Program-made: the position numbers and the translations under genes
The notes under the pieces: model-generated
Database searches by the model: none
The model's input: the letters and a program-made list of their open reading frames with translations, nothing else
What the model was told of the DNA's origin: nothing
Part shown: positions 1 through 64,000 of the stretch, piece after piece
How the letters are laid out: the number at the start of each line of letters is the position of its first letter
Numbering within the stretch: the first letter of the stretch is position 1
Origin: Guillardia theta CCMP2712
Taxonomy: Eukaryota > Protista > Cryptophyta
NCBI RefSeq assembly: GCF_000315625.1
Contig: NW_005434595.1
Location: 62,001 to 126,000, forward strand
DNA: 64,000 nt
Direction of reading: 5' to 3'

Positions 1-658
1 GATCAGCGATGTCTCGTAACCTTCTTTCCTGGCTCTGTGCGGACTGGCGGGGGAGGAGTTTGTCGTTATAGAGCATAGAGGGGTAAACTTCATCAGCGCA
101 TGACGTCTCGTCCCCTTCCCTTCCCCATCCTTTGTGCCGTCCCTCACGCCCATTATCATTTCGATGCGACTCCCCAGGGCAGTCCCCAGGGTTTTATGTG
201 TTGCGGGGAGGCGGATTTGTAATAGGGGAGGGAGGCAGGGGAGAGGGAGAGGAGGCAGGGGGGAGGGAGGAAGATTGGTGTGGGGGTGGGGGGCGGGACA
301 AGGAGGACGGGGGTAAGGGAGGAACAAGTCGGAACGAGACGGGGGGAAGGAGTGAAAGGATTAACAAAGGGAAGGAGGTGGATATGACAAGGCGGGCAAG
401 AAGCTAGTGAATTCTCAGGCAGCAAGGGGTGAGATAGATTGTAAGGGGAGACTGTGCCCTGGGAGGGAGAAGAAACCCAGCAACAAGACGAGAAGCAGCG
501 GCAGCTGGTATGGAAGGGGAATGGAAGTCTTCATGAGATTACTCAGGTAGCTCGTTCACGTGAGAGGAGATAGGAGCAAGAAGGAGGGCAGGAGCCGCTC
601 CTTTCGAGCACTCAACTGATGTTGAACTTTGTTGCTAACGGTATGGTCGAAGGTGGTG

Positions 659-1536
659 ATGTCGATAAATGGCCCAGCTCAGCTCACGTTGGTTGCCTTT
701 TGCGGCATGTTTGCAGTAGCAGATGCATTCTGTGCAACATACAGCGCAAGGATCGTTCAAGATCGATGCCAGCCTCCTCCACTGGTCCGAAAGGATCAAA
801 CACGCGTGGAAAAGAGCAATGTCTGGATTTCTAGACCAACCGCTAGCCCTATCTCAACTCTGCGATCATGTTCGTCACAAGAGAGGAGGAGTAAGGTTGC
901 TCAGTCTACCATGAGCTGGATCAAGTCCGCCGTGATCGGACTGAACCTCTGCCCATGGGCGAAGTCGGCGCTGAGAGAAGGGCTGATTGATGTTCGCGTC
1001 TCACAAGCGACCGACGTCGCTTCTCTCATGGACGAGGTGGTTGGAAACATCAGGGAAATGGCAGACAGCGAGGGAAGGGAGACCAGGATCATTGTTACAG
1101 AGAGCTTGCTCGGCAACTTTGAAGACTACAACAAGATCGCCAACAAGATTGACAAGAGTGATCTCATTGACTGTTGTCCTGTTCTAGTCCTGAATTCGTT
1201 TCTTTGTAGAGATTGATCAGATGGAATGCAGAGGCATCATTCAGCTAGCCACGTTCCATCCTCAGTACCAGTTCGGCGATGCAGAAGAAGATGACGTGGA
1301 AAACTGGACCAACAGATCACCATATCCGATGTTTCATCTTCTGCGCGAGAACGAGATTGAGGACGGTGATTTTCCTGCAGATGAGGACTCGAGTTGTTGT
1401 TCTCTAACACACTCGCACAGCGTTGGACGGCTACGATGACCCCGACGAAGTCTGGCAACGGAACATCAAGACGGTCAAGGAGAAGGGAAAATGCTTCATG
1501 CAGCAGTTGTTGGAGAGGTCTGTGAAGCTTGTCTAA
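659..1536 (+). CDS. DUF1415-family protein with probable bipartite (signal + transit) plastid presequence; 3 exons
   Basis: Motifs WIKSAVIGLNLCPWAK and IQLATFHPQYQFGDAEEDDVENWTNRSPYPMFHLLRE, then VWQRNIKTV. A GT-AG intron at 1158-1209 restores the frame; second intron ~1366-1420; stop TAA 1534-1536. Confidence 0.85.
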
Positions 1537-2908
1537 TCTGCCGCCGCACTTACTTTCTGTGTCTTGACCCGTTTGACTTGTTGTTTGCTATCAAGACGCT
1601 CTGTGTGTTTTGGAGCCGGGATCTCGTTGTGTTGATGTATTACTTGTCGTCGTGTGTCATTGGCGCCATCAATGGTGACTCGTACATGCCCGGCAGATGC
1701 AAACTTTAGGGCTCACAGTCAGTTACGGCGATCTCGGAAGAATATGCTGCAACTTGTCAGTCAACTTGATCGGATCGCTCTCTTTCCCAGACCGACTCTC
1801 TTCCTCCTCCCTCCCTCCCTCCCTCCCTCCCTCCCTCCCCTCCCTCCCCTCCCTCCCCTCCCCTCCCTCCCCTCCCTCCTGGCATTACCCTGGACTCCTT
1901 CTGCTCTTCTCACTCTCTCACATGTAAACTTGATGCAATGAAAATCGCAAACACTTCGTATTGAATCCGACAGAGTTTCACCGCTGCTTCTCAGCCTCTG
2001 AGACTCAGTCTGATGCCAGTGCGATTCAATGATGCAAGCCAAACATGGGGCCCTAGATTGGCACTCACATGAGTCACCCGTGCAGTGCCGCGCTAGCCTA
2101 GTAGGGGGGCCGGGGCCGCCCGCCGCCGCCGGGGTTACAGTCACTGAGTGCCGAGCATGACTAGATAAGATCCGTAACGAAAGTAACGGTACGGCAGGTG
2201 CCAGCAGGGTGGCATGGCGTGAAAAAAGGCGCCGACGGAGGAAGGAAGCATACGGAAGCGGAGGGGAGAATGGAGGAAGAGGGCTCGGCGAGGGTACAAT
2301 GAGGCGAGGAAGGATGGGAGGGAGAGGGGAGAGAAGAAGGGAGGGAGGGGAAGAAAGAAGATAGGAGTAGGATGTTGAGGAAAGAAATGATACGGGAAAT
2401 GGAAGCTAGAGGAGGAAGGTGTGAAGGGGGAACTGGTTGACGGCAATGTGACTGAGCGGATGAAATAAAACATGGTGTCCTGTCTCGGGTGGATGACGAT
2501 ATGCTACCGGCGGTGCAGTTGCTGCCAAGTCGCAGTTGTAGACCAGTGTAGAATGATTTGTTTTCCATGGATGAAGGAAATTCTTTCTAATCTTACATTG
2601 TGATTTTGAATTTGGAGAGATGACAATGGCATTGTGTTTCAGGTTGTGCAATATACCAGGGGTCAACTTGACTTGAGAAAGCCACGAGCTCTACGCTCCA
2701 CTTCCGAGATGATTTGTTGAGGGAGGAGGAGACTACCGAGCATGGCGAACAGAAGGAATGGTAAGGAATCTTGGTGCATGCTTGACAAACGAAGGATCTC
2801 CGCACTTGTGATGACATTGTTGGCAGAGGCGAAGGCTCCTCCTGGGGAAGAACGGATGAGGAAGGAACGAGACGTGGGGGGGCATAGTAAGGAGGAACAT
2901 CTTGTTCA

Positions 2909-4296
2909 ATGGAAGAAGGTATGATTCCCTTGTATCCTCTGCTGTGGAGGAAGCATGACACATTTTCTGTCCTATTCACTCCCTCCTCCAGCCCCTCTGT
3001 TTCCTCCCTCCCCCTGTCCCTCTGTTTCCTCCCTCCCCCTCCCTTTATGTTTCCTCACCTCCAACGGTCCCCCTTCATTACCCCCTGTTTTTCTCTTTGC
3101 CATCCACCTCTCCTCGATTCTTCTAACATGCACTGCAGATCATTCCGTGCATCTGCTATGCCTTGTCTTCCATCTACATGACACTTGCACAGAAGTATGT
3201 TGTCATCAACGCTTCCGAAGTCAAGGCTCTTTTTCTCTTCTACCAGAACGCCGCAGCCTTGCTGATGTTCCTCCCGACCTCTCTCGGCCTCCTTCAACGG
3301 TTCCACATCCTCCCCTACACCTTTTGGGACACTCGCGCGGCTTTTTCTGTCCTCCCCCTTGGTATCACCTACTCCATCATGCTCTACAGCTCCAACTGGG
3401 CTCTTTCCCTCTTGACGGTCCCCATGGTCTCAGTCCTGAAGAACATCGGCCCTGTAGTTATCACTCTCTTCGAATCTTGGACGGAGGGAAAGGAAGTTTC
3501 TATCAGCGTCTTCCTCTCCCTGCTGATGCTGGTGTCCGGCGGGCTGGTGGCAGCGTATAACGACCTGATGTTTGACGGCTGGGGTTATTTGCTCATGTTC
3601 TTCAACGTGCTTACCAACGTGGTGCATGTGAATCTGACGAAGAGGATGAGGAGTTTGTCTATCAGAAAGGAGGTTGTCCTGCACTATCAGTCGATCTTTA
3701 TGTGCATTTTCCTCCTCCCCGAGCTCATGAACCAGGACCTTAATGTCATTGTCAACGGTTTGCGGGATCAGCCACTTGTGGTTCAGATGGCGTTCTTCTC
3801 GACTGGAGTGAACGGGATCGTGATCGCACTTTGTACCATGTGGTGCATCGAGGCGACTTCTGGCAGCACCTACTCCATGGTGGGAGCTCTGAACAAGATC
3901 CCGTCCTCGATCCTTGGAATATTCATCTTCAGGTCTGCTGTGTGACATGGCTGTGGTTGCATCGGCTCGTTTGTCTGCTGTGTGACATGGCTGTGGTTGC
4001 CTCGGCTCGTTTGTCAGCATACAGTTGTGTGTTGGACACGTTTAGATTATCATCATTGTTATTGATGTGCATGCTTGTGATGTTGGAAGGTTAAAGTCTG
4101 GTGACGTCATTGCAGAAATCCTGTTAGCGTCCTAAACTTGGTTGGAGTTGGAATTGGGCTGATTGGAGGAGTTGTGTTCAGGTGAGGAGAGGAGTTGTGT
4201 GGATGGTACGAGAAGTCAGTTGCGATCCTGACGTGTGTTTGCAGTCTGGACAAGCAGATTTCTGCGAGAATAAACCGCTGGAGAAAGTTGGAGTGA
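2909..4296 (+). CDS. GDP-mannose/GDP-sugar transporter (VRG4/GONST-like, DMT superfamily)
   Basis: Multi-TM ORF 3163-3945 with CYALSSIYMTLAQKYVV, LLTVPMVSVLKNI and STYSMVGALNKIP (the GALNK GDP-binding motif). Downstream exon NPVSVLNLVGVGIGLIGGVVF. Start and end are approximate. Confidence 0.88.
3933..4012 (+). repeat. 40-bp tandem duplication at an intron 5' end
   Basis: gtctgctgtgtgacatggctgtggttgc(a/c)tcggctcgttt occurs twice (3933-3972, 3973-4012) with one mismatch. Confidence 0.95.
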
Positions 4297-4639
4297 GGAG
4301 GAGGACCGTGGAGGGGATGAAATAGGATCATAGCAATGAATGGGAACCCCCGATCAACGGTGATACGAGTGGAATGTATGCAGAACACAGGCAACGACAA
4401 GATCTTGTGGTACATTTTATTAGTTGGGAACCTAGAAATCACATGCCTGGAAATACAAACTCGCCGTTCACTTTGCTAGCTGCTCTTCTCTTAACGCTTC
4501 CGTTCTCCCTCGCCTTGCTGCTGCTACTGTTGGGTTCGATTTGACTCATTATGTTTGATGTCAGATCTTGGAAACCTTTGTTGAAGAGACTGCAACAACA
4601 AATCATCACCCATTTCAAACCTGCAAGTCCATGCAAGTC

Positions 4640-7466
4640 AATTTACCCAAAGATATCTTCTTCCTCCTGGCCTGTTGTCATTCTGTCAGAAAAAAACATG
4701 AAAGACATCCAAACAGCTTTCTGACCTGCAGGTTCTAAAAGTAGGCCCTTTGATCTCGCAGAGCTGCGCAACTTAGTCAAACTTCATCTGTGAGGAATGG
4801 AACCTATTCACTTTAAGATGTTCGCCTCAATCTCCGACAGCTGTCGAGAAAGTTTGGACAGCTTCTGATGGACTTCGTGCTGGTCCTGTGGGAAGGGAGA
4901 GGAGAGAAAAGCAGTGTTAACACAACCCAACTTGAGACAGATGAAACTTCAGACCTCGTCACCGTCACTCTCAACCTGCTCTTGGTTGCAGTCCGTCTCG
5001 ATGTATTCGAACGATCTGATGCAGAGATCGGAAATGTCAAGACCCATAACATGACGATCTTCAACTTACATCCTCGGCTCTTCCTCTTCTTCCTCCTCCT
5101 CCTCCTCCTCTGCTTGCGCTTGTTGCTCCTGACATCACCCTCAATGGTCAACGTTCTCGTCTCCACTTTCGATGCTCCACCTTGAACTCCTTGCTGGCAA
5201 GGAAAGGGAAGGTACGGAAGAAGAACAATTCGATCTGATTGTAAAAGAAGACGACGATACCTTGTGCATCTTTTCAAAACATGGAAGGCAAACATCCAAG
5301 ACAAGAATCATCATCATAATCATCATCATCATCACCATCACCACCACCACCACCACCACCTCACCAATCACGTAGATGCCCATGACGATGATGACGAGCC
5401 CGAGAACGTTCACGACGTCCAGCACGTTTGCAGCAGAGGCGGCGGCAGAGCACTGAAGATTCCCGATCTCGGGGATGTACTTGTGTTCCAACATGCTGAT
5501 CACCCCGGACTTGCGCTGCTCCAGCAGGACCTGAGAAAGTGGAAAGTGCCATGGCAGCCTGCTCGACCCCAGCTGGCCCTTGTCGGCCCGGAAACCCACC
5601 CCATACCCAAAGGGCTTGAAGGCATCTCCCACGAGCACCAGCTCCCCCCACACCGGGGTCCACTGGTTCCCCGTGCTGACGCAAGTTTGCGGGGTCCCAG
5701 TAGCGTCTGCTGAGGCAGAGGAGCAGAGGCAGGAGGCCTCGTCAGTGTAGGAAGGGTCTGAGCAGAAGCCTCCCGGGCTGCCGCAGAGGCCTTTAGCATA
5801 GAAGTCTTGCGCTATGCTGTCAAGCACGACAGGCCCATCGTAGAAGGTGCAATCAGCATCCTCTCGGTACACCATCATCAGGCAGTCCATAAGGGAGGGG
5901 GCGGGGATCGAGATGAACTTGGCGGAGGGGAACTTGGAGCTTTCAGAGTCGAGATAGGCCTTGACTGAGATGTCGGAAGTGAGGTAGCAGACGCGGGTGG
6001 TCGGGCGGTACTTGGCGGATCTAGTGTCAAAGAGGTCCTCTACCCTATCGAGAGCCGTTTCCGTGTTGATGTTGGCCAGGAAGCTGGCGAGGTTGCCGGT
6101 GTAGACGGCCTGCAGGATGATAGCAAAGATCAGCTGACCCATGAACAATGTCCGCCCTGGGTTCGTCTCCATGACCAGGTCCGCCGCTCCGAGAATGACG
6201 CTGAACGACCAGTAGATTGACGTCTGAATCTCCTTGAACAGCCTGCTAGGGATCGACTCGTTCTTCCCATTGCCCTCGCTGACGATCAGGCAGGCGGCAG
6301 CTACCAGCACCTCAATGAGGATGCAGATCCACAGCACGTAGGAGAAGGGCTGCGCCCATGCCATGAGGTCTGCCGGTACTTCCTTCTTCTTGACCACCAG
6401 TCGGAAACCTCTTGACATGTACCCAACGGTCATGTCAAAGTTCGTCAGGCGGGTATTCACGATCTTGTGCGCCCCTGCGGTCAGGCATTGGTTGTTGGGG
6501 CAAAGAACCTCGTCGTCGACCACTCCCGTCACGTTGTTGAACTTCGACCCTCCGAAGAACGATCCCTCCACCTGCACACACCCTCCCTCTGATATCCCTC
6601 CGCACCCCAGCCGAAAGTCGCCAGCTGGGCAGGTCGAGCACGCTACACACTCACCCTGTGAACCTCCAGAGCATCCTTTCCTCCAGGTCCCTTGAGGGCA
6701 GGGAGAGTCCAGACAAGACAGGCAAGAGGTCGCATACGTAGAGTTGTCTGTGTTGTAGGTGGCAGTAGGGCAGCTCTTGCAGGTTCCCGGCTGATCTCCT
6801 CCACACCCAGCTCGGTAGAAACCCGACGGGCAAGGAGCGCAGCCGACACAGGAGACGTTCTCGCCAGTTGTAATGTACTGAGTGCTAGAGCAGGAAAGGC
6901 TCGTCTGTACGATCTTCATGCACAACCTGTCCTGAGTAGTTGTGCAGCCCTTCACTTCTACCGGGGTCGCTCCCGAGCAGGGGGCCGAGCACGGAGCACA
7001 ATGGTCCCTGTAGTCGTAGGTGGACGCGGTGGTGTTGGCAGGGCAGCTGACACACTGTCCAGGGCTGAGGTTGGAGCATCCAACACGGTACATGCCAGGA
7101 GCACAGACGTCGCATCGCACACAGAACCCGAGCTCCTGGTTGCCACAGCCCTTGCGATAGAACCCGGCAGGACAGGCGTCGGCCTTACACTCAGAGCTCT
7201 CTCCCAGCATCTGGAAGGCCAGGTCCGGCGATGGCTGTGAGCAGACGCCCGAGCTGTAAAACTCTGAGCGCAGGCAGGGGTACAGGAAGCGAAAGCTGCA
7301 GCCCAGCTCCTTGGAGAGCGTGTCGAAGAGCTCCATGGTGAGCCCGGAGAGCCTCCCGTTGCCGTACGTCCGTCTGCATGCGGGAAGTGTCAGGCCAGGG
7401 AGAGAGACGAGAAAAAGAAGAAGATGAAAAGGGAGGGAGCGACGAGAACAGAGGGGAGGAGAGAGA

Positions 7467-7538
<72 letters not shown>

Positions 7539-8070
7539 GAGGAGGGAGGGAGGGAGGGAGGGAGAGGGAGAGGGAGAGGGAGAGGGAGAGGGAGAGAGAG
7601 CGAAGAAGAGATGAGAAACAAGCAGAAGGAGCAATGACAAGAAGAAGATAACGTGAAGACACATGTAAGTTTGGTTGCTATTACGATTGATTGGTGTTGC
7701 CCGGATCGCCATTGAGCGCTTCGAAGTCATCTATCACAACGAATGGTGGAACATGGTAGGTAATGACGACAAAAGTTTTCCCTCTGAAAGGATTTGTCGT
7801 CGGGCTAGTATAATCTATTCCCAACGGCCAGGAGTAGGTGCTGGAAAGTATACCACGGTAAAAGATAGAGAATCTTACAGCTGCGGGTTCACCTGACTTC
7901 CCTCACATTGAGGAAGGAGTCCATGGGGAGCGCGTGAGAGTCATGGCCGAAGAAACCTCTCGATGCATCGGAAACTGGATGACGTTAATCAGAGACGTAC
8001 AGGGGTCGAAATGGTGCATACCTTGAGCGAACAGGATAAAGAGAATGGTCGAATAAAACATCTCCCTCAT
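4640..8070 (-). CDS. Ionotropic glutamate receptor-like channel (S1-M1-P-M3-S2-M4) with Cys-rich insertions and no recognisable ATD
   Basis: S1 start KTFVVITYHVPPFV (~7730-7780), LSGLTMELFDTLSKELG, NTRLTNFDMTVGYMSRGFRLVVKK, M1 QPFSYVLWICIL, pore SIYWSFSVILG, M3 AVYTGNLASFL (SYTANLAAF-like), S2 GYGVGF, M4 VLGLVIIVMGIYVIG. Termini are approximate. Confidence 0.88.
7450..7600. repeat. (GA)n/(GAGGGA)n intronic microsatellite
   Basis: Direct read; lies in an intron of the iGluR-like gene. Confidence 0.95.
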
Positions 8071-8862
8071 TGACATGGTAGCCAGTGTGTGAGTTTCCTC
8101 ATCAATTGCCTGGATCTGCGAAGAAGCATTACCAAGACACGTGGACAAACGTCTTGCGTCAATGTTGATGTTTGGAAGCTGTGCGTGTTACGACAAGATA
8201 TAAGAGACGTATTCCATGAAAGAGCACAGCGCAGAGGAAGAGCAGATAGGATGGATGGGAAGAAGGACGAATATCTTCTAAAAGACCAATCGGGAAAGAA
8301 GTCGTTCGGCAAATTCTTCACAAGGAAGGAAACAGAAGAGGCAAAAGCAAACATGCAGGGAGGGGAGAGAAGGAGAGCCTGAGAGACGGGGAGGGAGAAC
8401 TGTGGGCAAGGATAGTGAGGAGAACAACAAGGAAGAGGAGGGAGGGAGAGGGAGGGAGAGGGAGGGAGAGGGAGGGAGGGAGAAAGGGAAGGGAACGATA
8501 CAAGGTCCCTCCATAGCGAGGAGGTAAATTCGTCAATGGGCCATCAGATATGGGGGTCGTTGGGTGGTTTTGAACCCCTTGCTTTCCCCTGAAAATGATA
8601 GTAAAAGCGGGTGAGTACTGTGAAAGGGTGGGGTAGATTGACAAGTTTGAAAGGGGTAGTTAAAATATCCGTTACGACATCTGGACTTCAAGTAACGGTC
8701 TCTTGCTTCGGATTTTGAAAAGAGCTCAGGGGGTGGTGGTCTTTGAGTACCCCTACTTTGAAATTGTAAAAGGGGGGTGATATTGATACGGAAGGGGTGG
8801 AGTGTCCGATCTATGCGAACTGGCCCGACAGTGATGTTGAACGACATGATGACGAGGGTAAG

Positions 8863-8912
8863 GAGCAGGAGCAAGAGCAGGAGCAGGAGCAGGAGCAGGG
8901 GCAGGAGCAGGG

Positions 8913-8989
<77 letters not shown>

Positions 8990-9002
8990 GGCAGGAGCAG
9001 GG

Positions 9003-9093
<91 letters not shown>
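8863..9093. repeat. (GAGCAG)n hexamer microsatellite
   Basis: About 38 units with occasional GGGCAG variants; it produces the poly-L, RS, EQ and CS ORFs. Confidence 0.97.
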
Positions 9094-9094
<1 letters not shown>

Positions 9095-9138
9095 ATGTAC
9101 TTAGCAAGAGATAGGAACCGAGAGTTGTAGATCACTCA

Positions 9139-11577
9139 ATGAACACTCGAATCGTCTGAAACGTTCTCAGGCCCTTCGGGATGATTCAACCCTAGTTGTG
9201 TTTGACGCGAAGGAGCTGAAGGAAGCTGAGGTCAGGCCCCTGATACGCGTGGAGCCTTCTCATGGTGTTACAGCGGCGATCGAGAGAGACATGGCAGAGG
9301 ATTTGTGATGCAATCAAGTTCAATACCAATGTGAGGGATACAGACTCGTTGTTGTCTCTCAGTCGTTGTGCTGCAGATTCGAGAGCTGCTGCTACGAGAC
9401 TGTTCGATCGATGACATGGGAGCTGTCGTCCTGTCAGAGGGCCTTGCACAAAACAACCGTATTGTTCATGCAGACTTGCAGTATAACAACATCGGAGATG
9501 CCGGGGCATCTGCCATTGTTTGTTGATCACTGTGCGATGACAAGTATGATGTTTCATGACAGGCTAGAGCCTTGAAGAAGAACACGAGATTGCAGACTCT
9601 GAACCTTTGTAATCAAAGAAGTCCAAGTGAGATGTTATGAGCTAGGAACATCACCACTACTAACAAGGGCTGTAAGTTTGGAGGATGAGCACAATATCCG
9701 ATTTTGAGGATGCTTTCAACAACAACATCACGTTGGTTAAGGTAATGGGAACTTGTTGTGTTTCACCGTGAAAGGTTCACTGGACATGCTGTCAGATTCT
9801 GTGGGACCAAGACGCTGCGTCGACACAAAGAATCGCGAAATACATCATGAGGAATGTCGAGATAGCAATCAGAAGAAACAACGGACAAAGATTCGATGAC
9901 CTGATCCCCCACGCTCAGCTTACAAAAGTCGGTGGGAGATTGGATATGCTTGGTTCTTCCAACTAACGGCAGAGGACAGGTGATGAAAACATAGTAAAAG
10001 CTCAACAGCCGTCAGATCATTTCTTGTTATATCATGCAAACAGCTCTAGCGTAAACGATACAAGCAGTCGTACGAGTCATTCTCGTGCTGACGATGTGAT
10101 GAGCAAGTTCAAAGAAGGATTTATGTTGATCGATGAGATGAGTTCATCTTTCAAGGCAACAAAGAAAGTATCCTCTCCTTCGTCCCGTTTGTCTTCCTCC
10201 TCACCCTCTGAGAAAGGATCGCTCGGTCTGGTTGTCAGGGGGAACAGGGTAGAGGAGGTGATAGAAGGAGGCCCTGCTTTCTATGTGGGGTGTATCGCTG
10301 CGGGTGACAGCATCATGAGCGTCGAAGGACGCGATGGGGACATCTCGACGTGCCTGGAGGAAGGAAAACGAGGATCCGTGGTGGGGCTTTTGATCCAGAA
10401 AGATTCTCTTGGAGGAAAAGAAGCGGCGAAGACAATGAAAGTTGACCTGCGTCGAGTTTCAGCAGAAGAGATAACAAGTCGAAGGGAATGCACGAAGCTC
10501 TAGATGGTGATTCAGACATGTGAAAGAGTTATTGTTTTGTAAAAAGTGCCCAGGTTTGTTGCAAGCAGCAATCTTCCGCAAACTTGCGGGTCAAGCGCAT
10601 GAACTGAAGTTGATCCAAGAAGCTTTGATCTTACTAGAGCGAGAGAGGCAGCAACAAGATATCAGAGATGCGAAGATGAGAGAAGAGAGTCTCAAGAAGT
10701 TGGTGCGTTGAGGCCTGTCAGAGACTTGTGTTGTGATTGTGAGTTTTTGCAGATTGGTTGTCTGAGTGAAATTTCTTTCCAAATGTCACAATCGCTGTCG
10801 GAAAGTGATGTCTCGGAGAAGAGGAACGAAGAGAAAAGCAAGCTGGTCAAGAACAAGATTGAAGAGCTGAGGTGATGTGTTTGTATTCGTTTCATCTCCT
10901 CACTTGCAGCGCAGGATTCGAGAAGAAGTGCATCGAGAGTACGAAGACAAGATGAAAAGTTTTGTGGAGGAGAAAGAGAAGGAGCTGGAAGAGAGAATGA
11001 AAATGTTGAAGGTGGAGAAGGACAGGGAAGTAGAGGAACAGGTTAAGAACGTGATGCAAGAGAATGAGTTGTTGAGGACGAGGTTGAAGATTGAACAGTT
11101 CCAGGTGAACCTTTGCGATGATTCTTGAGATGTGTTCAGAATGTCTCACGTGCGAACAGAATCAAATCCTGCAAGTGAACCTCACAAGATCGGATCAAGT
11201 CAGAACAGCTCAATTCCACGAGTTACAACGACAAGGAGAATTGAGACAAAGAAGGAGCGATGATATCGACAAACATGACAATGGCGATAACGCTTCAACT
11301 GCATGTGATGAAAAATCTCAAATATCACTGTTCCGTTGACATCTGCCTTGCAGTGAATGATTCCGAATACCCTATCTCACTTGACGCAAGCTTGTCAAAC
11401 CTGAACTCAGGTATAGTTAAGAATCTTATGGACACCATTCCCCTGATTTGTTCTCAGGTGAATTGTTTTCTTCTTTCGACATTCCTCTACCTGTAGCTCC
11501 TTTCCCAACTCCAGCCAAGAGGCCTTGACAAAGGTCTATAATGTCTTAGATGTTCGTGAGAGATCTGTGGAAATATA
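9139..11577 (+). CDS. RNI/tropomodulin-like LRR + PDZ + coiled-coil protein (multi-exon)
   Basis: Exons read IRELLLRDCSIDDMGAVVLSEGLAQNN, LQYNNIGDAGASAI and ALKKNTRLQTLNL. PDZ GSLGLVVRGNRVEEVIEGGPAFYVGCIAAGDSIMSVEG lies in ORF 10024-10503. E/K-rich exons follow at 10550-11230. Joining into a single gene is inferred. Confidence 0.65.
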
Positions 11578-11899
11578 ATGATACTGATGGTGAGACATTT
11601 CGATTTCATCGCTCAAGTCAGTCATTCATTTACTCTTTCATGAGATTGAACATTTCGAGAACTTGTTTCATCATGAAAAATCTTCAAGCTTTGGGTCTGA
11701 GACGATCCAATCGTTGAAGAGGAGCCGATGAGAAAATAGCAACCTTGTTCGAGTCGTGATGAGATTCGTTTGAAGATGACCAAACAACAATCATCTCACC
11801 TCTTCGCCCCCTGATATGACTCTGCAGACTGCTTACACTTGTAATAAGTCTGTGAATCAGCTTCCATTGTTGTTGCCTGCTGTTTGCAAACACGACAGG

Positions 11900-12600
11900 T
11901 ATCTCGAAACAACTGCATCATTGCTTTCTTCGATAATCTTGACGTCTTTTCCGGCGAGCTGATGGCAGTGCCCTTGGTTTTGTTGTCAACTCACTTCCTA
12001 ATCAGAGATGAACATTTATCACATGTCTTCCATCAAGGATTTCACAACTGTCATCTCCATTCGACCTCGAAAGATCGTCACATCTCAGGAGGGTGAAGAA
12101 CGATTGTATTGTTTGCACCAAGACATGCAGTCTTCGTTGTTAAACGTTGCTCCTCCCCCTTCACCAGTGAAGATTACACCTGGGTTGAAAGATCAAATCA
12201 GCATCGTTCTCTATGATATGTTTGCAAACCCTCGTCAAGTTTCACTTGCGTGCACATCACGGATGGATGATGAATCTTGAAAGGTTGCAGATCGTTGAGG
12301 AGCTGGAGAACAACAAGAGGATGAAGACATATCACATCATCGTCCACATAAACTCCATCATCATCCCCATCATCATCCCCATCATCATCTCCAACATCAT
12401 CCCAATCATCATGATTCAACCATGACGTCTACCGGGAAAGTGGAGGCATTGAAATCCTGCAGTCGACAACAAAACGCACGAAGACAATGTGGCCTGAGAA
12501 CTCAATCATCTCTTGGAATGAAATCAGGTACGAGCATGTCACGATGTCTGACCTGGAGAATTTTCTACCAACAGTGATTGATGTTATGAAGATCTGATGA
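11900..12600 (+). CDS. Hypothetical protein (exon fragments)
   Basis: ORF 12008-12280 plus short flanking exons with GT/AG borders; no family recognised. Confidence 0.3.
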
Positions 12601-12869
12601 GATTTCAGCAGATATGAGCAGAGAAATTTCTCACTGACGGGATGAGCTAAGATGGACATCAAAGCACCTTGAACCCCCAGAGCGTTCCACCTGCTCCGAT
12701 CTGTGAGATGACAAAGGAGAAAGAAGTGGAAGACGATGGGAGATTGATCTGAGATGAAGAAGAAGGGAGAAAACGAAAGAGCCCCCACCCAATGCAAGCA
12801 TGAGAAAGAGAGGACAGGGAGGAAAGCGGTGCTACTGGTTGGGTGAACAAGGGGAAGGAGGAGGAGATA

Positions 12870-14265
12870 ACTGAGAGGTTGAAGACGTGTACCATACTTG
12901 GCGATTTTGTCGCTGCAGCACATAACATGTCCGAGACCGCTCTAACATCAGGGTAAGATTGCTGCATCATTAGGTGGGAAAGGAGAAGAATGGAGAGGGG
13001 GGGGGAGGTTGGTCGGAAGGTCAATGCTAGCATCAGGACAAACATCACCACCTTGGCACTTGCAGTTCCAGGAGCAAGCATACCCTCCCTGCTGCAAGTC
13101 ACTTTCGACTCTCCTTCATGACCTGCAACCGAGTTGAGAGTCGGAGGACAAGAGTCAAACTTCCACCTCCTTCATCTGCTTTTCTTTGTGCGCCAGGGTC
13201 TTTCTTGACCAAGACTGCCACTTGCCCTTCCTCCCTGAACACCATTCAGCTCCTTGTTGGAACCACTTACCCACACCTTGCTTGGATCAGTATTCTTGGG
13301 TGCTCGTTGTTTTCCCATCTTCAATATAACACACTTCAATTTGGCAGAAGACATCTCAGGACTTTCATACAGTTCTCCTTCAAATCTCAAACTTGAGTTC
13401 GGCTTTGCCCATCTTTTCAGCGTCGCATTCCCGCATGGCTGCGACAGGCTCGAAGGCAACTGTACATCGAAGCATCCATACCTGAGAGCTTGTGTAGAGA
13501 TGCAAAGTCAGACTTGCACGGAGAACGAAACGAGACGAGACGTTCTGTCGACATTCAGTAATCAACGAACATGGAAGCAAGAAGTTGTTCATCCACATGA
13601 AACTCGAAGATGCTACCCGACCCATCTGGATCTGCTATGAGAGTCACCAACTTCACCCTTACACCATGATTGCACCTTGCTCACATTTTTGTATCTCCCG
13701 ATACAAGTAACGCTGCCTTGAAACCACAAGAGCGTCATCTCCCCCCTTCAATAATCTTGATCTACAGCGCACGGCGAGCGAGGACTTCGGCATGGCTGTC
13801 CCGGACGACTCGCCCTTCCTGAAAGTGCTGCCTGTCAAGGAGCATAACAGAACACTTGACATTCTAACAGCATCTTCGAGCACATATTCACGAGCGGCAA
13901 TCTGAACAACCTCGTGTAAGCGTTGTGTTCACTACAGCAGGGGAGAAACTTACCTTGGTTCCGGTGCCCAACGAGACCACAAGGAGAGAGTCGTCCTTGG
14001 AGTCATGCAGCAAGAACGCTGCTAGCACCTGCAATCCCACAGTCATGTCGATGCGGCTCCATTACCATCTGCGCCGTCACCGTCTGCATTGAACTTTCCC
14101 ATCGTGTCTTGTTGGTCACTCTCAGGTATTCTTGAATGGAAGCTCTTGCGACCTGCCACCTGTCTCAGCATGCCGGTACAACTTGCGATGTTTTTCTACC
14201 CTGTCGGCAAAGGAGCATGTCGAGGTTCTGCTCTTCTCGGCATTGCGAACTGCGGTCGACATCAT
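12870..14265 (-). CDS. Hypothetical multi-exon protein
   Basis: Chain of overlapping minus-strand ORFs (14122-14406, 13659-13883, 13380-13625, 13172-13459, 12659-13102) with coding-like composition; no family recognised. Confidence 0.35.
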
Positions 14266-15181
14266 GGCTGCATGAGGACTGAAGCTTTCTCTCGCTCCCA
14301 GGAGGCTGATCGCACTGTTGAGTAAAAGTTGAGTAACAAACTTGACTTCCTCACCAGCAGTGCGGCCACGGTCACCGGGCCCGGGGTGGAACCGCCGCTC
14401 AGCCAAGGGCGGGCCCGGCCCGGCCCGGGGCCTGGGGCCCGGCCGGGGAAGGCCCTGAGGTGCCCGGGACTGAGAGGAGAAGAGGTACTAGTTTAAAAAG
14501 GGATTTTAAAATAATTTAAGTGATTTGTATTTTGCCAAGCCTTTGTATTAGGACTCAGATAGGGTGGATTATTGAAACCGTGAACTTCGGAATCAAATAG
14601 CAGGAATTGCCACCACTGAGTGAACACGCCGGCCATGATCCGGGCGGCTCACTGTCGGCTATGATCCGGGCCTTCATGGCATCCTTGCCACAGTGCCGAT
14701 TGGACTAGAGTCAGGGCCCCCAAACTTTCAATTCACCGCGGCTCCCGGTGCTATGATCGGATTATGCTACTTACTCTCCGAATGGTCTCGGCTCGGTCCA
14801 AGTGGACAATTCTCCTCCGCGCCGCCCCGGCCTGGCCCGCGGCGATCCGATCGGCCCGGCCCGGCACTGACTCTGTGAGGCGCGGCCGGCCGGGCGCCGC
14901 GGTGACTGGGGGCCGTCCATCTGGGATCTGGTAGCAAACTTTAGTTAATTCTCTTAGCTGGGAATGGAGGGGCAGGAAGGAAAGGGAGGAAGGGAAGGGA
15001 GGAAAGGGAGGAAAGGGAGGGAAGGGAGGAGCGGAAGGGAGGAGGGAGGTGGAAGGAGGGAAGAGAAGGAGGGAGGAGGGTCGAGACAGTTCAGGACAAC
15101 ATTGGAGTAAGGGAGGTGAGGATGTTGGTGAAAATTGATGCTTGACTCAATATTTAGCAAGTGGCGTGGAGATAGAATCCC

Positions 15182-16040
15182 ATGACGTACGTCAAGAACT
15201 GCTGGCTAAATCCGGTGAAACCCGAGCTTGTCTGTGCTGAACATGTTAATCGCCATGCTGCTGATGACAGGAGTCGGCCTTCATCAATCGTTTAAGATCG
15301 ATTTCAATCAACGATGAAGAAAAACAACACGAAGAAACCGAAGAAGTAAATATTGAAGAAGAAGAAGGCAAAGAAGAAGAAGAAGAAGGCAAAGAAGAAG
15401 AAGAAGAAGGCAAAGAAGAAGAAGAAGAAGAAGAAGAAGAAGAAGATTTCAAAAGCCCTCGAAGGGCTGCCAGGAAGCTTTGGTCCATCTTCTTCCATCA
15501 TTTCAAGAAAACGAAGTTTCGCTCACGTGCATAATCGACTTTCCTTACGGAGACTTTGGAGACAAGTCCTTCAATCTGAACCTCCGTAAAGAGGAAAGGC
15601 TGCTCGAGCGAATGATGTTGTTCAAGGTGAATGACAACAATCTCGAGCGGTACAGTCTGCACATCCACACTGTGGAGAAGTGGAAGAGCAGACCGAAGAA
15701 AAGTCCTGTGGAGTTCCGAGTACGGGGTATCACGGCGCTAAACATACGAAAGTGCAAGAGGAGGAGCCAAGATGAATTGTTTGATGAGGAAGAGCGTGGA
15801 GAACCTGTTCTTCCTGAGAACCCTGAGATCCGCAAGAAATGGCAACAGCACTTGAACAGCAAGGAGGACATTGAATGGCTCTGGCAGGCAAAACCTGCGC
15901 CTGGTGTTCTTCCGAAATTCGACAAATCAGGAGACAAGTATAAAGATGTGCTCAAGGTTTTGAGTTTTGCGATCAAACAGAGAGAAGCTTCTCAGTATCA
16001 CGAAGAATGTGAAAAGTGAGTTGTGCATGAGAGGGAAATG

Positions 16041-16119
<79 letters not shown>

Positions 16120-17109
16120 GGTGTGCTGATACTGTGAATGATATTGCGAATGATGAAGATAGGGAATGATGTTGGAAGTGAGGAAGGTCAAGTTGCTGTT
16201 ATGGGAGGCATTCTGACACGAGCTCACAGGAAGGCAGAGACTCAAAGACGCATGCGAGGCTCCCCACAGGAAGCGACAGTCGATGATGATGATGATGATG
16301 ATGGTGAACTGTTAGTTCTCGAGATCCCGCAGGCCGTGGCGCTCTGCATGGGGATAGAGGAGTACAGAAGTCTTCCTACTCTCCCTGGTATACAGGAGGA
16401 GACACTCAGGTTGCTGGGAGCTTTGAGACAGGTCCCTCGTTGTCTTGCTATCGGATGGTACCAGCAGGCCGACAACCGCGTCAACGTGGAGACGTTCATC
16501 GAGGCGAACTTCAGTGCGATGAAGAGCCTGCCTCCTACCTTCGCTCTCCTTCACTTCTCCGGCCATGTCGTCGTACATCGCAGCACAGGAGAACTCTGGC
16601 TGGCAGCGCCCTCCTTCTCAGCAAACGATGTCGAAAGCGACAAGGAAAGGCTAGATCACGGCATTTCCTTGTCCCAGCTCACCTCGTGGTGGAAGACCTC
16701 CTTTCCCTCGGACAGCCCTCAAGTCCTCCTCATCGTCGACGGATGTCGCTCAGATGTCAGCAGCAGGCCGCTGTCAAGCATTGTGCACAAAATGCCTGCC
16801 AAGTGGACTCTGTGCTGCTTCCGAAGCACTGGGAGTGAGGGGAGGAGAAGCGATTCTGCCATGTGCCGGAGGCTGGTAGACAGGATCAATAGAATCGTTG
16901 CCGACAGACAGAACCTGCAAGACCTCGTCCCTTGGATGTGCGAGGAAAATCTGCCCGAGGGGATCGAGGCTCGGTTACTGAGAGAACTGCCGCAAGTAGT
17001 GGACCTTACAGGAGACGATGATGACGTGGGTCCGGCGGAGCCCAGGGGTGTGCAAAGAGGAGGAGGGAGCAGCGGGGAGCCAGCAGTGAAGAGGTTCAGG
17101 GGAAACTAG
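15182..17109 (+). CDS. Caspase-like (peptidase C14, p20-type) domain protein with an acidic N-terminal region
   Basis: ORF 16138-17109: AVALCMGIEEYRSLPTLPG, FALLHFSGH (catalytic His), VLLIVDGCRS (catalytic Cys). Linkage to upstream exons 15182-16015 across a (GAT)n intron is inferred. Confidence 0.72.
16041..16116. repeat. (GAT)n microsatellite
   Basis: Direct read; about 25 units inside a probable intron. Confidence 0.97.
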
Positions 17110-17299
17110 AGGGGCTGACGAGGAAGGTAAGGCTTGTTCAGATGCGAGGGAGACAGGAAGATCGGGTGGTGCTGAAACTCTGTATCACATGTCCCTTGTC
17201 CTTGTACAAGGAGAGCACGCAACTTGCAGATGATGTTTGCATGTCGTGATGATGATATGCAACGACACCTTACTTCTTCACTCCTGATGCGCATGTTTT

Positions 17300-18450
17300 A
17301 TGAGAGTAATAGACACTGTACTCGTTTCTTCCTTCGTGGGGCCTGGCGAGCAAGAACCAAGTCATTCTGGGCGCCAGCTTGAGCGACGCCAAGTAGGCAC
17401 TTGGCACTCAGCCTCGGCATAGAAAGAGACGGATGATGATGATGATGATGAAGGACTGCTGCGTCTCCATTGGAACAACATGGCCAGTGATCGCCATAGT
17501 GTTCACATGTCCGAGACTTCACTCTCCACAAACATCAGCCGCATGGCTGTGAATGGGTTTTGCTACCTCCATGCGTGCCTCAAGAAACGATGTTCTTCGG
17601 CGTGTGACCTCTCGTCTCTTCGGATCTCCCCGACTACAGGATAGAAATCCCTGCTACTTCTACCTGGGTTTCCTCCTCTCCTCTCTTCCATCCGTAATCC
17701 TCTAGCGCCCCGCTGTCTTCGATGAGTTTGATCTTAAACCTTGCAAGCTCCTCAACCGGAATCAGGTAAACAACCTACACATTCCATCTTCCACGTTTCG
17801 GGTTGTTAAGCGCTTTCAGAGCCTCAGTGATGGTCGACCAAGAGAAGCGGAAGGTGATGTCCTTCACGCCCGGATTTCAAAGGCCATAGCTGAGAGCCAA
17901 CTGCCTCAAAGTCGATTCTGCAGTGTGCCCCGCAAGCGTACTTGCAACATACTTGATCACTGGCAACCAGCTTCTCTTACTTCCAAACTCGACGTATCCT
18001 ATCAACCGGTTGATAGCTTGCGACGAGGAGGGACAAGCTGACCGTATGCAAGTCGATGTGTATTGATTTTCCACATGGCCGAAGCCTTCAACTTCGGGTG
18101 AGCACCATTAGGTATCCCATGATCATCATGTAGGTGTGACATGCTAAAGTCCAAGAAGTCATGCCAGCTCTCATGGTATACTTCACGAGTCGATAGTCCT
18201 ATTCAACCTGGCCGATAAGTGACCCGATATTGTCGGCAACCGCGGCCGGCCCCAGGCATTCTCTTTCATTCATCCTCCTCTTGAAGCGGGGTGAGATCGC
18301 AGTGCTCAGGGCAGAGACATCAGGTAGATGTAGATGGTCAAGTGCTTCACATCGCTGCTCCTTTTGCGACAAATAACCCAAGAATGCTACTAATGCAATG
18401 GCAAAACAAGGTCGTCCAAGGTTTCATTCAGAGCTGCATGATATCGTGGG
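17300..18450 (-). CDS. Hypothetical protein with N-terminal hydrophobic segment
   Basis: Minus-strand exons such as CFAIALVAFLGYLSQKE... and ...ITFRFSWSTITEALKALNNPKRGRWN...; family unknown. Confidence 0.35.
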
Positions 18451-18556
18451 TAAGACCTGAAGAAAGCTATGATCGCATGAATGCGGTATGCCTAGTTCCT
18501 CTGCGTACTGAGACTGACCCCGACCCCACCCCCGCGGCGGCCCGGGCCGATCCTCC

Positions 18557-18664
18557 GAACTGATCTGTTGACAACTTTCGAACTGATCAGTTGACAACTT
18601 TCAAATGATGATCAGTTGACAACTTTCACGGATCAGTTGACAACGTTGACAACTTAAACGGATC
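18557..18664. repeat. Short tandem array of GATC(A/T)GTTGACAAC(TTTC) units
   Basis: Four ~20-25 bp units plus one extra GTTGACAAC; the core AGTTGACAACT is an odd-length palindrome. Confidence 0.9.
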
Positions 18665-18814
18665 GGATTGCAGTTTACATATCAACACAAAAAGTTACTC
18701 AAGCCTGGCTAAGCAACTGAACTGCCAATCGGCGGACTTCACTATTAGTACACTGAAGTTGACGGTCAGTCGCACACTGTACATCGACCTGAGTCAAGCC
18801 AAGCAAGCAAGTCT

Positions 18815-20940
18815 TTAGAGTCTCAGGGCCATGGCAGACACTGACATGGATATCACAGCAAGCAGCAGAGAGGTCGAGGCCGCCATGGGAGGGCTCGTGG
18901 CGGCAGAGGAGGGGTCGGAAGACCAGAGGTTCGACTGAATGATGGAACCAGCTTGCACGGAGAAGGACAGGTCCTGGTTGGCGTCCACTCTGGCATCTGC
19001 GGGGAGGTTTGCAGACATCTGAGTCAGTGTCATGCCTCCGTTCCTCCGAGTTTCAATGGTGTTGAGAAACGCGAGCAATCGGATTTCCTGAGCGAACAAG
19101 GCTGTGAGTTGCATGCTGATGGCCCTGTAAGAGCTTGACATCGAGCTTACCTCGTCCTCATTCACGGCATCTGCCTGGATCTCAATCTCAGTTCCTCCGC
19201 CAGGAAGGCCCTTAGAGAAGGTTTTGTTCAACTGCCGCCTGAGTCACTTGCAACACATGGACTCGTCTGCAAGCTCTTGTACCAGATAAGGCATGAGCGC
19301 GAAGAGGTTGCCCAAGTCTCCAATGAGCTGCAGCGATGACAAGCTGTTAGCAGGGCGGCAAATGCTCTGTTGCCACTTACGTATTCATCTGCTGTCACGC
19401 TGTTTTCTGCTGCGATGTACCAAGTGATCTTGAGGTTTCCTATCGTGATCATGAAGGTGATTTTCTTTCCTCCTCCGCCTGACGTGCACGTTCAGAGTCT
19501 CGGACAGATGAGAAGCACGCACATGGAGCTGGGAGAGTCAAGGAGCAAGACTTTGCCATGGCGTGTACCCATGCGCTGGTTGGTTGATCGACTTCCAGCA
19601 ACGACCCGACGCAGCATCCGATATCTTGTGCCGCATGTATCTTGGCCTGCAACATGCTTGTTTTAGATGTACACAGTGTTGTGATATGTAAAACATCACC
19701 AGGCAGGCAGGGCTTGCACGACATTTGTTCGAGCCTTGAGAGCCATGATCTCCATGCTCCTTTCGGTCCTGACCAGGCTTGCAAGAGTCTTGACTATCAT
19801 CTCCTGATAGAAATGGCTGCAGCTTGTCCATGCAATATTCAGATCCATCTGTGTTGCAAAATGAGTTCGTTTCAAAGATTTGACCGTCGGGTCAGCAGAA
19901 CAATCGTGCCCGATCTCACCTTTCACGCACATGGCCGCAAGAACACGTTGCATCCTTGACAATGATCTGTCTCGACTCATCATCAAAGACGGAAAGAATG
20001 ACATGATCTGCAATCAATGACTCAGGGCAGAAGTGAAAATGATTCAGTCGTACCTTGGCTCCACATTCAGAACACAAAAATTGACTTGATAGCGCATCTT
20101 CGGAATTGAGAAAGTCCAACAGGCGAGCAAGGCAGTAGTGACCATGACTGTCTTGCATGCATAGGAACGCGGTGGACATTCCATCCACAGTGGGTCCAAC
20201 AAACGCGTCCATGTAATATCTCACGCACTGTGACGAGCAGAGGCCCTGGAGGTGCACACAAAGTGAATCAAATGAATCAAAAGAATGGTTGAAAGAGCTC
20301 AAAGATTACAACAGCTTCACACCTCAATGTTGAGCGGTGCTTCTGTCAAAGATATCACTTCGCTCACGCAGTATTCACCCCCCAACTTCAGGCAAAACAG
20401 TGGAACAATCGATCCGATGGTAGAGTTCAACTTTTTCTCTACCACAGTTACTTGATCTGATGTGCAATTCGGAAGGTATGGAGCAAGAGATGTGTTCAAG
20501 AGACGAGGAAGACAACCAGTGCTCGGGTTGCAAAGATGATCCATCACCGATTGGTTCACAAGATTTGCGGTGTTGTTCAAGATTGACAGGCAGGGCTCGG
20601 CCATGTTATGGATCCTGTCACCATCTTCTTTGGTGACGCAAGAGAAGTTCACGTCGATCTCAACCGACGCGTGCATCTCAGCCGATGCTTGTGTACTCCG
20701 AAGTTGGGTGGTGTGCTGCTTGCTGTCGTGCAGAGCCTTCGTACGGACTGTGTTTGTAATGGTATGAACCTTTGCTCTCATGGTGTGGATCACATGATCG
20801 ACCAACGAAGCTGCTGTTGCAGGCTGTGTATTCGACGCGGCTGGTAGCGCACGATTGATTCTGAGCAACTTGGCAGCAGAAGCATCGAGGAGGAGGACGA
20901 GGAGGAGAGCGATTACGCCGCTGCGCCCATGCATGGTCAT
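18815..20940 (-). CDS. Secreted/surface Cys-rich protein with C-terminal hydrophobic (GPI-like) tail
   Basis: Signal MTMHGRSGVIALLLVLLLDASA, several Cys-rich exons, and end SSDPSSAATSPPMAASTSLLLAVISMSVSAMALRL*. Confidence 0.6.
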
Positions 20941-21417
20941 GGGAGGACTCAGTGACTGCGAGGCGACTGGGATACCTTTCGGTTCTTTTGTGTAAACCGG
21001 GGGGTGTACTGCTACCGGTAGTTTTCCCTTGGGCTTACAGCTGATGACGAGGGTGGGGGTAGGAGGGGGTACAACTATCTAGTACCAGCAGTACAAGTTA
21101 ACCTCTGAAAAAGAGTCACAGCTCGGAGCTCCCTGGTACCGGAGCTCTCCCGGTACTTCCCGGCTACAGCTCACTCCCTTCCACCCACTAAATGCCAAAT
21201 GCAGTCACTGCCGGCAGTGGCACCGCGGTCGGGCAGGGCGGCGGTGGCTACAGCCTCAGCCTACGGCTACCGTACTACTCAGCGGCTGCCGGCCGGGCGG
21301 CGCCGGGCGTACCGTACGGCGATACCGGGATCGGACGGTACGCCGGGGGGAAACGCGGCGCATTTTGGCGCGTGTGCCCCCGGCCCGGTGGGTCCGACGG
21401 TCAGTGATCCTTACAGC

Positions 21418-21730
21418 TGGCAGCGGCTCCCGGAACGAGGCCTCCCTGTCCTACGCTGCCATCATCGCGGGTGCATCCCGGTTTGCGTCTCATTCCTTCG
21501 GCGGCGTGTCCTGCGCGCCGTTAAGTGAAGGTATCAGTTAAGTTTGGGGGACAGCAGTCGGCAGGATTAGGTTTGGTTCTCCGAGGCTCGCCGAGTCGCT
21601 GTCTTTTCTCTTCTCGCCGTTTGGCCTGTGCGACAGTGTCAGGGTCCGATCAAGCCTTCTCGACTCCTCTCCTGCCATTGTCCTCGTACTGATTTTTCAC
21701 TTCACTTTGAGTAAAGGAACGGGAGGCTCA
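21418..21730 (+). ncRNA. Candidate structured non-coding RNA of unknown class
   Basis: At least nine hand-found nested helices with many G-U pairs on the + strand (detailed in findings); intergenic; no convincing ORF. Confidence 0.55.
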
Positions 21731-22509
21731 CTTACACCGTGACTCAGTGACGGCCCCCGCCCGGCGCGTACCCGGAGTGACCGTACAGTCACTCACTGGC
21801 AGGCTTCGGACCGGACCGTCGATGATGGTCATTTCAGAGCCTCTGTACCGGGTGGCGCCCCCACAGCAGACTCGATCATCGAAGCCGCGGCCCGGCCCTG
21901 ATCCCTGCCGAGGCTCGGCCAGCCCGGCCAGCCGAGTCCGGGAGCGGACTCGGGAGGCCGGCCGCAATGCCCACCGCCCGGAGGTCACCAGTGACTGGGC
22001 CGGGCCCGGGCCGGGCGGCCGCCGCGCAGCTCAGTGCTGTGCTGCCCGTATGCTAATGTGACCTCATCCCCTCCAAGTCAGACCGCGTGCAAATGGCGGT
22101 GAACGTCGAAGTGGTAAGCATGAATGCAGAAGGAAGGAGAGAAGGAAGAGAACAGAAGACAGAGGAAAGATGAACACGATGAGAAGGAAAACAAGAGGGA
22201 GGGAGGGAGGGAGGGAGGGAGGAGGAGGAGGATAAGGGAAAAGTGTAGAGTATGGAGACGAGGAGACTGAGTTGACCAAGGGAAGAGGAAAATAATATGA
22301 CCAGGAAGAGGAGAAGAAATACGAAAAACATTAACAAATGGGAAAGAAAACCAGTATATGAGGGAAAGGCTGGAATATTCAGAGAGTCAAGGAACAACTT
22401 GGAACACCAATAGGTCAATCAAATCTGTTAGAGAGACCGGCTTGCAAAGTGAATATCCATCTAAGAGGTACATATCGTCCTTGCGTGAAATTTATTCTGT
22501 CATGTGCAG

Positions 22510-23690
22510 GATGCTTATCTTTTTCCCATGCTGCATGCTTTGAAGTATTCACAGTATGCTGTTAACGGGGTAAGCAACTTCGCGGCTTGATGCCTCTGAC
22601 ATTTCTCGATTCCTCATTCTCGCTTCCTTCTATCTCTATGCCCCATGCTCCATCACTTCTACATCCACCCAGCTCTTAGACCTCCTTTGCTTCCTATCCT
22701 ATTAGAATCGCATTCACGATTGTAGTTCTTATGTACAAGCAGGTGTTGTTGGGAACGTCCAAGCAAGAATCAGTGGAGATCGTGCAGGTTTGCAAACTAG
22801 TCTTCTTGCGCAACTTTGATGGCAACCAGGCGATTCCACTGATGCATCGGGATCTCTGCCTCTCTCCCATGCTCGATGCAGCGTTTGCGTTGATAGACGA
22901 GCATTGCAAAGCGAAATCATTGCAGGTTGTATGAGAATGTGATCGGAGAGAAAGTCACTTGACATCTTTCCTTCTCCTCAAGATCGTCGGGTACTATCAT
23001 GCTAATGCTCAGCACAACTCCAACGGCATTTCACCAACTGCCAGAAGAATAGCCGATAAGATCAATGAAACTGTTGTTCCCGTCAGAGCTGCTGCGGCTT
23101 TCGATTGACAGCAGATCACACAGATGAAGGAAAGGGATGCAAAAGCTCGAACGTGCCTGATGGTAAAGTTCACCTTCTGGTGTATGAGGAGGTGTGATGA
23201 GATATTGCAGATGATTGACAACAACGAATTCGAGAAACTCGCCGCGTATCTGGTGGGCGGGACCAGGTTGATGTCTTTTAATCAGATTTTGATACCAATT
23301 CACACATATTGCCTCCAGTGCTGAGATGAAGAAAACGTTCGGGCTGACCATCTACACAAAAGTTGTTCGACTTTGGCCATGATGACGAATGGCAGATTGA
23401 AATTCTTGTCCTTCAGGCAGACAACGGAGATTGGAAATCAGCGAGCGATGTCAACATCAAGGGATTCGGCGACGAGAGCACGCCAGTGATGTTCTTTGTC
23501 GAGCATGTTGCTGTCTGCTGAGGCTCTACAGGCGAGACTGTTGGAACTTGTGCGCGCAGGGAAGCAGAACTCAGTCGTCGACTTTGAGAATCATGTGGAC
23601 CATCATGAGAAGTAAGACTTGCGGACAGTTGTCGCTCTGTTTTATAACGCGCTGAACAGGCGATGGTTGGACGCGCAGATTCCTGCATGA
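22510..23690 (+). CDS. EMC8/9: ER membrane protein complex subunit 8/9 (UPF0172, MPN-like)
   Basis: Spliced motifs DAYLFPMLHALKYSQYAVNG|VLLG, AIPLMHRDLCLSPMLDAAFALIDEHC, IVGYYHAN, VVDFENHVD...WLD. Start exon not resolved. Confidence 0.85.
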
Positions 23691-23754
23691 CTCCTTGCAC
23701 GTCAACGATGATATCTACTCTTTTTTCTTTTGCAAAAACCAATCTTCTGTTTTG

Positions 23755-26425
23755 TCACTTTAAATCTTCTTGATCGCAAATGAAAGTGAAAGGTCTTGAA
23801 TCTGAGTTCCAAACCTTGCCACGCTTGTAAGGTTGATAGCAAGAAGGCCGGCACCATTCCTCCCTCACCGTTCCTTGGACGGAACAATTCTTGATCACCA
23901 TCATCGCGACGGTAGAGTTAGTCTCGTTGAAGAAAGTCCCATCCGGATTCTCTGTATCAAGGCATGACAAGCGTGGAGGGTCGGAACTTGAACAACTACC
24001 TTCAGGTGTCAACAGGCTGTAAAGATTTCCTTGTTCATCCTCTTGGAATCTGCCGCGTCTTGTCAGCTCACACCATTTCACGCCTTTCCCGATCAAAACT
24101 GCCCTCATTAATTTCTCCCCTTCTCCCCCTTTGCTTCCCTCCTTCCTGAATGCTGTTGATCTGCAATTGTTCCCATCTCCTAACCATCCTGCCTCTTTCT
24201 TGACTGCTCTGTCTTCACCTCTCGGACTCAACGATCGCGCCAAACTCTGAAGAAAACATTTTCTTGTTAGAGACGACAAGAGCAGGCTTTCATCACCTTT
24301 ATGGTATTCTTCGGGGACTGGATAGTACACCTCAACAGCACTGTGAGTTTTTGCATGGAAAAAAATCTCGTACCTCTGACCAGAATGCTGCATGCTTGCA
24401 ATTATAGATCAAACAAGATTCCAACTGTCGAAAACTCAAAGGATGAAAGAGTTTTATCGCTTATCTGACCTCAACGTGAGCGAATTGTGCCAAGTGAACT
24501 GCAAGCCGGCATCTGTTGAACTCACAGCCATTGACGTAAACTGCAGACTATTCAAACCTCTCGACAAGAGAAGGTACAGACATGAAGGTAAGAGAACATG
24601 ACGAACGGTACAACAGCTTGCAAACATGCACAAAATGGTCAATCACAAGGGACTGGAGAGGGAGACTAGAGAACTGGTGAGTGATGGAGAGTCAACAAGT
24701 AGGATTGTAGAGTAGATGGATCAGGGGAGAGAGGAAGCCAAGTCATACTTCACCTTGGGAGCAGTCATTGAGGGCGATGGCACATCCTCCTTCAAACCCT
24801 ATGTCCTCAAGCACACACCTGTTCAAGGACACGTTGCTGTTGGCTATCATAGCCACTCCGTAGAAGGCAAGGCCAGGGAGAGTTTCATGGTAGCGGACCT
24901 CCGGCCCTGTTCCTCCGATGAAAGAGTCTCTTAGTTGCACCTGACTGTTACAGGCCGCAAGGATACAGGTGACGTGGGAGCTCTTGAAGCAGCAGTGATC
25001 GATAAGCCAAGGGCCGGAGAAGACCTGCAAACTTCAATGTCACTACGAACACACAGCAACGCTCTGCGCTACCCGCATGAGAGTCTGACGAAAGATGGAG
25101 GTATAACAGATGAAGACATTCGAAAACGACCCACAAGACCCGTCGAACATACACCATTGGCCATGAAGCTTCGTCGCAAGCACACCCTCCCATCGGTCCG
25201 ACAACTTTGAGCAGTTGATTTGCTCGTGTTTGACATGCTTCGGCTTCGCACGCACTTGACCGCAGATGTGGAAGGGCGTGTTGTTCTTGTCCAGCTGCAG
25301 CTCCCATCGAGGATAATCTTCTGATCCTGCACCCCACTTGTGTGTTCCTTTCCTGCAAACCAACCGCTGCCCTGCCTTGACAGCCCTCACAGCTCTGAAG
25401 AGGAAGGAGACGTCGTCAGGAACGTATACGTCATCGAGCTCTCCCGCTCTTGGAGGATGTTGAAACATCTCAACCCCTGGCGCTCTGCTGCATGGAAAGA
25501 ACTCGTCAAAGATTGCAGGACCAGGAATAAAATTGTTCAGAGTGTCAAAGTCGACTCGTTTCTCCTTGACCCGTTCATGTGTTGCATCATAGAAGAACTG
25601 AACAGTCTGCTCCCCTCCAAACTGCTTCACAAGATCGTCATGGTACATGGGATCATCCAGTCCTCCACTGTACAAGAAGATGGGCCCGTTCTCTTCATAT
25701 ACCACTGCTGACCACGACTCCGGCACTGGCCCGTACCACTCGGAGAATTTCTCTGCAAGAGTTCCGGTGAACAGGAAGGAGACATTCTGGGTGGGATCCA
25801 CACGCAGGTGAAACTCCCGAGGAAGCTGATCAGGCGGAACTCTTAGGATGTTTCTACTCTTGTCATAGTACTCCTCAGTGTAAGGGCTTTCACTAGAGTT
25901 CATCACATACTTTCCCAGGCCATACACGTCTCGCAGCCTCTGAGGCCGCATTCGCTCGGGTGGGATGTAGTCTGTTGCGTTGAGGGACTCGCGATATCGC
26001 TCGAGGCCCTTCCCCTGATATTCTGGGAAGAAGCCATTGTTCCAGCCTCCAACAGGGATCAGGTAGGGGTGGTTTTGTATCTCCTCCTCTGTCAGACCCT
26101 CGTCCGCCCTTACAATGGTGGGGTCTGGCTCTATCTGTCTCACCCAATCAGGAGCTTGAGTGTCCAGGGGGTTGTAGTCCGGGTCGTCTTCCTCGTCCGT
26201 GTAATAGTATGACCCAGAGTCATCTTCGTCTGCTCCATCATACCACAAGCCTCCCCTCAGGGAAATGGTCGATCGTTGTTGTTTAATGTACAGACGTTTC
26301 TGAAGCAGCACCGGCAAAAGTCTCGCTCCCAGTGCACCACCACTGCGGGTGCTGTAGGATACTGCTACAGTGTCTAACTGGACAACCAAGAGGAATTGGA
26401 AGCAAAAAATGGCCGACAAACTCAT
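23755..26425 (-). CDS. Signal-peptide protein with right-handed beta-helix (pectin-lyase-like) repeats
   Basis: MSLSAIFCFQFLLVVQLDTVAVS leader, ISLRGG, acidic patch, then beta-helix-like exons (GPWLIDHCCF, SNVSLNRCVLEDIG, VIKNCSVQG). Domain call is tentative. Confidence 0.55.
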
Positions 26426-27111
26426 TCCGACGAAACTGAATCTTCGATTCCCTGTCCTATCTCCTCCTCGTCCCTTATCGTTCACGGAATCTCTCTCCAG
26501 CACCATTCTTGTCCTCTTTTCTACTTGCATCCTTCCTGTTCCCTCTCTCCCTCCCCCCTCCCCCTTCCCTCCTCTCTTCATACCCTGTACTTCGCTGTGC
26601 CCATGGCGGGTCTCATCGATTGGGTTCAAATTGAACACCAAAGATTGAAATTTGAAAGCAAAAAATGAAACTGTAGAAGAACAGATCTATTGTTTGCTGC
26701 CCTTATATTCTCCTTATAAGTCTCCTGAGGCGGACACCACTGGGTAGTTCAAGAGTTTGACTACCGTACCCTGTAATCAAATAATTGACCACCCACCCCG
26801 AGCTAGGACTTGGTGGGGCGGGCCGCTCCAGGCTGTATGAACTTCGGACATGGAATAGCCTCAACTGCACCCGGTACGGTACGATAGTCGCCGGCATTCC
26901 TTAGCTGAGGCAGGGCAGGGGTGGGGTGATGCAGGTACCCTGATTTATATGCGATGAAAGTGAGTCCTTTGTAGGGGTAGGGTAGTCAATGACACATCAT
27001 GAATTGTGGGCGGGGGGTGGGGGTAGGTGGGTTCAGTAGGGGTGGTGGACCCGATGGTACTACGGAAGTGGCCCAGGCTGATCAGGTGAGTTGAAATCCC
27101 AGGGCGGTCAG

Positions 27112-30100
27112 ATGGCGGGAGAGGAGGAAAGGAGGGCAGCTACGGCGAGGAAGGGAGGAGGACAGGGAGCGCGAGGCGCGAGAGACGAGGAGCAAGGGAG
27201 AAAGGATACAAGCTCATACAAGCTTCAGGCTGGAGGGGCCTTCAGTGAAGTGGATAGAAGCAAGGACTCGGTATCTTCGCTGGTATGTATCCATGTCATA
27301 CAGGGGAAAGATTTCTTGGAGCAAGGATCCAAAGAGATGGTCTGTTGTGCGCTAGTGTATGAGTGTGAGGAGGATGTAGACGTCGATGATCTTCTTTCCA
27401 TGGACTTCGACTCTGAATGTCTGAAAGTTGGTGGTGAAAGATTCAAACGTTTCAAAAGGACTGAGAATCCGTCGATAGAGATGTTCTCTGTCTTGAAACA
27501 AGTCGATGGAGCCATAGACCTGACGGACCCACAAAAGTTTGAAATCACACCGAGCAATGATGATAGAATCACAGAGCAGAGTCTCGTGGTGGTTATCACG
27601 ATACTTGACAAGGAAGGAGCCGAGAAGGGCCTCGATCAATCCGCGAGAGTGATTCTTCCCATCAAGGCAGGAGTTGAGTATGAAGGTTGGTACACACTCT
27701 TCACTGAGGAGCAGCTTCCTGCTCTTGGTTTCTCCGAGCACCCGATGCAAATCTACCTCAAATGTCACTACTCCCCCGTCAACTCGCCTGATGCTAAGGA
27801 GGTAGAGTTCAAGCAGGCCGAGGATGCAGTGACGAGATTCTTCTCTCTCGTTGAGCAACCTGTGTCTCCTCTCCTGACGGGAAACCATCAGCCTGACCGC
27901 AACGCCCTTGCAAGGACGCTCGTGTTTGATCAAGAACCTGTGTCTGTTCCTCCGGCCACGTCGTCGAAGAAGTCTTCTGGCAAATCCAGTCCTGAGAGTG
28001 ACCAAGTTCAGCAAGGGGAGTATGTATTCAATCTCACAATCATTGAAGCTCAGTATCTGCCTGATCTCGGTCAAGAGCCAGAGATAGTTTGCAACGTGTC
28101 ACTGATCAATGCCGGAACAAGTATGGAGTACAGCCGTTATTCCACGTTGCGGCATGACTTTACAGATAGAACTTCAGCTACGAAAGAGAAACCGCATTTC
28201 AGGAACATCTCACAAACATCAATGTGCATACCTCAACAACAATGCAAAACTTCGATATCTCACAGCCTACATCATGCCAGATGGAATGACAAATTCGAGT
28301 TGTACGAAGCTCACAATTCTTTCGAAGATCTGTCTGGAAACGCGATGGCTCCGCTGAATGCGCAGCCGCTTCTTCTAATCATCACAATCAGCCAAAACGA
28401 GACCTTCGGGCCTCAGGGATACTACGGAAAGATCGTTCTTCCTGTAAGATACGGAGCGCAGACCGACAGGTGGTTCAATGTAATGGACGCGAATGGAACA
28501 GCGCAGTTGGGAATCAATGGAATGCATTCAAAGATTCACCTTCACCTAGAATATCAGAGTACAGACTCAAAGAGAAACTCTGGAAACTCCAACTCGGAAG
28601 AAGAGATGGATCGATGGAATTCAATGGTCTTCCGGATTTCCAGCCCCATGACTTCCTCCCTTACTGACGCTGTTGCCGTGGAATCTAGACTGGTGGGAAA
28701 GGATGGGCAGCATATAGTGACTAAGAACCAAGGTTTTGTTGCTATCAGTTTGTCAGCTCTAGGAGATCTCGATTGTCTCATGTTGGATCGAGATGCTCAG
28801 TTGTTCTGGAGAGTTTCAGTCCTGCATCCGTCAACATGCCTACAATTCTGTGATTCGCTTATGGTTGAGCACCAGTCCCCGGAGAGGAGCAGCAAACTGA
28901 GTTTTGACGGTCGACCTGGCAGGATTGTGGCGCAGATCGAAACGCACAAACAGAGGCTAGGAAAGCCATGGAACGAAACCTTCGAGCTGAAGACAGTGAA
29001 CCCCAACTCAGTGATAGTGAGACGCAAGAATGGCGTCATGGAGGTCATGTACTCAGAGGAGAAGGTCAAGTTTGACCAGCCGTTGATAGTCTTTCTTACA
29101 TTGCACTCGCAAACTTGGGGAGGTGAAAGCATGATAGCATTTGCTGTGAAGGAAATCGTGCCAGGAGGTGTGATAGACGACCAGCTGTTGTTGAAGCAGT
29201 GTGATGGTTCTCTGATCAAGCACGATGAAAACAAGACTTGCACTGTAGGACTACATTGTGACTACGTGAGTTATTTCCCTGAGTCAGCTCAAGGTCGATC
29301 GCAATCGAGTGGAAGGAAGAATTCAGAGTCGGCATTCCATGAGCATGATAGGAGCTCGCAGGAGATATATGCTTTGAACCAACTTCTAGAAAACGAACGG
29401 AAGAAGAATGAAAAGCTTGAGATGCAATGTGCTGAAATGGAAAGAAGAATGGTCAAACTTGATAGCAAACTTGCACAAGAGAGACAAAGGTGCAAATCTT
29501 TGGAGTCGGAATTACAGAAAACAAAGCAACTTGTCAAGGAAAGTACTGATTTTGCAGCTGCTGCTCAGAATCAGATGAAAGTATCACGCACAATTTGTAA
29601 ATATGCTGTTGAAAGTATGAAGAATCAAATCTATCATCTAAGCGAGAAGATTTCAAATCACAAGGAGCATGATTCTGAAAAAAAGGAGACTTTGATGAAA
29701 TCACACATGCAAATCTTAGACACTTTCTCAGACGCGCTTGAAATTTTGACGGCCTTCTCCTCAACAAGGGACCTTGCAATAAGGGAAAGCATCAACAATG
29801 CTGGGATCTTGATAGAAGATGGCAAGAAAGTTATATCAAGAATCTCAAAATCCACAACCCGAAGGAAAAGCAGCTTCAGCGTTGATGTATCACCAGAGGT
29901 GTCAGGTTCAAGAGGGGAGAAACCCTCTCCTGTCTTAACGTCTCGCCATGACATGAGCAGTAGCCTGGTCCCTAACGCTGATCTATCTACCTCCCTTTCT
30001 GAGGACGAGTCCGATGATTCGAACCGGCGGTCTGACATCAAATCAGCCCGTCGTGCGCCGGCGCACCATGTCAAGGCTTCAATCCTTCACATCTTGGATC

Positions 30101-30741
30101 AGATTCAGATCGAAATGAACCTTGTGAGGACCCTGATGAATCAGAGAGACAGAGTTTGCTCGAAGTTCATCAAAGAGTTTGTTGATATGAAGTCGAGGGG
30201 GCCAGCGACGGAAAGTTCAAACAGTCGGGCGATTGCAGAGTTGCTCTGGAAGATTGCTGAGTGTAAGTCCGACTTTCATTATCAAGTCATCGACGACGAT
30301 GCCATCCTGGGGGCGTTGGACGACACGGTCTTGGAGTACATCTTGCGCAATCGAAACCTCCACGAGAAACTGGCTGCACAGAGAGACTGGCAAGTTCTGA
30401 AGCACGAGGCTGTCAGGAAGTCGGAGGCTGGCAGGACGCAGACAAAGGAGGAAACTCCGAGGAAGCGTGCCCCCCTGCCTCACGAGAGCCCAGAACACTC
30501 TGGGTATCCCTATCAAACTCGTGTTGAGAGCAAAGTGAAGGAAAGGAAGTCACCTCCGCTGTCCTCAGCCAAGAAATCTGCTGATACTCCTCACAGACTG
30601 CAACCGAAGGCGGCGGGAGCAGCAGCAGACAAATCTCGACACGCCTCCTCCTCTCCTCCCGTTTCAGGCGCTAAACACACTGAGACGAAGCCGATGGCCA
30701 ATACAAGCGCGAGGAAAAGTCCCTCATACCTCTATGCCTAG
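27112..30741 (+). CDS. Large intronless protein with three C2-like domains and a coiled coil
   Basis: 1216-codon ORF. C2-like segments CIHVIQGKDFL..., FNLTIIEAQYLP...ARWNDKFEL...YGKIVLPV...DRWFNV, and PWNETFEL. Heptad E/K region LNQLLENERKKNEKLE... Confidence 0.75.
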   Translation: MAGEEERRAATARKGGGQGARGARDEEQGRKDTSSYKLQAGGAFSEVDRSKDSVSSLVCIHVIQGKDFLEQGSKEMVCCALVYECEEDVDVDDLLSMDFDSECLKVGGERFKRFKRTENPSIEMFSVLKQVDGAIDLTDPQKFEITPSNDDRITEQSLVVVITILDKEGAEKGLDQSARVILPIKAGVEYEGWYTLFTEEQLPALGFSEHPMQIYLKCHYSPVNSPDAKEVEFKQAEDAVTRFFSLVEQPVSPLLTGNHQPDRNALARTLVFDQEPVSVPPATSSKKSSGKSSPESDQVQQGEYVFNLTIIEAQYLPDLGQEPEIVCNVSLINAGTSMEYSRYSTLRHDFTDRTSATKEKPHFRNISQTSMCIPQQQCKTSISHSLHHARWNDKFELYEAHNSFEDLSGNAMAPLNAQPLLLIITISQNETFGPQGYYGKIVLPVRYGAQTDRWFNVMDANGTAQLGINGMHSKIHLHLEYQSTDSKRNSGNSNSEEEMDRWNSMVFRISSPMTSSLTDAVAVESRLVGKDGQHIVTKNQGFVAISLSALGDLDCLMLDRDAQLFWRVSVLHPSTCLQFCDSLMVEHQSPERSSKLSFDGRPGRIVAQIETHKQRLGKPWNETFELKTVNPNSVIVRRKNGVMEVMYSEEKVKFDQPLIVFLTLHSQTWGGESMIAFAVKEIVPGGVIDDQLLLKQCDGSLIKHDENKTCTVGLHCDYVSYFPESAQGRSQSSGRKNSESAFHEHDRSSQEIYALNQLLENERKKNEKLEMQCAEMERRMVKLDSKLAQERQRCKSLESELQKTKQLVKESTDFAAAAQNQMKVSRTICKYAVESMKNQIYHLSEKISNHKEHDSEKKETLMKSHMQILDTFSDALEILTAFSSTRDLAIRESINNAGILIEDGKKVISRISKSTTRRKSSFSVDVSPEVSGSRGEKPSPVLTSRHDMSSSLVPNADLSTSLSEDESDDSNRRSDIKSARRAPAHHVKASILHILDQIQIEMNLVRTLMNQRDRVCSKFIKEFVDMKSRGPATESSNSRAIAELLWKIAECKSDFHYQVIDDDAILGALDDTVLEYILRNRNLHEKLAAQRDWQVLKHEAVRKSEAGRTQTKEETPRKRAPLPHESPEHSGYPYQTRVESKVKERKSPPLSSAKKSADTPHRLQPKAAGAAADKSRHASSSPPVSGAKHTETKPMANTSARKSPSYLYA

Positions 30742-30803
30742 AGCGCGATTGAAAGTTTTAATTTGATTGATGATGATGATGAATTACTAGAGCAGTCAAG
30801 ACA

Positions 30804-31431
30804 TCAAAGAATGAATAAAGAATAGATAGAATAAAGCATTAACCCCGCACCGAATCCTATCCTTATCCCCGTGCACTGATAACACAATGATTTTGCCGTC
30901 ACGAGGCGATTAGAATGGTGAGGACTACTAGGATCAAAAGCTACTGCACATTCCTTTCCTTGGGAGAAATCTTGCTGAAGTTGAGTCGATTCTTGCAAAC
31001 AAGCGTCAAAGACGACATGTCAAACTCAAGGTACCTTGTGATGAGGCGATGAATCGGAGCTCGCCCTCGTAAGAAGTTCCCAGCAGGTCGCTAAAAACAT
31101 ACTTAACCTCCCAATTGCAACGATGCTCAGTCACGAATATCCCCGTCTTCACTTCTTCCATCATAACGGAAATTATTTTCCCCTCTGTCACCTTCCATGT
31201 ACCAACGGACTCCTCGTCGTAGATCTCTTTCAACCCGTGCAAGACAACAAAGCTGCCAGCAAGGGCGAATCCGCTCCATAGCACGCGATCAAGAAGAGGG
31301 GGCGGCTTGCGGCCTGTGCGCGATGGAGATTGAGCCAACCAGCGATGGACATGCGTCCTTGGCGGCTGCCGATGGCCCCGTGCATGCCGGATCAACTTGC
31401 AGCAAGCACTTCCAAGACCTGAGACTCGCAT
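30804..31431 (-). CDS. DUF3592-like two-TM protein
   Basis: TM, then WKVTEGKIISV...VKYVF...YEG, GKECAVAFDPSSP, and a C-terminal TM; two exons. Confidence 0.65.
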
Positions 31432-32115
31432 CGTGCTTATTATTAGACTCTGAGAACAAATGTCAGACCCTCATGGCATCTCAGAGTACAAGAAGATCTC
31501 AACATTCTCAGAAACGGATGTCTGCAGAGCTCAACATGTTCAAATGATATATCCGGATTTATTTGTCACATCTCAACCAGATCTCATACCCGCAATTCTC
31601 CCTCTCCTGTCTCCATCTCTCTCCTCTCTCCTCTCCTCCGTCCTCCCTCCTCTCCCCTCCTCTGCTCTCCTCTGTCCTCTGTCCTCTGTCCTCTGTCTTC
31701 TCCTCTCTCCCTCTCCTCTCCTCTTTCCCCTCTCCCTCATTCTATCCTGTTGGAGGCGTTTCTCATTGCGCCTGTTGCATTTCTGAGGCAGACCCGACAG
31801 CCTTCCAGTAGCTAAAAATTAGCTTCCGACCCAATGGCTTACTAGGGCGCAATGGCGTACCAGCTTACAGCTCCTCGTCGCCTCCTCTGCTGCTGCTCCT
31901 GCCGCGCGTCTCCTTCTGATGCTGCCTCTTCCTCCCCTCCCTCGCTCATGCATCCTCAGACTTGAAGTCCCTGCTCCTCCTCCTTCCCTCCCTCTCGTCT
32001 CGCATTTTCCCCATCACACTCCCCCCCTCCCCACCGTTGTTGTCGATTGTCATGAGATAGACAGAACTGACTGTGTTTCCTTTGCTCAGTCACTGACTAC
32101 CCGATAGTTTCAGAT

Positions 32116-34684
32116 ATGGAAGCATCGAGGCCCCTCGCCGCTCATCTTTCCTCTCCTTCCAGCCTGTCCAAGCTTCAGCATGCGCTCCAGAGATCGAGGG
32201 TTTGTTGGTTGCGTCCAGCGGGTCTCCGCTTCATGTCCAGCGGCCAAGGAGAAGCTGACAAGAAGAGGCTACACTACGACCTCTGCGTGATCGGAGCTGG
32301 TCCAGGCGGATGGGCCGGGGCTGTGAGAGGATGGGACTTAGGAAAGAAGACGTGCGTGATAGAGAGCAGGGGAGGGCTGGGAGGTGTGGCAGTCTGGGGA
32401 GGAGCGATTGGTGGCAAGGTCATGCTGGAGGTGGGGAAGGGACTTCGACGGGCTCGTCCGCACCTCAAGGGGGAAGCAGCAGCGACAGCAGACGGAGGAG
32501 TTTGGGCGGAAGTGAGGAGGAGGACGCGGCTTGCGATGTTGGAGCGAGCTACTCAGCTGGACCAGCAGCTGATCTCGCTGGGGCAGACGAGGAGGTTCAA
32601 CCGCCCGACCCTGAAGAGAGCAGAGAAGAGCGGGACGATCCAGAAGTGGAAGGGAGACGCTCGTTTCCTCTCTCCTAACGAAGTGTCTGTTGGGGAGAAC
32701 CTGGTCATAGAGGCGAATCACTTCCTGGTTGCAACTGGCAGCATCCCCATTCCGCTCCCCAAGTTTCCTGCTGATGGAGAGTACATTGTGACTACCCAGC
32801 AGCTGCTCAAGTCGGCTGAGACTATCCCTCAGAGTGTGATCATTCTAGGTGGGCAGCTTTGAAAGCTTTGAGCCAAACTCCACTGAAATGCTGGCAGGAG
32901 GAACAGTGTTGGGCTGCGAGACAGCGACGCTTCTTGCTTCTCTTGGGACTCCCAAGGTGAAGTGACTACGAAGAAGTGGAGGAGGAGCCCTGATACCCCG
33001 GAACAGATCCATGTCATCAACAGCGAAGCCGCTCTCTTCCCCGACGACGATGCGGTGCTGCCACGTTTTGACGATTTTGACGGAGTTTGTGACCTCGTTC
33101 GCCAGGACATCGCGGCCTTTGCCATGGACTCGTTAGAGAGGGATGGAGTTCACGTGCATCATCAGGTTCAGTTCAGCCTCCTCCTCCTCTGCTCTGATCC
33201 CCCAGTCTGCAGTCCTACCTGGAATTCGCCAAGATCCACCCAGAGGAGAAGCTGATAGAGTGCAGGTCTTGCTGTGTTTGCTACAAGAAAGACGTTTAAT
33301 CTCATCGTCAGGATTGTACACACCCGATGGAGTCAGAACGTTGAGGCTGGCGGGCATGCTGTTCCGCACAGGCACCACCAACCTCACAAGCATAGGGGGT
33401 TTGACTCTTTATCAGGATCAGCAGAACCTACCGGGTAGAAAAGTTGATCCTTTGCAATGGGAGGATCCCAAACACGGAAGTGAGAAACGGGAGGCATGCT
33501 AGCACGTCTGCTCTGACCGGAGATGTAGAACTTGAAACTCAAGGACGCTGGGGTCGAGTGCGATGCCAACGGCAACATCCTGGTCGACGAGCACAACAGG
33601 CAGAGTAGAAGAGAGAGGAGGAGGAAGACGCTGATGTCTCACGCAGATCAAGGAGTGCTGAGCATGTCTACTTTGCTGGAGACATTCTCGGGAAGCTCGG
33701 GCTGTCTGCAGTAGCAGAGATGCAGGTGATCGAGGGGGACGAGGAGGGGGCGAGGAGGAGCTAACTGCTGAGCAGGGACGATACGCGGTGGAACACATGT
33801 TCTCGCAGCAGTATGCGGTGAAACCTTCCTATGATGGTCTCTGCACGGTCATGCACATCAACCCCGAGGTGACTTTTAGCTGTGAAGGCTGGCGGGGGCT
33901 GAGACGAGTGCAGGTTGCCTTCGTTGGCATGTGCGAGGAGGAGGCGAGGAGGCGCGACTTGCCGCACATCGTCGCCAAGGTTGTGAAGAGATAAGAAGAG
34001 ATGAGATGAGATGAGATGAGATGAGATGAGATGAGATGAGATGAGTTGAGATGAGTTGAGTTGAGTTGAGGCCGCTTATGTATTGTGCTGATTGCCTTTG
34101 AAGATCGTGTTGGAGAACTGTGCGAGTGGGCTAATCAAGAAATATTCCACCTTCCTCCCCAGCGTCGAGGTAAACCTGAGCCAAGTGATACCTTACATGT
34201 GATCGCCTCCTCGTCATCAGTATGGAGAGAAGGTCGAGGATCCTTTCGAAGTCCCCGAATCGTGAGGGATAGTGCAAGTATTGTCCTCACTGACCTGCTC
34301 CCTCAAGCTCCCTGGGGTTTGTCAAGATTGTCGTGCTCAACGATGAGTCGCAGAGGCTCCTTGGTGTGCGATGCGCCGGAGAGGTACCTCTCGAAACCTT
34401 CCAGCCTCGTCGTCATGCTAGTCGCAGGGAGCGAGGAGCGTCATCCAGGCTGCTGCTATTCTCATAGGTGCCCACAGCCTTCTCGCACTCGATCCCCTAC
34501 TCATCCTCCTCCTTCAGAGAGCCGCCAGCACGTCCGCGCTCTAGCGCGATCCTCCCACCCCTTCCCCTCCATACTGGAGGCCTTGCAGGAGGTCTTGATA
34601 GAGTTTGACTTTATTCTTGCTAACCCGCAAGCTGTCAGTGCGTCCGGATGGTCCTGGGGACAAGCATCCACAAGCATCACTTGA
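32116..34684 (+). CDS. Class I pyridine nucleotide-disulfide oxidoreductase (DLD/SthA-like) lacking the redox Cys pair
   Basis: YDLCVIGAGPGG (FAD-binding), FLVATGSIP, VIILGG, LKDAGVECDANGNILVDE, YFAGD, INPEVAFVGMCEEEAR, C-terminal HPFPSILEALQE. Arg/Ser-rich, mitochondrial-like N-terminus. Confidence 0.85.
33997..34070. repeat. (GAGAT)n/(GAGTT)n pentamer microsatellite
   Basis: Direct read; intronic. Confidence 0.95.
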
Positions 34685-34853
34685 TACCGGACAACACGAC
34701 CTACATTCGGACATATGTCCCTTCAGGTTCCTCCCGTGAGCGAAGAGGAGGGAGAGACTAACTAGAGCACAGGGAAAATGTTCTACGAGGGCTCCGAGGA
34801 CGAGCATGTCGACCGACCGACGGTTCCGACTTATCTCCGATGAAGGGAGGAGG

Positions 34854-37279
<2,426 letters not shown>

Positions 37280-37618
37280 TGCGACTACTCCACTTCGTGA
37301 TTCGGAGGGGTAGTCGGTCGAATATTGTAAGATCCCCAATGGGGGTGGGGTTATATGATCATCTTGATATTGCGAGGGGTAGGTAGATCATGGTACAGGG
37401 GACAGAACAGGGGTCATATCTGATTATTTGGTTGTCATTTGTGAGGGTACGGTACTCTCAGATAATTTTCTCAAGGGGTAGGGTAATAAGCCAGGGAAAG
37501 GTGATGGTAGTCCTACAGGGTGGGGGTGGGGCAGAAGCCAGGGTGTCTTGTAAAGGGCCATGAGTGGGGATGAGGATCAATCACGTTTTGCCGGCCCGCC
37601 TCTGGACGATGACTTCAT

Positions 37619-38171
37619 TGTCAGGCAACACCGGGTAAGAGAGCTAGCCTATTTTCTGGATGATCGGCTCCTGGATCGGCTCCAGATCAGGCTCAGGATG
37701 ATGTCGGGCAGGTCATAGTCAGGGTCATAGTGGCGGGCCATGCAGGGAACGTGGGAGCGAAGAAGCCAAGTGAAGGACTGAACGATAGGAGTAAAAAGGG
37801 ATACACACCCAGAAGCTTTTCTCCTCAGGCATCGGGAGTTCATAGTCTGCGACCGGCATCAGACCTACCCGCACGACAGGCGTGTGTAAGAGTGACGTGC
37901 TCGTATCCTTGAGATAGCGGGACAGACAGTCGGAGATCCTTCAGACGTTGTGATCATTTATGAAGACTAGATCTATCTCATCCTGTTTGCACTTTGAGCA
38001 CAACTTTCTCTTCGTACAGCACGCATGTCGCTGCCTCCTCCAGCTCAGGAGAGCTTGCCGCCTCTATCGTCAACCTTGTTGTGCCTTGAGAACCTTTACG
38101 CAGCGGAAGCCCCTCCATCTTCCAATCTCTTCACCCCTTCCATATCCAACCATGCTCCCTCCTTCCTGACA
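37619..38171. mobile_element. Putative solo LTR (553 bp), family A
   Basis: Termini TGTCAGG...CCTGACA (7-bp inverted repeat). It abuts the truncated first repeat copy. Flanks (ttcat / acatc) give no clean TSD. Confidence 0.55.
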
Positions 38172-39267
38172 ACATCCTCTTCTTCTTCATGTTGCCGCCT
38201 ACACTGACCCCTGCCATAGCACGAGGTCCTCCCCCGTCGCTGATACCACCCGTCGTCTCGTCCTCTCCGCCAGCAGCTCCATCGAGTGCCTCAGCGCCGC
38301 AAGCTGCTTGCTCCTCGGGGGACACCCGTACTTGGCCTCCCGCCACTCCTCCGAGCCCGTCACGAGCTCGCTGCTGTGCTGGAGCTTGAGGCTGTCCCGG
38401 AGTCTCTTGGAGATGTCACGGAGGGAGGAGAGGTCGAGGTCGGGGGCAGAGTTTGGGAGGGCATCGAGCGTGCAGAGGTGTAGGAAGGTCGGCTGATCAT
38501 CGAGGTCCATGGTGTACTGTGTCATGTCGCTTGCGTCGCTGGTGTTGCTGTGCTTTGTGCTGATGCTGGCAGGGTTGGATATGCAAGGGGGAATCAGGGA
38601 CCACGGGTACATTTATGTATCTGTGGCAGGGGTACTGTAGACTGGTCTTAAAAGGTCAGCATGTCCGACTGTTCTTACTGGTCAATACGGTATAAAAGTA
38701 CTTTTACTAGAGTCAGTGACCGTCACGCTTCAATAGGGGGCTTACAGTGGGCGCCAGAGACCTAGACCGATTAGCTCCTGGTACAAATGTTTTAGTCAAT
38801 GTAGTAGGCTACTACTGAGGCTAATCGAGTTGTACCAGCCAGTGCACAGGCTGGCAGCGGCACTGCGGCAAGCATTATTGAGTGTCCGCTAGTACTGATC
38901 AGGCGGCCACTTTTCAATGCCGTTCGGAGTTGAGTAGCGGCTGAACTTGGCCAGAAAGTGCTGCTATAGTACTGGCGTGACGGCCCCCGTTCGCACGGGC
39001 TAAACACGGCCTCGGACTCCCGGATCGGAGTCGCAGCCTGTTTACTACCGTGGCGTGACTCTCGCCCGGCCCGCGGTGCGCCGCGGCCGACGGTCGGACC
39101 GTACGGCAGGTGACTCCTCTCTGCCAGGCTCGGAGTCCGAGACCCGGTGACGGCCACATCATTTGGGTAGTCACAAGTACCCCGGCGGCGGCTTTCAACG
39201 GTACCGTACTAGGGCCTGGTCTTAAACCGTCATCTCAGCTGGTACGGTAGTGATCGGACCGTACGGT

Positions 39268-40000
39268 TGTTGAAGCACCTGATAGGAGGAAGCTTCAACC
39301 TCAGACAATGCCAAGTAATCGACGTGGCTCAAGTGCACAGATGCTTAGCCTCGGAATGCATCCCTGGAGAGGACAGCAACAGCTACAATAAGGACGACGT
39401 AGGAGAACCATGAAGAAGACAGCAAGAACCTAGGACTCGTGGATGGCAGCAGGAGATAAGCGAGTCAGCTTATATCAGTCCACGACAGGACAGCAGATGA
39501 CACGGTGGCAGGATATGGCTACGCTCAAGGGGAGATTGGAAGTATCACCCCTGAAGTCATGGACATGGGAGAACAAGGGGTCTGATCAAAGAAGACAGTA
39601 CTATCATGATCATCTTAGCGGAGGACTTACAAGGGATGCACGAGACTACCTCCAAGCATGCTCCTACGGAGACACAGGACCTGTCAAGGTCAAGGGAGCA
39701 GCTACATCAACTTCACAGAGAGCGTTGGATGAGAATCGAAGACCTCGTCATGTCAAGCCTATGACTCTTTCTCAGGGAACCCTCAAGAACAAGCTTGACC
39801 ATCTATACCAATCTCTTATCACCTCCGTTTGTTCTCTGTATCCTGATCAGTGATATGATCATTCCTGCGCGGCCATTCGTGATAACTATTACCACTGCTA
39901 CAGAAACTTGCAGTCGGTGCTATCACTGTCTACTTCGAGTCACGGTCACTCCGTAATTGTGTCACCGTCTGTGGAGAGAAGGTTACTGGGAACTTCAACA
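39268..40000. mobile_element. Solo LTR (733 bp), family B
   Basis: Termini TGTTGAAG...CTTCAACA (perfect 8-bp inverted repeat) with 5-bp TSD ACGGT at 39263-39267 and 40001-40005. Confidence 0.88.
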
Positions 40001-43000
40001 ACGGTCGGACCGTCGTATTGAACGCCGGGTGCCCGGTGAGGCTGGCCCGACCGCTCGGAGGCTCCGAGGCGGGCGGCCGGGCCGGGCGGCCACGCCGGGC
40101 CGGCCGGCCCGCCGGGCGGCCAGTAGTCCGATACGGTCACTAGTACGGTAGTACCGGGTAACGGTACTCGCCAGTCACACTGGCCGTCAAGGCTCAGCGT
40201 CAAGTTTCGGACTCCCGGCTCCGGCCCCGGATGACTCACTGAGTCACGGCGGACACATCTACTGACTCTGTGAGTGCGGCGCACTCAGTAGATGCTACGG
40301 TAGTATCGCAGTTCAAGGTTAGGTGTATGATCAGAGTCCGAGACTCACGAAGCGGGTCGCCGGGCAGCTGGCGTCCGATCTGAATCAGCCTCAGTTGTTC
40401 ACGCAGTTCTACCCGTGTGATGTGCAGAGCTACACGGTGATCATGCTATCAATTGTTACCGGACCAAGGCTCACCCTACTGCACTGAGATCTAGTGCAAC
40501 GTGAGTGCTGAGGAAAGGGCTACCCAACTCCTGTGCTGATCATCGAAAAAGCCAACAACTCTTATATCAAGCAGGAACGCTTGCATTCACACTGCCTGCA
40601 TCAAGAAGTCCTTCCACGAATGTGCTCTCTTCTCCTTGCCTCCCCCTTTCCCCCTTTCCCCCTTTCCCCCTCATGTTCCTATCCTCTTCCGAAGTTCCTA
40701 CTTTGCCCCATGGTCATCTTCTTCTTCATGTTGCCGCCTCCTTTATTCACATCCCCTCCTCCCCTCTATATTCTACACTGACCCCCGTCATCATAGCACG
40801 AGGTCCTCCCCCGTCGCTGACACCACCCGTCGTCTCGTCCTCTCCGCCAGCAGCTCCATCGAGTGCCTCAGCGCCGCAAGCTGCTTGCTCCTCGGGGGAC
40901 ACCCGTACTTGGCCTCCCGCCACTCCTCCGAGCCCGTCACGAGCTCGCTGCTGTGCTGGAGCTTGAGGCTGTCCCGGAGTCTCTTGGAGATGTCACGGAG
41001 GGAGGAGAGGTCGAGGTCGGGGGCAGAGTTTGGGAGGGCATCGAGCGTGCAGAGGTGTAGGAAGGTCGGCTGATCATCGAGGTCCATGGTGTACTGTGTC
41101 ATGTCGCTTGCGTCGCTGGTGTTGCTGTGCTTTGTGCTGATGCTGGCAGGGTTGGATATGCAAGGGGGGATCAGGGACCACGGGTACAATTATGTATCTG
41201 TGGCAGGGGTACTGTATACTGGTCTTAACGTCAGCATGTCCGACTGTTCTTAGCGTGAACCGGTGGGGTTTAACTAGCTAGCCAGGCTTTGAGACATGAG
41301 CTGGTCAATACGGTATAAAACTACTTTTACTAGAGTCAGTGACAGTCACGCTTCAATGTGGTAGGCTGCCTAGGCTAATCGCCGGAGTTGCCAGTACAGT
41401 GCAAGCATTGAGCGGTGGCCGGGCACAGTCACATCAGCTATTACGGTAGCCTGAGCCAGGCTAGTAGTGATCAGGGCGCTGTTCGGAGTTGAGTAGCGGC
41501 TGAGGGCTGCCACTATGCCTGTTCTCACGGGCTCAATGCGGATCGGAGTCACAGTTTACTACATACGGCAGGACTTCACTCCTCTGGTCGGACCGTACCG
41601 TGCCGTGGCACCGCCGCGTACGGTTACCCCGGTGACCCCACGGTAGTCTCAGCACATACTACTGAGCCCCCGCCCGACGTTACCCCGGCGTTGCTTTACG
41701 CCTGGCTAGCCTGAGCCTGGTCTTAACCCGGTGACCGGCGTCAGCCGCTCAGTGACTGACGGTTCTGACTCGGAGGCTCAGCGGCGGCCGAGTACGGTCA
41801 GCGGCCCCGGGCCCCGCCGGGAGTCCGGCAGCGCGCCGGGTCGCACCGTCTGTGCTGGCAGTGCCCGGCCGCCCGTGCCAGGCCCTGAGGGCGGCGGCGG
41901 GCGGCTGCGCACTCAGTAGATGCTACGGTAGTATCGCAGTTAGGTGTATGATCAGAGTCAGAGAAGGATGAGGGTCGGGCAGCTGGCGTCTGAATCAGCC
42001 TTGTTCACTCAGTCCTACCTGTATGACAGTGTGCAGAGCTGCAGTGATCATGCTGATCATCGAAAAAGCCAACAACTCTTACATCAAGCAGGAACGCTTG
42101 CATTCACACTGCCTGCATCAAGAAGTCCTTCCACGAATGTGCTCTCTTCTCCTTGCTTCCCCCTTCCCCCTTTCCCCCTCATGTTCCTATCCTCTTCCTT
42201 CCTTGCCCCGTGGTCATCTTCTTCTTCATGTTGCCGCCTCCTTTATTCACATCCCCTCCTCCCCTCTATATTCTACACTGACCCCCGTCATAGCACGAGG
42301 TCCTCCCCCGTCGCTGATACCACCCGTCGTCTCGTCCTCTCCGCCAGCAGCTCCATCGAGTGCCTCAGCGCCGCAAGCTGCTTGCTCCTCGGGGGACACC
42401 CATACTTGGCCTCCCGCCACTCCTCCGAGCCCGTCACGAGCTCGCTGCTGTGCTGGAGCTTGAGGCTGTCCCGGAGTCTCTTGGAGATGTCACGGAGGGA
42501 GGAGAGGTCGAGGTCGGGGGCAGAGTTTGGGAGGGCATCGAGCGTGCAGAGGTGTAGGAAGGTCGGCTGATCATCGAGGTCCATGGTGTACTGTGTCATG
42601 TCGCTCGCGGCTGGTGTTGCTGTGCTTTGTGCTGATGCTGGCAGGGTTGGATATGCAAGGGGGAATCAGGGACCACGGGTACAATTATGTATCTGTGGCA
42701 GGGGTACTGTATACTGGTCTTAACGTCAGCATGTCCGACTGTTCTTAGCGTGAACCGGTGCGGTTTACTAGCTAGCCAGGCTTTGAGACATGAGCTGACG
42801 GTCAATACGGTATAAAACTACTTTTACTATATTCATTAACAGTCACGCTTCAATATGGGGCATTAGTTCCAGTGGGCGGCGCCAGAGACCTAGACCGATT
42901 AGCTCCTGGTACAAATGTTTTAGTCAATGTAGTAGGCTACTACTGATGAGGCTAATCGAGTTGTACGGTACTAGCCAGTGCACAGCGGCACTGCAAGCAT

Positions 43001-43690
43001 TATTGAGTGTCCGCTAGTACTGATCAGGGCCGCTTTTCAATGCCGTTCGGAGTTGAGTAAGCGGCGGCTGAACTTGGCCCGAAACGGTGCTGCCCACTGG
43101 CGTGACCGTGACGGTTCGCAGTGTGACGGGCTAAACACGCGTGATCGGACGGACTCCCGGGCGGATCGGAGCCTCACGATCCGAGTCACAGCCGGAGGCT
43201 GTGACAGTGCAAGCAAGTTTACTACCGTACCGTCAGTGGCGTGACCGTCTCGCCCGGCCCGGGCCGCGGCGCCGGCCGGGCGCCGCGGCCGACGGTCGGA
43301 TCATCGCCGGGACCGTACGGCAGGACTCAGGAGTCCTCTGGGACCGTACTAGGCTTGCGGCAGCGCCGGGGGCCGCCGCAGCCGTGCCTCTCCGGCGGAG
43401 CGCCCGGCGGGCCGCGTTTGAACTTGAACGTTGAGGTTTAGTAACTTAACCGTTGAACCGTGATGAAGTCTACTGAGTGCGGCCCGATAGTAACTTAACC
43501 GTGATTAAGTCTACTGAGTGCATCTACCGTACTGAGTACGGCGCACTCAGTGTGGATGCTACGGTACGGCAGTATCGCAGTTCAAGGTTAGGTGTAGTAT
43601 GATCACAGTCGAGACTCACGAAGCGGGTCCGATCGCCGGGCAGCTGGCGTCCGATCTGAATCAGCCTCAGTTGTTCACGCAGTTCTACCC

Positions 43691-44195
43691 TGTTACACCC
43701 CGAAGCTTTACGGGTTGCACACAAGCCAAGCGAATGCTCATAGAACCTCCGCTGGATCACACAGAAGGTGCTAGGCAGTATTATCAAGCTTTATTGCAGC
43801 AACCACACCAAGACAGGGAAATGCGTGGTACACAGAGGGAGGGAAGACAGACCACCTAGAGATGAAGATCTTGATCCTTTTATAGCCCTGTGGAAGTCCC
43901 AGGGGTAGTGGTCCTCGCTTGCACGAGTCTTCCTGCCTCGTGCCGTCGCTATGGCCCCTTTGGTCCATGCCCTGCTCCTGTTCTTGTTTCTACCAGAAAG
44001 GAGAGCTCCACCGGTGCTTGATAGGGAAGCCGTCCCGGAGGGGTCCGACTTCTGAACCAAAGTAGCCGTTAGAGAATCACTGTCTTTCGTCTGGATAGTT
44101 GTAGAGGCTATCCTTGTGTGCTGTCCACATTTCGAGTGTTGACCACTCCTGTGTTGGGCTCCTGTGTTGGGCTCGCTAGCCTATGAGCTCTGATA
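43691..44195 (-). mobile_element. Solo LTR (505 bp), family C
   Basis: 5-bp TSD TACCC (43686-43690, 44196-44200). The empty site is visible in the sister copy at ~40410. Minus strand has TATAAAA (43884-43878), AATAAA (43795-43790) and ends ...GGGGTGTAACA. Confidence 0.92.
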
Positions 44196-44969
44196 TACCC
44201 GTGTGATGTGCAGAGCTACACGGTGATCATGCTATCAATTGTTACCGGACCAAGGCTCACCCTACTGCACTGAGATCTAGTGCAACGTGAGTGCTGAGGA
44301 AAGGGCTACTCAACTCCTGTGCTGATCATCGAAAAAGCCAACAACTCTTATATCAAGCAGGAACGCTTGCATTCACACTGCCTGCATCAAGAAGTCCTTC
44401 CACGAATGTGCTCTCTTCCCCTTGCCTCCCCCTTTCCCCCTTTCCCCCTTTCCCCCTCATGTTCCTATCCTCTTCCGAAGTTCCTACTTTGCCCCATGGT
44501 CATCTTCTTCTTCATGTTGCCGCCTCCTTTATTCACATCCCCTCCTCCCCTCTATATTCTACACTGACCCCCGTCATAGCACGAGGTCCTCCCCCGTCGC
44601 TGATACCACCCGTCGTCTCGTCCTCTCCGCCAGCAGCTCCATCGAGTGCCTCAGCGCCGCAAGCTGCTTGCTCCTCGGGGGACACCCGTACTTGGCCTCC
44701 CGCCACTCCTCCGAGCCCGTCACGAGCTCGCTGCTGTGCTGGAGCTTGAGGCTGTCCCGGAGTCTCTTGGAGATGTCACGGAGGGAGGAGAGGTCGAGGT
44801 CGGGGGCAGAGTTTGGGAGGGCATCGAGCGTGCAGAGGTGTAGGAAGGTCGGCTGATCATCGAGGTCCATGGTGCACAGGCGGAGAGCCGCCCAGAAAGG
44901 AATGCCGTTAACGGGAGAGCCTGTACCCGAGAAGTTGGATGGCGAAATTTGATGATAGTCGTGCTTTCG

Positions 44970-45001
<32 letters not shown>

Positions 45002-46108
45002 AGGATGCAGGGGTGAACACGGGGACAGGAGGGTAGTTACTACCCCACGCTGTCTCCTTTCACGAAAAGAGTTCTTTTCCTTTGTAGCTCATGGCATCCG
45101 GACTGCAGTGAAGCCACTTCAAGGACTACCGGTACTTCCTAAGGACTCAGAAGGGGGTACATTTCAACCTCTTTACGGGATATGCCTCTTATTTTTACTC
45201 TGGCTCCTTTACGTAAAACCTTTTACATAACACAAATCTTTTTAAACAAAGACAGCTTTATATCTGGTACCACTTTTACAATCCTGTTGTAGGAAAAAAT
45301 CATTTTTGGGCTCGTGTGACTCCGAGGCTTTGAGTGGCCCGAGACTGCTGTAAACGGAGCCCTGCAACTACAATGAGTCCCTTACCGCAGCAGCTCTCGG
45401 TCCAGCCCGGCTGAGTCTGGCGTGACAGTGAGCCTCGGACCCGGCCGCGGCGGGAGGGCGGCGGGCCCGTGGGGGCCGGGCGGGCTCGGGCGGTCCGGGC
45501 CCGGTCGGAGCCTCAGCGGCCTGGCAGTGAGCGGCCGGGCGGCCCCCGGCGCCGCCGCCGCACTGCCCGCATGCCATGGCCCGGCGGGGCCCGGCCGCCG
45601 GGGCGCCATGCTCGGATCCTGGCGGCGCGGCGCGCGGCGCGGCCGCGGCGGCGCGGGGGACTCGTCGGAACGTTCAACGCCGGGTTACGGTGGTCACCAG
45701 TGGCGCCGCGCGGCGGCGGCGCCACGCCCACGTGAGCCGGCCCCGCCGCACGGTGCGACGGTGCCACGGTGCGGGCAGGCTTCCGAACTCGGAAGCCCGG
45801 CTCGGTCGTCGGAACGTGATCGGACCTGGCGGGCCGAGGCTGCAGTGCCGGCGGTCACCGTCACTGCTCGGACACTGCGGCGTGACTCCCAGGATCACCG
45901 GATGCCCGCCAACCGTGGCATTCCGAATTGAAAGTTCAGTCACGTCGCGAGTTACTCAATCTACAGTCAGATGACTCTCGGATCGAGGACTGAAAAGGTC
46001 TCAGTGGGTTGTCATAGTTAGTCGGTAGCATTATGGTAGCGTCACTCACGGCGTAGTACTGCCATACAATGAGCAGCTTTCATATGTTTTTCATTTCACA
46101 ATCTTTCA

Positions 46109-46916
46109 TCACATGTATATGTAGTCTTCCTCTGGATCGCACTCTGGAGGACAAAATTCAATGTTCTGATCATTGTCTTTCTCTCTGGCTGCAGCAGCCT
46201 GCTGTACACTTTTCGATGCGGGTATCATAGCTTCCTGCTGCTGAGTTGCTGGTGGTTTCACCTTGTTCTGCTGAGTTGCTGGTGGTTTCACCTTGTTCTG
46301 CTGGGTTGCTGGTGGTGTTTGTATTGGAGTCTTGGTCGGTTGAGCGACAGGTTTCCACACGACATCGCAATGGACGGGCGTTTCATCCCCTGTATCCATT
46401 TGAGATTCAGCCGCCCCGTAAATCTTGGCGGTCTGGTTGCTCCCGCTGCTAGTGCCAGAGAAGTCAGGATGTCTGCCATGTTGCTGGTTGGACTTTTCGT
46501 ATAGTGTCCTCTGCTTTGCAGCTACGAGGACTTGATACGCATCTCTGCTTCTCAAGCTGTAATCCCGTTTGTTGAGAGGATCGCCGAACACGCCCAGGTC
46601 TTGCACCTTGCATCATGGAGAAAGTGTCATTTTCAAACCAAGAAACTGATGGGTCCATGATACAAAGTTGCAGGCAGGCCACGTCAAACAGCCACATTTC
46701 CATCATAAAGGAACCGAAAACAATGCACTCCACACACATCACTTCCTCTGCCCGATACAATCCCCCACATCCATCATACGCACATCCTCCACCACGATCT
46801 CTCCCCTGCCATGCTGCTGCTCCCCGTTCTACCTTTGGCGCCATTCTGCGCGGCGTCTCGACTTCATGGGAGCAAGCGTGCGCGCAGCTCTCTATGGCGC
46901 CCATGGGAGATGTCAA
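46109..46916 (-). CDS. Hypothetical protein with (KVK)PPATQQN repeats
   Basis: ORF 46109-46606 contains a 30-bp tandem repeat (~46238-46315); upstream exon uncertain. Confidence 0.4.
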
Positions 46917-47116
46917 AGTTGACTAAACATTTGAATGGAGAAGAGAGGGGATGAGGCCCCAGAAATTCAGTAGTGTTGATTTGACGTGAAAAGGCGCCGG
47001 GAGTATGGCAGGAGGAGGGGGAGGAGGAGGGGGAAGACATGAGGAGAGGAGGAGAGGGGAGAGGAGGAGGAGGAGAGGAGAGGAGGAAGACAGATAGATC
47101 CTAGGTGGAAGTGATC

Positions 47117-50063
47117 ATGAAGCAGACAAGAGTTCTAGCGATCGCCTTGACATTCCTCGTGTTTTGCCTCCACACGCTGCATTCGCTTCCATACCCCTAC
47201 GAGTCAAATGACGGTCTCAGAATCCACACTGTAGAAGGGCGCTTCATAGCAGTCGAGAACGAGCAGGCGTTGAACAACTCGTTGAGAGCTCCTCAAGCAT
47301 CTTCTACCTCAGAAGCTGATCTCTCCGAATTCCTCAAGTTCGTCCTGAGCGAGTTGAACCCCTGCATTGAAGGGAAGCATGCATGCGACCCTCATGCTTC
47401 ATGTATCCCGTTGGTGAAGGACGCGGCTCAAAGAGCGCTGGAGTACATCTGCACCTGCAAGGCTGGATGGAGTGGAAACGGGTTCTACTGTGAAAACATC
47501 AACGAATGCCAAGTTCATGGTTCAGATGTAAATCCGCTGTGTGAGAGTGGCATGTACTGCAAGGATACCATGGGATCCTTCGAATGTCTGAACAATCATG
47601 GATTCGATGGAATGGATAAGGGAACCATCCCTGTGGACGTTGACGAGTGCATGCAAGGCTCCCACAACTGTCATGAACATGCGCAATGTCACAACGTGCC
47701 AGGAAGCTTCACATGCACGTGCTCTTTGGGCTACAATGGAAACGGGACCACCTGCTGGAACATGTGCCATGAAGCAGCTCCGGCTCAGCGCATAAACTGC
47801 TTTCAGGACGACACGCCCAGTGAGGAGACGTGCGTACATAGAGGCTGCTGTTGGAACCCGTCAGCGGATATGCCCAACACTCCCTGCTACTACCCACTTC
47901 CTGCGAACTTCTACCGATTGGTGTCATGGACAGAGACGAGCTCTGGCGTACTTGCGGTGCTCGATTGTGATGGCGAGATGCGATACGGAGATGGCCGAGG
48001 AGGAGGGGGCACCAGGCCGTTCCATATCGGACCGTTCGGGTCAGAGATTTGCCCCCTCCACCTCTACGTATCCTTTGAGTCAGAAGATCATCTGCAGATC
48101 AGAATCTTTGATGCCTCGAAGCCTCAATCTATGATCCCTCCTTACTTCTTCCCCGACCGGAGGACGAAGGAGCACAAGGCTGAGGACAGGAAGTACTCAG
48201 TGAAGTACATTGGTTACCCGTTCGGACTGATCGTCCAACGTGAACCGGACGGACTTGTGCTATTCAACTCGACGCCAGTCCCGGGCCGGATGAACGGGTT
48301 GAGCTTCGAGCCTCAGTTCATCTCTCTGTCAACGCAGCTGGAGGAAGGAACCATCTTCGATGGGCTGGGGCCAGCCTCCTCCACTCCCTATGAGTCAAAG
48401 GAGAGTCTGAAGACTTACCTGGTCTGGCCAAGCACTTCGAACCAGAGCACATCCAGTCCTTTCCTCTTGTCATTGTCGAAAGAGCAGGAGGCGAAGTTCG
48501 GGCTGCTGATGTCCAACCCACATGCCATGGAGGTGCTGTTTGCGCGAGACTCTCTCACGTTCCGCATGATCGGCGGGGAGATCGACTTGAGGATCTTCGT
48601 TGGAGGAGGGAGCAAGACTATCGTCAAACGTCTTACAGACGTGGTGGGGAAGCTGGAGGATCTTCCGCCTTTGTGGTCGTTGGGGATGCTAGTCAAGCTG
48701 AACAGCACCACAAGCTCGGACAACGTTGGACAAGAGGCGGAAAATCTTATGGAAATGCTCGACAACCAAGATATCCCTTACGATGGGATTGTGGTGGATG
48801 TACGAGATTTCTCGGACTACAGGTAGGAAAGATGGAAGCATGGTAAGATGAGTCGTTGTGACGCTTCAGTGGGACAGTGAGAACGAGTTGTACTCGAAGA
48901 ATCTAGGTAGATCGGACAAGAACTTTGCAAGGAAGGTGATGTACAAACCCTCCCCACGATCTCTTGCAACTCCATCTGCAGCTCAATCAATGAAGGGATG
49001 CTGACTGTGAACTATGAACTAAGGTATCGGATATGAGCGTACATGTACGAGGCCGAGGGAAGAAGCTGATAACTGCAGTCTATCCCTCATCGCTCACCCT
49101 CGAAGGTGAAAAGCTTGCGATTGACTCTTCAGACATGTGAAGATTTTCTTGCTTGTAGATGCAATCATACGGGACAAGTTCAACAAGCCCGTCAGAGGCA
49201 AGATGAAAGGAGAAGACGTTTTCTACTTGGACTTCTTCAATCCGAACATCACGCGAACGTGGGGTGACAGGCTTGAAAGACTTTCCAAGATCATCGAGTT
49301 TGATGGGGTGAGGCTGGAAAAGAGAAAGCAAGAGCTATCCTAATCAGAGTTTCTGCCGACAGATCATGCTCGAGTCCTTCCAGCCAGAAAATGAATGCAA
49401 TGGGATATGTTTGGTAAAGCTGATCTTTCTCCCTGCTCTCCCTTTCTTCGCTTTCTTCTCCCATTCCCGCCCCCTCCTCTCTCCTTCCCTTATACCTCTT
49501 CCTCTTGCTCCTCCATCTCATTTCATCCCTTTCAGGAAACTTGCGATAGATTGAACAAGTTCGACTCGACGGAGAAAGCCACATGCTCTCGCAGCTTTCA
49601 GACAGAAAGGAGAAGGTGATGGCAATAATTGGTCTTTTCTTTTCCTCCCCTCCCCTTCCCCCCCCCCCCCCCCCCCTTTTTTCCCCCCCCCCCCCCCCCC
49701 TCCCTCCTTCCTCAACTGAGGTCCACCCTTCTCTCTTCTCCCCTCAAATCTCCTTCCCTGATGCTCCCCTCTTCTCTCCTTCTCCTTCCTCTCCCCTTTC
49801 ATGCCTTCTCCTCTTCTCCCCTCCCTTCCTTTTCCCTCCTCTCTCCTCTCTCCTCGTCTTTCTAGATATTCTGATCTTGGAGTTTGAGCAGGAGGAGTCA
49901 CGTTTATGCCCCCTGGAAGCTCAGGAAGGAGGGAGGACATCGCTTCGACCCTGCCAACCCCCCGTACAGACCAGGAGGACGTGAACTTGAAAGGCAGACA
50001 ATCCCAATGGACGGTCAGCAGTGCGTCGTGACAAGAGTGGAGGAGAGAGAGCAGGAGCGAGTG

Positions 50064-50128
<65 letters not shown>

Positions 50129-51248
50129 GAGGAAGTGGCTCATCTGTGAGAACAGAGATCACTACAGTCTCCACAATCTCTACGAGATGTCAGCAGCGTT
50201 CGTGTCATATCAAGTTCTGTCGGATCTCCTTCCTTCCCGCCCCCTCATACTTTCACGATCGGACGCCCCTGGCATCGGCCAGTGGGCTACAGTGATGGAT
50301 GACATGAAGTCTCAAGATTTCTCGTCTACTCTCTCTCGCCTGGTCAGCTCAGCGATCAGGTGAAACCTTCTCCTCCCCTCCCCTCCCCTCCTCTCCCCTC
50401 CCCTCCCCTCTCCTCTCCTCTCCTCTCCTCTCCTCTCCTGTCCTCTCCTGTCCTGTGCTGTCCTCTCCTCTCCTCTCCTCTCCTCTCCCCTTATCACTTC
50501 TTCTGTCCTCTCCTCTCCTGTCCTCTCCTCTCCTGTCCTCTCCAGTCCTCTCCTCTCCTCTCCTTTCCACCTCAACCTCATCCTCTTGCCTTATTAGTTT
50601 TCTCTCTTCGTTCTCTTAACGTTAAGCTCAGCTCGGGAATAGGAGGAGTCTCCCTGTTTGGAGGCGACGTCTGCGATCACAGCAGCAGAGGAGAGCGATG
50701 GGCTGAGTTTTGCCTCCGAAACCTTGAGATTTCCTCGCTCTTGCCGATCTTCTCAACAAGAGCAGAGACCCTTCATGCAATCCTGCATCCTTCTTCCAAG
50801 TTTGCAAGTGTGATGAAATTTCTGTTGAGAAGAAGGTACAGGTACGAGCATGATCGTGTCGAAGCGCGTGTTTGAGCTGACATGGGTCAAGTTTGACGAG
50901 CTACATCTACACCTGCGTGTACTTCTCGCACACTACGGGCGTTCCAGTGATTCGGCCGTTGCACATGGAGTTTTCAATGGCAGGAGACGAATCGAAGAAA
51001 GAAGAAGTAGCAGTGAGATGAGTTTGAAATCAGGATTTCACATCTTATCATATGTCGTCACAGAACAACATCATGTTCGTGCTCGGTTCATCTATCCTGG
51101 TCGTTGCAAACTTGAACATGGAAGGTAGCAGCATATCAGTGCAACTTCCTTCTCAGAGGTGAGAGGTTTGCCTGTAGCTCAAAGGAGATGATTTCTGAAA
51201 CTTGTAAGGTGGTACAACCTCAACAGCGGATTGGAAGAGAAGCGAAGT

Positions 51249-51279
<31 letters not shown>

Positions 51280-52654
51280 AAGGGGCAGGAAAGATCGTGC
51301 TATCTGCTAAACTTGGGATTTTACCGGTGGCGATTGTGATAAGACAAAGACAGCTTTGTTGACAAACTTGTATTGTTGTTTGCTTCTGCAGATGCTCTTG
51401 AAGGGAGGCTCAGTACTGTCTCTGCAGTTTCCCGCTACAAACATGAATGGTTTGTTTATCTTCATCTACAAACCCCGGTGATCTCGTTCGCAGACAAGAG
51501 TGAATCACCTTTCGTGTTTGTGTGCGCTCCGGACGAGGTGAGGAAAGAGAATATGAATGTTGAGAACAAGAATAATCCCTTGCGCTGTTTTGACTTGTCG
51601 AAAGTTGCCTTTGTCGCTCAATTTTGTCAAAATTATGATTCTTTTGCTCTTGATTTCTTGATTGTACCTGCAAGTCATTGTTCTTGCGCTCATCAAGAAT
51701 TTCTCTTCTTTTCATGGAAATATTTTTTGTTGTGCGCATGCGTGATTGTGGGCAGGCAGGGAAGGGGGCTGGAGACCTTTACCTGGACGATGGGAAGTCA
51801 CAGAAGAATGTTTTGAACGGTAAAGAGAGGAGAGGAGAGGAGAGGAGAAGAGAGGGGAGGAGAGGAGAAGAGAGGGGAGGAGAGAATGAGGAGAAGACAG
51901 GAAGAATACGAAAACGAGGAAAGAGAAGTGAATACAAAAACAAGACAATCAGGATAAGAAATTGAGGAACAAGAAACCAGCACGAGGATACAACATGACT
52001 TCTTCTGATGTTTTCTCTCTGACAGGAAGGTTCAACTTGTTGCGATCAAACTGTTTTGTCGACGGGAAGAATCAGTTGGGAAACTTTACATTGCAATCTC
52101 TTAAGAGAGACAGTGCCTCTCAACCAGGTCCAATGAGATCAGAGATTCGTAAGGTTGATGATTGGCGATATTTGTTGTTCATGCCGTGATTTTGTTCTGT
52201 ATCCTTCTTCACACAGATTGTCATCTTCGGCGCTTCTTTCCACCATCCAGCGCAACTAGTTGTGAGAGTGAACGGGGTGAGAAAGAGCGATGTCTGTACA
52301 TCTCGATTGTGATAAGTTGCTGCGCAGCATACGATGTCGAACAAGAGAATCTACTACGAGGAGACAAGAAGCATCTTACACATAGACTTGTTTCGTGCGT
52401 CCAGTCAAGCAGGGGAGAGAGAGACCGAGGAGAGGAAAGAAGATTTGTATGTCAAGAAGCCAGAGGAGAGGGGGAGGGAGGGGAAAGAGGAGGAGAGGGG
52501 AAGGCAGGGAGACAGAAGGGTTGATACGATTGCTCCTTGGGATTGGATGGAGCCAAGGGAGGAGAAGGGAAAGGCCGGGATGCAAGGAGAGGAGGGAGAA
52601 GGCAAGCTCGACGTTCTGAATGATCTCCATGTAGATTGGAGGATAGAGATGTGA
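47117..52654 (+). CDS. Secreted EGF x3 - trefoil - GH31 (alpha-glucosidase/MGAM-like) protein with degenerate catalytic motifs
   Basis: Signal peptide; EGF/EGF-Ca (NINEC, [29 protein letters not shown]); trefoil (QRINC...CVHRGCCW...PCYYP); GH31 segments PFGLIVQR, FRMIGGEIDL, PPLWSLG, YLDFFNP, HYSLHNLY, RPLILSRS, GGDVC, VIRPLHMEF, GDLYLDDG. Confidence 0.9.
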
Positions 52655-52967
52655 GAAGGATCGATATGATGTGAAAGATGTAAAGATAACAAGGTGTTGT
52701 GACTTTTCTCAATGAATTTGTCATGAATATGCTAGTTTACATGTCCTCCTTCCCTCCTTTCTCCTCTCCACCCTGAAGTTTCTCTCCCTCCCCTCTTTTT
52801 CTGCTTCTTCCCTCCTCCCCCTCTCCTCCCTCGCTGCTGCTTCAGCCCTTGTGGGAGGTCAGTGGACGACGAGCGGGGGATGTGAATTGAGGGCGCGAAA
52901 TGACGCGAGCGGTGAAGGGGCGAGGAGACTGAAAGCTTGAAAGACTGCGCCAGAGTGAGAAACGGTC

Positions 52968-52981
52968 ATGATGATGATGAC

Positions 52982-53019
<38 letters not shown>

Positions 53020-53050
53020 CGATGATGATGATGACGATGATGATGATGAC

Positions 53051-53132
<82 letters not shown>

Positions 53133-53138
53133 AGAGAG
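52968..53138. repeat. (GAT/GAC)n microsatellite next to the gap
   Basis: Direct read. Confidence 0.97.
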
Positions 53139-53238
53139 NNNNNNNNNNNNNNNNNNNNNNNNNNNNNNNNNNNNNNNNNNNNNNNNNNNNNNNNNNNNNN
53201 NNNNNNNNNNNNNNNNNNNNNNNNNNNNNNNNNNNNNN
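53139..53238. other. Assembly gap (100 N)
   Basis: Run of N flanked by microsatellites. Confidence 1.
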
Positions 53239-53253
53239 GAGAGAGAGAGGAGG

Positions 53254-53289
<36 letters not shown>

Positions 53290-53329
53290 GAGGAGGAGGA
53301 AGAGAAGGAGCAGGAGGAGCAGGAGGAAA

Positions 53330-56300
53330 GGGTTCAAACTCACGAGGCTGAGGATGGGCAGAAGGTGCTCCTTAGCTTGGAGAGGTTGAGCTGAGCGAGA
53401 CTGAAGGAAGCGTCGGGAGAGGAGGAGAACGCTTCTGCTCCTTCTCGTTCTTCTGCTGAGTCTGAGAATCTAGAGGGAGCATGCTCAGCTGATCCCAAAC
53501 ATGAAGAGGGATAGAAGAAGAAAATGGGAGGGGGAGGAGGAGGAGAAAGAAGAGCGACGAGAAGAATAATGAAGAGGAATCAGCAGGAGGGGCGAGCAGA
53601 AGAAAGAGCAGGAGCGGGAAGACAGGGCAGGGAGGGGAAGCAAGGAGCAGGGAGCAGGGAGCAGGGAGCAGGGAGCAGGGAGCAGGGAGCAGGGAGCAGG
53701 GAGCAGGGAGCAGGGAGCAGGGAGCAGGGAGCAGGGAGCAGGGAGCAGGGAGCAGGGAGCAGGAGCGAGAGGAGGGAGAGGGCTGAAGAAGCAGCGTGTA
53801 TGCCTGAGGTCGGGGGTGAGGATGGAATCAAGATTGAGAGCGCGGGGGATGCTCGTCCTGCTCATCCTCGACCACTTGGGAGTGACTGAAGCAGAAATAG
53901 GACGAGACTGAGAAGAATGTCAGAGGAGGAGGAGGAGCGAGCAGGAGGAGCAGGAGGAAGGAAAGAAATGAGGAGGAGGGGGGTGGGAGGAAGCGAAGAA
54001 TGGGGAGAGGGGAGGGGAAGAAGAAAGAGGGAGGCGGAGAGGGAGGGGAGAAGAGGAGGAGGGAGTACACGACAGACGAGGGCGGGAAAGAGGGAGAGAG
54101 GTGCGGAGGGACGAGGGAGACAAGAGAGGAGAGGAGAGGAGAGGAGGAGGAGGAGGAGGAGAAGGAGGACAGGGTCACCTTGGAGGATGGAGCTGGAGTA
54201 TGAGCAGAGGAACTTGCTCCGACGGGGAGGAGAAGTTTCTCAGAGGACAGAGGTGCACGGATAGGACCACTTGAAGATGCTCTAGGACGAGGAGGGGGAG
54301 AGGAGAAGTCGAGGGGAGGAGAGTGAGGAGGAGGAGGAGGGCACAACCAGCCTTCGTTCAAGCTCGGAACCACCTTGATGACTTCATCGAAGAGGAAGGG
54401 GATTTCTTCCTGCTCGTGCTCCCTCCTGGCCTTGATGCTTCCTGACGCGCTCGCGTCTACAACGTTGCCGGTGGATGAGAAGATGCGATCGATGTCAGAG
54501 ATGATGTCTTGTTTCATGAGATGCTGTTTGAGATCTTCTCTGTTCATCTCAACACTCCCCGGTGATGTTTCTTTGTTGTCGTCCTTTGTGGTTTCATTTT
54601 TGTCCTCCATCATAACAAACTCGTTGAGAGTTTTCTCCACGTGGAGCTTGTGCGATGAGAGAGAGAAGCTAGAGGGCTGTTCTTTCCTCCATATCCTGTC
54701 AAGATCTTCCTTCTCATCGATGAAAATGTTTGCTCTTTGAGTTTGTGTCGACGTCGACGTCATAGTTCTTCGAATTTCTTCCCTCAACATGCACTTCTCG
54801 CAAACATGATGGTGATGGTGGTGATGTTGATGATGATTGATGTTGTTGTTGTTGACTTGATATTCCTCCGAGTCTGTCTCATCGGAATCGGAGCTCAACG
54901 TGTCAACTTCGTTCACTTGTACATCCTTGTCAGCAGTGGAAGGAGTAACAAAGAGGTTTGGGTCGTCAACAAACAGTGACGCGCCTTGTATGAAACCTGT
55001 TATGTGTTGTTCGTTGAGAGAATTCTTGGAGCTATCCATTTCTTTTATCTTTTTCTTGATGTCTTCAACAGCAATCTTCCTGTTGTTCTTGTTCTTTTCC
55101 ATAACTTCCATTGCAAACTTTGCGCCTTCACGGAAAGCAAGTTTGAACATGACCAACTTTCTTTCTGCTGCCTCCTGTGACTTCTTCTCGCCATGGACCA
55201 GCCCTTGACGGAAGAAATCATACCTGATCGCGTTCGCCTGCTCAGTTGAGAGCGCAAGGGCAGCATTCATCTTCTTGATTTCTTGCTCGAACGTCATCAT
55301 GTCTTGCAGAGTGTTCTTGTAGTTCTCTCTTCTCGTAACCATTCTCGATGATGATTGCAACTTTGCAGCAGCTGCACTCTTCTGCTCGTGCTGACGTCGC
55401 AAAGTTTCATAGGCGTGTCTGAACAACGTTCTGTTCCGCTTGTCCACTTTCATCAAGTTTGCACAACCTTGTAAGAAGCTTGCGAGAGAGACATTTCCAT
55501 CTTGATTGCATATCTCGATCATCAGCAACTCAACTAGCTGAAATTGCATCCCGGCAGTGAGCAGATCGTCTTTTACCAATGATTGCGATAGAGAATGCTT
55601 CCCTCCAATGTTGATCATCCTGAACATTGCACTCAACATCTCTTCATGTTCTTCCATCTTGAAGTCGTCTTCAACCTTCAACCTCACTGTTGTGATATTG
55701 TGTTTCATCTTTTCGATCAGCATCCGTAAATCTGTTTCCTCCCTGATATCTTCAAACCTTACACGATTGTCGTAAGTCAACGCGTTCTTCCCTATCCTTG
55801 TGAACTTCCAAGAGCTGTTCGGAGAAGATAACATGCATATGACTTGTAGAACAACATTCAAAATGTCAATCGCTCTAAGATAATCGTCATGAAAGTTTTC
55901 TCACCGATGGGTTTACAAACTATCTTGGTTGCGATCTCAAACTCCATTGAGCACACTGAGGAAGAACAGTATTCGTCGCTCATGAAAATCAGAATCACTT
56001 GGCTGTGCGACATGGCCTGTAGAGCATGATCAACAAGGAGAGGAAAATCACACAACAGCGAGAAACATGATGACGAAAGATCAAGAATGAAAAGTTCAAG
56101 TTCTGCAACAGCATTCAACATGGGACAACCTGCAAGATATTGTGAAACTTGTCAACATGGACATTCTTGTTCTGTGCATGCGAGGCAAGACAGCACTTCT
56201 TCGTCTCAAACTCGCTGATCCACGGACTCTCTTCCAGTATCGCCGCAATGCGAACAGGATCGCTAAGTTTGCCTCCTGCAAGCATGCTTTCCGGAATCTG

Positions 56301-58871
56301 CTATGGTTTGAGACGAGAGGAGTAAAGAAGACGAGGAAAGAGAAAAGAGGAGAGGAGAGGAGAGGAGAGGAGAGGAGAGGAGAGGAGAGGAGGGGACAGG
56401 AAAGGAGATGTAAAACAAGGACGATGTTTGTCAACGACTTGCCTCATTATTCTGTACAGCCGTGAATGAATTTCTGATGCAATAGCTGAAGTAGAGAGCA
56501 AAACTGTTTGTCTCCTCGCCCTTTCCGTCCTTCCTTTTCTTCTCCTCAACATGCAAATGCTGTCGGATTCTCTGCAAGCAAGAGAAAACATCGTCAGCGT
56601 CTACAAACTTGAGCTTCGACTCATCGTCGACATCTCACTTTGATCAAACTCTGACTCCTCACACCCCACGATTCCTTTCCCGTCACATCTTCAATCTTTA
56701 ATCCCTGGATACTGAGATTAGAACAACACAACAACTCTGTTCGAACATTGTTCTGACCTTGAGCATACTTCCCATCTCAGTCTCTTCGCTCATCATTGAA
56801 TTGTTTTCATCCACATCCTTTGCAATCACCACCGGAATGACGACGAGACTTTCTCTCTCTACAAGGAGCCGAAAATGTCGCAAACATCGCCTGTCCTTGG
56901 CATACGAATCGCTGAAAGAAAATATCACAAAGATACGGATTTGCATCATCATCATCAACAACAACAACAACAACAACAACAACATCATCATCATTTTCCA
57001 TCATCATCATTACCTGAGCAAGAACAAAACAACAACTGCGTCAAGAACTTTGCCATCTGCCATCGGGTCGTCTTCACCATCTCCACCACATGCTACAAGT
57101 TCCTTTCCTGCCCACCAAGTCAAACCCCAGAACATCACTCCTCGTCTTGCACTTCCTCCCTTCTGCTCCTCCTCCCCCGCCACCACCACATCCTTCCCTC
57201 CTGTCCTCCTCGCGTTCCTGCTCCCACCCACCTCTGTTCCTCTCCTCCTTCTCCCTCCTTCTCCTCGCTCCTCCTTCCTCCTCCTCCTCTCACCCAGCAT
57301 CGTTCCCAGCGCCTCCTGCATCTCCTCGGGGCTTCTAGTCCCTGCCGGGCCATCTGCCAGCGTCGGATGCCAAGTGATTACGACCCCAGCAGGCCTCCGC
57401 CAGGGCTCCAGCTGAGACTTAAGACTGTCGTTGTAGACTTTCTTCCTGCAGTCGCACCTCGACCCCACCAGCTGCATCGAGAGCTGCGACGATCGAGCAA
57501 GCCATGCTTCATCCTCCATGTCCTCCAACTCCCTACCCACCTCCGACCCGCTCCCACCGTCCTCGGGCTCGGGTAAGACCTCCCTCTCGTGCTTGAAGAT
57601 GACTCTTCCTGCGCTCTCAACCCTGACAGGCTGCTGGGTTGTAGCTGGAGGAAGCGGCTGCTGGGCCACGACAAGCTTCTCCTCTTCCTCCTCCAACCTG
57701 TGAAGGCTGCTGGGCTCCAGCTGGTCGTTGCTCGTCCTCGTCGACTTGGGCGTGTCCGACGGCGTCCTGACTTCACCTCCCTGAAGACTCAAATCCTGTG
57801 CGCTTCCGTTCTGCCTGCTCCATCTGCTCATACTCTTCCGCCTCCCAGAGCTGAGCGAGTTCGACCTCGTCCTCTGCAGGCTCATCCTTGACATCTGCAC
57901 ATTCAGCGGGACGTCGGAGTAAACGTCGATCCCGCACGCCACGACTTGGTTGATCATTGCTTGCAACCTGCTGATTTGAACATCCCGCATGTCCAACTCC
58001 GTTCGATGCCTGATCTTGACCGCCTCTACCTCGCTCTTGTAACCATCAAAGTCACTCTGTAACGACTGCAACGCACTCGCCATCCGCGTCTCGTACTGGC
58101 TCTCGATGGTAGCGATCTGATCTGAGATGATCTGAGCAGCAGCATCTCTTACCCTTGACAGCTTCTCTTTGTACAGGTTGTCATGGTATCTCACAACAAA
58201 AGCAAATCGGTCCGACAAATCCTCTAGCTGCTTGTGAATCTCATCGTGGACAAGAGCAGGGAGTGTCTCGCTGGTATCTGTCACCCGCTGATTCAATCTC
58301 TGCAGCTTCTGCTCAATCTCGATGACCTGGACCAACAACAGTCCGTCAAACATGTCAGCAGCAGACTCCCTCTCCCAATCTATCGATCACCTCCTCTTGC
58401 AGTTGCGTGATCTGCCTTCTGGTTGCAAACGCCCCTCTTTGCTGTCTAATGACGTTGATGTCTGATGACAGTTCTGAGCTAACAAGCGCTTGTGCCGATG
58501 GTAACGTGGACTCAGAGTCTTCATCCTCCACTACAAGAATCTGAAAATTCACTTCCGCCGTGAGTGGAAGCGAGTAAACTCCAACGCTGCTCACCGATCC
58601 CAGCTTCTGCGAGATGTTCTGCACGAACGAGTCCATCTTGTGGTTCACTCGAGCTTCTACTTCTAGCTTCCACTTGGCATGCTCGTTTGAAACAGCGTCT
58701 TGAAACGTTTGGATCTGAAAGTCACCATAAGGCTAATACCACTCTCTACCTCCCTTCGCCACATACCAGCTCCTGAGACGGAACATCTAGTGGTGACATG
58801 CCTGGTGGCACCACCTTGTCAAGCAGAGATCTTCCTGCGAAGTCAGTGATGGCTGACTGAATCTGGCTCAT
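53330..58871 (-). CDS. Large protein: coiled coil + two TIR-like domains + degenerate EF-hand pair + coiled coil
   Basis: ORFs 58355-58648, 57010-58353, 56698-56994, 55858-56121 and 53828-55861. TIR-like IFVIFSFSDSYAKDRRCLRHF...VIPVVI and AMSHSQVILIFMSDEYCSSSVCSMEFEIA...KPI. Single-gene joining is inferred. Confidence 0.6.
53644..53762. repeat. (GGAGCAG)n heptamer repeat
   Basis: Direct read; about 16 units. Confidence 0.95.
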
Positions 58872-59447
58872 TGCTGGGCCTATCTCTTTGGTGAACCGCT
58901 TCGTGATCAGAAAACTTTCAGGGCGATCATTATCAGATTGCAGTTTGAACCTCAAACTCACTGCGCCCCTTGGTTTTTGTCTTCTTCCTCTTGTTCATCA
59001 GGCTGTAGCCCTCGAGACTGTAGACTTGCTACAACTACTCCCGCCGTGATTGTCCGATCGGTTCAAAGTTTCAAGTCACTGTGAAGCCGCACGTCACTTG
59101 GTTGACCACTGCGACGGTTTCTCATACACTGACCCTCGGCTGCATCCTCTCCACAGTCTCCCTTCCTCCTCCGCCTCCTCTCGCTCTCTCTCCCTGCGCT
59201 GCCATGGGGAAGACCTAGCCATAACTAGCGATGCTCTGCCGGTTGTCAGATGAGGCTCATACCGCCCGCTGATATTGACTCACGGGGACCCCTTGAGGGG
59301 TGGGGTGGTTCTGATTGCAATTTGAGGGGTACAAGAAACATCGAGTTTTCAACGGGAAATGTAACGAATATTCAACGATTATAACCGCTCAACGGCCGAA
59401 AAAATGCCGTGATGATCGATTGAGGGAAGCAGGAGCAGGAGGAAATG

Positions 59448-59484
<37 letters not shown>

Positions 59485-59679
59485 TAGGATGGGATGTGGT
59501 ATCTGCAAGAACATGTCGTATTTGCAAGAATTATTCGCTTGTTCGGGCAAGTATGTGCAGGAAAGAGATAAATACTGAAGGGGGGCACGGGAGTTTGCAG
59601 AAGCAGGATTCTTGTCTTGGAACGTGAACAATGATCTACTTCTGACTGTTACACTTGCTCTGCTCAGGTTCAGGCTGCA

Positions 59680-60827
59680 ATGAGTGATGCGGAGGAGATA
59701 TGCGAGATGTTCCTGTCATACCCGAACGGGCTCACACTAACGCAAGCTGGGAACTATGAGGAGATATATGACGATTCTTTCGTTGCCTCAGTGCCATCAG
59801 TACGTTCTCTGCCACCATGAGAGGGAAAGTGACATGCTGCTGCTTCACAGCCCAAGAAAGAAGGTGGCCTCGTTAACTACAGCCGAGAGGAGTGGTTGTC
59901 TCTTATCAAGGTCTACTGCCCTCCTTCAAACTCATCCATGACGGTTGTTCAGGCGTTGGTCAAGGGCCTGCCGGACTGGACGTTTGGAGGAAGCATTTGG
60001 AGGCCGCTCGACGACGAGCAAGGATGGGACGACGAGGAGACGGGGGAAGGGACGATACGCCACCTACACTTGTCCACGAAGATGTTTGGAACGCACACAG
60101 GAGACGGCCCCAACCTGCTGAAGCTGGAGGGGAGAGACTTCAAGCCGACATTCAAGGAAGTTGTGTTTCCCGTAGAATGGTGGACGCTGTCGATCAACAC
60201 GAGGAAGGTTCCTCCAAAGATTGTTGCGTTACAGGTGCTTGGTTGTTTGTGTTGCTGCCTGCAACCTTACCACCCGTGCAGTTCAAGAAGGTGCTGGACA
60301 CGTCTGCCTGCTCCACTGGTGGCTACAGTCTAGTCCCTGGCCTCCTCTTCGCTATCGGCAAGCCGCTCTCCCCTCCCCCCATGTCCCTGCAGTACCCGTT
60401 CGCTTGCTTCCCACCACACGATGCTGTCGATGTGGAGGATCCCAACTGGTGGCAGCTGAGAATGGAGATATTTCATATTGTGAGCGAAACTTGCATGCAG
60501 GAGTTTGAAAAATGGGTTGTGAATTCACTTCTCTCCCGCAGATTACGGAGAAAACACCGGAGGAGAAGGAGGAGATGAAACGAAACATCGATCGACAGGT
60601 GCTTCAAACTTGTGTAGATTCATTTCCTATTAGAGATAGACCTGCGTCACTGATTGACCTCTTTTTCAAAAACATCGGCTTGCGATTCTTGGGGACAGTC
60701 ACGCGAATTGCAACAAAACCTTGATTACCTCAACGCAGTAGAAGTGTACACAGAGCTGCCCATCAAGCCGGCGCAGCAAGAAGAAAACAAAGAGGAACAG
60801 ACAAGCACGTCGAATGGAACAAGCTAA
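59680..60827 (+). CDS. Hypothetical multi-exon protein
   Basis: Exons MSDAEEICEMFLSYPNG..., ORF 59896-60333, FKKVLDTS...QEFEKW and ITEKTPEE...; stop TAA 60825-60827. Confidence 0.5.
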
Positions 60828-60835
60828 AGCCTGAA

Positions 60836-63800
60836 TCACATGGATGGCTCCTTGTTTGCTGACAACCTCACTCCTCCTGTCAAGTTCATGCGCTCAGTGA
60901 AGGATATCTCTTCAGATCGCCTTGGGATGCTGTTTGACGCCGAGTCTCCTTTTCCTGTACATAGAATCAAATAAAATATCATCGTAATCGACTGCACCCA
61001 CCGATTTGTCTCACAGTAGCACAAGTGACCTGCCAACAAGCCGTAAACCCTCACTCCTCTCCCTCCTCCTCTCTCTCACATGCAGCAAAGTCTTGCCGGT
61101 AGACAGCTTCTGCGTGTTATATGACAACTGTGCATCATGTGTGCCGGCCAGCAGCCCCTTCCACGCCTCCTCCAGCGTCGACAACTTCTCCTGCTCCTCC
61201 GCCAGGATCATCTTGAAGTTTGCATAGTCGGAGGCTCTGTTGGACTCGTGCTGGGCTTTCAGCTCCATCATGTCCTTCACGTGCGCTCTCTCAAGCAGCG
61301 CACGCTCATGCTGCCAAGTTTTGTCGTCCTGCTGGTCCGAATCTTCCTCCTCCTCCTTCTTCTCCAACATCCTCTGTAGATCCTCCATCACACTTTGGTC
61401 CCTCTGCCTTGCTCGTCGCTCGTGCTCTAGGGCAGATCTAGTTATCTTGAGATCTTTCTGAAGTCGTTCGACTTCCCTTGCCAAGCTCGGCTCACCGTTC
61501 CTCAAGATCGGCTCCTCTTGCCCCTCGCTGCCTGCCTGGTCACCTGCTCTGAGCTCCAGCAGCTCCGCCTGGCAGAACTTCAACTCGTTCACCACCTTCT
61601 CGTACTCGTTTCTCAGCTTCATGTGCTCTTTCTGAAGCTCAGACAAGGTCGACGGGAAGTTTTCCCGAATCTTCTCCGGTGAGGACAAGAGCTGGATCTC
61701 CTCTGTGTGATGATCCTGTATCCTCTCAAGCTCCTTCTTATGTCTCAGCGTCATCTCAAGTTTCTCTTTCTCCCATGCTTCTCTTTCCTTGGTCAGCTCT
61801 GCTTGCAACCTCCTGTTAAACTCCTCCTTCTCTTCCGCCCATGCTCGCTTCTCTCGCGCTAGCTGCGCCATCTCCTCCGCCCATCGCAGCTCGTCCACCT
61901 TTCGCTCCTGAGCCCATCGCTTCTTCTCGCTCAGGAGCTGAGCGCGCTCGTTGACTTCTCCTTCGGTGTCGACGGTCTCGTTCAGGATCGGAGAGTTTGA
62001 CCTGTGCGACAGTTGGTTCGGCGATCTCACACGGCCAGAGGAGTATTGGCTCATGACTGCTCGTAGATCTTCCATCTGTAACTTCAAGTCAACATCTCTC
62101 TCATCACTTGATGCATGTGCGAACACGCCATGTGTTCATGTGAAGTTAGAATCGTTCAAGCGTCTTGCCTACCCCTTGTCACCGTCTTCATACAGCTATT
62201 CACCTTCACTACCCTTCACCGAGGACATTTCCTTGCTGTACTCTCTGCTCTCCTGTACATTCTATTCGCAAATCTCACGCGTAACAACCTTCTCCCTTCC
62301 TTTTCTCATCGTAAGTCTCCTTATCACTCTCCTCCTCTCTGCTCTCCTTCTCCCCTCCCCCTCCCTCTCCCCCTCCCCCTCCCCCTCCCTTCCAGCATTG
62401 AACTTCCAGCAAGAGTATCCCTACTACCCTACCTTGAAACAGTGGATGATACTCAGGGATCAGTACCCCTTCTTCGCTTTAACACAGTACCACCACCCTC
62501 TCTGGAGCAGAGCAAGTCTAATTTCGTTTTCACCGGGAGAGGGAGGGGAGAGGGAGGGAGGGAGAGGGAGGGGAGAGGGAGGGGAGAGGGAGGGGAGAGG
62601 GAGGGGAGAGGGAGGGAGAGGGAGGGAGAGGGAGGGAGAGCGAGGGGAGGAGGGAGGAGGGAGGAGAAAGGAGAAAGGAGGAGGTCGCAGAGGAGGAGTC
62701 AGGACAGCATGCAACACGCTTGTTTCATACAGCCATAGCTCCAACTCCTTGTTTACTTCTACTATACAGCCCCAGGTCGCCCCCACTGAGGCTGCGCCAT
62801 GCGCATGTGCGGGGGGGGGGCGTGTCCCGGAGACCTCTGGCCCATCTGGTTGGCAGGATGGCCCTGCATCTCCTTCGCCATGTCCATCTTCTTCGGCTTC
62901 TTCCTGATCTGCTCGTCGCATGTCAGTTACTTTCACCCCCAACCTCCAGACCCACCTTGTCTCCGATGCCTCCCGCCGTCATGACCGAGGCTGTGCGCTT
63001 CCTCTTGACGGATCTCAGCGATCCTCCGTACTTCGCGTTCAGCCTCTCCATCTCTGCTGCGTGTTTGGCCTGTTGAAACATGAGCAGAGCAGAAGCACAG
63101 GGGAAGGAGCAGAGCACAAGATAGGGAGGGCACTCACAGCAAGCTCTTCCTCCTCCTGCCTCATACGGTCGGCAGTCGCAGATCCCTCCCTTACAGTTGC
63201 CTGTAGACGCCGTCAGCTGTCCTCCTGCTGCACTCGCGGCTTCACCTGCATCTCTCGGAGCTTAGCTAGTTTGGTCTTGTACTCAGTTGTCAGGATCATT
63301 TGCTCGCGTGCTTGCAGCATCTCAGGGCCGAGGGTAGAGGGGCGCGTGTTCCTCCCCTACACGCCACACCAGTGAGAACAAACAGAGCAGGTCAGGCGCC
63401 TTGAACAAAACCTTGATTCCACGGACTTCGTTGATCACCACTTCCAGGCATCGACAGAAGTCCGTCTTGTCTCCCCAGTATCTCCTCTCCTCCTTGGGCA
63501 CTTTGGCTTTCCTCTCAACTTCCGACGCCTGAATTGTATCTGTCAGAAGGTATGGAGGATGATAAAGTACAAGAAACCTCAGCCAAGGCAGCTGGCACGC
63601 TGAAAGTGACGTAATCATCCTGCTGCTCCACAACGTCCCACCTTGATGTATTATCAGTTTGGATTCCTTTCCTGCTCCCTGATGCACCTCAGCCGCTGCA
63701 GAACAATATCTCTGTGCAGAGCCCAAGCTTTGTATCGGAAGCATCCATTCTGGAGACTTGCGTATCAGTGGGAAGGAGAGCAGAAAACGCTCTTCTACCT

Positions 63801-64000
63801 GTTCATGATCGCCGATCTTGACTTGCACCTGCACGTCCCACAAGATCATTCACACCATTACCCACATCAGTCCATCGCACCTGGATGGGAGGCCTGTGGT
63901 CATTCGCAATGCGAGCCTCGACTTCTTCAGGCACGAGCCTTCCACTGGCATCTCCGAGGCCCGCAAGGCGATTGATGGAGATGGCATTCATTGGGCGTCC
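60836..64000 (-). CDS. Long coiled-coil protein, 5' end outside the window
   Basis: ORF 61011-62126 (E/K/R heptads, WAQERK/WAEEK repeats) plus upstream exons to the window edge. Confidence 0.6.

What the first reader, a model, noticed from the sequence alone, without database searches (positions are those of the whole stretch)
5660..7260. iGluR-like channel with TNFR-like Cys-rich modules spliced inside the ligand-binding domain
Seen: between the S1 helix (ELFDTLSKELG) and the ligand-Arg segment (NTRLTNFDMT) lie ~230 aa (~6490-7190) of repeated CPxGxYRxGCxGxxxGxCxxC units. A second Cys cluster (CGSPGGFCSDPSYTDEASCLC...CVSTGNQW) sits in S2. No ATD precedes S1. Established: animal iGluRs and plant GLRs have only short loops at these positions. 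Inference: a channel whose clamshell carries a rod-like extracellular module, so gating could be coupled to protein or surface contact or to mechanical force. The M3 variant VYTGNLASF and pore FSVILGA are also atypical.
Basis: partly seen in the sequence, partly recalled or inferred. Interest (0 to 1): 0.8.

Follow-up and report, generated by a model that had tools for sequence, protein, structure and literature searches.

The report
Glutamate-receptor-like channel with nested TNFR-like stalk
A gene of the alga Guillardia theta encodes a glutamate-receptor-type ion channel that has no N-terminal domain but carries a 205-residue cysteine-rich, TNF-receptor-like stalk inserted in the upper lobe of its ligand-binding domain, an arrangement found so far in only one small clade and not found described in the papers searched.

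Summary
The minus strand of the window (Guillardia theta CCMP2712, GUITHDRAFT_114856) holds one 2,007-nt open exon (5366-7372). It encodes the S1 helix, five CPxGxYRxGC units with 30 Cys (window 6578-7189), the ligand-Arg segment, M1-M3, S2 with a second Cys cluster, and M4.

- **Channel core.** It matches Pfam Lig_chan, solved GluN1/GluD2/AMPA receptors by sequence, and their LBD-TMD folds by structure.
- **Insert.** Alone it passes Pfam TNFR_c6, and its model matches only TNFR-family ectodomains.
- **No ATD.** A signal-peptide exon and a short S1 exon precede the main exon. The public model's exon 2 is wrong.
- **Relatives.** They are few: 268 hits among 1.84 billion representatives. Eight relatives whose S1 is seen have 20-45 residues at the insertion site.
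- **Same insert elsewhere.** Two other sequences, one metagenome contig and one run assembly, carry it at the same site. They group with this gene in a well-supported clade, so it is coding and inherited.
- **S2 Cys cluster.** It is family-wide, not special to this gene.

The gating idea (contact or force) is untested. I read the stalk as an ATD-like interaction or modulation module on lobe D1. The scan had no earlier finding of this on other DNA.

The parts
8023..8076 (-). Exon 1: start codon and hydrophobic signal peptide (18 aa), followed by a GT donor
   Evidence: sequence; residues 1-18 of the public model P0001 map here at 100%.
7685..7814 (-). Exon 2 (revised model): first S1 beta-strand and the DPGN..N motif. 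The public model P0001 uses a different exon at 7886-7975.
   Evidence: frame; 59% identity over 46 aa to P0004, E 3e-14. The same block is present in all full-length relatives. AG acceptor and GT donor are in phase with exons 1 and 3 (read by eye).
7374..7684 (-). Intron 2 with a long CT microsatellite.
7190..7373 (-). Start of the main exon: S1 hairpin, S1 helix (ELFDTLSKELG), strand, the conserved YPC..C pair and a short helix ending in QML
   Evidence: E2-9, H11-23, E27-30, H35-41, H49-54.
6578..7189 (-). Nested Cys-rich module: 204 aa from the first to the last Cys, 30 Cys, five CPxGxYRxGC units plus a central TNFR-like stretch, and four N-glycosylation sequons
   Evidence: (TNFR_c6 34.7 bits, above the cut-off), (Atlas nearest clusters are TNFR_c6/Ephrin_rec_like, 0.93; model matches TNFR-family ectodomains; collinear with L013; sequons).
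6380..6577 (-). Post-insert loop (FFGG, CPNNQC pair) and S1b: the strand leading to the binding site, Arg308 (NTR), and the strand into lobe D2
   Evidence: Arg aligned with the Arg of GluD2; FFGG block aligned with WNGM of GluN1, moderate posterior; E296-303, H306-309, E319-331.
6074..6340 (-). M1, re-entrant M2 pore helix (YWSFSVILGAAD) and M3 with the gate motif VYTGNLASF
   Evidence: Lig_chan; H345-366, H378-394, H404-433, pLDDT above 90.
5417..6073 (-). S2 half of the ligand-binding domain, with Asp512 (TFYD) and the canonical S2 disulfide pair (Cys530, Cys641)
   Evidence: the YD of the profile aligned with the WD of GluN1. The Cys530/Cys641 assignment is read by eye from the sequence, not from an alignment..
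5681..5785 (-). S2 Cys cluster (CGSPGGFC...C.C...C), a loop shared by the whole clade
   Evidence: Also present in G. theta paralogues L002 and L003 and in P0004, P0005, P0006 and P0009.
5365..5416 (-). First part of M4, interrupted by a GT intron that holds a GGT/GAT microsatellite
   Evidence: (H653-668; P0001 continues M4 in the next exon).
4442..5300 (-). Downstream exons: rest of M4 and the cytoplasmic tail up to the stop of the public model. The tail motifs are shared with L014, P0180 and P0181.
   Evidence: (P0001 maps down to 4442).

Best explanation
This is a real nuclear gene of Guillardia theta for a subunit of an iGluR-type, presumably tetrameric, ligand-gated cation channel. The subunit has a signal peptide, S1, M1, a re-entrant M2, M3, S2 and M4, and no amino-terminal domain.

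It belongs to a small, divergent clade known only from marine protist transcriptomes and metagenomes. In one orthologous group of that clade, a surface loop of the upper lobe (D1) has taken up a module of about 205 residues. The loop lies between the first S1 helix/strand and the strand that carries the ligand-binding Arg, and it is already variable in relatives. The module is built of five TNFR/ephrin-receptor-like Cys-rich units, with up to 15 possible disulfides and four N-glycosylation sequons.

- **Shown:** the architecture, its coding nature, its inheritance, the iGluR fold of the core, the TNFR-like fold of the insert, and retention of the canonical Arg (R308), the S2 Asp (D512) and the YTxNLAxF gate.
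- **Inferred:** the channel still opens on an amino-acid-like ligand closing the clamshell.
- **Inferred:** the four stiff glycosylated stalks stand on the D1 lobes. There they would act as an ATD-like layer that binds a partner or helps assembly and trafficking, and would modulate rather than drive gating.
For: **Identity.** The exon is 100% identical to GUITHDRAFT_114856.

**Core.**
- Lig_chan above its cut-off.
- phmmer against PDB: GluD2 and GluN1 at 4e-11, with Arg aligned to Arg.
- Family profile against PDB: GluN1 5e-28 and plant GLR3.4 2.4e-25, with the S2 Asp aligned.
- AF2 core pLDDT above 90 with M1-M4 helices. Foldseek top hits are NMDA/AMPA LBD-TMD chains, E about 1e-16.

**Insert.**
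- TNFR_c6 34.7 bits. Atlas neighbours are TNFR_c6/Ephrin_rec_like, 0.93.
- AF2 of the insert has mean pLDDT 77 with beta-hairpin repeats.
- Of the hits listed, all but one (a calcium-sensing-receptor chain) are TNFR-family ectodomains.

**Real insertion.** Eight relatives have only 20-45 residues at the site. G. theta paralogues L002 and L003 have no room for it.

**Inherited and coding.**
- L013 has the same module with both junctions conserved: 48% over 97 aa including the ML..EC junction, and 34% over 177 aa into S1b.
- L014 has repeats running straight into S1b in one unbroken 1,866-nt frame.
- The three group with two N-truncated fragments in a clade with SH-aLRT 99.
- Only the coding frame of the insert is stop-free.

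**Rarity.** 268 relatives among 1.84e9 representatives. Only 1 of 64 long homologues, this protein itself, has TNFR_c6.
Against: - An in-frame alternative splice that skips the insert is therefore not excluded; 10 in-frame GT..AG pairs exist.
- The insert was not modelled in the context of the whole subunit (pLDDT below 50). Its orientation is inferred from topology, not seen.
- The exact site relative to animal helix C is uncertain. HMMER aligns the post-insert FFGG with WNGM of GluN1 at only moderate posterior.
- The residue at the T480-equivalent position is Lys, and several relatives lack the Arg. Amino-acid gating is not assured.
- Foldseek E-values for the insert are modest (6e-4 and weaker).
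- No partner, ligand or localisation is known.
Confidence: 0.55

Rival explanations
1. The stalk is mainly a folding, ER-export or surface-stability element: a glycosylated, disulfide-rich spacer with no specific partner. This would resemble the N-glycosylated co-receptor extra loop of insect IR8a/IR25a, which is needed for ER exit.
For: The insert has four N-glycosylation sequons. The site is a permissive loop that also takes unrelated 20-aa acidic insertions in P0013 and P0018. There is a precedent for an LBD insertion with a trafficking role (PMC6472016).
Against: About 205 residues in five ordered units, conserved in order between diverged orthologues, is much more than a glycan carrier needs. 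TNFR-type modules are typically binding modules.
Confidence: 0.2
2. One reading: the stalk couples gating to contact with a protein or surface, or to mechanical force.
For: The stalk is predicted as a stiff repeat of disulfide-bonded hairpins. It is anchored by two nearby chain ends in the clamshell's upper lobe.
Against: There is no direct evidence. The anchor is in D1, not in D2 or the LBD-TMD linkers that pull on M3 in solved receptors (established knowledge of AMPA and NMDA receptor gating). The canonical ligand residues R308 and D512 are kept, which fits ordinary ligand gating.
Confidence: 0.1
3. The insert is removed from the mature mRNA, constitutively or in the main isoform, so the protein is an ordinary member of its clade.
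For: No reads could be laid. In-frame GT..AG pairs spanning the insert exist. GC3 of the insert (0.65) is lower than that of the flanks (0.78-0.89).
Against: The insert is a stop-free frame that encodes a recognisable domain. The same module with conserved junctions occurs in L013 and L014 at 34-48% identity, which intron sequence would not keep. L014 is one unbroken frame from repeats to stop, across positions where both G. theta and L013 have introns. This suggests, but does not prove, a spliced transcript.
Confidence: 0.07
4. The protein no longer works as a ligand-gated channel. It would be a receptor-like or adhesion protein that uses the iGluR scaffold only to display the stalk.
For: The pocket is divergent: Lys sits at the T480-equivalent position, Pfam's Lig_chan-Glu_bd and SBP_bac_3 models do not match it, and several clade members lack the Arg.
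Against: The pore helix, the M3 gate motif, R308, D512 and the S2 disulfide are kept and modelled with pLDDT above 90.
Confidence: 0.08

Closest known systems
Animal ionotropic glutamate receptors (GluN1, GluD2, AMPA GluA2) and plant GLR3.4
   Same: S1-M1-M2(pore loop)-M3-S2-M4 order. A YTxNLAxF gate, the S1 Arg and the S2 Asp at the aligned positions. The LBD-TMD fold is the same.
   Different: No amino-terminal domain. A 205-residue TNFR-like module is nested in lobe D1. There are extra Cys pairs in S1 and a Cys-rich loop in S2. Identity is only about 20%, and the Pfam S1 model does not match.
ATD-less iGluR relatives: bacterial GluR0-type channels and insect 'tuning' IRs
   Same: The ligand-binding domain sits directly behind the signal peptide or N-terminus, with no ATD layer.
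   Different: Those have no nested domain. The pore here is not of the K-channel type: Ion_trans_2 matched 7 other homologues but not this protein.
Co-receptor extra loop (CREL) of insect IR8a/IR25a (PMC6472016)
   Same: A lineage-specific, N-glycosylated insertion inside the ligand-binding domain of an iGluR relative, conserved among orthologues and exposed on the surface.
   Different: CREL is 30-35 residues, lies at the start of S2 and is not an independent domain. The insert here is about 205 residues in S1 and forms a multi-unit Cys-rich domain.
TNFR/NGFR cysteine-rich domains (Pfam PF00020) and Ephrin_rec_like repeats (PF07699) of protist surface proteins
   Same: The Pfam match is above the cut-off on the isolated S1a-plus-insert part. 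The nearest Atlas clusters and the nearest solved folds are TNFR-family ectodomains. The same repeat is abundant in long G. theta ORFs.
   Different: Here the repeat is nested inside another domain instead of forming the N-terminal ectodomain of a single-pass receptor. Nothing suggests a TNF-like ligand.
Class C GPCRs (mGluR, CaSR): Venus-flytrap sensor plus Cys-rich domain (NCD3G)
   Same: A periplasmic-binding-protein-type sensor is combined with a stiff Cys-rich rod. NCD3G appears among the Atlas neighbours and a CaSR chain among the fold hits.
   Different: There the rod lies in series between the sensor and the membrane domain and transmits the signal. Here it is a side branch on the upper lobe of the sensor.

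Membership tests
Ionotropic glutamate receptor superfamily (iGluR/GLR) | Pfam Lig_chan (PF00060) match above the gathering score | tested here: met
   42.9-46.2 bits against a cut-off of 30.8.
Ionotropic glutamate receptor superfamily (iGluR/GLR) | Bilobed S1/S2 ligand-binding domain interrupted by M1-M2(re-entrant)-M3 and followed by M4 | tested here: met
   AF2 core pLDDT above 90 with helices at 345-366, 378-394, 404-433 and 653-668. Foldseek top hits are NMDA/AMPA LBD-TMD chains, E about 1e-16, about 380 aligned columns.
Ionotropic glutamate receptor superfamily (iGluR/GLR) | SYTANLAAF gate motif in M3 | tested here: met
   VYTGNLASF has 6 of 9 positions identical and is aligned to the motif in GluD2. 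Ser at position 8 also occurs in plant GLRs (from memory, not tested).
Ionotropic glutamate receptor superfamily (iGluR/GLR) | S1 Arg that binds the ligand's alpha-carboxylate and S2 acidic residue that binds its amino group | tested here: met
   R308 aligns with the Arg of GluD2. The YD of the family profile (D512 here) aligns with the WD of GluN1. This is alignment only, and the neighbouring T480-equivalent position is Lys.
Ionotropic glutamate receptor superfamily (iGluR/GLR) | Ligand-gated cation current from a tetramer | not testable with these tools
   Needs expression and electrophysiology.
Ionotropic glutamate receptor superfamily (iGluR/GLR) | Amino-terminal domain (ANF_receptor). This is typical of animal and plant members but does not define the superfamily. 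| tested here: not met
   There is no ANF_receptor match. Signal-peptide exon 1 is followed after about 210 nt by the first S1 strand.
TNFR/NGFR cysteine-rich region (PF00020) | Pfam match above the gathering score | tested here: inconclusive
   34.7 bits against 29.4, in 4 stretches, on the S1a-plus-insert part alone. Only 20.1-20.3 bits on the whole protein.
TNFR/NGFR cysteine-rich region (PF00020) | Elongated ladder of disulfide-bonded hairpin modules, as in solved TNFR ectodomains | tested here: met
   AF2 of the insert: mean pLDDT 77, 81-96 outside residues 56-97. Apart from one calcium-sensing-receptor chain, the listed Foldseek hits are TNFR-family ectodomains, most with probability 0.9-1.0, but E is only 6e-4 to 3e-2 and TM about 0.3.
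TNFR/NGFR cysteine-rich region (PF00020) | Binding of a TNF-like trimeric ligand | not testable with these tools
   No ligand is known and none was looked for.

The most novel reading that the evidence does not exclude
The stalk is a receptor for a macromolecular or particulate cue, such as a cell-surface or periplast component, prey, a mate, or a viral or bacterial surface. Its occupancy would then change the LBD layer enough to gate or license the channel. That would make this clade a contact-sensing ionotropic receptor: a channel that integrates a small-molecule ligand in the cleft with a protein ligand on a nested domain.
Probability: 0.12. Interest if true: 0.85.

Novelty: new variant of a known kind. 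Interest (0 to 1): 0.55.

Why it matters
Ionotropic glutamate receptors are thought of as stacked layers: ATD, LBD and pore. Known lineage-specific changes inside the LBD are short loops, such as NMDA loop 1 and the insect CREL.

Here a whole foreign domain is nested in the clamshell of an ATD-less receptor and has been kept across diverged orthologues. This shows that lobe D1 tolerates a large domain insertion. It also suggests a second evolutionary route to an extracellular regulatory layer.

It gives a natural construct, with and without the stalk, for asking how far the upper lobe can influence assembly, trafficking and gating. It also points to an unstudied family of sensory channels in cryptophyte-like algae. 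Finally, it corrects the public gene model, which lacks the first S1 strand.

Tried and rejected
- **Word-based protein searches.** Searches with the exon and with its channel part found only the protein itself and Cys-repeat proteins. The exhaustive search was therefore needed.
- **phmmer of the insert against PDB.** No hit.
- **AF2 of the whole exon.** It did not model the insert (pLDDT below 50). I folded the insert separately with an alignment of repeat windows.
- **Arg idea rejected.** My early idea was that only insert-bearing members keep the ligand Arg. On re-reading alignment A1, P0013, P0018 and P0036 also have it.
- **Taxon of L013.** I tried to place it through its neighbouring ubiquitin-domain gene. 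That gene is only 35-37% identical to G. theta, so this is inconclusive.
- **Accession numbers in papers.** None found.
- **Paper searches.** Searches for a described iGluR with a Cys-rich LBD insert or for cryptophyte iGluRs found none. The library lacks most subscription journals.
- **Giant homologues.** P0022, P0026 and P0029 look like merged tandem genes, not a related architecture.
- **Joined model.** Exons were used one by one by reference.
Full report
**What is there.**
- The window is Guillardia theta CCMP2712 nuclear DNA. The translated exon is 100% identical to GUITHDRAFT_114856, P0001.
- On the minus strand an 826-codon open frame (5141-7621) holds a 669-codon exon, window:5366-7372:-. 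It is bounded by an AG acceptor and a GT donor.
- In order, the exon encodes:
  - the S1 hairpin and helix;
  - a stretch with 30 Cys between residues 62 and 265 (window 6578-7189), with five CPxGx[YWF]RxGC units;
  - a loop with FFGG and a CPNNQC pair;
  - the strand and Arg of the NTR segment (R308);
  - M1, pore helix M2 and M3 (VYTGNLASF);
  - S2, with a second Cys cluster at residues 530-564 (window 5681-5785);
  - the start of M4.
- Only the coding frame of the insert is stop-free. 32 of 20,000 shuffles of the insert, and 0 of 5,000 shuffles of the whole exon, were stop-free.

**Gene model.**
- Exon 1 (8023-8076) is a signal peptide.
- The public model P0001 then uses an exon at 7886-7975 that has no counterpart in any relative.
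- In another frame, 7685-7814 encodes the first S1 strand and a DPGN..N motif. This block is 59% identical to relative P0004 (E 3e-14) and is present in all full-length relatives. Its acceptor and donor are in phase with exons 1 and 3 (read by eye).
- So S1 follows the signal peptide directly and there is no ATD. The public model lacks the first S1 strand.
- Intron 2 (7374-7684) holds a CT microsatellite. M4 is split by a further intron, and the tail runs on to about 4442.
Exons were used by reference.

**The core is an iGluR.**
- Lig_chan is above its cut-off.
- The channel part matches solved GluD2, GluN1 and AMPA receptors by sequence (4e-11 and weaker), with R308 on the conserved Arg and the M3 motifs aligned.
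- A profile of the clade matches GluN1 at 5e-28 and plant GLR3.4 at 2.4e-25. The S2 Asp (D512, TFYD) falls on the Asp in the WD of GluN1.
- AlphaFold2 with 149 homologues gives pLDDT above 90 for the LBD and M1-M4.
- Foldseek returns NMDA and AMPA LBD-TMD chains at about 1e-16 over about 380 columns.

**The family is small and the insert is a true insertion.**
- The exhaustive search found 268 relatives at E<=1e-3 among 1.84 billion representatives, and 11 at <=1e-30.
- The sources recorded are MMETSP transcripts, JGI and ENA metagenomes and Logan assemblies. The tools give no taxon for them.
- Eight relatives whose S1 is seen (P0004, P0005, P0006, P0008, P0009, P0013, P0018, P0036) have 20-45 residues between the helix ending in ..AL.ML and the ..GG...C.D.RC block.
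- P0013 and P0018 carry an unrelated acidic 20-mer at that site, so it is a permissive loop.
- G. theta paralogues on contigs C120 and C135 have no room for the module. They do share the S2 Cys cluster.
- Of 64 long homologues scanned with Pfam, all have Lig_chan and 22 have an ATD. Only this protein has TNFR_c6.

**The insert is inherited, hence coding.**
- Contig L013 (ENA metagenome; P0011 cluster of 7 members) has the S1 exon, then a Cys-rich exon. The start of that exon aligns to the ML..EC junction here (48% over 97 aa, E 1e-21).
- After an intron, L013 has further units running into FGG, the C..N.C pair and S1b (34% over 177 aa). The unit order is the same.
- Contig L014 (Logan assembly of ERR6349632; P0173) is cut at its 5' end. 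It reads two Cys units, then YFGG and CPNNLC, S1b, the channel, S2, M4 and a tail with the same motifs as here, in one unbroken 1,866-nt frame.
- Both G. theta and L013 have introns within that span. L014 is therefore probably a spliced transcript, though I could not verify the library type.
- In a quick maximum-likelihood tree, this gene, L014, P0155 and two N-truncated fragments (P0180, P0181) form a clade with SH-aLRT 99. Insert-less P0005 is sister (quick search only, 24 rows as listed there).
- One gain in the ancestor of this group fits the data.

**What the insert is.**
- On its own it passes TNFR_c6 (34.7 against 29.4 bits, four stretches). On the whole protein it scores below the cut-off.
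- The Atlas feature search puts it next to TNFR_c6/Ephrin_rec_like clusters (0.93, 191 shared features).
- I folded it with 33 repeat windows from G. theta ORFs, P0002, P0003, L013 and L014. Mean pLDDT is 77, and 81-96 outside residues 56-97. The model is a string of beta-hairpins.
- Nearly all of the listed Foldseek hits are TNFR-family ectodomains (DcR3, DR6, TNFR2, HVEM, p75). Most have probability near 1, but E is only 6e-4 to 3e-2 and TM is low, as expected for a flexible rod. A CaSR chain also appears.
- The same repeat fills many long ORFs of the G. theta genome at 33-49% identity, which gives a plausible donor pool.
- The insert has four N-glycosylation sequons.

**Where it sits and how it may work.**
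- The site lies between the strand that follows the first S1 helix and the strand that leads to the binding site.
- HMMER aligns the post-insert FFGG block with WNGM of GluN1, at moderate posterior. This places the insert in the loop-1/helix-C stretch of lobe D1.
- In the periplasmic-binding-protein fold, the strand leading to the binding site runs toward the cleft. Its start, and loop 1, therefore lie on the far side of D1. That is the membrane-distal face, where animal receptors carry the ATD. This follows from established fold knowledge and was not seen in a model, because the insert was not placed with confidence in the full model.
- R308, D512, the S2 disulfide pair and the gate motif are kept. 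I therefore take the channel to be opened by a small ligand in the cleft.
- I take the four stalks to be an ATD-like layer for partner binding, assembly or trafficking that modulates the LBD.
It has no support, and it fits the D1 anchor less well than a D2 or linker anchor would.

**Comparison and novelty.**
- The nearest precedent for a lineage-specific LBD insertion that I could document is the 30-35-residue N-glycosylated CREL of insect IR8a/IR25a, which is needed for ER export (PMC6472016).
- Paper searches for a Cys-rich or TNFR-like domain inside an iGluR LBD, or for cryptophyte iGluRs, found nothing.
- UniRef's automatic name, 'TNFR-Cys domain-containing protein', shows that the domain hit is on record. 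The architecture is not discussed in what I could search.
- I file it as a new variant of a known kind.

**Limits.**
- Those places were sent to no search tool afterwards. Local BLAST used 4000-7440 and 7560-8300 only. No RNA evidence for this gene was obtained.
- The taxa of the relatives are unknown. The neighbour gene of L013 is only 35-37% identical to G. theta.
- The tree is a quick search.
- Function is inferred.

Noticed in passing
window 7685-7975 (minus strand): The public gene model GUITHDRAFT_114856 (P0001) uses an exon at 7886-7975 that no relative supports. It omits the exon at 7685-7814, which encodes the conserved first S1 strand. The deposited protein therefore lacks part of the ligand-binding domain.
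   Followed up: yes
window 5681-5785; L002:1519-2601:+; L003:1489-1959:+: A Cys-rich loop in S2 (CG..GG.C...C.C...C) is shared by this gene, by at least two G. theta paralogues and by most members of the clade. It sits next to the canonical S2 disulfide Cys and adds four Cys.
   Followed up: partly
G000 contigs C120, C135, C85, C195, C29 (L002-L006, L010, L011): G. theta has at least five further ATD-less iGluR-like genes. C195 (L011) belongs to a more distant group and has its own short Cys-containing loop at the S1 site. The gap in S1 of the C85 gene (L006 about 2037-2762) was not resolved.
   Followed up: partly
window 7374-7684, 5300-5364, 8800-9110: Long microsatellites lie in and around the gene: CT repeats in intron 2, GGT/GAT repeats in the M4 intron, and GCTCCT repeats upstream. 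When read through they give long spurious open frames, such as the low-complexity head of the 826-aa ORF.
   Followed up: no
P0013, P0018 (alignment A1, columns about 525-550): Two relatives carry an unrelated acidic insertion of about 20 residues at the same S1 site as the Cys-rich module. The loop seems to be a hot spot for insertions.
   Followed up: no
P0022 (2362 aa), P0026 (1660 aa), P0029 (1884 aa): These distant homologues have 2-5 Lig_chan stretches in one predicted protein. They are most likely tandem GLR genes merged by gene prediction, but true concatenated subunits are not excluded.
   Followed up: partly
G000:C114:234015-236504, C138, C251, C131 (L007, L009, L012, L016-L021): Very long open frames (1,000-1,650 aa) are made of the same CPxGxYRxGC/TNFR-like repeat, so this is a large family of Cys-rich repeat proteins in G. 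theta.
   Followed up: no
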